Of a stretch of 53,529 nucleotides of DNA, positions 1-53,529 are shown in pieces. Both the position numbers and the translations under genes were made by a program. The notes under the pieces were generated by a model, which worked only from the letters and a program-made list of their open reading frames with translations, was not told the origin of the DNA and did no database searches. This DNA is from Candidatus Sysuimicrobiota bacterium. Its GTDB lineage: Bacteria; Sysuimicrobiota; Sysuimicrobiia; Sysuimicrobiales; Sysuimicrobiaceae. Numbering within the stretch: the first letter of the stretch is position 1; every line of letters starts with the position of its first letter. The DNA is taken from positions 1 to 53,529 of the forward strand of contig PSLI01000009.1 in NCBI GenBank assembly GCA_040289515.1. Reading direction: 5' to 3'.

Positions 1-475
1 CCGCTGCTGCGACTGGCTCGCCAGCGTCGCCTCGCCGGAGAGCCTGGCACCGATACTGCCTCACCTCCTGCTGGGCCGTGGTCCGCGCCTGCAGGCCTGG
101 CAGCGCAGGGCGCTGGAGGGGGCCGCGGCCATGGTCGGAGGCCGCGAGGCACTCGGCTGGCGGATTCTGTGCGGCCTCGGCCCAGGCCTGACGCCCAGCG
201 GGGACGACTTCCTGTGCGGGTGGATGCTGGCCCGGTACGTAGCGGGCCTGCCCCGGGGAACACCGCGCCTGGAAGGCACAGGCCGCATCTCGCGCGCGTA
301 CCTGCGTGCCGCGGCTGCAGGTCAAGCTTCGGAGGCGTGGCACCACCTCGTGGCATCCCTGGCCGCGGGGGGGCCCTGGGAGCCTGCGGCAGAAGCGGCG
401 CTGCGTGCAGGGGAAACCTCCGGCGCGGACACCCTCACGGGCTTCCTTGCCGGGCTGCACCGCCTTCGGACCTGA
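1..475 (+). CDS. DUF2877 family protein (YlbF/YahE/AllH-like), 5' part outside window
   Basis: Frame open from base 2; motifs GLGPGLTPSGDDFLCG and GETSGADTLTG are typical of DUF2877. Confidence 0.85.
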   Translation, partial: RCCDWLASVASPESLAPILPHLLLGRGPRLQAWQRRALEGAAAMVGGREALGWRILCGLGPGLTPSGDDFLCGWMLARYVAGLPRGTPRLEGTGRISRAYLRAAAAGQASEAWHHLVASLAAGGPWEPAAEAALRAGETSGADTLTGFLAGLHRLRT

Positions 476-498
476 GGCCCCCGCTACCCCCGGGAGCG

Positions 499-504
499 TA
501 GAAT
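499..504 (+). promoter_or_regulatory. -10 box TAGAAT, 6 nt before the GTG start (leaderless-type promoter)
   Basis: TAGAAT-gggctt-GTG; no Shine-Dalgarno sequence between box and start. Confidence 0.55.
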
Positions 505-510
505 GGGCTT

Positions 511-1455
511 GTGGCGCAGCCGCTGCTCCTGGTGGCGAACCCGTACGCGGGCGGCGGGCGGATCGCGGAGGTGCTCCCCGTGATCACCCGCGTGCTCCGC
601 AGCCGCGGCGTCCCGTACGAGGTACAGGAAGCGGCAGGCTTCGACGCGCTGGCGGAGGTCGCGGAGCGGGGCAGCCGCGCGGGTTTCCCCGCCGTGGTAG
701 CGGTAGGGGGCGACGGCACCGTGAACGCGGTGGTGAACGGGGTCCTGCGGGCCGGCGGACGCAGCGCGGTGGGCATCGTGCCCGCGGGGACCGCCAACGA
801 GTTCGTGCGGGGGCTGCCCCTGCCCCGCAGCGTGCAGCGGGCCACGCAAGCCCTGGTGCACGCGCAGCCCGCGGACTTTGACGTGGCGGAGGCCAACGGC
901 CGCTTCTTCGCCAACGTCTTCGGGGTCGGGTTCGACGCCCGGGTCGCGGTGGGTGCCAACCGTCTCCGGGACCGGCGCATCCTGCGGGGCCGTGCGGTGT
1001 ACTTCCTCGCCAGCCTTCTGGAGCTGGTGAGCGGACGGGAGGCCCTAGAGGTGGAGGTCACCACGGAGTCCGAACGGTTCACGGGGCGCGTGCTGCTGGT
1101 GGCCGTGGTCAACGGCCGCATGTACGGGGAACGGGTCCCGTCCCTTCCTACCCCCAGCCTGCGGGACGGCCTGCTGGACCTGTACATCATCCAGGAGATG
1201 CGCCGCATGCGGTCGTTCAACGCGGCGCTGAAGATGATCCGTCGCTCGCCCATCCCCGAGATCGTGATCCAGCGCTGCCGGGAGGTCACCGTGCAGGCGG
1301 ACCGGGAGGTGGAGACGCACGTGGACGGCAACCCCATGGTGCGGACCCGCACCATCCGGGCCCGGGTCCTGCCCCGCGCCCTGCGGATCCTGCTGCCGCC
1401 CGAGTCCCTGCCCTGGAAGCCCGCGGAACGCGTCCTGGACGCCGTTCCCTGGTAG
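511..1455 (+). CDS. Diacylglycerol kinase family (YegS/DgkB-like) lipid kinase
   Basis: NPYAG, GGDGT, PAGTANEF and GVGFDA motifs. Confidence 0.9.
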   Translation: MAQPLLLVANPYAGGGRIAEVLPVITRVLRSRGVPYEVQEAAGFDALAEVAERGSRAGFPAVVAVGGDGTVNAVVNGVLRAGGRSAVGIVPAGTANEFVRGLPLPRSVQRATQALVHAQPADFDVAEANGRFFANVFGVGFDARVAVGANRLRDRRILRGRAVYFLASLLELVSGREALEVEVTTESERFTGRVLLVAVVNGRMYGERVPSLPTPSLRDGLLDLYIIQEMRRMRSFNAALKMIRRSPIPEIVIQRCREVTVQADREVETHVDGNPMVRTRTIRARVLPRALRILLPPESLPWKPAERVLDAVPW

Positions 1456-1458
1456 GCC

Positions 1459-2622
1459 ATGGATTGCACCGCCCGCCCCGGGGCTCCCTGCTTCCTCGTG
1501 CTGTCCGCCTCCTACGGCGGAGGCCACCAGCGCGTGGCGGAGGTGCTGGCGGCGCAGTGGCGCAGCGGCTTTCCGCAAGCGCAGGTGGACGTGGTGGACT
1601 TCTTCGAGCAGTTCGTAGACCCCGCCTTGAACCGCTTCACGCGGACCTTGTACGTGCGCAGCGTGCGCCACGCGCCGCGCCTGTGGGGTGCCTTCTACTA
1701 CGCCACAGGCAACATCCGGCCCGATTCAGCCACGCAGCGGTTCATCAACCGGCTGGGCAAGGCCCGGCTGCTGGCCTACCTGCACCAGCGCGCGCCCCAC
1801 GTGGTGGTCTCCGTGCACCCGACCCCCGCGGGATCCCTCTCCGAGCTCAAGGGGGAGGGGAAGGCCTCGCAGCCCTCCGCGGTGGTGCTCACGGACTACG
1901 CGGTGCACTCCCAGTGGATCCACCCCCACGTGGACCTGTACTGTGTGGCCTCTGAGGATGTGCGGGCGGGCCTGGTGGACCGGGGTGTCCCCGCGGCCAG
2001 GATCCGCGTCACGGGCATCCCGGTGGATCCCGCCTTCGCGGCCCCTCTGGACCGGCAGGCGGTCGCACGCCGTCTCGGCCTGGATCCCTCCCGCACCACG
2101 GTCCTCGTGATGGCGGGCGCGTACGCCATGCTGGGCGGCATCCTGGACGTGCACCGGGTGCTGATGAACCTGTCCCGGCGCGTGCAGGCGGTGTTCGTGT
2201 GCGGCCGGGACGAGGCCCTGGTGGAACGCCTGCGGCACCGCAGCCGCCGCCGGGCCGACTTTCACGTGCACGGGTTTGTGTCCAACGTGCACGAGTGGAT
2301 GGCCGCGGCGGACCTGCTCATCACCAAGGCCGGCGGGCTCACGGTGTCGGAAGCCCTGGTGCGGGAGCTGCCCATGGTCATCTACCGGCCCATCCCGGGC
2401 CAGGAGGAGTGGAACACGCGCATGCTGGCGGCCGCGGGCGCAGCGCGGGTGGCGCGCGATTTGGAGGACCTCCGGCGGGTGGTGGAGCATCTACTGGCCG
2501 AACCTGCGGCCTTGGAATCCATGCGCAGGGCCGCCCGGAGCCTGCGCCGGCCGCAGGCAGCCCGGGAGGCCGCACAGGCCATCGCCGGGCTTCTCCCGGA
2601 GGCGTTGCGGGGTGCGAGCTAG
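1459..2622 (+). CDS. MGDG synthase / UgtP(YpfP)-like diacylglycerol glycosyltransferase (GT28)
   Basis: SASYGGGH, TDYAVHSQW, ITKAGGLTVSEA and PGQEEWN motifs. Confidence 0.9.
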   Translation: MDCTARPGAPCFLVLSASYGGGHQRVAEVLAAQWRSGFPQAQVDVVDFFEQFVDPALNRFTRTLYVRSVRHAPRLWGAFYYATGNIRPDSATQRFINRLGKARLLAYLHQRAPHVVVSVHPTPAGSLSELKGEGKASQPSAVVLTDYAVHSQWIHPHVDLYCVASEDVRAGLVDRGVPAARIRVTGIPVDPAFAAPLDRQAVARRLGLDPSRTTVLVMAGAYAMLGGILDVHRVLMNLSRRVQAVFVCGRDEALVERLRHRSRRRADFHVHGFVSNVHEWMAAADLLITKAGGLTVSEALVRELPMVIYRPIPGQEEWNTRMLAAAGAARVARDLEDLRRVVEHLLAEPAALESMRRAARSLRRPQAAREAAQAIAGLLPEALRGAS

Positions 2623-3814
2623 CCGCACCTACCACGCACCGCTGGTGGGGCTGGTGGAGTGCGCCCGCGGGGCGCTCCTGTTCACCTTGTTGCCCAACCA
2701 CCTGCGGTTCGGTGTCGGGCACGGCATGTCCGTGGTGGGCCTGACCCTGTCCGTTTATTACGTGTCGGAGCTAACCCTGAAGGTGCTCTCGGGGTGGCTG
2801 GTGGATCGCTTCGGCCGTCGTCTGCCCGTGGCAAGCGGTTTGGCTCTGAGCCTTTTCGCCACCGCCCTGTTCGCCCGCGTGGAGTCCGTGTGGGGCCTCC
2901 TGCTGGCCGCGGCCGCAGGAGGCGCGGGAGCATCCCCTGTGTGGCCCGCAGTGGTCAGTGGTGTGGCGGACGCCACGGAGGACGGGGGCCGGGCGCGGGT
3001 CATGGGGGCCGTGTTTACCAGCTGGATGGTGGGCACCGGCGCGGGTTTCGTGCTGGCCAACTTCCTGCTGGAAGTCCACACCCTCGCCGCCTTCGGGCTG
3101 GTGGCCAGCTGTCAGCTCGCCGCCCTGGCCCTGGCCCGGCGGCTGGAGGCCGGACCCGGCGGCCACGTGCAGGAACAGCTGCGGGAGTCTGTACACGAGG
3201 TGGAGCTCACCGCGGCCCGCCTGTGGCCCCTGGTGGCGGGTATGGCGGCACAGACCATGGCCACAGGCATGCTGATGCCCAGCCTCTCCCCGTACGCCCG
3301 GGAGGTGCTGCACCTCACGCCCCTGTGGGTCGGGGTCCTGCTGCTGGCGGGGCCCGGGCTGACGGTGGCTCTGCTGGTCCCCCTGGGCCGTCTCATCGAC
3401 CGCCTGGACCGGATAGAGGTGCTTCCCGTGTGCATCGGCGTGGCTGCCGTAGTGCTGTTCGTGTTGCCCTTCTTCCGGTCCCTGTGGATCCTCATCCCCC
3501 TTGTGGCCATCCTGGGGCTCAGTTACGCGACCATGTTGCCCGCTTGGAATGCCCTGCTGATGGACCTGCTGCCCCCATCTCGCCGGGCCACCCTGCTGGG
3601 CCTGGCCATGTCCATCGAAGGTGTTGGCCTGAGCCTAGGGACAACTGCAGGCGGGATCCTGTGGGACGCCCTGGGCCCCGGTGCACCCTTCCACGCTGCG
3701 GGGCTGCTTCTCCTGCTGGTGGCGGGCAACTACCTCCTGCTGCTCCCCCGCAGCATGGAGGCCGCCCTGCGCCGCCGCAGCCCACCCGCCGGCCAGGAGG
3801 TACACGGGCAGTGA
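2612..3814 (+). CDS. MFS transporter, LtaA-like by context
   Basis: About 12 hydrophobic segments; MFS motif A GWLVDRFGRR; GTG at 2612 overlaps the end of the glycosyltransferase. Confidence 0.85.
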   Translation: MRASRTYHAPLVGLVECARGALLFTLLPNHLRFGVGHGMSVVGLTLSVYYVSELTLKVLSGWLVDRFGRRLPVASGLALSLFATALFARVESVWGLLLAAAAGGAGASPVWPAVVSGVADATEDGGRARVMGAVFTSWMVGTGAGFVLANFLLEVHTLAAFGLVASCQLAALALARRLEAGPGGHVQEQLRESVHEVELTAARLWPLVAGMAAQTMATGMLMPSLSPYAREVLHLTPLWVGVLLLAGPGLTVALLVPLGRLIDRLDRIEVLPVCIGVAAVVLFVLPFFRSLWILIPLVAILGLSYATMLPAWNALLMDLLPPSRRATLLGLAMSIEGVGLSLGTTAGGILWDALGPGAPFHAAGLLLLLVAGNYLLLLPRSMEAALRRRSPPAGQEVHGQ

Positions 3815-4542
3815 GGTCGTGGGCCTGGTGGGCAGCTCCCGCGGTGGCGCTCGGGTACACCGTGGGCGCTCAGCTGGCCGCCCGTGCTGGGCTGTCGGTG
3901 CGCAGGGGGCCCCCACGACCGCAGGTGGCGCTCACCTTTGATGACGGGCCGCACCCCGAGTACACGCTCCGGGTGGCGGAGGTGCTCCACCACCTTGGGG
4001 TGCGGGCCACCTTCTTCTTCGTGGGCCGGCACGCCCTGGAACTGGCGGACGTCGCACGCGAGGTGGCGCGCGCCGGCCACAGCCTGGGTAGCCACACCTT
4101 TAGCCACCCGCACCTGTGGGTTTTGAACCCCCGCGCCACGTGGAAGGAGGTGGCTGAAGGGGCCCGCGCGGTGCAGGAGGCCACCGGCCTGCCTGCCCGC
4201 TACTTCCGACCTCCGTGGGGGGCCTTCAACCTCGCGGCCCTGCTGGCCTGCCGACACCTGGGGTTGATACCGGTGCTGTGGACGGTGCGCGGGGAGGGCT
4301 ACCGGTGGAAGCCCACCCCGGAGGAGATGGTACAGGAGGTGGTGCGCCGCGCCCACCCGGGCGCGGTGGTGGACCTGCATGACCGGGGAGGGTTTCCCGA
4401 CACGCCCGCCCGCGTGCTTGCCGCCCTGCCCGGGATGGTGCAAGGGCTGCGCTCACGGGGGCTGGAGCCGGTCAGCCTAGACGAGCTGCTCGGGCCGCCG
4501 CACGGAGCCCGCACGATGGGTCCGGCCGTACAGCTCCACTAG
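3811..4542 (+). CDS. Polysaccharide deacetylase (NodB/CE4) with N-terminal hydrophobic anchor
   Basis: TFDDGP, HTFSHPH, RPPWG and DLHD motifs; AGGAGG RBS at 3795-3800; GTGA overlap. Confidence 0.9.
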   Translation: MRSWAWWAAPAVALGYTVGAQLAARAGLSVRRGPPRPQVALTFDDGPHPEYTLRVAEVLHHLGVRATFFFVGRHALELADVAREVARAGHSLGSHTFSHPHLWVLNPRATWKEVAEGARAVQEATGLPARYFRPPWGAFNLAALLACRHLGLIPVLWTVRGEGYRWKPTPEEMVQEVVRRAHPGAVVDLHDRGGFPDTPARVLAALPGMVQGLRSRGLEPVSLDELLGPPHGARTMGPAVQLH

Positions 4543-5076
4543 CCGTCGGCGCGAGATCCAGATCTGCCGCGCCCGCGACAGCCGCTCCCGGCCCGCGGTG
4601 CGCCGCGTGCCCTCCGGATGGTAATACCATACGAGAAAGCGCAGCCACGCGTTGAGCAGCAACCGTTGAATTCCGCCGGGCAGGTCCCGCACCTCCCATC
4701 CCAGGCGCTGGGCACCCTGCCAGTACAGGGTGGTGCCGAACACCGCCACCGCGGGGATCTGCGGGTTGTCCCGGAGGTACGCCGCCAGGGCTGCGAAGGC
4801 GTCCGTGAGCTGCCGCGCGAACTTCAAACCGACCCGCCGCGGATCCTCCGCCCCCCGGTGCAGCTGCTCCAGGCGCGCGTTGTCCACGTGCACCTCGGCC
4901 ACCGGGTCGCCCTCACGCACCACGGTGCCGTCCGACAGCGTCACGGTGGCGCCCCGGTGGGGGTGCAGCTGCAGCCGCAGCACGCAGTCGGGGGCGTAGT
5001 CGAACACTCCGTACCGACGGGCCCACCAGCCCTCGAACCACTGGAAAGCCACCCGCGGGATCAGGCGCTGCAGCAT
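4477..5076 (-). CDS. YkoP-like protein
   Basis: LRLQLHPHRGATVTLSDGTVVREGDPVAEVHVDN resembles the YkoP domain; adjacent to the deacetylase and glycosyltransferase. Confidence 0.7.
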   Translation of the reverse strand: MLQRLIPRVAFQWFEGWWARRYGVFDYAPDCVLRLQLHPHRGATVTLSDGTVVREGDPVAEVHVDNARLEQLHRGAEDPRRVGLKFARQLTDAFAALAAYLRDNPQIPAVAVFGTTLYWQGAQRLGWEVRDLPGGIQRLLLNAWLRFLVWYYHPEGTRRTAGRERLSRARQIWISRRRLVELYGRTHRAGSVRRPEQLV

Positions 5077-5121
5077 CGCCCTCAGTGTACACGCGGCGGC
5101 CCGGGGTCCGTCTGCCGGAGG

Positions 5122-6312
5122 TCACCCGAGCGCGACAGCACCCTGCCGGTGCAGGGTTTCCGCCTCCTCCTCCGTGTACCCCAGCTCCCGCAGCACCGCG
5201 CGGGTGTGCTGACCCAGCAGGGGCGGAGGCATGCGCACCGAGCCGGGTGTCTGCGAGAACTTCACGGGCACGCCCGTGACGGTGATCCGTCCGGCCCTGG
5301 GGTGCTCCACCTCCACCCGCATCTGCCGGTGCAGCGTTTGAGGGTCCTCGAACACCTCCCCCACGGTGTAGAGGGGGCCGTTGGGGACCCCTGCCGCGTC
5401 CAGAATCTGGGTCCACTCACGGGTGGTCCGGTGCCGGAAGCGTGCCTCCAGCAGGGGAATCAGCTCCGCGCGGTGGCGAACCCGGTCCGCGTTGGTGCGG
5501 AACCGGGGGTCTTCCGCCAGCTGCGGGTCCACCACATCACAGAACCGCCGCCAGATAGCCTCGCTGCCCACCGCCACGTTCAGGTAGCCGTCCTGCGTGC
5601 GGAACGCCTGGTACGGGCACAGGTTGGGGTGTGCGGAGCCCATCCGGGGCGGGTTCTGCCCGGTGGCGAAGTAGTTGGCCGCCGCGTACGTGAGCCACGC
5701 CACCTGGCCATCCAGCAGCGCCGCGTCCACCCACTGCCCCCGGCCCGTGCGGTCTCGCACCCGCAGGGCCGCCAGGATCCCGAACGCCGCGAACATCCCC
5801 GCGCAGATGTCCGCCACCGCCACACCCACCTTGACCGGGGGTCCCCCCTCCTCCCCCGTGATCCCCATGAGCCCTCCCATCCCCTGCAGGATCAGGTCGT
5901 AGGCAGGCTTCTCCCGGTACGGCCCGCTCTGCCCGAACCCGGAAATGGAGCAGTACACCAACCGGGGGTAGCGATCTCGCAGACGCGGGTAGTCCAGCCC
6001 CAGCCGCTCCATCACCCCGGGCCGGAAGTTCTCCACCAGCACGTCCGCCCGTTCCAGCAGCCGGTGCAGGACCTCCACCCCGCGGGGGTGCTTGAGGTTA
6101 AGCGCCACCGACTCCTTGTTGCGGTTCACGCTCAAAAAGTACGCGCTCTCGCCCTCCAAAAAAGGGGGCCCCCAGCCCCGGGTGTCGTCTCCTCCCTCCG
6201 GGGACTCCACCTTGATCACCCGGGCACCCAGGTCCGCCAGCATCATGGTGCAGTACGGCCCCGCCAGCGCCCGGGTAAGGTCCACGACCAGCAAATCCTC
6301 CAGGGGCTGCAC
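5122..6312 (-). CDS. CoA-transferase family III (CaiB/BaiF)
   Basis: DLTRALAGPYCTMMLADLGA, NRNKES, ENFRPG and catalytic VAD motifs. Confidence 0.95.
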   Translation of the reverse strand: MQPLEDLLVVDLTRALAGPYCTMMLADLGARVIKVESPEGGDDTRGWGPPFLEGESAYFLSVNRNKESVALNLKHPRGVEVLHRLLERADVLVENFRPGVMERLGLDYPRLRDRYPRLVYCSISGFGQSGPYREKPAYDLILQGMGGLMGITGEEGGPPVKVGVAVADICAGMFAAFGILAALRVRDRTGRGQWVDAALLDGQVAWLTYAAANYFATGQNPPRMGSAHPNLCPYQAFRTQDGYLNVAVGSEAIWRRFCDVVDPQLAEDPRFRTNADRVRHRAELIPLLEARFRHRTTREWTQILDAAGVPNGPLYTVGEVFEDPQTLHRQMRVEVEHPRAGRITVTGVPVKFSQTPGSVRMPPPLLGQHTRAVLRELGYTEEEAETLHRQGAVALG

Positions 6313-6313
6313 G

Positions 6314-7150
6314 CTACTCCCGCACAAAGGCTACGAAGCGGCAAAAGGCGGCCTCCCCGCCCTTAAACCGGAAGGGGAAGGCTCCCACCCACACGCGCCG
6401 GTTCAGGATCCGGTCGATGTCTCCGCCCACGTTTTCCACGTGGAACACCCCGCGCGGGAACAGTTTCGTGTGCGTGGCCTGATAATCCCGGGGCCACGGG
6501 AAGGCTTCCTCCAGGGACATCCCGATCTTTCGCTCCACGTCGGGGATCAGGTCCCGCCGGGCCTCCCGCACCTTGGTGTTGAAGGGGTGGTCAGTGGAGA
6601 TGGCGTCCACCGCTAGCCAGCGGATCTTCCGGTCCAGCACCCACTCGCAGAACTCGGCCCGGGGCCCCGGGTGCCGGAGGAAGGACCGGGGCAGGTCCGG
6701 CGCCGCGTCCGGGTGGTGCTGTCTGGTGTGGGGGGACCAGTCCTCGTTGTAGTAGGCGTGGTAGCCCGTGTGGATGACCAAAATGTCGTCGGGCTCGATG
6801 CGAATCCCCGTCCTCCGCTCCCACTCCTCGAAGTGCTGCGGCCCGTACACGTCGTAGTCCCCGATGCCGAACTGCTGCAGGTCCACGATGCAGGCAGGCC
6901 CCACCAGGTGCTCGATGGGAATCCCGGAGATGTCCGGGCCCGGATCGTAGAAGTGCAGGGGTGCGTCCAGGTGCGTGGCGATGTGGTTGGTGGTGGAGAT
7001 GTGCTGGGCGTTCACGCCCTCGAAGGCCATCTTCTTCACCCACTTGATGGTGGGACCGTCGTAATAGGCGAACGGTGGGGAGTCCATGCTGAAGTTCTGG
7101 GACAGGTCCAGGACGCGACAGCCCCGCAGGTCGAACAGTTCGAAGGCCAT
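6314..7150 (-). CDS. Cyclase family metal-dependent hydrolase (kynurenine formamidase-like)
   Basis: HIATHLDAPLHF metal motif, IHTGY, DAISTD and HVEN. Confidence 0.88.
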   Translation of the reverse strand: MAFELFDLRGCRVLDLSQNFSMDSPPFAYYDGPTIKWVKKMAFEGVNAQHISTTNHIATHLDAPLHFYDPGPDISGIPIEHLVGPACIVDLQQFGIGDYDVYGPQHFEEWERRTGIRIEPDDILVIHTGYHAYYNEDWSPHTRQHHPDAAPDLPRSFLRHPGPRAEFCEWVLDRKIRWLAVDAISTDHPFNTKVREARRDLIPDVERKIGMSLEEAFPWPRDYQATHTKLFPRGVFHVENVGGDIDRILNRRVWVGAFPFRFKGGEAAFCRFVAFVRE

Positions 7151-7204
7151 CCCTCTCACCTCCCGACGATGGAGTCCTTCGCTGCGCTGGAAAGCGTGGC
7201 GCCT

Positions 7205-8944
7205 TTAGGGCGCTTCCGGCACCTTCTCCGGACGCCGCAGCCGACGGGTGACACCTTCCCGCAGCTCCTCCAGCTCCTGCTGCAGGAGCACCTTCCAGTA
7301 CGTGCCCACCTGGCCCATGTGGCGGTAGCGCTGGTAGCGATCCCGCAGCAACCGGCGGGGAGCCTGCGCCTGCACCTCCCGCAGGGCGTCCACCAGGTGG
7401 TCCCGCAGCAACTCCGCCGCCCGCTGGGGGTCCGTGTGGGCTCCGCCCGGCGGCTCCGGCACCACCCGATCCACCACCCCCAGCCGCTTCAGGTCCGCGG
7501 AGGTCAACCGGAGAGTCTCGGCCACCTGCGGCGCCCGGCTCGCGTTCCTGTACAGGATCGCGGCTGCCCCCTCCGGCGAGATCACCGAGTAGATGGCGTG
7601 CTCCAGCATGAGCACGCGGTCCGCGGTGGCCAGGGCCAGAGCACCCCCGCTGCCACCCTCACCGATCACCACGGCCACCGTGGGTACCGGCAGCGCCACC
7701 ATGGTGGCCAGGCAATCCGCGATGGCCCCTGCCAGCCCCCGCCGCTCGGCCTCCGGTCCTGCGTACGCCCCGGGGGTATCCACCAGGGTGACCAGGGGCA
7801 GACGGAACTTGCTGGCCAGCCGCATGATCCGGCAGGCTTTCCGGAAGCCTTCGGGCATGGCCATGCCCCGCCGACGCTGAACCTGCTCTTCTTCCGTGCG
7901 GCCCCGCTCCTGCGCCACCACCAGTACCGTCTGGCCGTCCAGCTCACCCAGCCCCGCCACCACCGCTGGGTCATCCCCGGAGGTGCGATCGCCGTGCAGC
8001 TCCACGAACCCGTCGAACACCCGCGACAGGTAGTCCACGGAGGTGGGCCGGCCGACCCGGCGGGCCAGCTGCACCGTCTCCCACGCGGACAGCTGCGCGG
8101 GCTGCGCCAGGGGCGGTAGCTGCGGCCGCCCGGAGCGGCCTGCGGGTGCGGGCCGCAGGTGGCGTAGCAGGTAGCTCAGCACCCGCCGCTGCTGCCCGCG
8201 CGGGACGATCATGTCCACCAAGCCGTGCCGCAGAAGGGTCTCGGCCCGGTAGGCTTCCTCCAGGGCAGGCTCCCCAGTGGTCATCTCCACCACCCGGGGA
8301 CCCACGAAGCCCACCAGGGCTTCCGGCTCCGCCAGCAGCACATCCCCCCGCGCCCCGAAGGAAGCCGCCACCCCTCCGAAGGTGGGGTTGGTGAGCACCA
8401 CGATGTACGGCAGACCCGCCGCGTGGTGCTGGCCCGCCGCGGCTGCGGTCTTCGACATCTGCACCAGGGACAGCACCCCCTCCTGCATCCGCGCGCCCCC
8501 AGAGGCCGTCACCGCGATGACCGGAAGCCGCCTCCGGGTCGCTCCCTCGAAGGCCCGTGCCACCTTCTCCCCCGCCGCGGACCCCATGGTGCCACCCAGG
8601 AACCGGAAGTCGAATACCACCAGCACGAAGGGCTGGCCGTTCAGGGTGGCCTGCCCGGTGACTACGGCCTCCCGCAGCCCCGTAGCCTGCCGCGCCTCCG
8701 CCAGCCGCTCCCGGTACGGCCGCCGGTCCGCGAACCGCAGGGGGTCCACGGACGTAAGGCCCCTGTCCCACTCCCGGAAGGAGCGCGCATCCGCCAGCTG
8801 TGCGATCCGTTGCAGGGCGGGCATGGGCAGGTGCGTGTGGCAGCTGGGGCACACGTACAGGGACCCACCGAGGACCGCCTCCTCCAGTCGCAGGCCGCAC
8901 CGGGGGCAGCTCACGATTCCCGCGGGGGTCACCTCCGCTGTCAA
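7205..8944 (-). CDS. accD: Fused acetyl-CoA carboxylase carboxyltransferase beta+alpha (AccD-AccA)
   Basis: Zn finger CPRC..CPSC, GGTMGS, SGGARMQEG, then the alpha part with DTPGAY, GEGGSGGAL and YSVISPEG. Confidence 0.93.
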   Translation of the reverse strand: MTAEVTPAGIVSCPRCGLRLEEAVLGGSLYVCPSCHTHLPMPALQRIAQLADARSFREWDRGLTSVDPLRFADRRPYRERLAEARQATGLREAVVTGQATLNGQPFVLVVFDFRFLGGTMGSAAGEKVARAFEGATRRRLPVIAVTASGGARMQEGVLSLVQMSKTAAAAGQHHAAGLPYIVVLTNPTFGGVAASFGARGDVLLAEPEALVGFVGPRVVEMTTGEPALEEAYRAETLLRHGLVDMIVPRGQQRRVLSYLLRHLRPAPAGRSGRPQLPPLAQPAQLSAWETVQLARRVGRPTSVDYLSRVFDGFVELHGDRTSGDDPAVVAGLGELDGQTVLVVAQERGRTEEEQVQRRRGMAMPEGFRKACRIMRLASKFRLPLVTLVDTPGAYAGPEAERRGLAGAIADCLATMVALPVPTVAVVIGEGGSGGALALATADRVLMLEHAIYSVISPEGAAAILYRNASRAPQVAETLRLTSADLKRLGVVDRVVPEPPGGAHTDPQRAAELLRDHLVDALREVQAQAPRRLLRDRYQRYRHMGQVGTYWKVLLQQELEELREGVTRRLRRPEKVPEAP

Positions 8945-9012
8945 CCCGCCACCTCTTCTTCGGGCAAGTTCGGGACCACGGCCCTTCTCAGCTTACCACC
9001 CGCCTGGGGAAG

Positions 9013-9996
9013 CTAGCGCCGCTCCACGATCCGATCCGTCACCTCCTCGATCCGCTCCTGCCGCAGCACCACCGCCCGCCACACCTCCTGCACCCGCCGG
9101 GCCACCTCCGGGGGCACGTTGCGGGGCGGCAGGAGGCTCATCCCCGATCCCGGACGCATCTCGTAGTACCCGCCGGTGCGGCCCCGCAGGATCTGGCGGG
9201 TGACTTCCACGTAGGGTTTGCTGAAGTTGAACAGCAGGGAGGTAGTGAAGTTCTGGGGCGCGTAGCTGGTCTTGTCCGTGTAGAAGGTGGTGAGGAGCAC
9301 GCTCCGGCGGGCGGCGCGGGCCGCCTCGATGATCCCCACGGTCCCCAGGTTGACGCTGATCAGGATGAAGTCCACCCCCGCGGCGATCTGGCTCTCCGCG
9401 GCCTGGCGGGCCTTGATGGGGTCGTTCTGGTCGCCCACGAAGGCGTACAGCACCTCCGCCCTGGGGTTGTATTTCTGAAAAGCCTGGAAGATGGCGTTCA
9501 GGGAGCCGATGAAGTCCGGCAGCCGGATCCCCGCGATGTAGCCCACCTTGTTGGTCTTGGTGGTTAGGGCCGCCAGCGCCCCCAGCACGTAGAAGCCCTC
9601 GTAGAACCGCCGGCCGATGTTCCACACGTTCCCCGGCAGCCCCTGGATGGGTCCGGAGGACTCCGCCACGAACACCACGTCCGGAAATTGAGGGGCCAGC
9701 TTCTGCACGATCGCCAGGTACTGGCCCCCGTGGAAGGCCACGATCCGGTACCCCGCGGCGATGTACTCCCGGGCCACCCGCTCCGCGTCCGCCACCGCCA
9801 CCTGCTCGGAATGTGCGGTCTGCACCCCGGTGACCGCCTGTACCTCCTTGAGGGCCTGGTAGCCCACCGCGTTGAAGTCCGCGTCCTGGATGACCCCCGG
9901 GAGGATCATGGCCATCCGGGGCCGCGCCGGCGCACCTCCCGCCGCACCCGCCACGACCACGCTCAGCATCAACGCCAGCCACCAGATCCGCTTCAT
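9013..9996 (-). CDS. BMP family (nucleoside/purine) ABC substrate-binding protein
   Basis: Signal peptide; DADFNAVGYQAL, HGGQY, TKTNKVGYIAG; last gene of an ABC operon. Confidence 0.88.
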   Translation of the reverse strand: MKRIWWLALMLSVVVAGAAGGAPARPRMAMILPGVIQDADFNAVGYQALKEVQAVTGVQTAHSEQVAVADAERVAREYIAAGYRIVAFHGGQYLAIVQKLAPQFPDVVFVAESSGPIQGLPGNVWNIGRRFYEGFYVLGALAALTTKTNKVGYIAGIRLPDFIGSLNAIFQAFQKYNPRAEVLYAFVGDQNDPIKARQAAESQIAAGVDFILISVNLGTVGIIEAARAARRSVLLTTFYTDKTSYAPQNFTTSLLFNFSKPYVEVTRQILRGRTGGYYEMRPGSGMSLLPPRNVPPEVARRVQEVWRAVVLRQERIEEVTDRIVERR

Positions 9997-10334
9997 GGGT
10001 CTGCCTCCTTCCCCGACGTGCACGGCCGCACCGGGATTTTTACCTGTCGTTGGGCCAGGGCCTGGAGAACCTTGTCCAGGTCTGGGTCCTCCGCGGCCCG
10101 CAGCGCCACCACCGTGTGCTGGTGGCGCACCATCTCCTCCACGGTATCGCACAGGGCCTGCACCCACGTGTGAGCGGACGCGCTTGTCCCCAGCAGCTCC
10201 AGCCGGGGGACCAGGGTGAGCCCGTAACCTTCTTCCACCCACCGATCCACCACGTCCCGGTGCCGCCGCAGGGTTGCCCCGCTCAGCAGCAGCGTCCTTC
10301 GGGACCGGCGGTCCAGAAAGTCCAGCTCACGCAT
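9993..10334 (-). CDS. Hypothetical protein (113 aa)
   Basis: Overlaps both neighbours (translational coupling); host-like codon usage. Confidence 0.65.
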   Translation of the reverse strand: MRELDFLDRRSRRTLLLSGATLRRHRDVVDRWVEEGYGLTLVPRLELLGTSASAHTWVQALCDTVEEMVRHQHTVVALRAAEDPDLDKVLQALAQRQVKIPVRPCTSGKEADP

Positions 10335-10911
10335 CGAGGAATTTCTTCACCTCCTCCAACGCCTCCGGCAGGGAGGTGGGGTAAGGGCCTTCCCGGGGGA
10401 TCCGGTAGGGCGGGTAGATGGCCGCCGGGGCCACGTCCGTCATCCGCACGGGCAACCCGCGTTGCGCGAGTGCCCGCTCCAGCTCCTCCACGAACACGCC
10501 CTTGCCCACCACCGCGGGCGGCTCCAGGGGGACCTGGAAGGGCTTGCCGCCCCAGGTGGGATCCGACTGGGTCATGCGGAGTCCGCAGGTGGGGCTGAGG
10601 CCCTGCCCCACGAAGTACAGCTTCGCCCCCCGACGGTGGTAGGCTTCCGCCAGGTCGGCCACCGCCTCCGCCAGCTGCCGGCAGTGGCGGCGGTAGCCCA
10701 CGCTGTCGTACAGCTCCCTGGTAAACCACCACCGCCGCAGACCCACGAAGCTGGTCTCCGGGCACGGGATCTGCACCACCTCGAACCCGCGGTCCAGCAG
10801 GAAGCGGTACAGGTCCTCGATGGGCCCCCGGTGCACCGCGATCCCGGGTGCCCGCACGTTCATGTTCAGCACGCTGTGCATGAGGAAGACCACCTTGTCC
10901 GACTCCTGCAT
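10327..10911 (-). CDS. DUF523/TudS-related putative Fe-S desulfidase (CD3072-like)
   Basis: HSVLN, QIPCPE, YRRHC and SPTCG motifs; GGAGG RBS before ATG 10911. Confidence 0.8.
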   Translation of the reverse strand: MQESDKVVFLMHSVLNMNVRAPGIAVHRGPIEDLYRFLLDRGFEVVQIPCPETSFVGLRRWWFTRELYDSVGYRRHCRQLAEAVADLAEAYHRRGAKLYFVGQGLSPTCGLRMTQSDPTWGGKPFQVPLEPPAVVGKGVFVEELERALAQRGLPVRMTDVAPAAIYPPYRIPREGPYPTSLPEALEEVKKFLDA

Positions 10912-10943
10912 CCACCACCTCCGCTTCAAGATAGCATGGGACG

Positions 10944-11882
10944 CTACGCGCGGGCTTCCCGGTCGTAGGGGCGACCCAGGGCCTGCGGGGCCACGGCGCC
11001 CCGCGTGGCGCCCACCAGGGCCGCCACGGCAAACGCATACGGGAGCATCTGCAGGAACTGGGGCGGGATGGCCTTGGCCACCAGAGCCACCTTGAACTGC
11101 AGCGCCTCCACGTAGGCGAACAGAAGCGCCCCCGCCAGCACCCCCTGCGGCACCCAGCGGCCGAAGATGACCAGCATGAGGGCGATCCAGCCCCGCCCGC
11201 CCGCGATGCCCTCCGTGAAGGTCCCGGTCACGGTGAGGGGGAGGGCCGCGCCCGCAAGCCCGATCAGCGCCCCGCCCGCCACGGTGGCGGCGAACCGCAG
11301 ACCGAAAACGTCGATGCCCACGGCGTCTGCGGCCGTCGGGTTCTCTCCCGCGCTGCGCAGCCGCAGGCCCCAGGCGGTCCGGAACAAAAACACGTGCGTG
11401 ACGACCACCACCGCCCAGGCACCGTACACCAAGCCGTGCTGCCGGAACAAAATCTCGCCCAGCACCGGGATCCCCGACAGCAGCGGCAGCGCCACCTCCG
11501 GCAGGCCCTCCACCCGGGGTGGGGTTAGGCGCACCCCCACCAGCACCCGGTACAGGAGGGAGGACAAGCCCAGGCAGAGCACGTACAGGGTGAGGCCCAC
11601 GGTCACCTGGTCCCGTCCCCACGTGACCGCGTACGTGGCCAGCACCGCGGCCACGACGGCGCCCGCGGCGGCCCCCGCTAGCAAGGCTAGCTCCGTCCGC
11701 CCGCTGGCGAACCCCGCCAGGAACGCCGCCGCGGCACCCAGGGTGACCATCCCCTCGATGGCAACGTTGAGGATCCCCGCCCGCTCCATGACCAGCTCCC
11801 CGCAGGAAGCCAGCACCAGGGGAGCGGACATGGCCACCGTCAGGCGAAACAAGGACGGGTCCAGCACCAGCTCCCAGCTCAT
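10944..11882 (-). CDS. Nucleoside-type ABC transporter permease
   Basis: ERAGILNVAIEG, GLRLRSAGENP and GRGWIAL motifs. Confidence 0.92.
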   Translation of the reverse strand: MSWELVLDPSLFRLTVAMSAPLVLASCGELVMERAGILNVAIEGMVTLGAAAAFLAGFASGRTELALLAGAAAGAVVAAVLATYAVTWGRDQVTVGLTLYVLCLGLSSLLYRVLVGVRLTPPRVEGLPEVALPLLSGIPVLGEILFRQHGLVYGAWAVVVVTHVFLFRTAWGLRLRSAGENPTAADAVGIDVFGLRFAATVAGGALIGLAGAALPLTVTGTFTEGIAGGRGWIALMLVIFGRWVPQGVLAGALLFAYVEALQFKVALVAKAIPPQFLQMLPYAFAVAALVGATRGAVAPQALGRPYDREARA

Positions 11883-12916
11883 GCACGCCTCCGGGCGCGG
11901 ATCCCCTCCGCGGCCAGCAAAAACAGCAGGATGGCCGCCTGCAGCACGAACACCGCGCTGGCCGGCAAACCCGCGCTGCGCTGCAGGGAGTCCGAGCCCA
12001 CCACCAGAACCGCGAACAGCACCGAGCCCACCACCGCCCCGGGCACCGTCCGGCGCCCGAGCACCGCGATGAGGATGGACATGACCCCGTACCCCGGCGA
12101 CAGCCCCAGGATCAGCCGGTGGTGGAACCCGGTCACCTCCACGGCGCCTGCCAGGCCCGCCAGGGCCCCGCTCAGCACCAGCACAAGGGCCGTGGTGCCC
12201 TCCACCGGGATCCCGCCTAGCCGGGCCGCGGAGGGGTTGTCGCCGGTAGCACGGATCTCATACCCGAGGACGGTACGGTACAGCAGGGCCCACACCACCA
12301 CCGCCGCCAGGACGGCCAGGAGGATGCCCGCGTGGGCGCCACCCTGCGGCAGCAGCAGGGGCAGCTGGTAAGCGCGTGCGATGGGCCGTGTGATGGCCTC
12401 CCCCGCCATGGGATCGTTCCACGGGCCCGTGGACAGATACTCCACCCCAAACAGGGCGATGAAGTTCAGCATCACGGTGACGAAGATCTCGCTGACGGCG
12501 TACCGGGCCCGCAGCAGCGCGGGAAGGGCCGCCCACGCGGCCCCGCCCGCCAACCCCGCCACCAGGGCCACGGGCAATGCCACCGCACCGGGCAGGCCGG
12601 GTGCGGCCAGCGCCAAGCCCGTGGCCGTCACCGCGCCCGCGTAGATCTGCCCGTCCACCCCGATGTTGAACACCCCGCCCCGCATGCCCAGCACCACCGC
12701 CAGACTGCCCAGCAGGAGGGGCACCACCTTGTTGAGGGTTTGGCCTACGCCCCCTAGGGTCCCGAAGGAGGCCCGCACGAGGGCTCCCAGAGCCCCCAGT
12801 ACATCTCCGCCCACCGCGGCCACGAGGGCTGCCAGCAGGCCCGCCGCCAGGGCCGCGGCCCCCGCGTACGGCCACACCGACTGCCAGCGGCCTCCGTGGG
12901 CGGCACCCGTGGTCAC
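11879..12916 (-). CDS. Nucleoside-type ABC transporter permease
   Basis: FNIGVDGQ, EIFVTVMLNF and GYEIRATGDNP motifs. Confidence 0.92.
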   Translation of the reverse strand: MTTGAAHGGRWQSVWPYAGAAALAAGLLAALVAAVGGDVLGALGALVRASFGTLGGVGQTLNKVVPLLLGSLAVVLGMRGGVFNIGVDGQIYAGAVTATGLALAAPGLPGAVALPVALVAGLAGGAAWAALPALLRARYAVSEIFVTVMLNFIALFGVEYLSTGPWNDPMAGEAITRPIARAYQLPLLLPQGGAHAGILLAVLAAVVVWALLYRTVLGYEIRATGDNPSAARLGGIPVEGTTALVLVLSGALAGLAGAVEVTGFHHRLILGLSPGYGVMSILIAVLGRRTVPGAVVGSVLFAVLVVGSDSLQRSAGLPASAVFVLQAAILLFLLAAEGIRARRRA

Positions 12917-14427
12917 GCGTCAACTCCTCCCGTCATCGCCCGGCCGATAGCATACCGGTCGAACCCGTCCCGGGAAAACTCCGCCACCACCCGTCCCCGG
13001 TAAAGGACCACGATGCGGTCCGACAGCTTCAACAGCTCGTCCAGGTCTTCGGAGATGAGCAGCACCGCCCCGCCGCGCCGGCAGAACTCGACCAGCTGCC
13101 CGTGCAAAAACTCCGTGGCGGTAACGTCCAGGCCCCGCGTGGGGTTGTGGGCCACCAGCAGCCGGGCGTCCCGCTCCCGGCTAGCCCCGAACACACGGGA
13201 GGCGATGAGTTTCTGCAGGTTGCCGCCGCTGAGCTGGCCGGCGGGCGCGTCCGGGCCCAGGCAGTGGATGCGGAACTCCTCGATGGCCTCCCGGGCCAGG
13301 CGGCGGCCCACCTCAGGGTCGTACCGCAGGCTGCGGAAGTGCCACCGGTGTCGCCCCAGCAGCACGTTCTCCGCCACGGTCATGCGCGGCAGGATCCCCT
13401 CCCTCAGGCGGTCCTCCGGGACGGCAAGCACACCCGCCCGCATACGCTCTGCCACCCCGCCCCGCGCGCACGGGAGCCCGGCCAGGCGCACCTGCCCCGC
13501 GTGCGGATGGGCGCTCCCCGCCACCACCGCGGCCAGAGCCTGCTGGCCGTTCCCGCTGACACCCGCCACCCCCACCAGCTCCCCCGCCCGCACCAGCAGG
13601 TTGCAGCCGTCCAGCACGGCCACCCCTCGACCGTCCAGCACCCGCACCCCTTCCAGCTCCAGGACCGGCTCGCCCAGCTGGCCGGGTTCCCGGACGGCCG
13701 CTGGTGGCAGTGCGCTGCCCACCATCCACTCCACCAACCGGATGGGGTCCACCTCCGCCCGGCGGGCCGTCACCACCCGACGCCCCCTGCGCATCACCGT
13801 GACGCGGTCGCAGGCGCGGAGCACCTCGTGCAGCTTATGGGTGATGAACACCACGGAGATCCCGGAGGCCACCAGGGACCGCAGGGACACGAACAGGGCA
13901 TCCACCTCCTGCGGGGTGAGCAGGGTGGTGGGCTCGTCCAGCACCAGCACCCGCGCGCCCCGGTACAGGGCCTTGAGGATCTCCACCTTCTGCTGCACGC
14001 CCACGGGCAGCTCCCGCACGGGGCGATCCAGGGGCACCGGCAGGCCCACCCGCTCCATGAGGGCCTCCACCTCCGCCCGCAGGCGATCGCGCCGCAGCCA
14101 CGCGCCGCCCTCCCGCCCCAGCACCACGTTCTCCAGCGCGGTCAGCTGCCCCACCAGCTCGAAGTGCTGGTGCACCATGCCGATGCCCAGGCGAACCGCG
14201 TCCCGCGGCTCCCGCACGGTCACACGGCGGCCATCCACCTCCACGATCCCCGCGTCCGCCCGGTACAGGCCTGCCAGGACGTTCATGAGGGTGGTTTTGC
14301 CCGCCCCGTTCTCGCCCAGCAGGCCGTGGATCTCGCCCGCGGCCAGCTCGAAGTCCGCACCGTCCAGGGCCACCACGGGCCCGAAGCGCTTGCACATGCC
14401 CTGCATGCGGACCACCGGCGGGTTCAT
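12913..14427 (-). CDS. ABC transporter ATP-binding protein, double NBD (YufO/NupA type)
   Basis: GENGAGKT, LDEPT and LSGGNLQK motifs. Confidence 0.95.
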   Translation of the reverse strand: MNPPVVRMQGMCKRFGPVVALDGADFELAAGEIHGLLGENGAGKTTLMNVLAGLYRADAGIVEVDGRRVTVREPRDAVRLGIGMVHQHFELVGQLTALENVVLGREGGAWLRRDRLRAEVEALMERVGLPVPLDRPVRELPVGVQQKVEILKALYRGARVLVLDEPTTLLTPQEVDALFVSLRSLVASGISVVFITHKLHEVLRACDRVTVMRRGRRVVTARRAEVDPIRLVEWMVGSALPPAAVREPGQLGEPVLELEGVRVLDGRGVAVLDGCNLLVRAGELVGVAGVSGNGQQALAAVVAGSAHPHAGQVRLAGLPCARGGVAERMRAGVLAVPEDRLREGILPRMTVAENVLLGRHRWHFRSLRYDPEVGRRLAREAIEEFRIHCLGPDAPAGQLSGGNLQKLIASRVFGASRERDARLLVAHNPTRGLDVTATEFLHGQLVEFCRRGGAVLLISEDLDELLKLSDRIVVLYRGRVVAEFSRDGFDRYAIGRAMTGGVDA

Positions 14428-15665
14428 CCCGATACCAGCTCCGCTAGGGCCCGCACGGCCTGCTGGAAGGGCTCCAGGGGGGGCCGCACCAGCCCTGCGC
14501 CGATCTGGCCCACGCCCGGCTCCCGGTGCGCGATGCCGGTGTTCACGCGGGGGGTAATGCCGGTGCGCACCACCTTGCGCACGTCGATGGCCGTGGGGGT
14601 GCCGCGGAAGTCCAGCTGGGGGATGGCAAACGCAGGGTTCTCCGCCAGGGTGATCTCGTACATCTCCAGGGTGGCCGCCACGGCGTCCTGCGGGGTGCCG
14701 CCCACGAACTTCACGATGGCGGGCGCCGCGGCCATGGCGAACGCGCCCAGCCCCGCGGTCTCCGTGATGGTGGAGTCCCCGATGTCGGGGTTGGCCTCCT
14801 CCTCGTTAAACCCGGGGAAGTACAGGCCCTTGGGCACCGGCGCGGGTGCTGTAAACCACCGGTCCCCCAGCCCGGAGACCCGGATCCCGAACTCCACCCC
14901 GTTGCGAGCCATGCAGGTGACCACTGTGGAGCCCGGAACACCGTGGGCGGCGTCCATGGTGGCCTTGCAAGCCGCCATGACGGGGTTCAGGATGGCCAGG
15001 TCGTTGTCAGCCAGGTAGCGCAGGGCCGCAGCCAGCACCTCGGAAGGCAGGCCACACTCCGCCAGGTGAGGGGCCAGCTGCCGCGCGAACAGGCTGGAGC
15101 CTGCCACGTTGCGGTTGTGCCCCTCGTCCCCCATGGTGAGCTGACGCGCGATGGTGGCCTTCAGGTCCAGCCCTCCCATGCGCTCCAGGGCCCGGCCGAT
15201 GGCCGGTGCCACGGTCTCGTTGATCCACCGCAGCCGCTCCAGAACCTCAGGCCCGTACGCGCCGTACCGCAGCACCCGGCCGTAGCCCTCGTTGAAGTTG
15301 GAGTACGCGCGGTTGCCGTGGGTGCGGTTCTCCACGATGTACACGGGCATGGAGGCCGAGGTCACGCCCGCCATGGGGCCCACCGCCCCGTGGTGGTGGC
15401 ACGGTTCGAACCGCAGCGTCCCCGAGGAGGCCAGCTCCACCGCCTCGTGCTCGTCCCGGGCCAACCCCTCGTACAGCAGGGCCCCGATCACCGCTCCGCG
15501 CAGGGGGCCGCACATCCGCGCCCACTCCACGGGCGGTCCCGCGTGCAGGATGAGGTCCCTGCGCATCCCGGGGATCACGTCCAGGGCCCTGCCCACCCCC
15601 ACCAGCACCGGGTGGGCCTCCAGGATCCTCTGCACCACGACCTCGTTGGCCGCCTCGATGTCCAT
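14424..15665 (-). CDS. ylbE: DUF1116 protein (YlbE/YahG/AllG-like oxamate carbamoyltransferase subunit)
   Basis: LHAGPP, PCHHHGAVGPMAG, MGDEGHNRN, DIGDSTITET and NTGIAH motifs. Confidence 0.9.
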   Translation of the reverse strand: MDIEAANEVVVQRILEAHPVLVGVGRALDVIPGMRRDLILHAGPPVEWARMCGPLRGAVIGALLYEGLARDEHEAVELASSGTLRFEPCHHHGAVGPMAGVTSASMPVYIVENRTHGNRAYSNFNEGYGRVLRYGAYGPEVLERLRWINETVAPAIGRALERMGGLDLKATIARQLTMGDEGHNRNVAGSSLFARQLAPHLAECGLPSEVLAAALRYLADNDLAILNPVMAACKATMDAAHGVPGSTVVTCMARNGVEFGIRVSGLGDRWFTAPAPVPKGLYFPGFNEEEANPDIGDSTITETAGLGAFAMAAAPAIVKFVGGTPQDAVAATLEMYEITLAENPAFAIPQLDFRGTPTAIDVRKVVRTGITPRVNTGIAHREPGVGQIGAGLVRPPLEPFQQAVRALAELVSG

Positions 15666-15691
15666 CCTGTGCCTCCGAAGCCAAGCGAAAC

Positions 15692-15720
15692 GCGGGCCTC
15701 CGGGGCTTGCAGAGGCCCGC
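15692..15720 (-). terminator. Strong intergenic hairpin between fdrA and ylbE (weak terminator or mRNA stabiliser)
   Basis: GCGGGCCTCTG-loop-CGGAGGCCCGC followed by GTTTCGCTT on the minus strand. Confidence 0.4.
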
Positions 15721-15762
15721 CAATCCCCATGGTACCCGAACCGGACAAAAAACGTGCTCGCT

Positions 15763-17511
15763 TCAACCGCCCAGGCGCGCCAGCAGGTCCAGCAGCTCCG
15801 GATCGCCTGGGGCAGGCGGCCTCCAGTCCACGGACACCACCGGAACGCCCTGGGCCTGCAGGCTCTGCGCGAAGGACTCCAACCCCACGTTCACCACCCG
15901 CGGGGTTCCGGATAGCAACCGCCGCACCGGTTCGGAGCTGGGGCGGTGGATGGGTACGGGCTCTGGTACTTCCACCGCCGGCAGCCATTGCGGGAAAGCT
16001 GAAGGTGCTTGGGCGCCGCACAGCGCCGCGGCCACGCGGGCTGCAGCGGCGTTGCTGGGCGCCACCACAATCCCCGCCTCCCGCAGCCGCCGCACCTGCT
16101 CGGGGTACGGCTGGGGGTCCAGCTCGGTCCCGCACACCGACGTCACGCACACCAGCTTTCGGCCCGAGCGCCGCAGCGCATCCTCCCACGCCCGCGCCAG
16201 CTCCCCCGCGGGATCGGGGTGCGCACCGTAGCCCAGCACCACATCCGCCAGGATCACGGCCACCTCGGGGTCCTGGGCTTCGTGCAGCAGCCGCAGGTTG
16301 CGCACGGAAGGGTCCAGCATGGGGTGCAGACGTCCCACGGTGAACTCGTCCGACCCGAGGTCCACCACGGTGTGCTCCCGGCTGACCAGGGGGTCTGGCA
16401 GCCGGGCCTGTTCGGTCAGGGGCACGTTGGACCACACCCGGCCCAGCCGCGGCCGCAAGATCACCTGCGCTTCCACGCACAGGGTGCCGCCCGCAAACAG
16501 ACCCCGCACCCACCGCTGGCCTGGAGCCCAGGCCAGCGGTTCGGGCGTTGGGTCGGCCCGCTCGGGAATTTCGCGGCCCAAGAGCCGCACGGCCAGGTAC
16601 GCCGCCTCTTCCAGGGTGGTGGCGAAGTGCAGGCCCTCCCACGCTCCCGCGGGTTGCGCTCCCAGGAAGCTCACCACCACGGGCTTGCTGCAGCCACGGG
16701 CAACACGCAGCACCCGTGTTGCCACCTGCGGGGAGGGCGGTTTGGAGAGCAGCACGATGACCTCGGTGAGGGGGTCTTCCGCCAAAGCCAGCAGGGCCGT
16801 GATGAAGGTGGCTCCCCCAACCTCCTCGGACAGGTCTCGGCTCCCGGTACCGAGCGCGTGGGAGACGCCTACCCCCAGGCGGTGCACCAGGCACGCCACC
16901 TCCTGCAGGCCCGTCCCGGAGGCCGCCACGATGCCCACGGGCCCGCGCCGCAACCCGTTGGCGAACCCAAGTCCAGTACCCGCCACCACCGCGGTGCCGC
17001 AGTCGGGCCCCATGACCAGCAGGCCGCGCTCGGTGGCCAGGCGCTTCAGTCGCACCTCCTCCGCCACGGCAACGTTGTCGCTGAACAGGAACACGTGCAG
17101 CCCTTCCCGCAGGGCCTCCTCGGCCACTCCCGCGGCGAACCGCCCCGGCACGGACACCACCGCCAGGTTCGCACCTGGCAGCGCCCGCACCGCGGTGCGG
17201 ACGCTCCGGGGACGGTAGTCGGCCTGCTGGGTCCCTGCGCGGTGGGCCAGCAGTTCATCCAGCCGTTCCAGGGCCCGTACCGCCTCCGGTTCGGTGCGGG
17301 CCCGCACCACGGCCACCAGGTCGTCGGCGCCGGCGTGCTGCAGATCCGGGGCGTCCAGCCCCGCCTCCCGTAGCAGTGCCAGGTTGGCGGGTGTACCCAT
17401 GACCACACCCGCCTCCTCCACGCCCGGAAGCTCCCGGAGGGCCCGCTGGACCTGCAGGAGGGCCACCGAGTCGTGGTAGGCTCCCTTGCGGATCCTTGCC
17501 ACCACCGCCAC
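15763..17511 (-). CDS. fdrA: Acyl-CoA synthetase FdrA (AllF/YahF-like)
   Basis: YHDSV, MGTPAN, FSDNV, MGPDCGT, ASGTGLQE and GRLHPMLDP motifs; C-terminal NVGLESF..VDWRPP domain; AGGAGG RBS. Confidence 0.93.
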   Translation of the reverse strand: MAVVARIRKGAYHDSVALLQVQRALRELPGVEEAGVVMGTPANLALLREAGLDAPDLQHAGADDLVAVVRARTEPEAVRALERLDELLAHRAGTQQADYRPRSVRTAVRALPGANLAVVSVPGRFAAGVAEEALREGLHVFLFSDNVAVAEEVRLKRLATERGLLVMGPDCGTAVVAGTGLGFANGLRRGPVGIVAASGTGLQEVACLVHRLGVGVSHALGTGSRDLSEEVGGATFITALLALAEDPLTEVIVLLSKPPSPQVATRVLRVARGCSKPVVVSFLGAQPAGAWEGLHFATTLEEAAYLAVRLLGREIPERADPTPEPLAWAPGQRWVRGLFAGGTLCVEAQVILRPRLGRVWSNVPLTEQARLPDPLVSREHTVVDLGSDEFTVGRLHPMLDPSVRNLRLLHEAQDPEVAVILADVVLGYGAHPDPAGELARAWEDALRRSGRKLVCVTSVCGTELDPQPYPEQVRRLREAGIVVAPSNAAAARVAAALCGAQAPSAFPQWLPAVEVPEPVPIHRPSSEPVRRLLSGTPRVVNVGLESFAQSLQAQGVPVVSVDWRPPAPGDPELLDLLARLGG

Positions 17512-17588
17512 GGCGCTTCCCTCCTTCCCTGGGCTTCGACGCCCGAACCCTCCACCCCTTCCCGGCACGCAGGAAAACCTCCTGTCCG

Positions 17589-17604
17589 TGTGGAAACTAC
17601 CACA
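17589..17604. promoter_or_regulatory. Palindromic operator candidate TGTGG-N6-CCACA
   Basis: Perfect 5-bp inverted repeat with 6-nt spacer in the divergent intergenic region. Confidence 0.4.
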
Positions 17605-17662
17605 GCTGTCCGCGGAAGCGGATGCCGCCGGCGTTGCCGGCGAGCCCGGAAAACCTAGGTAG
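17605..17662 (+). ncRNA. Candidate xanthine-I (NMT1)-like riboswitch
   Basis: GGAAGCG (17614-17620), hairpin CGCCGGC-GTT-GCCGGCG, then AGCCCGGAAAACC (17643-17655) directly before the RBS of a BMP gene; resemblance judged from memory. Confidence 0.5.
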
Positions 17663-17673
17663 GAGGGAGAGCC

Positions 17674-18930
17674 ATGGAGCGTGCGAGCCGTTCAGGCGCA
17701 CGGGGAGGCTGGGCCCGGTTTTCTGCGTGGGCCCTGGCGTTGGTGTTGGTGGCGGGGGCCGCGTGGTCGGCACGTCCCGCGGGAGCGGCGGCGTCCCCGG
17801 TAACCCTGGCGATCCTGCACTTCAGTGTCATCAAGGGCACCACGTGGTCGGGAGCGCACCACCGGGCGGGGCAGCGCATCGCGCAGAAGTATCCCAACGT
17901 GCGCTACGTATACCGCGAGGAGGTGGGGCCGGACCTCACCGTCCCGTACGCGGAGGAGCTCATCCGGCAGGGTGCCAACATCGTGGTGGGCAACGCGGAG
18001 TTCATGGGCCTGCCCCTGAAGAACATCGCGGACAAGTATCCCAACGTGTACTTCGCGTCCGTGGTGGCCAGCGACGTCACGCGCAAGGCCAACTTCATCC
18101 GGTTCTTCCCGCGGCAGTACCAAGCCCTGTACCTGGAGGGGCTCATCGCGGGTGCCCTGACCCGGACCGGCAACGTGGGGGTGGTGTCCGCCTTCCCCAA
18201 CGTCCAGGTGCTGCGCCGGACCGCGGGCTTTTTCCTGGGTGTACAGGATGCCGCCCGGGCCCTGGGCAAGCGGGTGAACGTCTACGTGAAGTACGTGGGC
18301 GACTGGTACAAGCCCACGGAGGAGCGGGAGGTGGCCACCACCCTGGTGACCCAGTACCGGGTGGACGTGCTCACGCAGCAGACGGACTCCGGCTCCCCCC
18401 TGGACGTGGCCCAGCAGCGGGGCATCTGGTTCGTGGGCAAGGACATGGACATCGTGGGCTTCTACGGGTGGTCCAACACCGACACAGTGGCCGTATCCTT
18501 CGACACCCGCTGGGAGGTGCTGTACGACCGCATGATCCGCGACTACCTGGCGGGCAACCGCACGCCCCGCAATCTCCTGTACCTGGGCATGAAGGACACC
18601 ATGACCCTGGCGGACGGCACCGTGGTGTCCACGGTGGACATCATGAACAACAAGAAGGAGGGCATAGACGCCATCAGCCCGAAGGCACGCCGTCAGCTGC
18701 CGGAGTCCATCGTGCGGCTGGTGGCCCAGCGGCGGGAACAGATGCGCAAAGGACAGTGGGACCCCTTCCAGGTGCACGCCCTGGTGAGCAACGGCACCGG
18801 GTTGGCCCTGCCCGGCACGCCCATCCCCCCCAAGGGGACGGTGGTGAAGCCGGCGGGCCAGATGCCCACCGACGAGTGGCTGCTGTCCAAGTTTAACTTC
18901 GACCTCAACGGCCTGAACGTGTTGAAGTGA
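17674..18930 (+). CDS. BMP family ABC substrate-binding protein
   Basis: WSGAHHRA, YLEGLIAGALTRTGNVGVV, VGDWY and DVLTQQTDS motifs; AGGAGG RBS. Confidence 0.9.
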   Translation: MERASRSGARGGWARFSAWALALVLVAGAAWSARPAGAAASPVTLAILHFSVIKGTTWSGAHHRAGQRIAQKYPNVRYVYREEVGPDLTVPYAEELIRQGANIVVGNAEFMGLPLKNIADKYPNVYFASVVASDVTRKANFIRFFPRQYQALYLEGLIAGALTRTGNVGVVSAFPNVQVLRRTAGFFLGVQDAARALGKRVNVYVKYVGDWYKPTEEREVATTLVTQYRVDVLTQQTDSGSPLDVAQQRGIWFVGKDMDIVGFYGWSNTDTVAVSFDTRWEVLYDRMIRDYLAGNRTPRNLLYLGMKDTMTLADGTVVSTVDIMNNKKEGIDAISPKARRQLPESIVRLVAQRREQMRKGQWDPFQVHALVSNGTGLALPGTPIPPKGTVVKPAGQMPTDEWLLSKFNFDLNGLNVLK

Positions 18931-20522
18931 ACCCTGCGGGGCCCGCTCGCCCGGGCGGGCCCCGCTTCCCCACCGTGACGGCCGACTCCTACCGCGCAGC
19001 CAGTTCGCCTCCGGCCCTCCTGGCCCGAGGCATTACCAAGTCCTTCCCCGGGGTGCTGGCCCTGGACCGGGTGGATCTGGAGGTGACCGAGGGGGAGGTG
19101 CACGCGGTCCTGGGCCAGAACGGAGCCGGCAAGACCACCCTCATGAACGTTCTGTTCGGCCTGGTGCAGCCCGACGCGGGCGAAGTGTACGTCTGGGGCC
19201 GACCGGCTCGTTTCCGATCGCCCCACGACGCCCTGGCCTGCGGCATCGGCATGGTGCACCAGACCCGCCGGCTGGTGCCCGCCCACACGGTCCTGGAGAA
19301 CCTGGTCCTCGGACACCCCCAGGCGCGCGGCCTGCTGGACCTGCGGTCCGCCCAGCGGGAGCTGGAGGCCCTCGCGGAGCGGTACGGCGTGCACGTGGAC
19401 CTGGGCGCCCGCGTCTGGCAGCTGTCGGAGGGCGAAAAGCAGTGGGTGGAGATCCTCAAGGCGCTGTACGCGGGGGCCCGGATCCTGATCCTGGATGAGC
19501 CCACCTCCGCCCTCACGCCTCCAGAGGTACAGGTGCTGCTGCGGGCCATCCGCAGCCTCGTGGATGAACACGGCGTCACCGTGGTGCTGGTGACCCACAA
19601 GCTGCCCGTGGTACGCGCGGTGGCCCGGACCGTGACCGTGCTCCGGGCGGGCCGGATGGTGGCTCGACTGCCCGTCTCGGACGTGCAGGACCAGGAGCTG
19701 GTGCAGTACATGGTCGGCCAGGAGGTGGCCCTGCCCTCGATGGCCGCCTCACCGGACCGCGGCCCCGCGGTCCTGGAGGTGGAAGGCTTGTCCGCATACA
19801 ACGACAAGGGGCTGCTCAGCCTGAGGGGCGTTTCCTTCACCGTGCACGCGGGCGAGATCCTGGGCGTGGCGGGGGTGACGGGCAACGGCCAGGAGGAGCT
19901 GGCGCAGGTGCTGGCCGGCCTGCGGCCGGCTGCCTCCGGGCGGGTGCGGCTACTGGGCCGTGACGTCACCCACGCTTCACCCCTGGAGCGGTGGCACCTC
20001 GGCATGGGCTACGTCCCCGCGGAGCGGGCGGAGGTGGCCACCATCGGCCCTTTGAGCCTGGTGGACAACACGGGGCTCAACTATCACTTCGACCCCGCCT
20101 ACACACCCCGCGGGCTGCTGGATCGGGCGTTGCTGGAGCGGCTGACCCGTCAGATTTTGGCCACGTTCCGCGTGAAGGCACCCCACCCGTACGTGCAGGC
20201 GCGGCAGCTTTCCGGTGGAAACCTGCAGAAGCTGGTGCTGGGCCGCGTGCTGTCGCGACAGCCGCGGGTGCTGGTGGCCCACCTGCCGACCCAGGGGCTG
20301 GACGTGGAGGCGGCTACCTTCGTGCGGGCGCAGCTGCTGGAGGCGAAAGCGCGGGGAGCGGGCGTGCTGCTCATCTCCGAGGACCTGGACGAGATCTTCG
20401 CCGTCAGCGACCGCGTGGGAGCCCTGTACGAGGGGCGGTTCGTGGCCTTGGTCGCCCGGGAGGAAACGGACCCGGAGACGGTGGGGGCGTGGATGGCCGG
20501 GCTGCGGGGGCGCTCTCCTTGA
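18927..20522 (+). CDS. ABC transporter ATP-binding protein, double NBD
   Basis: GQNGAGKT, LDEPT and LSGGNLQK motifs; exact start uncertain. Confidence 0.93.
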   Translation: MNPAGPARPGGPRFPTVTADSYRAASSPPALLARGITKSFPGVLALDRVDLEVTEGEVHAVLGQNGAGKTTLMNVLFGLVQPDAGEVYVWGRPARFRSPHDALACGIGMVHQTRRLVPAHTVLENLVLGHPQARGLLDLRSAQRELEALAERYGVHVDLGARVWQLSEGEKQWVEILKALYAGARILILDEPTSALTPPEVQVLLRAIRSLVDEHGVTVVLVTHKLPVVRAVARTVTVLRAGRMVARLPVSDVQDQELVQYMVGQEVALPSMAASPDRGPAVLEVEGLSAYNDKGLLSLRGVSFTVHAGEILGVAGVTGNGQEELAQVLAGLRPAASGRVRLLGRDVTHASPLERWHLGMGYVPAERAEVATIGPLSLVDNTGLNYHFDPAYTPRGLLDRALLERLTRQILATFRVKAPHPYVQARQLSGGNLQKLVLGRVLSRQPRVLVAHLPTQGLDVEAATFVRAQLLEAKARGAGVLLISEDLDEIFAVSDRVGALYEGRFVALVAREETDPETVGAWMAGLRGRSP

Positions 20523-21664
20523 GGCTCGCCGGCCTTTCTGTCTCCGTGCAGCGCGCGGAGGCCACCTCCCCGGCGCGGGTGGCGGTAGGGGCGCTTGGGG
20601 CCGTCTTGTTGGCCCTGGCCCTAGCGAGCATCCTGTTCTGGACCGCGGGGGCGGGGCCGTGGACAGCGTACCGCATCGCCCTCGGCTACGCTTTCGCCAA
20701 CCCCTCCGGGCTCGGAGCCACCCTGCAACGGGCCGTCTACCTGCTGCTCTGCACCTTGGCGTTTTTGGTCCCCCTCCGCGGCGGGCTGTGGAACATCGGG
20801 CTGCCCGGCCAGGTGTACGCGGGCGCCCTGGCTGCTTTTGCCGTCGCCCTGCGGGCCGGGGCGCGGGAAGCGGGCGGGGTTGCTTTTACCAGCCTGATTC
20901 TGACCCTCATGCCCGCCGCCGCGGCCCTGGCCGGTGCCGTGCTGGGGGGCCTGGTGGGGTTCCTGCGGGCCAAGCTCTCGGTGAACGAGATCCTGGTCAC
21001 CATGATGCTCAACTCGGTCATGTTCTGGCTCACCTCGGACTTCATCAAAGAGGGCGGGGCCCTGATGAGCGCCACCGCGGAGGGTGAGAGTTTCACTCTG
21101 CCGGAGGGCTTGCGGCCTCCCCTTGCCCTGGGCCTGCCCCCCAGCGCCCTGCTGGCCCTCGGGGCGGCCGCGGCGGTGGACTGGGTGTTCTTGCGCGCCG
21201 CGTCCGGCTACCGGGTAAGGGCCTTCGGCCTCAACCCGCAGGCAGCCCGGTACGCGGGGATCGACCCGGTGCGGGTGACCCTGTGGGTCTTCCTGCTAGG
21301 GGGTGCCTTCGCGGGACTGGCGGGCTACCACTACTTCGCCGCGGTGCCGGGGCTGTACAAGATCCCCACCAACTACGGCTACTACGGCGACCTCGCCTTC
21401 TACGGGATCATCTGCGCTTTGATTGCCCGCGGCAGCGGGGTGGCCGCGATCCCCATGGCCCTCCTGTTCGCCGGACTCTCGGTGGGCGGGCGCTTCGCCC
21501 AGGGTGCTTTGCGGCTGCCCTTCGGCGTGGACTACGCTCTTTTGGGCCTGCTGATGATCACCTTCGTGCTGTCCCACCTCGTGGATCGGTACCGGGTGGT
21601 GTGGCGCCGCGTGCCTCCCGAACTGCCCACGCCCGCCCCGCCCCACGTGGAGGGCGTCCGGTGA
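20519..21664 (+). CDS. Nucleoside-type ABC transporter permease
   Basis: [18 protein letters not shown] and [11 protein letters not shown] motifs; TTG start overlapping the upstream stop. Confidence 0.88.
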
Positions 21665-22533
21665 CGGAGCTTTTGGCGCGCAGCCTGGAGGCCTCCACCA
21701 TCTTCCTGCTGGCCGCCCTGGGCGAGCTGGTGAACCAGCGATCCGGCGTGCTGAACGTGGGGCTGGAGGGCCTCATGCTGTTCGGCGGCACCGCCGCCTT
21801 CCTGGTGGCGCAGGGCACGGGCAGCCATGCGGTAGGCCTGGCGGCAGGAGTCGCGGTCGGGGTCGTGCTGGGAGCGGTGCACGGCCTGTTCTCCGTGCGC
21901 CTGCGGGGGGACCAAGTGGTCAGTGGCATGGGGCTGTGGATCCTCAGCTTCGGCCTCACCACCTACCTCGGCAGCCCCCACACGGGCCCCCTGGGCCTGC
22001 ACCGCTTCCCCACCCTCCTGGGTCTGTCCCCCTTCGTGCCGGTAGCGGTCCTGCTGGTGGTGGCGGTGTGGTTCGTGCTGTCGCGGACCTCCCTGGGCCT
22101 GGCCATCCGGTCCGTGGGCGAGAGTCCCGCGGCCGCTGCTGCTTCGGGGGTGAACGTGGGGGGTGTGCGCTTTGGGTGCGCCGTGTTCGGGGGCGCTCTG
22201 GCAGGGCTGGCAGGTGCGGCGTATACCCTGTCCTACAACCCCGTGTGGAACTACAACTTCCTCATGGGTTGGGGCTTCGTGAGCCTGGCCTTGGTGTTCT
22301 TCTCCATGTGGAACCCCTGGATCCTCCTGGGAGGGTCGGTGCTGTTCGGGGTCATGTGGCAGCTGTCGCTGAGCCCGGAGTACGTGCTGCCCGGTGTGCT
22401 GTCCCGTTACGTGTGGCGCACGGTGCCCTTCCTGGTGACCGTGGCGGTGCTGGCGGCCATCAGCACCCCATGGTTCCGCACCCGCTGGGGCCTGGCCAAG
22501 CCGCAGGCCCTGGGGGTACCCTACACGGACTGA
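21661..22533 (+). CDS. Nucleoside-type ABC transporter permease
   Basis: [17 protein letters not shown] and GLAIRSVGE motifs. Confidence 0.9.
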
Positions 22534-22537
22534 CCCG

Positions 22538-22622
22538 TGGTGCCCGGAGGGGGATTCGAACCCCCACGGGTTTCCCCACACGCCCCTCAAACGTGCGCGT
22601 CTGCCAGTTCCGCCATCCGGGC
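22538..22622 (-). tRNA. tRNA-Leu(GAG)
   Basis: GCCCGGATGGCGGAACTGGCAGACGCG...TTGAGGG anticodon loop, long variable arm, GTTCGAATC, CCA end; conserved secG-tRNA-Leu order; TATAAT at 22655-22650. Confidence 0.97.
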
Positions 22623-22686
22623 CTGTCCCGGCAAAGCCGGGCAAGCCCGATTATAGCCGGCCCCAAGATGCGCCACCAGGGGTGGG

Positions 22687-22905
22687 TCAGCGCACGAAGG
22701 CCAGGTAGGTGCTGGTGAGGGCGAACAGCACGGAGGCCACCGCGGTTGCCCGGGTGAAAAAGGTCTCCCGAGGCCGGGGGCCGTGGAACAGGCGGGCGCT
22801 GCCGCCGATGGCACCCAGCCCCTCGCCCTTGGGCCCCTGCAGTAGCACGAGCCCCACCACCGCAGCGGCCAGCACGAAGTGGAGGATCAACACCACCGTG
22901 TGCAT
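22687..22905 (-). CDS. secG: Preprotein translocase subunit SecG
   Basis: LVLLQGPKGEGLGAIGG motif, two TM segments, downstream of tpiA. Confidence 0.93.
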   Translation of the reverse strand: MHTVVLILHFVLAAAVVGLVLLQGPKGEGLGAIGGSARLFHGPRPRETFFTRATAVASVLFALTSTYLAFVR

Positions 22906-22952
22906 GCGCTCCTCCATCTTAACCGCACCGGGGCCACCCCGCAACGAACCTG

Positions 22953-23720
22953 CTAGAACGCACCACCCCGCACCGCGGCCCGGACGACGTCCACGAACTC
23001 CTCCGGGTCCAAACTGGCTCCACCTACCAGGGCCCCGTCCACCTGAGGGTGCCGCAGGAACTCCGCGGCGTTGCGCCGGGTCACGCTGCCCCCGTACTGC
23101 ACCCGCGTGCTCTCCGCTGCGGCCCCGAACCGCCCCCGCAGGAATTCCCGGATCAGATCGTTCACGCGGCCGGCCTCCTCCGCCGTGGCCGCATGCCCGG
23201 TGCCAATGGCCCACACGGGCTCGTAGGCCACCACCAGCTGACCCACCTCCTCCGTGGACAGGTCCGCGGTGGCCGCCTCCAGCTGCGCCAGCACTCGCGC
23301 CTCCGTCTGGCCGGACTGGCGCTCCTCCAGCAGCTCACCCACGCACACGATGGGCACCAGACCCGCGTCGAAGGCGGCACGCACCTTGCGCCGCACGCGG
23401 TCGTCGGTCTCCCCGAACAGCCGTCGGCGCTCCGAGTGCCCCACGAGGACGTAGGTGCAGCCCACATCCACCAGCATCCCCGCGGAGATCTCCCCCGTGA
23501 ACGCCCCCTGGCGCTCCCAGTGCAGGTTCTGGGCTCCCAGCTTCACTCCGGAACCGGCCAGCAGGCGCCCCACGGTCTCCAGGGCTGTGTACGGCGGACA
23601 GAGGACCACCTCCACGCCGCCCACCTCCGCCAGCCGGGGAAGTGCCGCTCGCACGAAGGCCCCCGCCTCCGTCCGCGTCTTGTGCATCTTCCAGTTGCCC
23701 GCCACCAGGGGTGTCCGCAC
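22953..23720 (-). CDS. tpiA: Triosephosphate isomerase
   Basis: AGNWKM, GHSERR and AYEPVWAIGTG motifs. Confidence 0.98.
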   Translation of the reverse strand: MRTPLVAGNWKMHKTRTEAGAFVRAALPRLAEVGGVEVVLCPPYTALETVGRLLAGSGVKLGAQNLHWERQGAFTGEISAGMLVDVGCTYVLVGHSERRRLFGETDDRVRRKVRAAFDAGLVPIVCVGELLEERQSGQTEARVLAQLEAATADLSTEEVGQLVVAYEPVWAIGTGHAATAEEAGRVNDLIREFLRGRFGAAAESTRVQYGGSVTRRNAAEFLRHPQVDGALVGGASLDPEEFVDVVRAAVRGGAF

Positions 23721-23723
23721 AGC

Positions 23724-24908
23724 TCACCGGTCCTGGAGGACCCGGATCCCCGGCAGCTCCTTTCCTTCCAGGAACTCCAGGGTGGCGCCCCCGCCCGTGC
23801 TCACGTGGTCGAACCGATCCAGCATTCCCAGCTGCTCCAGGGCGGCTGCGGTGTCGCCTCCGCCCACCACGGTGGTGCCGGGACACCGCGCCACCACCTC
23901 CGCCAGCCGTCGGGTCCCTTCTGCGAAGGGTTCCACCTCGAACACCCCCATCGGACCGTTCCACACCACCAGCCGCGCCCGCTCCACCACCTGCGCGAAA
24001 CGCTGTACGGTAGCCGGCCCCACGTCCAGGCCCATCCACCCTTCCGGGATCTCCCGCACCAACACGACCCGCCGTGGCACGTCCGCGGCAGGCCGCTGGG
24101 CCACCGCCACGTCCTCCGGCAACAGCAGCTCCACACCCCGCTGCCGCGCCTGTTCCATTAGCCGCTCTGCCAGCTCCACCTTGTCCTCCTCCACCACCGA
24201 CCGGCCCACGGAGAGCCCGCGGGCCCTCAGGAACGTGTACGCCATCCCTCCCCCGATGAGCACCGCATCCACCCGCTGGAGGAGGTTTGCCAGGACTCCC
24301 ATCTTGTCGGACACCTTCCTGCCGCCCAGCACTGCCACGAACGGGTGGTCGGGGTTCTCCAGCAGCCGGCTGAGGTAGCGGATCTCCTTTTCCATGAGCA
24401 GCCCTGCCACCGCGGGCAAAAGCCGGGCCACCCCCACGGTGGAGGCGTGCGCGCGGTGGGCGGTACCGAAGGCGTCGTTCACGTACAGGTCTGCTAGGCG
24501 CGCCAGCGCGGCGGCGAAGGCGGGGTCGTTGGCCTCCTCCCCCGGGTGAAACCGCAGGTTCTCCAGCAGGGCCACATCCCCAGGCCGCAGCTGCCCTATC
24601 AGCGCCTCCACCTGCGGTCCCACGCAGTCGGGCAGCACCCGCACGGGCTGGCCCAGCAGCTGGCCCAGCCGTTCGCCCACGGGGGCCATGCGCAGTTCCT
24701 CCACCACGCGCCCTCCAGGACGGCCCAGATGCGACATGAGGACCACCGCGGCACCGTGCTCCAGCAGGTAACGCACGGTGGGCAAAGACTCCCGGATGCG
24801 CCGGTCGTCCGCCACGCGGCCGCAGTCGTCCAGGGGTACGTTGAAGTCCACCCGCACCAGGACGCGCCGGCCGGATACCTCCACGTCCCGTACGGTGCGC
24901 TTGTCCAC
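23724..24908 (-). CDS. pgk: Phosphoglycerate kinase
   Basis: RVDFNVP, NDAFGTAHRAHAS, WNGPMGVFE and STGGGA motifs. Confidence 0.98.
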   Translation of the reverse strand: MDKRTVRDVEVSGRRVLVRVDFNVPLDDCGRVADDRRIRESLPTVRYLLEHGAAVVLMSHLGRPGGRVVEELRMAPVGERLGQLLGQPVRVLPDCVGPQVEALIGQLRPGDVALLENLRFHPGEEANDPAFAAALARLADLYVNDAFGTAHRAHASTVGVARLLPAVAGLLMEKEIRYLSRLLENPDHPFVAVLGGRKVSDKMGVLANLLQRVDAVLIGGGMAYTFLRARGLSVGRSVVEEDKVELAERLMEQARQRGVELLLPEDVAVAQRPAADVPRRVVLVREIPEGWMGLDVGPATVQRFAQVVERARLVVWNGPMGVFEVEPFAEGTRRLAEVVARCPGTTVVGGGDTAAALEQLGMLDRFDHVSTGGGATLEFLEGKELPGIRVLQDR

Positions 24909-24911
24909 CCG

Positions 24912-25925
24912 CTACACTCCGCGCTCGGCCATGTACCGGGCCAGGTCCGCCACCCGGCAGGCGTAGCCCCACTCGTTGTCGTACCAGGAGACCACCTTCA
25001 CCAGGTTTCCCCCTACCACCAGGGTGTCCGGGGCACTAAAGATGGAGGACCGCGGGTCTCCCTTCAGGTCGCTGCTCACCAGGGGCTCCTCCGTGTAGCC
25101 CAAAACGTGCGGAATCCGCTCCTCCGCCCACCGGCGCACCGCGGCGTTCACTTCCTCCCGGGTCACCTCGCGCCGCAGGAGCACGGTGAAGTCGATGACG
25201 GAGACCGTGGACACGGGCACCCGGAACGCCATCCCCGTGAACTTCCCCTGCAGCTCGGGGATCACCAGCCCCACCGCCCGGGCCGCGCCGGTCTCCGAGG
25301 GTACGATGTTCATGGCCGCCGCGCGAGCGTCCCGGGGGTCCGGGGCGGCCACGTCCAGCAGCCGCTGGGAGTTGGTGTACGCGTGCACCGTGGTCAGGAT
25401 GCCCTTTTCGATGCCGAACTCCTCGTGCAGCACCCGGGCCACGGGGGCCAGGCCGTTGGTGGTACAGGAGGCGTTGGATACGATGTGGTGCCGGTTCGGG
25501 TCGTAGCGGTGCTCGTTCACGCCCAGCACCACGGTGAGGTCCTCGTTCTTCGCCGGCGCGGAGATGATCACCCGCCGAGCTCCCCCCTCTCGGTGCGCCC
25601 GGGCCTTGCGGGCGTCGGTGAACAGGCCCGTGGATTCCACCACCAGCTCCACGCCCACCTCGTGCCAGGGGATGCGGGCAGGGTCTCGCTCCGCGAACAC
25701 CCGGATCCGGTGCCCATCCACCACCAGGTCTCCGTCCCGTGCCTCCACCGCGCCGGGGTACACGCCATAGTTGGTGTCGTACTTGAACAGGTGCGCGTTC
25801 ATCTGCGCGTCCACCAGATCGTTGACGGCCACCACCTCCAGGGTGCCCTGGCACCGCTGCAGGATCGCCTTCAGAACCTGGCGGCCGATGCGCCCGAACC
25901 CGTTGATCCCCACTCGGACCGCCAT
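24912..25925 (-). CDS. gap: Type I glyceraldehyde-3-phosphate dehydrogenase
   Basis: GINGFGRIGR, SNASCTTN and WYDNEWGY motifs. Confidence 0.98.
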   Translation of the reverse strand: MAVRVGINGFGRIGRQVLKAILQRCQGTLEVVAVNDLVDAQMNAHLFKYDTNYGVYPGAVEARDGDLVVDGHRIRVFAERDPARIPWHEVGVELVVESTGLFTDARKARAHREGGARRVIISAPAKNEDLTVVLGVNEHRYDPNRHHIVSNASCTTNGLAPVARVLHEEFGIEKGILTTVHAYTNSQRLLDVAAPDPRDARAAAMNIVPSETGAARAVGLVIPELQGKFTGMAFRVPVSTVSVIDFTVLLRREVTREEVNAAVRRWAEERIPHVLGYTEEPLVSSDLKGDPRSSIFSAPDTLVVGGNLVKVVSWYDNEWGYACRVADLARYMAERGV

Positions 25926-25929
25926 CCGC

Positions 25930-26304
25930 TCACCTCCCTTCTGGTTGCCCGGCTCCCTGCACCGCCTCTCGGGCGAACCCACGGAGCAGGTCGCGGCGGA
26001 TGAAGCTCACGTTGTTGAAGATCCGCATGCTGAACACGATGACGGCACCCAGGTACACGTCGACCCCCAGGAGGTCACCGATCGCGGTCAGCAGGGCGGC
26101 AAAGGAGGTGTTCACCAAAAACCCGCTGGTGAACACGACCAGATCGAACCGGCCTTCCAGCTGGGCCCGCAGCCCTCCCAGCAGGGTGTCCAGGGCCGCC
26201 AACACCGCGATGGCGGTGTACTTGACCAGCCCCAGGGGGATCTCCACTCCCACCACCAGGCCCAGCAGGACGCCCACCAGAAGTCCCGCAAGCGGAAGCC
26301 ACAT
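25930..26304 (-). CDS. sbp: Small basic protein Sbp (DUF1290)
   Basis: YTAIAVLAALDTLLGGLRA...FTSGFLVN...RIFNN; next to DUF881. Confidence 0.85.
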   Translation of the reverse strand: MWLPLAGLLVGVLLGLVVGVEIPLGLVKYTAIAVLAALDTLLGGLRAQLEGRFDLVVFTSGFLVNTSFAALLTAIGDLLGVDVYLGAVIVFSMRIFNNVSFIRRDLLRGFAREAVQGAGQPEGR

Positions 26305-26327
26305 CCTAGATCCCTCCCCTCGGACGG

Positions 26328-27098
26328 CTATGGGCGGTCCACCTGCGCGAACCGGAACTGGAAACCGCCGCGGTACGCGGGGACCCGCAGATCCTGCCCT
26401 GTGGCGACCCGCACCGGTAACCCGAAGGCCCTCAGGGCTGTCAGGGGGCTATCCTCCGCCTCCAGGGCCGCGGCCAGAGCCCGCGGGTTGCCCAAGGCTA
26501 CGATCACGTACGGCGGTGCCAGGCGCCGGGCGTTGCACAGAATGGTGGTACCCACGCAGGTAAGGCCCGTGGTGGAAACCACCCGCTCGCCGTTCACGGC
26601 CACCGCCTCCGCCCCCGCGCCCCACAGGGTGGCCACCACGGCCTGTACGTCCGTGTAGTGCACCAGGACCAGGTTGGGGTCCTCCCCCTCCGCCAGGGGC
26701 TTGGGGCTGTCCCGCAGCTCCACCACCACTCCGGGGCCTCGCAGCGGCTCTACCCCCGCGGCCAGCCGCAACGCCTCCAGGCGGCGCTGCAAAGCCTGCA
26801 GGGCCCCCCGGTCCCGGGTGGCCACTTCCTCCGTGCGGCTCAGCCGCTCCCGCAGAGCGGCGATGTGTGATTCCAGCTCCTCCCGCTGACGTGCCTGCTC
26901 CTGCAACAGGAACGTCAGCTCCTCCAGCCGCTGGGACGGGATGCGCAGGGCCGCCCGGATGGAACGTTCCGCCCTCAGCTGCCAGGTGCCCAGCAGCCCG
27001 ACGCACAACAGCGCCGCCGCCAGGGCCAGCTGCAGCCCGGTGGGCCGACCGGGTACCGCCTCCCCGCGCAACGCGTACGACACTCGCCTCGCGGACAC
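26328..27098 (-). CDS. DUF881 family protein (YlxW/YlxX-like)
   Basis: TM plus coiled coil, GPGVVVELRD, LWGAGAEAVAVNGER and PPYVIVALG motifs. Confidence 0.9.
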   Translation of the reverse strand: MSARRVSYALRGEAVPGRPTGLQLALAAALLCVGLLGTWQLRAERSIRAALRIPSQRLEELTFLLQEQARQREELESHIAALRERLSRTEEVATRDRGALQALQRRLEALRLAAGVEPLRGPGVVVELRDSPKPLAEGEDPNLVLVHYTDVQAVVATLWGAGAEAVAVNGERVVSTTGLTCVGTTILCNARRLAPPYVIVALGNPRALAAALEAEDSPLTALRAFGLPVRVATGQDLRVPAYRGGFQFRFAQVDRP

Positions 27099-27128
27099 AC
27101 CTCCAGTATACGGGAGGCGGTGCGCCCG

Positions 27129-27764
27129 CTAGCCCTGCCGGGCCTCCAGCTTTTTCTTGATGCGCTTCAGCCGGAAGACATCCTCCCGGGTTCGCTGTTC
27201 CAACACGTCGTTGATGTAGCGGATCTCCGAGCGGATCCGCGGGATCACCACCTGCTCCAGGGCGTTCACGCGGCGGGTGGTTTTCTTGATCTCCTCTCCG
27301 ATCTTCCGCAGCCGCAGCTCCGTGCTGGCCACCTGCAGGATGGCATCCAGCACCTCCTCGAAGGCCTCCTGACTCTCCAGGGTCCGCACGGTGGTGCCCG
27401 TGGGGCTGAGCCCGCGCTCCAGGAAGGACCGCCGGACCCGGTGGCTGCGCACCTCCGGGACCTTGATCCCCCAGATGTTGCGGATCTCCACGTCCACCAG
27501 CACGGGCCGCCGTTCCACGAGGGCCGCCGCCTCCAGGGCCTGGCGGCCATCCACCGCCTTGGCCAGGCTCAGGATCACGTAGGCCTTCTCGGAGATGGCC
27601 ACGAGCCGATCCCGCGCCTGCAGGGCCTGCCGCACCACCTGGAAGAACTCCGCCACCAGGGCGTCCCGCTTGCGCTTCAGCAGGTCCACGCCCTGCTGCG
27701 CCACCCGCAGCTGGTTTTTCCGCTGCAGGAGGTTCATCCGGGTCGGGCTGACGAGCTCCGGCAT
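27129..27764 (-). CDS. atpD: V/A-type ATP synthase subunit D
   Basis: SPTRMNLL, LLKRKRDAL and KTTRRVNALE motifs. Confidence 0.96.
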   Translation of the reverse strand: MPELVSPTRMNLLQRKNQLRVAQQGVDLLKRKRDALVAEFFQVVRQALQARDRLVAISEKAYVILSLAKAVDGRQALEAAALVERRPVLVDVEIRNIWGIKVPEVRSHRVRRSFLERGLSPTGTTVRTLESQEAFEEVLDAILQVASTELRLRKIGEEIKKTTRRVNALEQVVIPRIRSEIRYINDVLEQRTREDVFRLKRIKKKLEARQG

Positions 27765-27800
27765 GGCGCGTGCTCCCTTACCTCTGCCTCCCCAGGGGGA

Positions 27801-29225
27801 CTACCGCCGGGAAAGCCGCTCTTCCTCCGCCCACAGCTGCTCTATCGCCTCGCCGAAGTAGTACTTCTCCACGTGGTCCTGCTTGACCCGCTTCAGCTCC
27901 CCCTTCGGCAGCAGGGAGAGGAGCTTCCAGCCCAGGTTCAGGGTCTCCTCGATGGACCGCTCCGTGTGACGCTGATTGAGGAACTCCTGTTCGAAGGCGT
28001 CCGCGAACCGCAAATACATCCGGTCCCGTTCCGTCAGGGCCTCCTCCCCGATGATGGCCACCAGCCGGCGCAGGTCCACCCCGTTGGCGTACGCGCTGAA
28101 CAGCTGGTCCTTCAGGCCCGCGTGGTCCTCCCGGGTGCGGCCCGGACCGATGCCGTCGTTCATGAGCCGGGACAGGCTGGGCAGGGGGTTGATGGGCGGG
28201 TAGATGCCCTGCCGGTGCAGGGCCCGGCTCAGAACGATCTGCCCCTCCGTGATGTAGCCCGTGAGGTCCGGGATGGGGTGGGTGATGTCGTCGTCCGGCA
28301 TGGTGAGGATAGGCAGCTGCGTGACGGAGCCCTTCCGCCCGTGGATCCGGCCCGCCCGCTCGTAGATGGTAGCCAAGTCCGTGTACATGTAGCCCGGGTA
28401 GCCGCGGCGGCCTGGGATCTCCTCTCGGGCGGCACCGATTTCCCGCAGGCTTTCACAGTAGTTCGTCATGTCCGTGAGGATCACCAGGACCTGCTTGTCC
28501 AGCTCGAAGGCCATGTACTCCGCGGTGGTGAGGGCCAGCCGCGGGGTCATCAGGCGCTCAATGGTAGGGTCGTCCGCCAGGTTGAGGAACACCACGCTGC
28601 GGGACAGGGCCCCCGTGGCCTCGAACTGCTCGATGAAGTACGCGGCCTCTCGCTGGGTGATCCCCATGGCGGCGAACACCACCGCGAACTCCTCCTTCTC
28701 GCCCAGCACCTTGGCCTGCCGGGCGATCTGGGCCGCGATCTCGTTGTGGGGCAGGCCGGCGCCGGAGAAGATGGGCAGCTTCTGGCCCCGCACCAGGGTG
28801 TTCAACCCGTCGATGCTGCTGATGCCGGTCTGGATGAACTCCTGCGGCCGCTGCCGGGCCACGGGGTTGATGGGGGAGCCGATGATGGGCAGGCGCTTGT
28901 CCGGGATGATGGGGGGCAGGCCGTCGATGGGCTCGCCCCGGCCGTTGAACCGCCGGCCGATGATCTCCGGGCTCACCCCGAACCGGGCCACGTCCTCCCG
29001 CAGGCTCACGGAGGTCCGGGCCACGTCCAGGCCCGTGGTCTCCTCGAACACCTGGATCACCGCGTGCTCCCGGGAGACCTCGATCACCTGGCCGCCCCGC
29101 ACGCTACCGTCGGGCAGGTGGATGTTCACGATGGCGCCGTAGGCCAGGTCCTGCGCCCCCTCCACGAACAGCAGGGGTCCGGAGATGTACGAGATGGACT
29201 GGTAGCGCTTGGTGGCCAGTTCCAT
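27801..29225 (-). CDS. atpB: V/A-type ATP synthase subunit B
   Basis: [30 protein letters not shown] and [14 protein letters not shown] motifs. Confidence 0.97.
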
Positions 29226-29244
29226 GGTTCCTCCACCTCCCGGC

Positions 29245-30993
29245 TCAGGCCGTCCCCGCAGGGGCCCGGAACGTTTCCGCCATCCTTCGCAGGAACTCCT
29301 CCGTGTAGACGGGGAAGCGGTCCGCGGGCACCTCCTTCATGCGGGCGATCTCCTGGATCTGCGGTAGGTTGAGGAGCTCGTCCATGGTCATCCCCCGCCG
29401 CAGGGCCGCCGCGGCTTGGTCGTAAAAGCTCAGGATGGCCTTCAGCATCCCGTAGGACTTGACGGGCGGGCAGTAGGCGTCCACCTCGGAGAAGGCGGAC
29501 TGCTGCAGGAAGTCCTCCCGCAGGATCTTGCCCACCTCGATGACCAGGCGCTGGTCGTCCTGCAGGGCATCCGGACCCACCAGCTGCACGATCTCCTGGA
29601 GCTCCGCCTCCCTCTGCAACAGCGCGGAGGCCCGTTCCCGCAGGGTCTCGAAGTCTTCGGGAAGGTTCTGGCGGTACCACTCGTGGAACAGGGGCGTGTA
29701 CAGGCTGTACGAACGCAGCCAGTGGATGGACGGGAAGTGCCGCCGGTTCGCGAGCCCCGCATCGAGGGACCAGAAAGTGCCCACGATGCGCAGGGTGGCC
29801 TGGGTCACCGGCTCTGACAGGTCTCCGCCGGGCGGGGAGACGGCACCGATGACGGTGATGGCGCCCCGGCGCTCCGGACGCCCCAGACACACCGCCCGGC
29901 CCGCCCGCTCGTAGAAGGCCGCCAGGCGGCTGGACAGGTACGGCGGGTAGCCCTCCTCCGCGGGCATCTCCTCCAGCCGGCTGGAGATCTCCCGCATGGC
30001 CTCCGCCCACCGGCTGGTGGAGTCCGCCATGAGGGCCACCTTGTAACCCTGGTCCCGCCAGTACTCCGCCATGGTGATCCCCGTGTACACGCTGGCCTCC
30101 CGGGCCGCCACGGGCATGTTGCTGGTATTGGCGATGATGATGGTGCGCTCCATCAGGGGCCGGCCCGTGCGGGGGTCCTCCAGCTCCGGAAATTCGTCCA
30201 GCACGTGGGTCATCTCATTGCCGCGCTCCCCGCAGCCTACGTAGATGATCACGTCCGCGTCCGCCCACTTGGCCAGGGTTTGCTGCATCACCGTCTTGCC
30301 GCTCCCAAAGGGGCCCGGGATGGCCGCGGTGCCCCCCATGGCCACGGGGAACAGCACGTCGATGACGCGCTGGCCGGTTACCAGAGGTTCCCGGGGGTCC
30401 AGCCGGCGCGCCACAGGCCGCGCCAGCCGCACCGGCCAGGTGTGCAGGAGCCGCAGCTCCCGACCGTCCTCCAGTCGGGCCACCACGCCTGTCACAGCGA
30501 ACTCGCCCTCCCGGATCTCCGCCACCCGCGACGGCCGAGCGTCCGGCGGCACCAGGATCCGGTGCGAGAAGCCGAACTCCTGCACCTCCCCCAACACGTC
30601 CCCCGGACCCACCTCCGCTCCCACGGACACCAGGGGCCGGAACGCCCACCGGCGCTCCCGGTCCAGGGCCGGAGCCACCGCACCCCGCCGGATGAAATCG
30701 CCCTGCTGCGACCGAACTGCCGGCAGCGGCCTCTGGATCCCGTCGAAGATGTTACTCAGCAACCCCGGCCCCAGTTCCACCGCCAGGGGTAGCCCGGTGC
30801 TCTCCACCGGCTCCCCCACCCGCAGCCCGGAGGTGTCCTCGTACACCTGGATGAAGGCGGTGTCCCCGCTGAGCCGGATGATCTCCCCCACCAGGCGTTC
30901 CTCTCCCACTCGGACGATGTCGTACATCCGGGCCCCCCGCATCCCGCGGGCGATCACCGCCGGCCCCGCAATCCTCACGATCTCGCCCTGCAT
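29245..30993 (-). CDS. atpA: V/A-type ATP synthase subunit A
   Basis: GPFGSGKT Walker [22 protein letters not shown] and EMPAEEGYP motifs; GAGGAGG RBS. Confidence 0.97.
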
Positions 30994-31007
30994 GGCCACC
31001 GCCTCCT

Positions 31008-31328
31008 CTAGCGCAGCTTCACGTAGAAGCCGATGTGTTCTTTCACCAGGCGGGCGATGTAGTCCTCGCCCGACTCCAGCTTGGCCCGCGGCGCGGGGAA
31101 GGGCACCAGAACCGGCAGGTCCCGTCCCCGCAGGACCCGGGCCACCTCCTCCTGCACCCCCTCCAGCAGCGCCTCGTTCACTGCCACGAGGCCATAGTCC
31201 CGCTGGACCAGCTCCCGCAGTACACCCACCGCGGCCCGGGGATCCTCCGCCTCGAACACGTCCGCCCCCGCCAGCCGGAACCCCGTGGCGGATTCGGAGT
31301 CCGTAACCACCGCCACCCGGTACGCCAT
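31008..31328 (-). CDS. atpF: V/A-type ATP synthase subunit F
   Basis: [12 protein letters not shown] motif; operon position. Confidence 0.93.
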
Positions 31329-31331
31329 CGC

Positions 31332-32360
31332 CTACACCAGCGCCATCTCCCTGCGGACCAGGTCCCGTGGGATCCCCAGGGCCTTGCTGCGGGCAATGAG
31401 CCGCAGGTTGCGGATCTCGTTGGCCAGCAAGGTTAGGTACCCCACCACCACGTCCACCCCCAGGGGATCGCCCAGGTACAGGGCCGCCATCCGCCGGGTT
31501 GCCTCCTGCTCCAGCCACCGCTCCACCTCTGCGGGCGAAATACCCTCCGGGTGGATGCCGCGGGCGCGCAGCTCCCGCAGACCCACCTCCGCCGTCCTGG
31601 GGTCTGCCAGGTTTCGGAACACGTTCCGGGTGACCACCGCACCGCCTTCCAGGAAGAACCGCTCCCGCTGGTCTGGGGTCAGCTCGGGCACCTGCTGGAC
31701 CTTGAAGGCGGTCTTCACGTTGGTGAAGTCCACCTGGGTACGCACCAGTTCCTTCACCCGGGCCGCGTCGTAGCCGCGGCCCCGCGCCGCCCGCAGGGCC
31801 CAGTCGTAGTACGCGCGGTCCAAAGCCAGCTCCAGGCTCAGCAGGTTGTGGGAATCCTGGTACCCCGGGAGCGAGCTGGCCAGGGCCTCCGCCAAAGGGT
31901 GACCCCAGGTGGCCAGGGTGCTGATCACCGCTGCCACGTCCGGTTGCTGCAGAAGCTCCCGCAACCGGACGTCGGACAACTCCGCGGCCGGGATCAGGGT
32001 GGCTTCCACCGCCTCGGGGGGGTGCCCTGAGTGCTTCCCCCGCAGGACCGCCCGCAGGTTGTGCACGTCCCAATGGAGGAGCAGCACCTGGATAAGGGTG
32101 CGGGGCTTGCCGTCCGCGAAGGACAGCACCCGGCGGGCCGCCTTCTGGAACGCCCGCGACAGGGCCTCGTCCACCGCCCGCAGCCCCTGGTAGCGCGTCA
32201 GCGCCTCCTGCAGCTCCGCCCCGTACGGCGTGTTGACCAGAGCCTGCAGGAAACTGTCCAGGTCCGGAACGCCCAGCAGCTCCTCCAGCCGCCCCGGGGG
32301 CAGCAGCCGCGACCTCATCCCTTTCACCCGGGCGTTGATGTACCCGAAGTCCGCCGGCAC
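31332..32360 (-). CDS. atpC: V/A-type ATP synthase subunit C (d)
   Basis: [17 protein letters not shown] and [10 protein letters not shown] motifs. Confidence 0.93.
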
Positions 32361-32945
32361 CTATCCCTCCCACAGGAGGTCTGCCACCTCCGCCAGCAGC
32401 AGCTGGCGGGCCCGCCGCAGGCGGGAGCCCAGGGTGTTCTCCACCACGAACCGACCATCCTCGCTGCGCACCCTCACCCCTTCCCGCAGGGATGGGTCGA
32501 CCCGCACCTCCACCACGTGCAGACCCAGCTCCCGCGCGGCCGCTTCCACCGCGGATGCGTCCCTTTCCGGACACTCCACCACCACCGGCCCGTTGAAGCC
32601 CTGCGCCGCCTCCCGCAACAGACCCCGCAGGATGCGTGCGTAGCGGGCGGGGTCCTGAAGGATGCGCTCGAGCTCTGCGCCCGCGCGCCGGAACACCTCC
32701 TCCAGCTGCCGGTCCTTGGCCTCCAAGACCATAGAGGCCGCGCGCAGCTGCGCCACTCCCCGGGCCCGGACCCGGGCTGCCTCCACGCTCGCTGCCACGC
32801 GCTGGCGGTGAGTCTCCAGCAGGGCCTGAGCCTCCGCCTGCGCCCGCTGCAACAGCTGCTCCGCCTGCCTCCGCGCCTCGGCCAGCAGGCGCTGCCGCTC
32901 CGCCTCTGCCTCGCGCTCGAGCAGGTCGATCAACTCCGATGCCAT
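32361..32945 (-). CDS. atpE: V/A-type ATP synthase subunit E
   Basis: N-terminal coiled coil; [21 protein letters not shown]. Confidence 0.9.
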
Positions 32946-32956
32946 GAGCGCAGTTG

Positions 32957-33283
32957 CTAGATCCGGCCGATCAGGAAGAAGGCCACCAGGAAGCCAAGGA
33001 TGATCATGGTCTCGGGCAGGGCCAGGAACACCAGCATCAGACCGCCGATTTCTGGCCGCTCCGCCATGGCCCCCGCCGCCGCGGCTCCGATCCGGGACTG
33101 GGCCCACGCGGTACCCAGCGCACCGAACGCCAGCGACAGGGCCGCCGCGATCCCCAGCAGCCCGGCCCGAAGTCCGTCCCCGGCCCGAGGGGCCGCCTCC
33201 GGGGCCTCCGCCGCCAGGGCGGGCAGGCCCACCAGGGCCACCGCCAGGACCGCCAGCACCACCATCCACGCGCGCTTGCTCAT
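32957..33283 (-). CDS. atpK: V/A-type ATP synthase proteolipid subunit K/L (c) with signal-like N-terminal extension
   Basis: [15 protein letters not shown] and ion-binding FLALPET motifs. Confidence 0.92.
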
Positions 33284-33291
33284 TCCCACGA

Positions 33292-35268
33292 TCACCTCCC
33301 TGTCCGTTGGAATGGTCGGTACGGTTGCCCGGTCTCCTCGTGATACTTCACCTTGGTGAAGAACTCGACCCAGTGCAGACGCGCGGGCTGGATCACGTGT
33401 CCCACGATGGTGAACACGAAGAACAGCACCTGGGCCAGGGCCGAGAGAAAGGTCGCCACGACCGTGCCCACCACCCCGCTCAGCCCGAAGGTCTCCGCCA
33501 TGCTGGGACCCAGCTCGTTGGCGGCCGTGGCCAGGGCAGCCGCCGCCAGACCGAAGGCCATGAGTCGGGCGTGGCTGAGCACGTGACCGAAGGCCGTGGC
33601 AGACTCCAAAAACCACATGGGGTTGGCGGCCCGGAAGGCCAGCCCCAGGCCGAAGGCCGCCAGCGCCGCCCACAGGAAGTTCCAGCTCACCGGCACCGCC
33701 GCCGCGGGCAGCAGGCCCGACAGGCCTCCCAGCAACAGCAGCACCCACGTGAGGGTCAGGATCATCACCGTGCTCTCCAGGACCCCCCGCAGGTTCCGGT
33801 GCCGCAGGGACTGCACCAGGTGCCCAGCGAGCCCGCCGTAGATCATCACCATCCCCAACAGGACGATGAGCTGGAAGTACAGATCGCGCTGCGCCCGTAC
33901 CCGGTCGAACAGGGGGTGCACCTGAAACAGCAGCTCCGGCAGGTTCCCGAACACCTCCGCGTACAGGACCCCGAACACCACCACCCACCCGGCGATCACC
34001 CGGACAATCCACGACACCGCCTGCAGGGTCTCCGGGCTCAGGCGCAGGTTCAGCAGGCTCACCTCCAGGGGCAGGCCCTGCCGGGCGCGGTTCCGCAGCC
34101 ACCACCCGAGGGCAAAGAACAAGATTCCGTAGCCCACGTCCCCGATCACCAGGCCCACGAACAGGGGGAAGGTCACCGCCAGAAGGGGGCTGGGATCCCA
34201 CGTGCCGTACCGCGGGGGCCGGAAGATGGCCAGCAGCAGCTGAAACGGCTGCACGGGTGGAGGGTTCTCCAGGGCTACGGGCACCTGGGCCGCCTCCTCG
34301 TGGTCGTGCGCGTCCACGGGGCTGTCCACCACCACCACCTCATCCCCGAACCGCTGCCGCAGGGTCGCCCGCAGCCGCGGGACCTCCCGGGTGGGAACCC
34401 ATCCGTGGACGATGAAGGTGTACCGGGACTGAGCGAAGCTGGGCAGCACCTCCAGCTTGGCCAGCTCGTCCCGCAGCCGCGCCTCCACCGCCTGCACGGT
34501 GCCCCGGGACGTGCGGCTGAGGGCCTCCAGCTGCCGCTGACAGTCGGAGATGACCTGCGGCAGCTGCTCCCGCAGCCGCGCCATCTCCTGCACCGCCTCC
34601 GCAGCGGGTCGGTCCGCGAACCGGCTGGGCAGCCGCAGCTCCGTGATCCCCGCCCGCTGCAAGAAGGAACGTACCGCCTCCCCATCCCGGCGGTGGAAGG
34701 CCACCACCACACCCAGGGTGTTGTCGTCGATCTGGTGGGAGACGACCTCTACGCGGCCACCCGTGATGCGGTCCAGCTCCCGGTGCAGCGCGGCCAAGGC
34801 AGGGGCCGCCTTTCCCCGCAGGAGGAAGCCGTAGGTCTCAAAGTGCCGGCTGCCCCGCAGGGCCCCCAGGAGGGGCGAGAGGACCCGTATTGCGCCCTCG
34901 TAGGACCGCACCAGCTCCAGTTCCTCCTGTGCTTCCGCCCGGCGCCGCACGAGCTCCCGCGCCTCGCGCTCCACGGGTTCCAAAATTGCTTCCAGCTCCT
35001 CCAGGCTCTGCTCGTGCAGGTCCGGGATCACCACAGGTCCTACCCGCGGCAACAGCTCCAGCAGCCCCCTGGTGCGCGCCAGCAGGCTCTCCAGGCGCCG
35101 TTGGAGGGCCTCCTCCTCGCTGCCGGGTTCCACGGGCCGTAACTGCAGAGCTTCCTCCGCCTCCACGCGGTCCACGTGTACCACGCCCAACCGCTGGACC
35201 GCGTCCGTCACCTCCCCCAGCAGCCGCTTGGGCCCCAGGAGGATGACCCGGCTCATCTCCACGATCAT
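33292..35268 (-). CDS. atpI: V/A-type ATP synthase subunit I (a)
   Basis: GWVP, GDVGYG, VLSHARLMAFGLA and RLHWVEFFTK motifs. Confidence 0.95.
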   Translation of the reverse strand: MIVEMSRVILLGPKRLLGEVTDAVQRLGVVHVDRVEAEEALQLRPVEPGSEEEALQRRLESLLARTRGLLELLPRVGPVVIPDLHEQSLEELEAILEPVEREARELVRRRAEAQEELELVRSYEGAIRVLSPLLGALRGSRHFETYGFLLRGKAAPALAALHRELDRITGGRVEVVSHQIDDNTLGVVVAFHRRDGEAVRSFLQRAGITELRLPSRFADRPAAEAVQEMARLREQLPQVISDCQRQLEALSRTSRGTVQAVEARLRDELAKLEVLPSFAQSRYTFIVHGWVPTREVPRLRATLRQRFGDEVVVVDSPVDAHDHEEAAQVPVALENPPPVQPFQLLLAIFRPPRYGTWDPSPLLAVTFPLFVGLVIGDVGYGILFFALGWWLRNRARQGLPLEVSLLNLRLSPETLQAVSWIVRVIAGWVVVFGVLYAEVFGNLPELLFQVHPLFDRVRAQRDLYFQLIVLLGMVMIYGGLAGHLVQSLRHRNLRGVLESTVMILTLTWVLLLLGGLSGLLPAAAVPVSWNFLWAALAAFGLGLAFRAANPMWFLESATAFGHVLSHARLMAFGLAAAALATAANELGPSMAETFGLSGVVGTVVATFLSALAQVLFFVFTIVGHVIQPARLHWVEFFTKVKYHEETGQPYRPFQRTGR

Positions 35269-35609
35269 GGCTCCAGACCTTGCAGCACCGCGGCCACCAC
35301 GCGGCGCACCGCGGCTTCCAGGTTCTTTTGGGCAGCCTGCCGGACGCGCTCCGCCTGCTCCCGGGCACGCCGGAGCTCTTCCTCCTCTGTCTTCCTGGCT
35401 TCCGCCTCCGCGCGCTCCTTTGCTTCCCGCTCCAGGCGTGCGGCCTCCTCCTGCGCCTGGGCTCGGATCCGGGCGGCCTGCGCCTCGGCTTCCTTCACCA
35501 GACGCTCCGCGTCCGCGCGGGCCTCCGCCAGCCGGCGCTCCAGCTCCGCCTCTTTTTGCGCCAGCAGCTGCAGCACGTTCCGTCGCTGGCGTTCGTGGCC
35601 CTCAGCCAT
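35265..35609 (-). CDS. V/A-type ATP synthase subunit G/H (peripheral stalk)
   Basis: Ala/Glu/Arg-rich coiled coil; first gene of the operon, overlapping the subunit I start. Confidence 0.85.
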   Translation of the reverse strand: MAEGHERQRRNVLQLLAQKEAELERRLAEARADAERLVKEAEAQAARIRAQAQEEAARLEREAKERAEAEARKTEEEELRRAREQAERVRQAAQKNLEAAVRRVVAAVLQGLEP

Positions 35610-35792
35610 GCTCCGCTTCCTCCTCCGCGGTGCGGCGGTAGACTTTGCGGGTCCGCACAGCTAGCAACCCGCCCCGCAACGCCCACGGACCAACCATGCA
35701 AACGGCGGCCCCCGCCGCGCCCGCCCGGCGGGGGACCGCCCCCGCTATGCTATCACACGTCCGCCAGTGTGACACGCGGATCTCCCGCCCCG

Positions 35793-37244
35793 CTAGCCAC
35801 CCAGCAGGCGCCGGGCCAGCTCCACGAAGCCCACCACGGGCTGCGGGTACAGGCCCACCGCCACAGTCCCCACCAGGGCCACTCCCAGGCCCACCCGCAG
35901 CGCCGGCGACACCGACAAGGGGGTCCTCTCGGGCGGAGGCATGAGGTACAGGGCCCGCAGCACGCCCACGTAGTAGTACAGGGAGACCACGCTGTTGGCC
36001 ACCGCCAGGGCTGCCAGCCACAGCAGCCCCGCGTCCACCGCGGCTGCGAAGAGGTAGAACTTTCCGAAGAAGCCCGCCGTGGGCGGGATCCCCGTCAGGG
36101 ACAGCATGAACACCACCATGGCCGCCGCCACCCACGGGGCCCGCTGGCTCAGCCCCGCGTGGTCGGGGATCTCGTCGGACCCGGTAGCTTCGGAAGCCAC
36201 CAGGGCCACGAAGAAGGCTCCCAGGTTCATGAACAGGTAGGCCAGCAGGTAGTACAAAAGGCCGGGCAGGGCCCAGGCGGACTTCCATGCAGCCAGAGCC
36301 ATGAGGACATAGCCCGCGTGGGCGATGCTGGAATAGGCCAGCATCCGTTTGAGGTTGCGCTGCAACAGGGCGAGGAGGTTGCCCACGGTCATGGTGAGGG
36401 CGCTAAGTCCCGCCAGCAGCAGGGGCCACTGCACCTGCTCCAGGGGAATTCCCACACTCAGGGTGCGCACCAGGGCCGCGAAGCCCGCGGCCTTGGGGCC
36501 CACGGACAGGAAGGCGGTGATGGGTGTGGGTGCGCCCTCGTACACGTCCGGGGTCCACTGGTGGAAGGGCACCATGGACACCTTAAATCCGAATCCGGCC
36601 AGGGCCATGCCCACCGCCAGGTACGCCGCCCCGCCCGCGCGCCCCAGGCGCGTGGCGACGTCGTACAGGCTCGTGCTGCCCGCCAGTCCGTACAGCAGGG
36701 AGAACCCGTAGGCCATAACACCTGTGGTGGCCGCCCCGTACAGGAAGTACTTCACGCCCGCCTCGTTGCTCTTGGGATCCCTCTTCAAGAAGCCCGCCAG
36801 CAGGTACGAACTCAAGGACACGAACTCGATGCTGAGCAGCAACAGGATGAGGTCCGAGGCGCTGGCCATGAGCAGCAGGCCCACGCCCGCGAACAGCAAC
36901 AAGGCGAAGGCTTCCCCCACGTGCGGGGTGCGGCCGGGGAAGTAGTCCAGGCTCACCAGGGCCACCAGCGCCACCGCACCCAGCGCCACCAGCTTCACGT
37001 AGAGGGCGAAGGGGTCCACCGTGTACGTGTCCGCGAAGATGCGCACTCCCCCGCTCCGGAGAGCCTGCAGCTCCGCCAGGAGCTGCCCGCAGGCGGCTGC
37101 GGCCGGTACTGCCGCCGCCACCGCGAACCACCCCAGCTGCCGCCTGCGGTCAGGGGCGGTCATCAGGTCCGCCAGCAGCAGGGCCACCGCGGCGCCCGTC
37201 AGCACCAGCTCGGGGACCAGCCAGCGCAGGTCCTGCCAGTTCAT
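35793..37244 (-). CDS. nuoN: NADH-quinone oxidoreductase subunit N
   Basis: EAGVKYF, FKVSMVPFHQWTPDVYEGAPTP and KRMLAYSSIAHAGY motifs. Confidence 0.95.
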   Translation of the reverse strand: MNWQDLRWLVPELVLTGAAVALLLADLMTAPDRRRQLGWFAVAAAVPAAAACGQLLAELQALRSGGVRIFADTYTVDPFALYVKLVALGAVALVALVSLDYFPGRTPHVGEAFALLLFAGVGLLLMASASDLILLLLSIEFVSLSSYLLAGFLKRDPKSNEAGVKYFLYGAATTGVMAYGFSLLYGLAGSTSLYDVATRLGRAGGAAYLAVGMALAGFGFKVSMVPFHQWTPDVYEGAPTPITAFLSVGPKAAGFAALVRTLSVGIPLEQVQWPLLLAGLSALTMTVGNLLALLQRNLKRMLAYSSIAHAGYVLMALAAWKSAWALPGLLYYLLAYLFMNLGAFFVALVASEATGSDEIPDHAGLSQRAPWVAAAMVVFMLSLTGIPPTAGFFGKFYLFAAAVDAGLLWLAALAVANSVVSLYYYVGVLRALYLMPPPERTPLSVSPALRVGLGVALVGTVAVGLYPQPVVGFVELARRLLGG

Positions 37245-38749
37245 CGCAGCATCGCCACCAGCTGGCTGCTGGTCAGGTTGATGACGTCCAGCAGGGGCTT
37301 GGGGTACACCCCGAACACCACCATGAGCACCACCAGAGGCACCAGCACCCACGCCTCCCGGCGGTCCAGGTCGGGCAGGTTCGCCCACCGCGGGTTGGTG
37401 GGGCCCAGGAAGATGCGCTGGATGGTCCACAGGAAGAAGGCCGCGGTGATCACAACGCCCAGGGCCGCCAGGGCGGTGAACACGGGGATGATACTGAAGG
37501 AACCCACGAAGATCAGGAACTCCGCCACGAAGCCCATGAGGCCCGGCAGGCCCAGGGAGGCGAACATGGCCGTGATGGACACCGCCCCGTACTTGGGCAG
37601 CACCGCCCAGAGTCCCCCGAAGTCGTCCACCCCCCGGGTGTGCGTACGGTCGTCGTACAGCACCCCCACCACCAGGAACAGGGCCCCCGTGATGACCCCG
37701 TGGGCCAGCATCTCCATGGTGGCCCCGTTCAGGGCGGTGGCAGCCGCGTCCGCCAGCTCCGGCCGGCCGTAGGCGTGAGCCGCGGCGGCCACCGCCAGCA
37801 TCACGTACCCCATGTGGTTGACGGAGGAGTACGCCACCAGCTTCTTAAGGTCCGTCTGGGCCATGGCCACGAGGGCCCCGTAGAGGACCCCCACCACCGC
37901 CAGGGCCGCGATGAGCAGGGCGTGCTGATGGAACACCTCCGGGAACAACGGCAGGCTGAAGCGCACGAACCCGTACGTGCCCAGCTTCAGCAGAATGGCG
38001 GCCAGGATCACGCTGCCCGCGGTGGGGGCCTCCACGTGGGCGTCCGGCAACCAGGTGTGGAAGGGCCACATGGGCACCTTGATGGCGAAGGACAGGAAGA
38101 AGCCCCAGAAGGCCAGCTGGGCCAGCAGCCCCGTGCCCGACAGGGGCCGCTGCCGCACGATTTCCGGGACGTCGAAGGTGCGCTGGCCTGGGGGCAGGTG
38201 GAAGTACAACAGCAGGATCCCCAGCAGCATGGCCAGGGAGCCCACCAGGGTGTACAGGAAGAACTTGATGGCCGCGTACTCCCGCCGGGGCCCACCCCAG
38301 ATCCCGATCAGGAAGTACATGGGGACCAGGGTCAGCTCCCAGAACACGTAGAACAGGAAAAAGTCCAGGGCGAAGAAGACACCCAACATCCCGGTTTCCA
38401 GGAGCAAAAACAGCAGGTTGTACTCCTTCACTCGGTGCCCCTCCCGGAAGGAGTACAGGACCGACAGCACGGTGAGCAGGGTGGTGAGCAGGACCAGCAC
38501 CAGGCTGAGCCCGTCCACCCCCACCTTGTACTGGATACCCACCGCGGGGATCCACGCGGCCTGCTCTATCCGTTGCATCTCCCGCCGCCCCAGCTCGAAG
38601 CGGGGCAGGATGAGCAGGGAGGCCACGAAGGTGGCCAGGGCAAAGCCCAGGCTGACCCGACGAATACGGTCCGCGTCCTCCCGGGGCAAGAACAGCAGCA
38701 CCAAGGCGCCCAGCAGGGGCAAAAAGAGGGTGATCGTCAGGATGGGCAT
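37241..38749 (-). CDS. nuoM: NADH-quinone oxidoreductase subunit M
   Basis: GVDGLS, FWELTLVPMY, KVPMWPFHTWLPDAHVEAP and LKKLVAYSSVNHMG motifs. Confidence 0.95.
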   Translation of the reverse strand: MPILTITLFLPLLGALVLLFLPREDADRIRRVSLGFALATFVASLLILPRFELGRREMQRIEQAAWIPAVGIQYKVGVDGLSLVLVLLTTLLTVLSVLYSFREGHRVKEYNLLFLLLETGMLGVFFALDFFLFYVFWELTLVPMYFLIGIWGGPRREYAAIKFFLYTLVGSLAMLLGILLLYFHLPPGQRTFDVPEIVRQRPLSGTGLLAQLAFWGFFLSFAIKVPMWPFHTWLPDAHVEAPTAGSVILAAILLKLGTYGFVRFSLPLFPEVFHQHALLIAALAVVGVLYGALVAMAQTDLKKLVAYSSVNHMGYVMLAVAAAAHAYGRPELADAAATALNGATMEMLAHGVITGALFLVVGVLYDDRTHTRGVDDFGGLWAVLPKYGAVSITAMFASLGLPGLMGFVAEFLIFVGSFSIIPVFTALAALGVVITAAFFLWTIQRIFLGPTNPRWANLPDLDRREAWVLVPLVVLMVVFGVYPKPLLDVINLTSSQLVAMLR

Positions 38750-38792
38750 GCTCGGACTCCCTGATTCCAGATTCCCCGCCGCAAAGGACACC

Positions 38793-40859
38793 TCACAGTC
38801 TCCACAGGCTCACCACCACCAGGACCGCCAGGCCCGCAGCGGCCACCAGGATGTAGTTGTACGCGCGGCCGGTCTGCAGGGGCTGCAGCAGCAGGCCTAG
38901 CCCCCGGGTGGCCCAGCCCACCAGGTTCACCAGACCATCCACCACGTACGTGTCCACCAGACGGTGCAGGCGGCTGGTGAGCACCGTGGTCCAGCCCACC
39001 AGGTTCACCAGACCATCCACCACGTGCCGGTCGAACCACCACAGCCCCGCCGCCAGTGCGAGCCCGCCGCGGACGAACACCCAGCCGTACAGAGTGTCGA
39101 TGTACATGCGGTTGCGCAGGAACCCGTACGCCGGACCCGCCCATGCCCGCACCTGGTCGCTGCGCACCCACTCGAGGCCGTACACCACCCAGGCCACCGC
39201 CATCCCCGCCAGGACGACCCCGAGGGAGCGCAAAGCCAGAGGCCACGAGAAGCTGGGCGCCTGAATGCCCGCCGCCTCGAAGCCCTTGAACTTCAGGAAG
39301 TGATGGATCCAGGACCCGCCCTCCGGCCCCGTACCCGGGACAGCCACGAACCCCGCCCCAAAGGCGAGCAGGGCCAGCACCACCAGGGGGACGGTCATCA
39401 CGGGCGGGCTCTCGTGGGGCTCTGCGGAGCCGTGGTAGCCGTGGGGGCGGTACAGCCCCGCCCGCGCGTAGTCCTCCGGCAGCCACGGATCGGGCTCCGG
39501 GTGCGCGGGTCCCCGATACGGACCGAAGAAGGCATAGGCCACCAGCCGGGACATGTACAGGGCCGTCAGGAATGCCGCCGCGGTGAGCACGGTGTACACC
39601 GCCGGCTCGTGGTGGTATGCCTCCAGCAGGATCTCGTCCTTGCTCCAGAAGCCCGAGAAGGGGAATACGCCCGCCAGGGCCAGGAAGCCCGCCAAGAAGG
39701 TCCCGAAGGTGACAGGCATGGGGCGCCACAGGCCACCCATCTCCTTGATGTTGTTGGTGTGCACCGCGTGGATCACGCTGCCTGCAGCCAAAAACAGCAG
39801 GGCCTTGAAGAAGGCGTGGGTCAACAGGTGGAACAGCCCCGCGGTGTACCCCAGCACCCCCAGCCCGGCCATCATGAAGCCCAGCTGGCTAATGGTGGAG
39901 TACGCCAGGATGCGCTTGATGTCGTCCTGGGCCACCGCCATCAGGGCCGCCAGCAGCGCCGTCACCGTGCCCACCCAGGCCACCACGGTGAGGGCCTCGT
40001 GGTGCGGGGTGTAGAAGAACAGGGGGTAGGCGCGCCCCACCAGGTACACGCCCGCGGCCACCATGGTGGCCGCATGGATCAGGGCGGACACGGGCGTGGG
40101 GCCCTCCATGGCATCCGGCAGCCACACGTGCAGCGGGAACTGTCCGCTCTTGCCGATGGGCCCGCCGAACACCAGCAGGGCGGTGAGGGTCACCAGGGGT
40201 ACCTCCCACGGGCCCAGGCGCACCACCGCCGCAGCCTCCTTGGCCCCGCGCTGTACGGCCTCGAAGACCGCGTGGTAGTCCACCGTGCCGAACTGCCAGA
40301 ACAGGGCCATGATGCCGATCAGCATCAGGGTGTCCCCGACCCGGGTGGTGAGGAAGGCCTTCATCTGGGCCATGTTGGCGGATCGCCGCCGGAAGTAGAA
40401 GCCGATGAGCAGGTACGAGCACAGGCCGATCACTTCCCACCCGATGAGCATCAGGAGGAAGCTGTTGGCCAGCACCATGGTCAGCATGCCCGCGCAGAAC
40501 AAGGAAAGGAAGGCGAAGAAGCGGGGGGTGTAGGGGTCCCCCCCCATGTAGCCCACCGAGTACACGAAGATGAGGCCGCCCACCAGGGTGATCATGGCCA
40601 CCGTGATGGCCGAAAGATGGTCTACCGTGTAGCCCACGGTGATGACCCGCTGCCCACCCACGGCCCAGGCAGCGCGCCACACGAAGCTCTCCGCACCCAG
40701 GACCTGCTCCACGAACACCCCCCAAGCCACCAGGGCCGACAGGGCCATGGCCCCGATGGCCACGAAGGGAGCCCGGTCCCCCAGGGCGCGGCCCCGGAAG
40801 ATCAGCACCGCGTAGCTGGCCAAGGGAAACAGGGGGATCAGCCAAGCAAGCCGTGCCAC
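38793..40859 (-). CDS. nuoL: NADH-quinone oxidoreductase subunit L
   Basis: WEVIGLCSYLLIGF, KSGQFPLHVWLPDAMEGPTPVSALIHAATMV and HAFFKALLFL motifs. Confidence 0.96.
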   Translation of the reverse strand: MARLAWLIPLFPLASYAVLIFRGRALGDRAPFVAIGAMALSALVAWGVFVEQVLGAESFVWRAAWAVGGQRVITVGYTVDHLSAITVAMITLVGGLIFVYSVGYMGGDPYTPRFFAFLSLFCAGMLTMVLANSFLLMLIGWEVIGLCSYLLIGFYFRRRSANMAQMKAFLTTRVGDTLMLIGIMALFWQFGTVDYHAVFEAVQRGAKEAAAVVRLGPWEVPLVTLTALLVFGGPIGKSGQFPLHVWLPDAMEGPTPVSALIHAATMVAAGVYLVGRAYPLFFYTPHHEALTVVAWVGTVTALLAALMAVAQDDIKRILAYSTISQLGFMMAGLGVLGYTAGLFHLLTHAFFKALLFLAAGSVIHAVHTNNIKEMGGLWRPMPVTFGTFLAGFLALAGVFPFSGFWSKDEILLEAYHHEPAVYTVLTAAAFLTALYMSRLVAYAFFGPYRGPAHPEPDPWLPEDYARAGLYRPHGYHGSAEPHESPPVMTVPLVVLALLAFGAGFVAVPGTGPEGGSWIHHFLKFKGFEAAGIQAPSFSWPLALRSLGVVLAGMAVAWVVYGLEWVRSDQVRAWAGPAYGFLRNRMYIDTLYGWVFVRGGLALAAGLWWFDRHVVDGLVNLVGWTTVLTSRLHRLVDTYVVDGLVNLVGWATRGLGLLLQPLQTGRAYNYILVAAAGLAVLVVVSLWRL
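38913..39025. repeat. Exact 35-bp direct repeat with 78-bp period inside nuoL
   Basis: CCAGCCCACCAGGTTCACCAGACCATCCACCACGT at 38913-38947 and 38991-39025. Confidence 0.95.
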
Positions 40860-40912
40860 TGGGTCCTCCCCGCGTCGTGCTGCAGGTCCCTACGCGCCGC
40901 CGTCTGCACCGT

Positions 40913-41221
40913 CTACCCCTTCAGCAGGTCCACCTGGTCCACGTTCACCGTCTCCAGGTGGCGGTAGGCGTTGATCACCAGGGCGAGGCCCACCACGGCC
41001 TCGCAGGCAGCCAGGGTGATCACCACCAGGGCGGCGATGTGGCCGCGCACGAAGGTGGGGTCCACAAAGCGCGTGAAGGCCACGAAGTTCACGTTGGCCG
41101 CGTTCAGCATGAGCTCGATGCCCATGAGGATGGCCACCGCGTTCCGCCGGGTAAGGACGCCGAACAGACCCAGCCCGAACAGAAGGCTGGAGAGTACCAG
41201 GTAGTGAGCGAGCCCGATCAT
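40913..41221 (-). CDS. nuoK: NADH-quinone oxidoreductase subunit K
   Basis: RRNAVAILMGIELMLNAAN and AACEAVVGLAL motifs. Confidence 0.95.
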   Translation of the reverse strand: MIGLAHYLVLSSLLFGLGLFGVLTRRNAVAILMGIELMLNAANVNFVAFTRFVDPTFVRGHIAALVVITLAACEAVVGLALVINAYRHLETVNVDQVDLLKG

Positions 41222-41712
41222 TCCTCCCTCCGGGCGATGACGATGGCCCCCACCAGGGAAGCTAGGATGACCAGGGAGATGACCTCGAAGGCCAGAACGT
41301 AGGGCAGAAGAAAGCTCCGCCCCACGGCACCCGGGTTGTAGGCGGGCATGGGCCCCGCGGGCGGACCCCACGGAACCCGCAGGAGGACCCCCCACAGAAG
41401 CAGCACCAGCGCCCCGCACACCACGAAAGCCAGGGGGACCTGCTCGTTCCGCTGGCGCACCCGTAGGCCCGTGGCCCCCTCCGTAAGGAGGATGACGAAC
41501 AGGATGAGCACGGTGATGGCGCCCACGTAGATCAAGATCTGGATGGCGGTGACGAACTCCGCGTGCAGCAGCACGTACAGCCCGGCCACCCCCAGGAGGG
41601 TCGGGACCAGGGACACCGCCGCGTGCACCAGGTTCCGCGAGAGGACCACGAGTCCTCCGCCGGCCAGCACCATAGCAGCCAGGGTGTAGAAGGCCAGGGC
41701 TTCCGCGTTCAC
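41218..41712 (-). CDS. nuoJ: NADH-quinone oxidoreductase subunit J
   Basis: NLVHAA, AEFVTAIQILIYVGAITVL and FEVISLVIL motifs. Confidence 0.94.
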   Translation of the reverse strand: MNAEALAFYTLAAMVLAGGGLVVLSRNLVHAAVSLVPTLLGVAGLYVLLHAEFVTAIQILIYVGAITVLILFVILLTEGATGLRVRQRNEQVPLAFVVCGALVLLLWGVLLRVPWGPPAGPMPAYNPGAVGRSFLLPYVLAFEVISLVILASLVGAIVIARREE

Positions 41713-42725
41713 CGCACGACCACCATCAGCAGGCCCGCCACCAGAAGGTTCACCATACTGACGGGCAGGAGGACCTTCCACGACAGCCCCAGAAGCTGGT
41801 CAATGCGGAACCGCGGGTAGGTCCAGCGCACCCACATGAGGAAGAACACCACCGCGTACGTCTTCAGGACGAACCACACGAGCCCGTTCACCACGGGCCC
41901 CGCCCCGGGCAGTTGAAAGGGGCCCTTCCAGCCGCCCAGAAACAGGGTGGTGAACAAAGCAGAGCTGGCCAGCAAGGACCCGTACTCCCCCAGCTGGAAC
42001 AGAGCGAACCGCATGGGCGTGTACTCGGAGAAGTACCCCGCCACCAGCTCCGCTTCCGCCTCGGGGAGGTCGAAGGGGATCCGGTTAGCCTCCGCAGTGG
42101 CTGCCACCAAAAACACCACGGCCGCCACCACCACCGAGGGGTACAGGTACGCGGGGTACGGCTGGGCCTCCACGATCCGTACCGTGGACAGACTGCCCGT
42201 GATGGTGGCCACCAGGATCAGGGAAAAGCCCAGGGGCAGCTCGTAGGACACCATCTGCGCGGCGGACCGTAATCCCCCCAGCAGGGAATACTTGTTGTTG
42301 GACGCCCACCCGCCGGCCAGGATGCCGATCACCGTGAGGCTGCTTACCGCGGCGAAGTACACGACCCCCACATTCAGGTCCCGCACCACCCAGCCGGGGG
42401 CGAAGGGGATCACCACCCAGTCCAGGAGGGCAGCCACCGCCACCAGGATGGGCGCCACGGAGAACAACACCACGTCCGCCCGGTACGGGGCGATGTTTTC
42501 CTTATAAAGGAGCTTCAGGGTGTCCGCCACCGTTTGCAGCAGGCCGTGGGGCCCCACGTGCTTGGGCCCGACGCGGGCCTGGATCCAGGCGCTGATCTTC
42601 CGTTCCGCCAGCACCAGAAACAGCGGTCCGCCCACCGCCAGGAAAGTAAACACCACGGCGGCCAGAACCACCATGCGGACCAGCTCCACCTGCCACAGGG
42701 CGCCGAACAGCCCTCCTACACCCAC
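41709..42725 (-). CDS. nuoH: NADH-quinone oxidoreductase subunit H
   Basis: ERKISAWIQARVGP, GWASNNKYSLLGGLR, PFDLPEAEAEL and PRFRIDQL motifs; start uncertain (GTG 42725 overlaps the nuoA end). Confidence 0.94.
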   Translation of the reverse strand: MGVGGLFGALWQVELVRMVVLAAVVFTFLAVGGPLFLVLAERKISAWIQARVGPKHVGPHGLLQTVADTLKLLYKENIAPYRADVVLFSVAPILVAVAALLDWVVIPFAPGWVVRDLNVGVVYFAAVSSLTVIGILAGGWASNNKYSLLGGLRSAAQMVSYELPLGFSLILVATITGSLSTVRIVEAQPYPAYLYPSVVVAAVVFLVAATAEANRIPFDLPEAEAELVAGYFSEYTPMRFALFQLGEYGSLLASSALFTTLFLGGWKGPFQLPGAGPVVNGLVWFVLKTYAVVFFLMWVRWTYPRFRIDQLLGLSWKVLLPVSMVNLLVAGLLMVVVR

Positions 42726-43072
42726 TCCAGAGCACCCTTCCCCCACGCGTAGGCCAGGCCGACCCCCAGAACTCCCAGGAAGATCAGCATCTCCACGAAG
42801 GCGAACCCACCCAGCTCGCGGAGGACAACGGCCCACGGGTACATGTAGATCACCTCGATGTCGAATAGCAAAAACGCCAGGCCAAAGAGGTAGTACCGCA
42901 CATGAAACTGGCTCCAAGCTTCCCCGAAGGGGATGATGCCCGACTCGTACGCCACGCGCTTCTGCGGGTACTGGCTGCGGGGGGCCAGCAACCACACCAG
43001 CCCCAGGGGAAGAGCCGCCATCCCCGCTCCCACGAGCGCGAAGACCGCCACGTACGCCCAGTCCAGCGGCAC
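42716..43072 (-). CDS. nuoA: NADH-quinone oxidoreductase subunit A
   Basis: YESG, RYYLFGLAFLLFDIE and YAWGKGALEW motifs. Confidence 0.95.
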   Translation of the reverse strand: MPLDWAYVAVFALVGAGMAALPLGLVWLLAPRSQYPQKRVAYESGIIPFGEAWSQFHVRYYLFGLAFLLFDIEVIYMYPWAVVLRELGGFAFVEMLIFLGVLGVGLAYAWGKGALEWV

Positions 43073-43240
43073 CCGCTCACCTCAACGGTTCAGCTGCCTC
43101 CTCGTCCGCGCACGGGTTCGGCGCCCGCGCGGCCGAGCCTTGCCCGCGGCCGCCGTCGGCGCACACCTGCGCCGGTGGAAAGCGGGAAACCGAATGCGAA
43201 GGGACACGCCGGATCGCGCGTCCGGCCGCGGCCCACGGGC

Positions 43241-43269
43241 ATCATACGGGCACCCCTGAGGGCTGTCAA
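43241..43269 (-). promoter_or_regulatory. Sigma70-type promoter of the nuo operon
   Basis: TTGACA (43269-43264), 17-nt spacer, TATGAT (43246-43241). Confidence 0.75.
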
Positions 43270-43579
43270 GCTGGCCCGCAGTCCCGGCTTCGCGTCGGGC
43301 CGGAGGTCCGTTCACCCCTGGGGCGGTGCGGGTGCGCAGGGCGTCGGAGGAGGCGCCGGGTATCCCGGAGGTCCTCGCGGAGCTCGAAGAGCCGAGGGTC
43401 ATTGGCCGGCTTCGGGCAGCTGGGCACCCATCACGACCGCCTCCACGGGTGGGGACCTGTTCACGTCTCGCCACCCCTCCCAAAGTCGCGCGTACGGTCG
43501 TGTCCTGCGGGCCGGCGTGCTGCACGCGATCCCGTTCGGATCCTGGGTTTGAGCGCCTGCCGGTGATGGTACCAGGCCC

Positions 43580-44210
43580 TCAGCGGTGCCTCGAGACGCC
43601 GGCGGCAAACGCCGCCAGCTCCACGACCCCCCTTCCAGCCTGCTCTTCTCGGCGGCCAGCGCCATCAGGTGGCTGTCGATGGATTCCCGCATCGAGGTCT
43701 CCGGGGCCCCCTTGCCCCGCCGGGCCGCCCGCACCCGGCGCACAAAGACTTCCATAAGCTCTCGTCTCCGCTGCCGTGCAAGAGTCCCGACACGGGGCGA
43801 AACGTCTGGCGCCCGGCTGGGCGGAAGGTGCACAACCCAACCTCTCCCCTGCTCCAGGTGGTCCCGGATCTCGCCGTTGGTGCCCATGATCTTAAGGGTG
43901 CGGGTGTTCTCCTCGGTGAAAGCCGGGGGGGTGGACGCGGCTGTGACGCCGTTTTCGAACTCCAGGGCCACCACCTGGTGGCCGACCGCGTCGTTGTCGA
44001 AAAAAAGCACCGCCCGTAAGGCCCGTCGCGCGGGGCTTTGATCCGCCCTTCCGCCGAGGGATCCTCGGTGATGACCGACACCGGCCAGCCGTCCCAGCCG
44101 GCCAGAATCTGCGTGTAGAACCGGGGGGCGGAGAACGCGCACCGCTCTTCGGCGGGGCAGGCGTCGGTGCAGCGGGGCGGGGCGCCCTCGGGGGCGTTTT
44201 CCTGCCGCGC
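43580..44210 (-). pseudogene. Frameshifted C-terminal half of a Gfo/Idh/MocA oxidoreductase
   Basis: ENAPEGAPPRCTDACP..GPYGRC in one frame; DNDAVGHQVVALEFENGVTA..RTLKIMGTNGEI and SHLMALAAEKSRL in another. Confidence 0.75.
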
Positions 44211-44211
44211 A

Positions 44212-44421
44212 ACCGTCCGCCTCAAGGGCGGGCGGGAGGCCGTACGTGGCAGCCAGGAAGAACCGGTCGCCCTCCAGGAGCGAGACCCAAGCCGTCTTTG
44301 CGTCCAGGAAGCGCGCCAGGGCCGGCAGAACACCCTCCAGCATGGGTTCCAACTCCACGTGGCGGTTCACCAGGTCGGCGACCGCTACGAGAACCTCGAG
44401 ACGCGGAGCGCTATCCCCCAT
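44212..44421 (-). pseudogene. N-terminal GAF-domain fragment of a sensor protein
   Basis: Strong RBS plus ATG; LVAVADLVNRHVELEPMLEGVL..TAWVSLL..FFLAATYGLPPALEADG, then an abrupt junction into the oxidoreductase relic. Confidence 0.55.
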
Positions 44422-44799
44422 CCTCCCTCCCACGCGCGAGCTTCCCCATTTCCTCATCCCGCACAGCGCACGTCCCGGCCAACCAGCACCCGCAGGGGTC
44501 CGTTAAACTCTGTGCTCGAGGGCATCAATCGGTGCAGGAACCGGCTTCGCTAACCAGAGCTCCAGCGCGGCGTAGGACACGCTGCCGCGTGTCCTATACA
44601 GGGTGAGGATGGATGGCAGCCAGCCGGGCCAAGCGTGCGGGACCCAGCGCCCTGCGGGTGGGCCCGACCAGGCTCCGGGCGGATGCTGTCGTCCACCCGT
44701 GCCAGACGGGGTGGTGGCGTGTCATGGTCCCCTTAAGGATCTGCCGGCGCGGGATCGTCGGAGCGGCTCCGACATTGGGGATCTGACCCCAATTTCCGG

Positions 44800-44905
44800 A
44801 GAAGGACTCCGCCAGGGCGCTTTGGCGGTTGACGAAGTTCAGCACCTCGTCGAAGAGCAACAGCACCCGCCGGCGGCCTCGAACAGACGCCCGACCGCCG
44901 CCGTC
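44800..44905 (-). pseudogene. DUF499 family ATPase fragment (Walker B region)
   Basis: GRLFEAAGG/VLLLFDEVLNFVNRQSALAESF with a frameshift. Confidence 0.55.
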
Positions 44906-44984
44906 ACCCCGTCGCCCGCCTTCTCAATAGTGGTAGACCCGCAGGAGGTGGTGCGCCGCCTCCCGACGGTGAGCCGCCTGTCCG

Positions 44985-45200
44985 CGGAATCGAGCCCCCG
45001 CCCCGGAAAGGACCGACCACCGTCGGAGCCGCTTCTGCATCAGCGCGCGGATGATCTCGAAGAGCCGTTCTCCGCTCGCGCTCCTGCGCCTCTTCGGTGG
45101 GCAACTTCTTCGAATGCGCGCTGGAGTCTTCCCCCACCGAGGCGAACCGCACCGCCCCGGAAACCGGTAGCGGCAGCCGCGCCCACCAGGGGTGGGCCCT
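44985..45200 (-). pseudogene. DUF1156 adenine DNA methyltransferase fragment
   Basis: HPWWARLPL..AVRFAS..PTEEAQERER/RLFEII..PTVVGPFRGGGSIP resembles HxWWARRPL and DPFAGGGSIP. Confidence 0.7.
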
Positions 45201-45418
45201 TTGGGTGCAGCTCATGGCACCTTCCCAAACAGGTCCAGCGCCGCCCGCATGCTCGTCTCGTCAGGGGACAACAGACCGAGCTCCCCCGCACCAGCCGATG
45301 GTCGAGCGTGAAGAGCTTGAAGCGCACTTTGGAGGGGCCGGGAGCCCCGCCCCTCAGGAAGGTTATATATGCAGGCGCGGATACCTGGTTGAAACCGCTA
45401 CGGGAGCGGCATTCCAGC

Positions 45419-45494
45419 TGGAGCCGGCGAGGGGATTCGAACCCCTGACCTGCTGATTACGAATCAGCCGCTCTGCCGACTGAGCTACGCCGGC
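45419..45494 (-). tRNA. tRNA-Thr(CGT)
   Basis: GCCGGCGTAGCTCAGTCGGCAGAGC..GCTGA-TTCGTAA-TCAGC..GGTTCGAATCCCCTCGCCGGCTCCA; extended -10 TGCTATAAT at 45513-45505. Confidence 0.97.
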
Positions 45495-45533
45495 GCCCGC
45501 GGGGATTATAGCAGACCGCCGCCGAAGAGCAGG

Positions 45534-46673
45534 TCAGAGCTGGACCAGCCGGTCCCCCGCGCGCCTGGCACGTTCCGCCGCGGCCTCCGCGGCGCCCAGC
45601 ACCGCCGCGGGTTCCTGCCCGCCGCCGGTATACCCAGACAGCCCGAAGGACACCCGAACCGGGGTCCGCATGACCACCTCACTGCGGATGCGGGCTGCCA
45701 CCCGCTCCGCCTGCTCCACCGTGGCACCCGGGAGCAGGCAGGCCAGCCGGTCCTCGCCCAGGTGCGCCACGTAGTCCGACCGGCGCAGCTCCCGCTGGAC
45801 CGCCCGCGCCACCTCCTGCACCACCGTGGCCGCCCCGGAGTCCCCCAGGACCCGCCGCAGCTCCCCCAGGTTCTCCAACACCAACACCAGCACGGACAGG
45901 GGCTGCCGCTGCCGCTGGGCACGCAGCACCTCCTGCTGCAACCGCTCCCACAGGCGGTGGGGCAGATCGAAGCCGGTCACCGGGTCACTCTCCGCGCGCG
46001 TCCACCCACCCAGGTTGAGCCGGCGCGCCAGCAAGGTGGGCAGAAGGAGCACCACCACGGCCCCGGGGTTGGTCTGGAATAGGGCGGCCACGGCCACCCC
46101 CAGGGGAACGGACACCACCAGGGGCCCCAGGCCGGGACACGCGTGCAGCCGCAGGCTGTGAAAAACCGGCACGCCCGTGGCGGCGGCGAAGTAGCGGGCG
46201 CGCACCGCGAGGGCGGCCATGCTCCACAAAACACCTACCAGCAGGTAGCCCGCGGCGTTGCGCGATAGGTCCACCCACCGCGGGGAGGGAACGGCGTACA
46301 GGTAGGCGCCAGCTGCCACCACCGCGGGCAGCACCCGCCGGCCGAAGCGGTAACCCAGCCGCAGCGGGTCCGAGCGCCGCAGCAGGTCCAGGACCAAGGA
46401 CAGCACCGCCACCATGCCCACCGACAGGAACGGTCCCACCACCACGAACCCTGCCGCCGCCCCCACCTCCAGGGCGTCCGCAGGTTCCTCGTCCAGGCTC
46501 CAGCCTGCCAGCAGCGTCAACACCGCCAGGGCAGCCAGGTCCGGCCACGAGGGCCACCAGGGCTGCCGGTCGGTGCCCAACACCCACAGGGCCACGGTGG
46601 CCAGCACGGCGAGAAGGACCAGCAAGCGCACATACCCCTGCACGCGCAAACGCGCGCCAGGTCCCCGGGCCAT
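45534..46673 (-). CDS. Multi-TM membrane protein with degenerate GGDEF domain
   Basis: Hydrophobic N-terminal region; DPVTG..LQQEVLRAQR..PLSVLVL..RRSDYVAHLGEDRLACLLP..VSFG. Confidence 0.85.
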   Translation of the reverse strand: MARGPGARLRVQGYVRLLVLLAVLATVALWVLGTDRQPWWPSWPDLAALAVLTLLAGWSLDEEPADALEVGAAAGFVVVGPFLSVGMVAVLSLVLDLLRRSDPLRLGYRFGRRVLPAVVAAGAYLYAVPSPRWVDLSRNAAGYLLVGVLWSMAALAVRARYFAAATGVPVFHSLRLHACPGLGPLVVSVPLGVAVAALFQTNPGAVVVLLLPTLLARRLNLGGWTRAESDPVTGFDLPHRLWERLQQEVLRAQRQRQPLSVLVLVLENLGELRRVLGDSGAATVVQEVARAVQRELRRSDYVAHLGEDRLACLLPGATVEQAERVAARIRSEVVMRTPVRVSFGLSGYTGGGQEPAAVLGAAEAAAERARRAGDRLVQL

Positions 46674-46791
46674 GGGTTCTGCCACCTCGACCTCCCCCGG
46701 GTAATTTCCAGGGCAACCTGGGTAGTTCCTAGTCCGCAGGACCACCGGCGGGCCGTGGTATCCTTTGGGGACGCGGAGGGGAATCCGGGCA

Positions 46792-48249
46792 ATGGTCGCC
46801 AGGTACACGCCGGCCCGCTGGCGGCGCACCAAGATCGTGGCCACCGTGGGGCCCGCCACGGCGCAGCCGGAGCGCATCCGCGCCCTCATCGAGACGGGCG
46901 TGGACGTGATGCGCTTTAACTTCTCCCACGGCAGCCGGGAGGAACACCTGCGGCGGATGGAGTTCGTACGCCGCTTCAGCGCCGAGCTCGGGCGTCCCGT
47001 GGCGGTGCTGCAGGACCTGCAGGGGCCCAAGATCCGAGTGGGCGGCCTGCGGGACCACCAGCCCGTGGTCCTCGAAGAGGGCAGCGAAGTTGTCATCGGA
47101 ACCGAGGCGGAGGGTGGAACCGCGCAGCGCCTGTCCACCACGTACCCGGAGCTCACCCGTGCGGTGCGGGAGGGAGACCGCATCCTCCTGTCGGACGGGG
47201 AGCTCGAGCTGGCGGTCACCGCGGTGGAGCCGCAGGGAGTGCGGGCCCGGGTGATCCGGGGCGGGGTCCTGGAGGAGCACAAGGGGATCAACCTTCCCGG
47301 GGTGCCCCTGAGGGCTCCCGCCCTCACGGACAAGGACGTGGACGATTTGAAGTTCGGGCTGGAGGTGGGCGTGGATTTCGTGGCCCTGTCCTTCGTGCGC
47401 ACGGCGGAGGATGTGGCCCGGGCCCGGGAGGTCATGGAGCGGGTGGGACGCACGGTCCCCGTCATCGCCAAGCTGGAGAAGGCCGAGGCCGTGGACCACC
47501 TGGAGGAGATCCTGGAAGCCGCGGACGGCGTCATGGTGGCTCGGGGCGACCTGGGGGTGGAGCTGGTCCCGGAGCGCGTGCCCATCCTGCAGAAGCACAT
47601 CATCCGGCGCGCCAACGAACTGGGCATTCCCGTAATCACCGCCACCCAGATGCTGGAGTCCATGGTGGACCATCCGCGGCCCACCCGGGCGGAGGCCTCC
47701 GATGTGGCCAACGCCATCCTGGACGGGACCGACGCGGTCATGCTGTCCGCGGAGACCGCGGTGGGCAGGTACCCCGTGGAGGCGGTCCGCATCATGGACC
47801 GCATCGCGGTGGAGGTGGAAGCCACAAGCCCGCAGCTGTACCAGCCGGCCCGCCACCACGAACGCCGGCTGGGGATTGCGGAGGCGGTGGCCGCGGCCGC
47901 GTGCCGGCTGGGCCATGACCTTCGCGCCAAGGCCATCGTGGTCATTACCCGCAGCGGCCGGACCGCTCAACTGGTATCCAAGAACCGGCCCGCGGAGCCC
48001 GTGGTGGCCCTGACGGAGGAGGAGTGCGTGGCGCGCAGCCTCAGCCTCTGGTGGGGGCTGCACCCGGTGGTGACGGAGTTCCGGGAGGACACGGACGCCA
48101 TGCTGGAGCACGTGGAGGAGGAGCTGGTCCGCCGGGGTCTGGCAGAACCTGGGGACGTGCTGGTGGTGACGGGTTCCGCCCCCATCATCGCCCGGGGCCG
48201 CACCAACTTCGTGAAGGTCCACCGGGTGCGGAGGACCGCACGGCCGTGA
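46792..48249 (+). CDS. pyk: Pyruvate kinase
   Basis: TKIVATVGPA, NFSHG, DLQGPKIR, MVARGDLGVE and TATQMLESM motifs; TGGTATCCT extended -10 and GGAGG RBS upstream. Confidence 0.98.
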   Translation: MVARYTPARWRRTKIVATVGPATAQPERIRALIETGVDVMRFNFSHGSREEHLRRMEFVRRFSAELGRPVAVLQDLQGPKIRVGGLRDHQPVVLEEGSEVVIGTEAEGGTAQRLSTTYPELTRAVREGDRILLSDGELELAVTAVEPQGVRARVIRGGVLEEHKGINLPGVPLRAPALTDKDVDDLKFGLEVGVDFVALSFVRTAEDVARAREVMERVGRTVPVIAKLEKAEAVDHLEEILEAADGVMVARGDLGVELVPERVPILQKHIIRRANELGIPVITATQMLESMVDHPRPTRAEASDVANAILDGTDAVMLSAETAVGRYPVEAVRIMDRIAVEVEATSPQLYQPARHHERRLGIAEAVAAAACRLGHDLRAKAIVVITRSGRTAQLVSKNRPAEPVVALTEEECVARSLSLWWGLHPVVTEFREDTDAMLEHVEEELVRRGLAEPGDVLVVTGSAPIIARGRTNFVKVHRVRRTARP

Positions 48250-48530
48250 ACGACCGCCTCTGGGATGCTTACGAGCAGGTGTGCGTGGTGGAGCTGCGGC
48301 CCGTGCGGGAGCTGGTGGACCGGTTGCGGGCCGGGCAGTTCGGGCCGTTTCCCCGCCAGGAGGTCCTGGACCTGTTGCGAACCCTCCAACACAACGTGCT
48401 GGCCAACGTGTACGTGAAAGCCCAGGAGCACCCCGCGTACGCAGAGCAGGCGCACCGGGTGGCGGAGGAGCAGCGGGAGCTGTTCGATGCTCTGTTGGCG
48501 GAGGTGGAAGCGGACTGGCCCTGGCCGTAA
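48246..48530 (+). CDS. Hypothetical helical protein (94 aa)
   Basis: GTGA overlap with pyk; host-like codon usage. Confidence 0.65.
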   Translation: MNDRLWDAYEQVCVVELRPVRELVDRLRAGQFGPFPRQEVLDLLRTLQHNVLANVYVKAQEHPAYAEQAHRVAEEQRELFDALLAEVEADWPWP

Positions 48531-48536
48531 ACTGTT

Positions 48537-49643
48537 TTAGAAGTCCACCAGGAACCGGCCGTCTCGCAGGATCAACTCGCCGTCCGCGTAAACCTCCCCT
48601 CCTCGGCGCAGATCGCAGATGAGGTCCCAGTGGATGCCGGACTCGTTGCGCCCGCCTGTCTCCGGGTAGGAGGAACCCAGGGCCATGTGGACGGTGCCGC
48701 CGATCTTCTCGTCAAACAGGGTATTGCGCGTAAACCGCTGGATGTGCTCGTTCAGCCCAAAGGCAAACTCCCCCAACACCCGGGCTCCGGGGTCGGTGTC
48801 CAGCATCTCCCGAAGGAACTCTGCCCCTTTTTCCGCCTCCGCGTGCACCACCCGGCCGCCCTCGAAGGCAAGGCGCACGCCCATGACCTCCCGCCCCCCA
48901 TACAGGGCCGGGAAGGTGAAGCGCACGTGCCCCTCGGTTCGGTCCTCCTCTGGGCCGGTGAACACCTCGCCGTCGGGAAAGTTGTGCTCGCCGGCGGCGT
49001 TCACCCACCGCCGGCCTGCCACCCCCACCACCAGGTCCGTGTCCTCCGCCACCACCCGCAGGGTTCGTTTCGTGGACAGGAACTCCGTGATGCGCTGCTG
49101 CCGCGCCCGGACCCGCTCCCATTCCGCCACGGGATCCGATCGGTCCAGGAACCCGGCCCCGTACACGAAGTCCTCGTACTCCTCCAGGGACATCTCTGCC
49201 TCCTGGGCGGCCGCTTGGGTGGGAAACTGCGTATCCACCCACCGCAGCTCACCCTCCGCGGCCCGCTGCAGGAACCTCTGGCTGACAGGGCGGGTGGCCT
49301 CCGCGCGGATCCGCCTGCGTTCCGGCGGGACCTGGGTGAGCGCGCGTGTGTTATAGTCCGCCCACACCCCCAGCGAAGCGTCGATCTGCTCCACCTCCTG
49401 GTGGAGCAGATCGGGAATGAAGCGCAGCTGCTCCTCGCTGGCCTCCCGGTAAAACACCTCTTCTACGCCCTCCACCGTGACCCGCAGCAGGGGGTGCCCG
49501 CCGGCCCGCAAAATTTCCCGGTAAGCGGCCACGATGAGCGGCTGTGCCACCGCGGGTGCGCTGATGCGCACCAGGTCCCCCGGCGTGACCCGCAGGGAGT
49601 ACCGCACCAGCACCGTCGCCAAAGCCGTGACTCTGGGATCCAT
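48537..49643 (-). CDS. Aminopeptidase, M29 (AmpT/AmpS) family
   Basis: NFPDGEVFTGP, LGEFAFG, LFDEKIGGTVHMALG and SGIHWD motifs. Confidence 0.93.
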   Translation of the reverse strand: MDPRVTALATVLVRYSLRVTPGDLVRISAPAVAQPLIVAAYREILRAGGHPLLRVTVEGVEEVFYREASEEQLRFIPDLLHQEVEQIDASLGVWADYNTRALTQVPPERRRIRAEATRPVSQRFLQRAAEGELRWVDTQFPTQAAAQEAEMSLEEYEDFVYGAGFLDRSDPVAEWERVRARQQRITEFLSTKRTLRVVAEDTDLVVGVAGRRWVNAAGEHNFPDGEVFTGPEEDRTEGHVRFTFPALYGGREVMGVRLAFEGGRVVHAEAEKGAEFLREMLDTDPGARVLGEFAFGLNEHIQRFTRNTLFDEKIGGTVHMALGSSYPETGGRNESGIHWDLICDLRRGGEVYADGELILRDGRFLVDF

Positions 49644-49810
49644 GCTCCCTCCCACTCCCAGCTGCCTTCCTCCGACCCTCGTTCCCGGTCATTCTAGGGC
49701 GAAAAACAGGCTTGCTTCACAGGCGCCCCGGCTCACCAGGGCGGACCTCAGGCGCACGCCCACCCGTCCGCCGGCTGGAAGCAGCGCTTGGAGGTCAGGC
49801 GCCCTTACCT

Positions 49811-50357
49811 CACCCTCAGCTGGGACGAGGGGATCCGCTTCCAGCCGGACCTGGAGAGGATGCTCCAGCTCCCCCCGGCCTTCCGGGCCGAAGGCGTCGT
49901 CACCGCGGGGAACAGCAGCCAGGTCTGCGACGGGGCCGCGGCGGTCCTCATCGCCGACCGCGACACCGCCCTCGCCGACGGCCTAAAACCCCGGGCTCGC
50001 TTCCGCGCCCGGGTGGTGGTGGCCGGGGACCCCACGCTGCAGCTTCTCGAGGTCATCCCGGCGACGAAAAAGGCGCTGAAGCGCGCGGGGCTTAGCCTGA
50101 GCGACCTCGACGTGATCGAGATCAACGATGCCTTTGCCAGCGTGGTGCTCGCCTGGGCGCGCGAACTCGAGCCCGACATGGAAAAGGTGAACCCCAACGG
50201 GGGCGCGATCGCCCACGGCCACCCCCTGGGGGCCACGGGGGCCGTTCTCCTGACCAAGCTGTTGGGTGAGCTCGAGCGGCGCGACGCGCAGTTCGGCCTC
50301 CAGGTCATGTGCATCGGCCACGGCATGGCCACGGCGACGGTGATCGAACGCATCTAG
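49811..50357 (+). pseudogene. 5'-truncated thiolase (C-terminal half)
   Basis: [34 protein letters not shown] and CIGHG; no N-terminal domain; NEAFA changed to NDAFA. Confidence 0.85.
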
Positions 50358-50366
50358 GGGGAGCTG

Positions 50367-51128
50367 ATGAGGATCGAAGGGAAAAGCGTCCTCATGACCG
50401 GCGGAGCCTCGGGGCTGGGCGCGGCCACCGCCAAGCGCCTTGCGGCGCTTGGGGCCAGGGTGGTCATCGCGGATCTGAACGAGGCGGCGGGGCAGGCCCT
50501 GGCAAGGGAGGTCGAAGGGGCGGTCTTCGTCAAGACCGATGTGACCAACGAGGGCTCGGTGCAAAACGCGGTGGACTCCGCCACCCGCCCCGGGCCGCTT
50601 GGGGTCCTCGTGAACTGTGCGGGGATCGGCGTCGCCGCCAAGCTCCTCTCGCACGAGGGGCCGCATCCTCTGGACCTTTTCAGGAAGACCCTCGAGGTCA
50701 ACCTGGTCGGCACCTTCAACGCCCTCAGGCTCGCCGCCTGGGCCATGGCCCAAAACGCCCCCGACGCGGACGGGGAGCGGGGCATTATCGTCAACACCGC
50801 CTTGGTGGCCGCCTTCGAGGGGCAGATCGGCCAGGCCGCCTACAGCGCCTCCAAGGGCGGCGTGGCCAGCCTGGTCCTCCCCGCCGCCCGGGAACTCGCC
50901 CGTTACGGCATCCGCGTGGTCGCGATTGCCCCGGGGATCTTCGAGACGCCGATGCTCCGGGGCCTCCCCGAGGCCGCCCTGGCCTCCTTGATCGGGCAGG
51001 TCCCCTTCCCCAGGCGGCTGGGCCGGCCCGAGGAGTACGCGGCCTTGGTCCAGCACGTCGTGGAAAACCCCATGCTGAATGGCACCACGATCCGGCTGGA
51101 CGGGGCGCTGCGCATGGGGCACCGATGA
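50367..51128 (+). CDS. SDR, type II 3-hydroxyacyl-CoA dehydrogenase (HSD10-like), possibly inactive
   Basis: [27 protein letters not shown] and IRLDGALRM motifs. Confidence 0.9.
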
Positions 51129-52015
51129 AGCCCTTGGCCTTGGACCTCACCCGGCTTCTGCCCGGCCCCCTGGCGGGGAAAATCCTTTTGGAGCTGGGCT
51201 TCCGGGTCCTTCGCATCCTCCCTCCCCAGGGGGACCCGCTCGCCCGCCTCCACCCCGAGGCCCACGCCTGGCTGAACGCGGGCAAGGAGAGCGAGACGGT
51301 GGACCTCAAGCTCGAGGCGGGCAAGGCCCGGCTCAAGGCGCTCGTAAGGGAGGCGGCCGTTCTCCTCGAGACCAACCGCCCCGGCGTGATGGAGCGGCTG
51401 GGCCTGGGGCCCAAGGTGCTCCGCAAGATCAACCCCCGGCTCGTCTACGTGCGCCTCGCGGGTTTCCGCGACCCCGCGCGCCACGCGGCCCCGGGCCACG
51501 ACCTCACCTACCTGGCCGCCGCCGGGCTTCTTCCCCGGGTGGGCGAGGCCTGGAGGCCGGTCCAGCTCGCCGATGTCACGGGCGCAATGTGGGCGGCGCT
51601 GGCCACCCTCGAGGGGCTGCGGCGCGGTGGGGGGGTTTGCGAGGTCTACCTCACGGAAGCTGCGCAGGTCTTCGCCTATCCGCCGCTTCCTTTCCTCGAT
51701 GGAAGCGTGCTCTGCTACGCCATCTACCCGGCCCGAGACGGCCAGGTCGCCCTTGCCGCCCTGGAGGCCCACCTCTGGGCCCGGTTCTGCCAGGCCGCGG
51801 GAAAGGAGGCCTGGGCCGGGGCCGCCTACACGCCAGCCCGGGAGGAGAACCCCCTTTACCGGCAAGCATGTGCCTTCTTCCGAGAGAAAAGCGCCCGCGA
51901 GTGGGAGGCCTGGGCGGCCGAGCACGGCCTTCCTTTGGCGGCGGTGCGGCCATACACCCCGAGGGGATTCGGACTGCCCTGGGCCTTCGCCGAAGAGGCG
52001 CAGGTTGAAAAATAG
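51125..52015 (+). CDS. CoA-transferase family III / AMACR-like (short form)
   Basis: [31 protein letters not shown] and QLAD motifs; ATGA overlap. Confidence 0.85.
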
Positions 52016-52092
52016 CCAACCCCGCTTTCCACCAACTCTTGGATGGACCCCCTTCTCCTTCCGGTGTTGAACGTAGCCCCTTTGGGGCTGAC

Positions 52093-52190
52093 CCCTTCGG
52101 GAAGCAACCCGGTGTTCCCTTCGGGAAGCAGCACGGCACACCAGATCAGGGAGCGCTACGGCCCTCCGGTATTCCCCTCGGGAAGCAACC
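52093..52190. repeat. Three copies of a short palindromic unit (T)TCCCYTCGGGAAGCA
   Basis: Copies at 52093-52109, 52109-52130 and 52166-52190. Confidence 0.8.
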
Positions 52191-52550
52191 ACCGCAACCC
52201 CCTGGACAAGTGGGAGAACCAGGGTCTTCCGGTTGTAAGGCTGCTATCCCTGGGGTGAACTTCCTGGGCGCTCCCAAGGGTTTCCGGTGGACGAGGCCCT
52301 CTGAGCCGTGCGTTAGGCAGCGCTTTAGTTACCTTTTTTCGATACGATCGAGCAAAACCGCCTCAGAGAACAGATGCACCGCCGCGGGGCAAGCCACGCG
52401 GGTCCCCGGCGTCCTCTCGCTATCGGCTGCACACGGGGCGGTCAACAGCTCGTGGGCGGTGGGGGGGTTCGAACTTCCGGCCCTCTTGCGTGTGAAACAA
52501 GCATTTCTCCCGCATGCTGACCCCCCTGACTGAGTTCTGGCGGGCTGAGC

Positions 52551-52645
52551 GGACTGCAACACTGCAGCGGTCGGCCTCAAAAGCCCATCTGGCGGGGTTT
52601 GAACCGTTGCAGTGACCGCTGCAACACCTCAGGGTGTTGCAGTCC
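52551..52645. repeat. Nested inverted repeats built from CTGCAAC/GTTGCAG units
   Basis: GGACTGCAACACTGCAGCGGTC pairs with GACCGCTGCA(+10 nt)GTGTTGCAGTCC. Confidence 0.75.
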
Positions 52646-53062
52646 CTGGGGGCCGGTCCCGGGGGAACACTCCCGCTCCCCGCCGCCCAAGAGACCCTGC
52701 CGGCTAACGGCAGTTGTCCCCGCAGGCCGCTCACGGCGGCTCATTGCGCACCGTGAGCACGCGGCCTAACTGAGCATCCCCTCCTCCGCGGAGAGGCCGA
52801 GGGTTCCGTCGGTTCCCGAGAGTACCGAGTGCAAAGCCCCGCGGAGGGGTCTGTTGTCGCCGTTAAGCCCCGTAGGCCCTCTGCTAAGGAGCCGCATTGA
52901 CGCAGGCCGGCCCCGCCGGCGTGAACAACACCGGTTCCCTCGTCCAAGCAGATGGCGCGGTATGCCGGGCTGGATCCTTCCGTGGAGCAGTCGGGCCCGC
53001 CCCGGCGCCTGCCGTTCCCCAGGCGGGCCCTTGCCCTCCCCCGGGTGCCGTAAAATTGAGCC

Positions 53063-53356
53063 ATGGCGTGGGAACAGGTGGCCACCATCGTCATCACCGT
53101 GGTGCTGGCGGTGCTTGCGGGCGTCCTGTACAACAACCGGCGGTTCGATGACGTCAACCGGCGGTTCGACGACGTCCACCAGCGGTTCGACGACGTCCAC
53201 CGCCGCATCGACGACCTCCGCGCCGACATGAACGCCCGCTTCGCTCAGGTGGACGCTCGCTTCGCTCAGGTGGACGCCAGACTCGCAGAGCTCCGCGAGG
53301 ATCTGCGGGAGATCCGCGGTCTCCTCCAGGACGCCCTCCGCACCCGCACCACCTGA
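53063..53356 (+). CDS. Small TM-anchored coiled-coil protein with 7-aa tandem repeats
   Basis: N-terminal TM, then RFDDVxx three times and RFAQVDA twice (21-bp repeats at 53141-53203 and 53237-53278); TAAAAT 6 nt before ATG. Confidence 0.75.
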   Translation: MAWEQVATIVITVVLAVLAGVLYNNRRFDDVNRRFDDVHQRFDDVHRRIDDLRADMNARFAQVDARFAQVDARLAELREDLREIRGLLQDALRTRTT

Positions 53357-53529
53357 GTTCGGGACACGCCACCCAGCCCCCACCAGGAGCCCCGAGGTCA
53401 GCAGCCACGGGGCAGGAACGGCGGGACGCCTGAGCCGCAGCTGGGCCGCAGCAGTTGCTTACCGGCCAGCTCGACCACCGCCCGAGACCGTGGTAGCCTC
53501 TGGCCGGAAGGTCAACCGTGGCAGGCAGC

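What the first reader, a model, noticed from the sequence alone, without database searches (positions are those of the whole stretch)
38850..39120. NuoL amphipathic helix carries an exact 26-aa duplication, the hallmark of extra-pump ('2M') complex I, yet the operon has only one NuoM and one NuoN
Seen: VVDGLVNLVGW occurs twice exactly 26 aa apart, encoded by an identical 35-bp repeat (78-bp period) that includes synonymous sites, so the duplication or homogenisation looks recent. The stretch from the YID motif to QTG is about 74 aa, roughly 26 more than I recall for canonical NuoL/Nqo12. Known: complex I variants with an additional antiporter-like subunit were reported (Chadwick and colleagues) to have an insertion of about 26 aa in this lateral helix, which spans the extra subunit. 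Inference: the membrane arm may hold a fourth pump (a second copy of the same NuoM or NuoN, or one encoded elsewhere), or this may be an intermediate stage in which the helix lengthened before or after a pump gene gain or loss.
Basis: partly seen in the sequence, partly recalled or inferred. Interest (0 to 1): 0.85.

Follow-up and report, generated by a model that had tools for sequence, protein, structure and literature searches.

The report
NuoL helix ruler, one nuoM gene
The side helix that straps together the proton pumps of this second complex I is one 26-residue module longer than normal although only one nuoM pump gene is present; the same mismatch (up to three modules) is common in many phyla, and the single gene likely fills two pump slots, which would add a pump without a new gene.

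Summary
The 26-residue duplication in NuoL is real, but it is old, not recent. 30 of 39 relatives in the order carry it beside one nuoM and one nuoN. In a GTDB pattern sample, 65 of 67 resolved operons were single-nuoM and 2 were 2M. It therefore does not mark a 2M operon. The mismatch is in print for one family (PMC9040806) and was seen before by this scan on other DNA, unexplained.

New here:
(1) Helices with one, two or three conserved modules all occur with a single nuoM, some in genomes with only three antiporter-like genes.
(2) With the long helix, nuoM rarely overlaps the nuoL stop (7 of 153 against 78 of 214). It returns to overlap in three nested lineages that lost the module; the nuoK-nuoL junction shows no such shift.
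(3) Some true 2M operons nest among long-helix single-M ones.

Best reading (0.55): the helix acts as a ruler and one nuoM gene supplies two copies (L-M-M-N). This is inferred. Only 7 independent pairs exist (p about 0.25), three-module operons lack strong start signals, and no structure exists. Rival (0.35): an ordinary three-pump arm accommodates the extra module.

The parts
38793..40859 (-). nuoL of the second complex I, 688 aa
   Evidence: NCBIfam NF005141 and TIGR01974 above cut-off; AF2 model pLDDT 90, NuoL fold
38886..39110 (-). lateral helix HL, residues 584-658, predicted as one unbroken 75-residue helix
   Evidence: pLDDT falls to 61-76 towards the far end
38955..39032 (-). module 1, residues 610-635, at the normal distance (22) from the Y-x-D-x-x-Y anchor
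38877..38954 (-). module 2, residues 636-661, at the normal distance (26) from QTG and TM16
38913..39025 (-). the two exact 35-nt copies (39025-38991 and 38947-38913), likely recent gene conversion on an old duplication
38799..38864 (-). last transmembrane helix (TM16), residues 666-687
38750..38792 (-). 43-nt nuoL-nuoM spacer with a Shine-Dalgarno-like hexamer at 38762-38757, 7 nt before the ATG
   Evidence: start region less folded than those of nuoL and nuoN
37241..38749 (-). single nuoM, 502 aa
   Evidence: TIGR01972 above cut-off
35793..37244 (-). single nuoN, 483 aa, overlapping the nuoM stop by 4 nt
   Evidence: TIGR01770 above cut-off
40913..43072 (-). nuoA, nuoH, nuoJ, nuoK; no nuoB, C, D, E, F, G or I in this operon
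   Evidence: nuoB-D-I-C lie on contig C48:23291-26231
43241..43269 (-). sigma-70-like promoter upstream of nuoA, 11 of 12 matches
   Evidence: consensus match only

Best explanation
NuoL here carries two conserved copies of a 26-residue helix module beside a single nuoM gene, and each module likely docks on one NuoM, so the one gene would supply two subunits and give an L-M-M-N arm with four antiporter-like pumps. Shown: the duplication, its age and spread, the single nuoM, the 1/2/3-module ladder and the gene-junction pattern. Inferred: that the module is the NuoM docking site (by position, and from recalled E. coli D563 work that I could not read); that NuoM stacks head to tail on itself; that nuoM is translated at about twice the rate of its neighbours; that the enzyme is completed by the nuoB-D-I-C genes on C48 and moves one extra proton per turnover, with a donor other than NADH.
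For: (1) Lateral helix length scales with the number of antiporter-like subunits in MBH, MBS, Mrp and complex I (PMC8165549 passage). 26 residues at 1.5 A each is about one subunit width (recalled). (2) Both copies are kept. In 78 two-module tails not selected by motif, the core Asp is present in 77 and 78 and the Asn in 74 and 75; in 203 one-module tails the counts are 195 and 132. (3) The two copies stay alike with one nuoM (9.1 of 15 positions) but have diverged in 4 Chloroflexota operons with two different nuoM genes (3.2 of 15; one clade). (4) Nine tails have three modules, from three lineages. Six with the full operon visible read A to N with one M and one N. In five of these nine genomes the first look found only three antiporter-like genes. 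(5) nuoM overlaps the nuoL stop in 7 of 153 two-module and 78 of 214 one-module operons; in sets not chosen by motif, 1 of 44 and 35 of 127. The nuoK-nuoL control gives 8 of 45 and 15 of 65. (6) Lineages nested in the long-helix clade that lost the module show overlap: family f4 9 of 9 against 4 of 31 in its sisters, a Bacillota clade 4 of 6, L414 1 of 1. (7) In 21 within-genome pairs the long-helix nuoM has the stronger Shine-Dalgarno in 15, the weaker in 5, with 1 tie (p 0.008, kin not independent). (8) The AF2 monomer gives a straight helix with no hairpin.
Against: No solved structure with the extension was found and there are no expression data. The NuoM tree holds only 7 independent long/short pairs: 2.8 go the predicted way and 0.0 the other, median p 0.25. 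M-N overlap is also rarer in long-helix operons (30 of 137 against 90 of 194), so part of the signal may be general spacing, although M-N shows no direction in the pairs (1.1 against 1.1). Three-module operons do not show stronger starts: 2 of 9 overlap and 3 of 7 Coriobacteriia have weak Shine-Dalgarno scores. Start-region folding separates M from N (p 1e-4, uncorrected) but not M from L (p 0.45). NuoM is not more constrained in long-helix families than in f4 (M/mean(L,N) 0.52, 0.70, 0.76 against 0.74). Unequal crossing-over gives 26-residue steps by itself, and gene conversion can keep the copies alike. 39 of 50 sampled long-helix genomes have at least one other nuoM-like match. A monomer model says little about the helix path in the complex.
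Confidence: 0.55

Rival explanations
1. The arm is an ordinary L-M-N. The extra module is accommodated: it bulges along the membrane surface, or docks on NuoN and moves TM16 towards J/K/A, and is kept for stability or for binding another partner. It is a pre-adaptation or remnant, as Yu et al. 2022 proposed.
For: One gene for each subunit in 65 of 67 resolved operons. Repeated loss in nested lineages (9 changes on the tree) shows the module is dispensable over time. The rate test is flat. Three-module operons have weak start signals. Recombination explains the fixed period.
Against: Both or all three modules keep the consensus better than single modules do (mean motif score 28-33 against 20). 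It does not explain why nuoM leaves and regains stop-start overlap with the module while K-L does not. Three modules would need 52 spare residues.
Confidence: 0.35
2. The second slot is filled in trans by the NuoM of the canonical operon or by an MrpD.
For: G000 has a full canonical nuo operon on C37 and an Mrp operon on C1. 39 of 50 and 5 of 5 long-helix genomes have a further nuoM-like match.
Against: No orphan nuoM in G000. 10 of 50 sampled genomes have one nuoM match only, and several two- and three-module genomes show just three antiporter-like candidates. These are mostly MAGs, so absence is not certain.
Confidence: 0.08
3. Assembly artefact or neutral recent duplication.
For: The exact 35-nt repeat is longer than in any relative. 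Reads could not be checked.
Against: Same insertion, same register, in 30 of 39 relatives down to about 51% NuoL identity. The flanks of the two copies differ.
Confidence: 0.02

Closest known systems
2M complex I (Chadwick, Hemp, Fischer, Orphan 2018, ISME J 12:2668). Not held; known only through passages of PMC9040806, PMC6606698 and PMC7117926
   Same: NuoL helix lengthened by about 26 residues. No nuoEFG with the module. Split layout with nuoBCDI apart from the membrane genes, as described for Chloroflexi 2M. In the NuoM tree the first M of four Chloroflexota 2M operons falls in the same broad clade as the window's M.
   Different: Only one nuoM gene. nuoC and nuoD are not fused. The two modules are near-identical rather than diverged.
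Complex_I_1 and Complex_I_2 of Ca. Manganitrophaceae (Yu et al. 2022, PMC9040806; passages read; Fig. S2 not seen)
   Same: 26-residue HL insertion in NuoL of clusters without an extra pump gene.
   Different: Those are described as nuoA-N in order and read as able to take extra subunits or as being in transition. Here the cluster is split and lacks EFG, and the state is shown to be old and widespread.
Canonical L-M-N complex I (E. coli 3RKO, T. thermophilus 4HE8, cyanobacterial NdhF1 6HUM; the paralogue on C37)
   Same: Same fold (TM-score 0.75-0.79 for these) and invariant charged residues in NuoM.
   Different: One module only.
MBH, MBS and Mrp lateral helices (PMC8165549, passages)
   Same: Helix length matches the number of antiporter-like subunits spanned.
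   Different: There each spanned subunit has its own gene (recalled).

Membership tests
2M complex I | about 26-residue insertion in NuoL helix HL | tested here: met
2M complex I | second nuoM gene in the cluster | tested here: not met
   one nuoM in the window and in 39 of 39 relatives with the junction visible; no orphan in G000 (96.7% complete)
2M complex I | four antiporter-like subunits in the assembled arm | not testable with these tools
   needs a structure or native mass
2M complex I (Chloroflexi type) | nuoBCDI separate from the membrane operon | tested here: met
   C48 nuoB-D-I-C; its NuoD orthologue found in 38 of 41 genomes
2M complex I (Chloroflexi type) | fused nuoCD | tested here: not met
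   separate genes, order B-D-I-C
11-subunit complex I-like enzyme | A, B, C, D, H, I, J, K, L, M, N present, no dedicated E, F, G | tested here: met
   second copies of B, C, D, I but no second E or F; a weak G-like hit lies elsewhere on C37. That the two loci form one enzyme is inferred
canonical L-M-N complex I | one-module helix, anchor to QTG about 50-53 residues | tested here: not met
   76 residues
NuoL family | NCBIfam cut-off and fold | tested here: met

The most novel reading that the evidence does not exclude
NuoL's lateral helix is a modular ruler that sets how many copies of one NuoM protein are built into the arm. One, two or three 26-residue modules give three, four or five antiporter-like pumps from the same eleven genes. 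Extra-pump complex I is then common across more than a dozen phyla and invisible to gene counting, and some two-gene 2M operons are later specialisations of a gene already used twice.
Probability: 0.45. Interest if true: 0.9.

Novelty: new variant of a known kind. Interest (0 to 1): 0.68.

Why it matters
The H+/2e- ratio of complex I is usually read from the gene list. If one nuoM gene can be used two or three times, many 11-subunit enzymes would pump more than assumed, which changes energy budgets for ferredoxin-linked and reverse electron transport. It would offer a simple route to the repeated origin of 2M enzymes. It would also give a natural series (one, two, three modules) for testing how pumping is coupled along the arm and what the lateral helix does. 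Cultured organisms with the two-module helix exist (titles of L094, L097, L166, L192), so the claim can be tested directly. If false, the result still shows that the insertion is not a marker of an extra pump.

Tried and rejected
Complex prediction of two NuoM copies with a 113-row alignment: no answer, score 0.00, not evidence either way. Sequencing runs: none was listed, so reads and expression were not checked. Rate test of M against L and N: not discriminating. Charged axis residues of NuoM: no difference between helix classes that separates the models. A comparison of NuoM interface faces with those of NuoL and NuoN was not done and remains open. Chadwick 2018 and Zhu and Vik 2015 are not held, so the docking role of the motif is recalled, not read. 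Paper searches for a one-gene-two-copies reading listed nothing that states it; I read only listings for most hits, and subscription journals are missing. An idea that nuoM and nuoN are fused in f4 was dropped: they are separate genes. Recent duplication and orphan pump gene were rejected. Rows dropped before counts: L115, L259, L386 (broken or mis-called tails) and L349-L351 (divergent long helix). Relabelled by eye: L317, L318, L275, L072; L365, L368. L121 was mis-called three-module and is two-module. The module table had an off-by-one error, corrected.

Full report
Observation. The finding lies in nuoL (38793-40859, minus strand, 688 aa). The 11-residue word occurs at residues 613 and 639. 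The DNA has a 35-nt exact repeat at period 78 within a 47-nt repeat at 91%. The Y-x-D-x-x-Y anchor to QTG distance is 76, against 50-53 in most one-module NuoLs measured. The alignment to solved NdhF1 shifts by 26 across the repeat. An AF2 model from a 64-row alignment has a NuoL fold and one unbroken helix from 584 to 658, then TM16. It is a monomer model with pLDDT 61-76 at the far end.

Genomic setting. The window operon is nuoA-H-J-K-L-M-N only. The genome also holds a full 14-gene nuo operon on C37 with a one-module NuoL, an Mrp operon on C1, and a separate nuoB-D-I-C cluster on C48. There is no second nuoE or nuoF and no orphan nuoM. The C48 NuoD has a close orthologue in 38 of 41 genomes, the window's own included. 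I infer a split 11-subunit second complex I. A split layout is described for Chloroflexi 2M enzymes (PMC7117926 passage). The nearest titled record in my loci is L116, 'Bacterium HR32', with the same operon and a near-identical tail. PMC11962464 (passages) lists a family HRBIN32 in phylum CSP1-3, also named Sysuimicrobiota (PMC11604079 passages). The lineage is inferred from that.

Age. In 40 relatives of the order, the orthologous operon's NuoL tail was visible in 39. Thirty have two modules (families f1, f2, f3, f5, f7) and all 9 of f4 have one; every one has a single M and N. The period is 26 in all 31 two-module sequences, the window's included. The canonical operon has one module in 37 of 37 fetched (3 relatives not fetched). 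The duplication is therefore old and not an assembly error. The exact DNA identity is special to this genome: 11 of 11 shared codons are identical, chance about 0.004 from local codon use, against 2-10 of 8-12 in relatives. That fits recent gene conversion.

Spread. All 80 lie in NuoL tails: 65 are followed by one M then N, 2 by two M, 9 are truncated and 4 show no N. Record titles include Acidobacteriota, Bacteroidota, Ignavibacteria, Chlorobiaceae, Planctomycetota, Myxococcales, Deltaproteobacteria, Anaerolineae, Armatimonadota, Bacillota, Coriobacteriia, Zixibacteria, NC10, Omnitrophota, KSB1, Calditrichota, Riflebacteria and Bipolaricaulota. The pattern favours twin modules that stayed alike, so it under-counts 2M operons with diverged modules. 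Searches by NuoM similarity, blind to the helix, also returned many long-helix single-M operons: 44 two-module, 8 three-module and 127 one-module junctions.

What is known. Yu et al. 2022 (PMC9040806, passages) report the 26-residue insertion in 2M-type subunits and also in NuoL of single-M clusters of Ca. Manganitrophaceae. They read these as able to take extra subunits or as in transition. Chadwick 2018 is not held. The scan's own notes list the mismatch in at least five other genomes, mostly as unexplained. I therefore tested the option that one gene fills two slots.

Test 1, are both modules under selection? In 78 two-module tails not chosen by motif, the core positions are kept in both copies (first Asp 75 and 78, second Asp 77 and 78, Asn 74 and 75), with mean motif scores 31 and 33. 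In 203 one-module tails the counts are 184, 195 and 132, mean score 20. The copies resemble each other (9.1 of 15 within a protein, 7.5 across groups). In four Chloroflexota operons with two different nuoM genes they have diverged (3.2 of 15), but these are one clade. The two 2M operons found by the pattern keep alike modules, as the pattern demands.

Test 2, a ladder. Nine tails carry three modules: seven Coriobacteriia-class loci, L395 (Caldisericales) and L355, with periods 26/26 in eight and 27/27 in one. Six with the full operon visible read A to N with one M and one N; L501 shows K-L-M-N and L500 is cut inside M. For G219, G222, G234, G237 and G094 the first look found only three antiporter-like candidates in the genome. 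Of 158 two-motif tails 154 have period 26, but about half were selected at that spacing. Unequal crossing-over would give such steps without any function.

Test 3, the gene junction. Stop-start overlaps couple translation and are enriched in heteromeric complexes, and about 20 nt of spacer almost abolishes coupling (PMC10666635 passages). A subunit needed twice should escape coupling (inference). In the order, nuoM is set off from nuoL in 26 of 28 long-helix operons and starts with ATG in 27, with mean Shine-Dalgarno energies of -8 to -11. In f4 it overlaps by 4 nt in 9 of 9, starts with GTG in 8, and scores -5.9. Over all loci, overlap occurs in 7 of 153 two-module and 78 of 214 one-module operons, while K-L gives 8 of 45 and 15 of 65. 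In 21 within-genome pairs the long-helix nuoM has the stronger site in 15, the weaker in 5, and the longer spacer in 17 against 4.

Against test 3: M-N overlap is also rarer with the long helix (30 of 137 against 90 of 194). Only 7 independent pairs exist; L-M uncoupling goes the predicted way in 2.8 and the other way in 0.0 (median p 0.25), and M-N splits 1.1 to 1.1. Three-module operons show no stronger signal (2 of 9 overlap; three score -4.6). Start-region folding favours M over N more in long-helix operons (101 of 145 against 104 of 194) but not M over L. Start sites were picked by script, and Shine-Dalgarno scores mean little in Bacteroidota (recalled).

Test 4, the tree. A FastTree of 374 NuoM (midpoint root; a smaller version) has 9 changes of helix type. 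One-module lineages nest inside long-helix groups (f4, a Bacillota clade, L414), so losses are likely there. The first M of four Chloroflexota 2M operons nests among long-helix single-M sequences (SH 95 for the enclosing clade, weak inside), and both M of L137 group with long-helix single-M sequences (SH 98). Against a general rule, the second Chloroflexota M falls far away among one-module sequences, and the archaeal 2M operon L075 sits among one-module Thermoplasmatota. No clade test was run.

Test 5, rates and residues. NuoM is not more constrained in long-helix families than in f4. The charged axis and the Lys equivalent to E. coli NuoM K173 are invariant in 129 of 129 long-helix M, with one gap at the TM12 Glu, and nearly so in short ones; the residue labels are recalled.

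Trans supply. 39 of 50 sampled long-helix genomes have two or more nuoM-like matches, 10 have one and 1 has none at E 1e-50 (50 of 119 loci submitted). Five further genomes, four of them single chromosomes, each have two. Borrowing is possible in G000 but cannot be general unless the single-match assemblies are all incomplete.

Verdict. The feature is real, old and common, and it is not a 2M operon by gene content. The most economical reading is that the helix measures out NuoM copies made from one gene (0.55). An L-M-N arm that tolerates the extra module remains a strong rival (0.35). The mismatch itself is known; the ladder to three modules and the junction pattern were not found in the paper searches or in this scan's notes. 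Interest 0.68; new variant of a known kind.

Noticed in passing
L407-L411, L415, L416 (Coriobacteriia class search), L395, L355: NuoL helices with three conserved modules and one nuoM; L416 may hold a degenerate fourth module upstream.
   Followed up: partly
G000:C48:23291-26231 (L003): nuoB-D-I-C in an unusual order, directly after a murA-like gene, apart from the membrane operon.
   Followed up: partly
L276, L279 (G114, G101) with L380, L381: These two Chloroflexota genomes have a true L-M-M-N operon and also a single-M operon whose NuoL has a long, diverged helix.
   Followed up: no
L349-L351: Antiporter subunits of a different subfamily with a roughly 27-residue helix insertion that lacks the first motif, beside one M and one N.
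   Followed up: no
L100, L102, L130, L150: Long-helix nuoL and nuoM with no nuoN within 8 kb downstream.
   Followed up: no
G042 (L114, L231, L397): In this closed chromosome the second nuoL, nuoM and nuoN lie at three separate places.
   Followed up: no
family f2 loci such as L044, L057, L060: NuoH of the second complex spans about 1150 nt against about 930-960 in other families, suggesting an insertion of some 60 residues.
   Followed up: no
window 27129-35609 (-): A V/A-type ATPase operon follows nuoN after about 180 nt on the same strand (read from translations; not checked against a family library).
   Followed up: no
window 43399-44457 (-): 352-codon ORF upstream of nuoA with no NCBIfam or Pfam match; possibly a mosaic of gene remnants.
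   Followed up: partly
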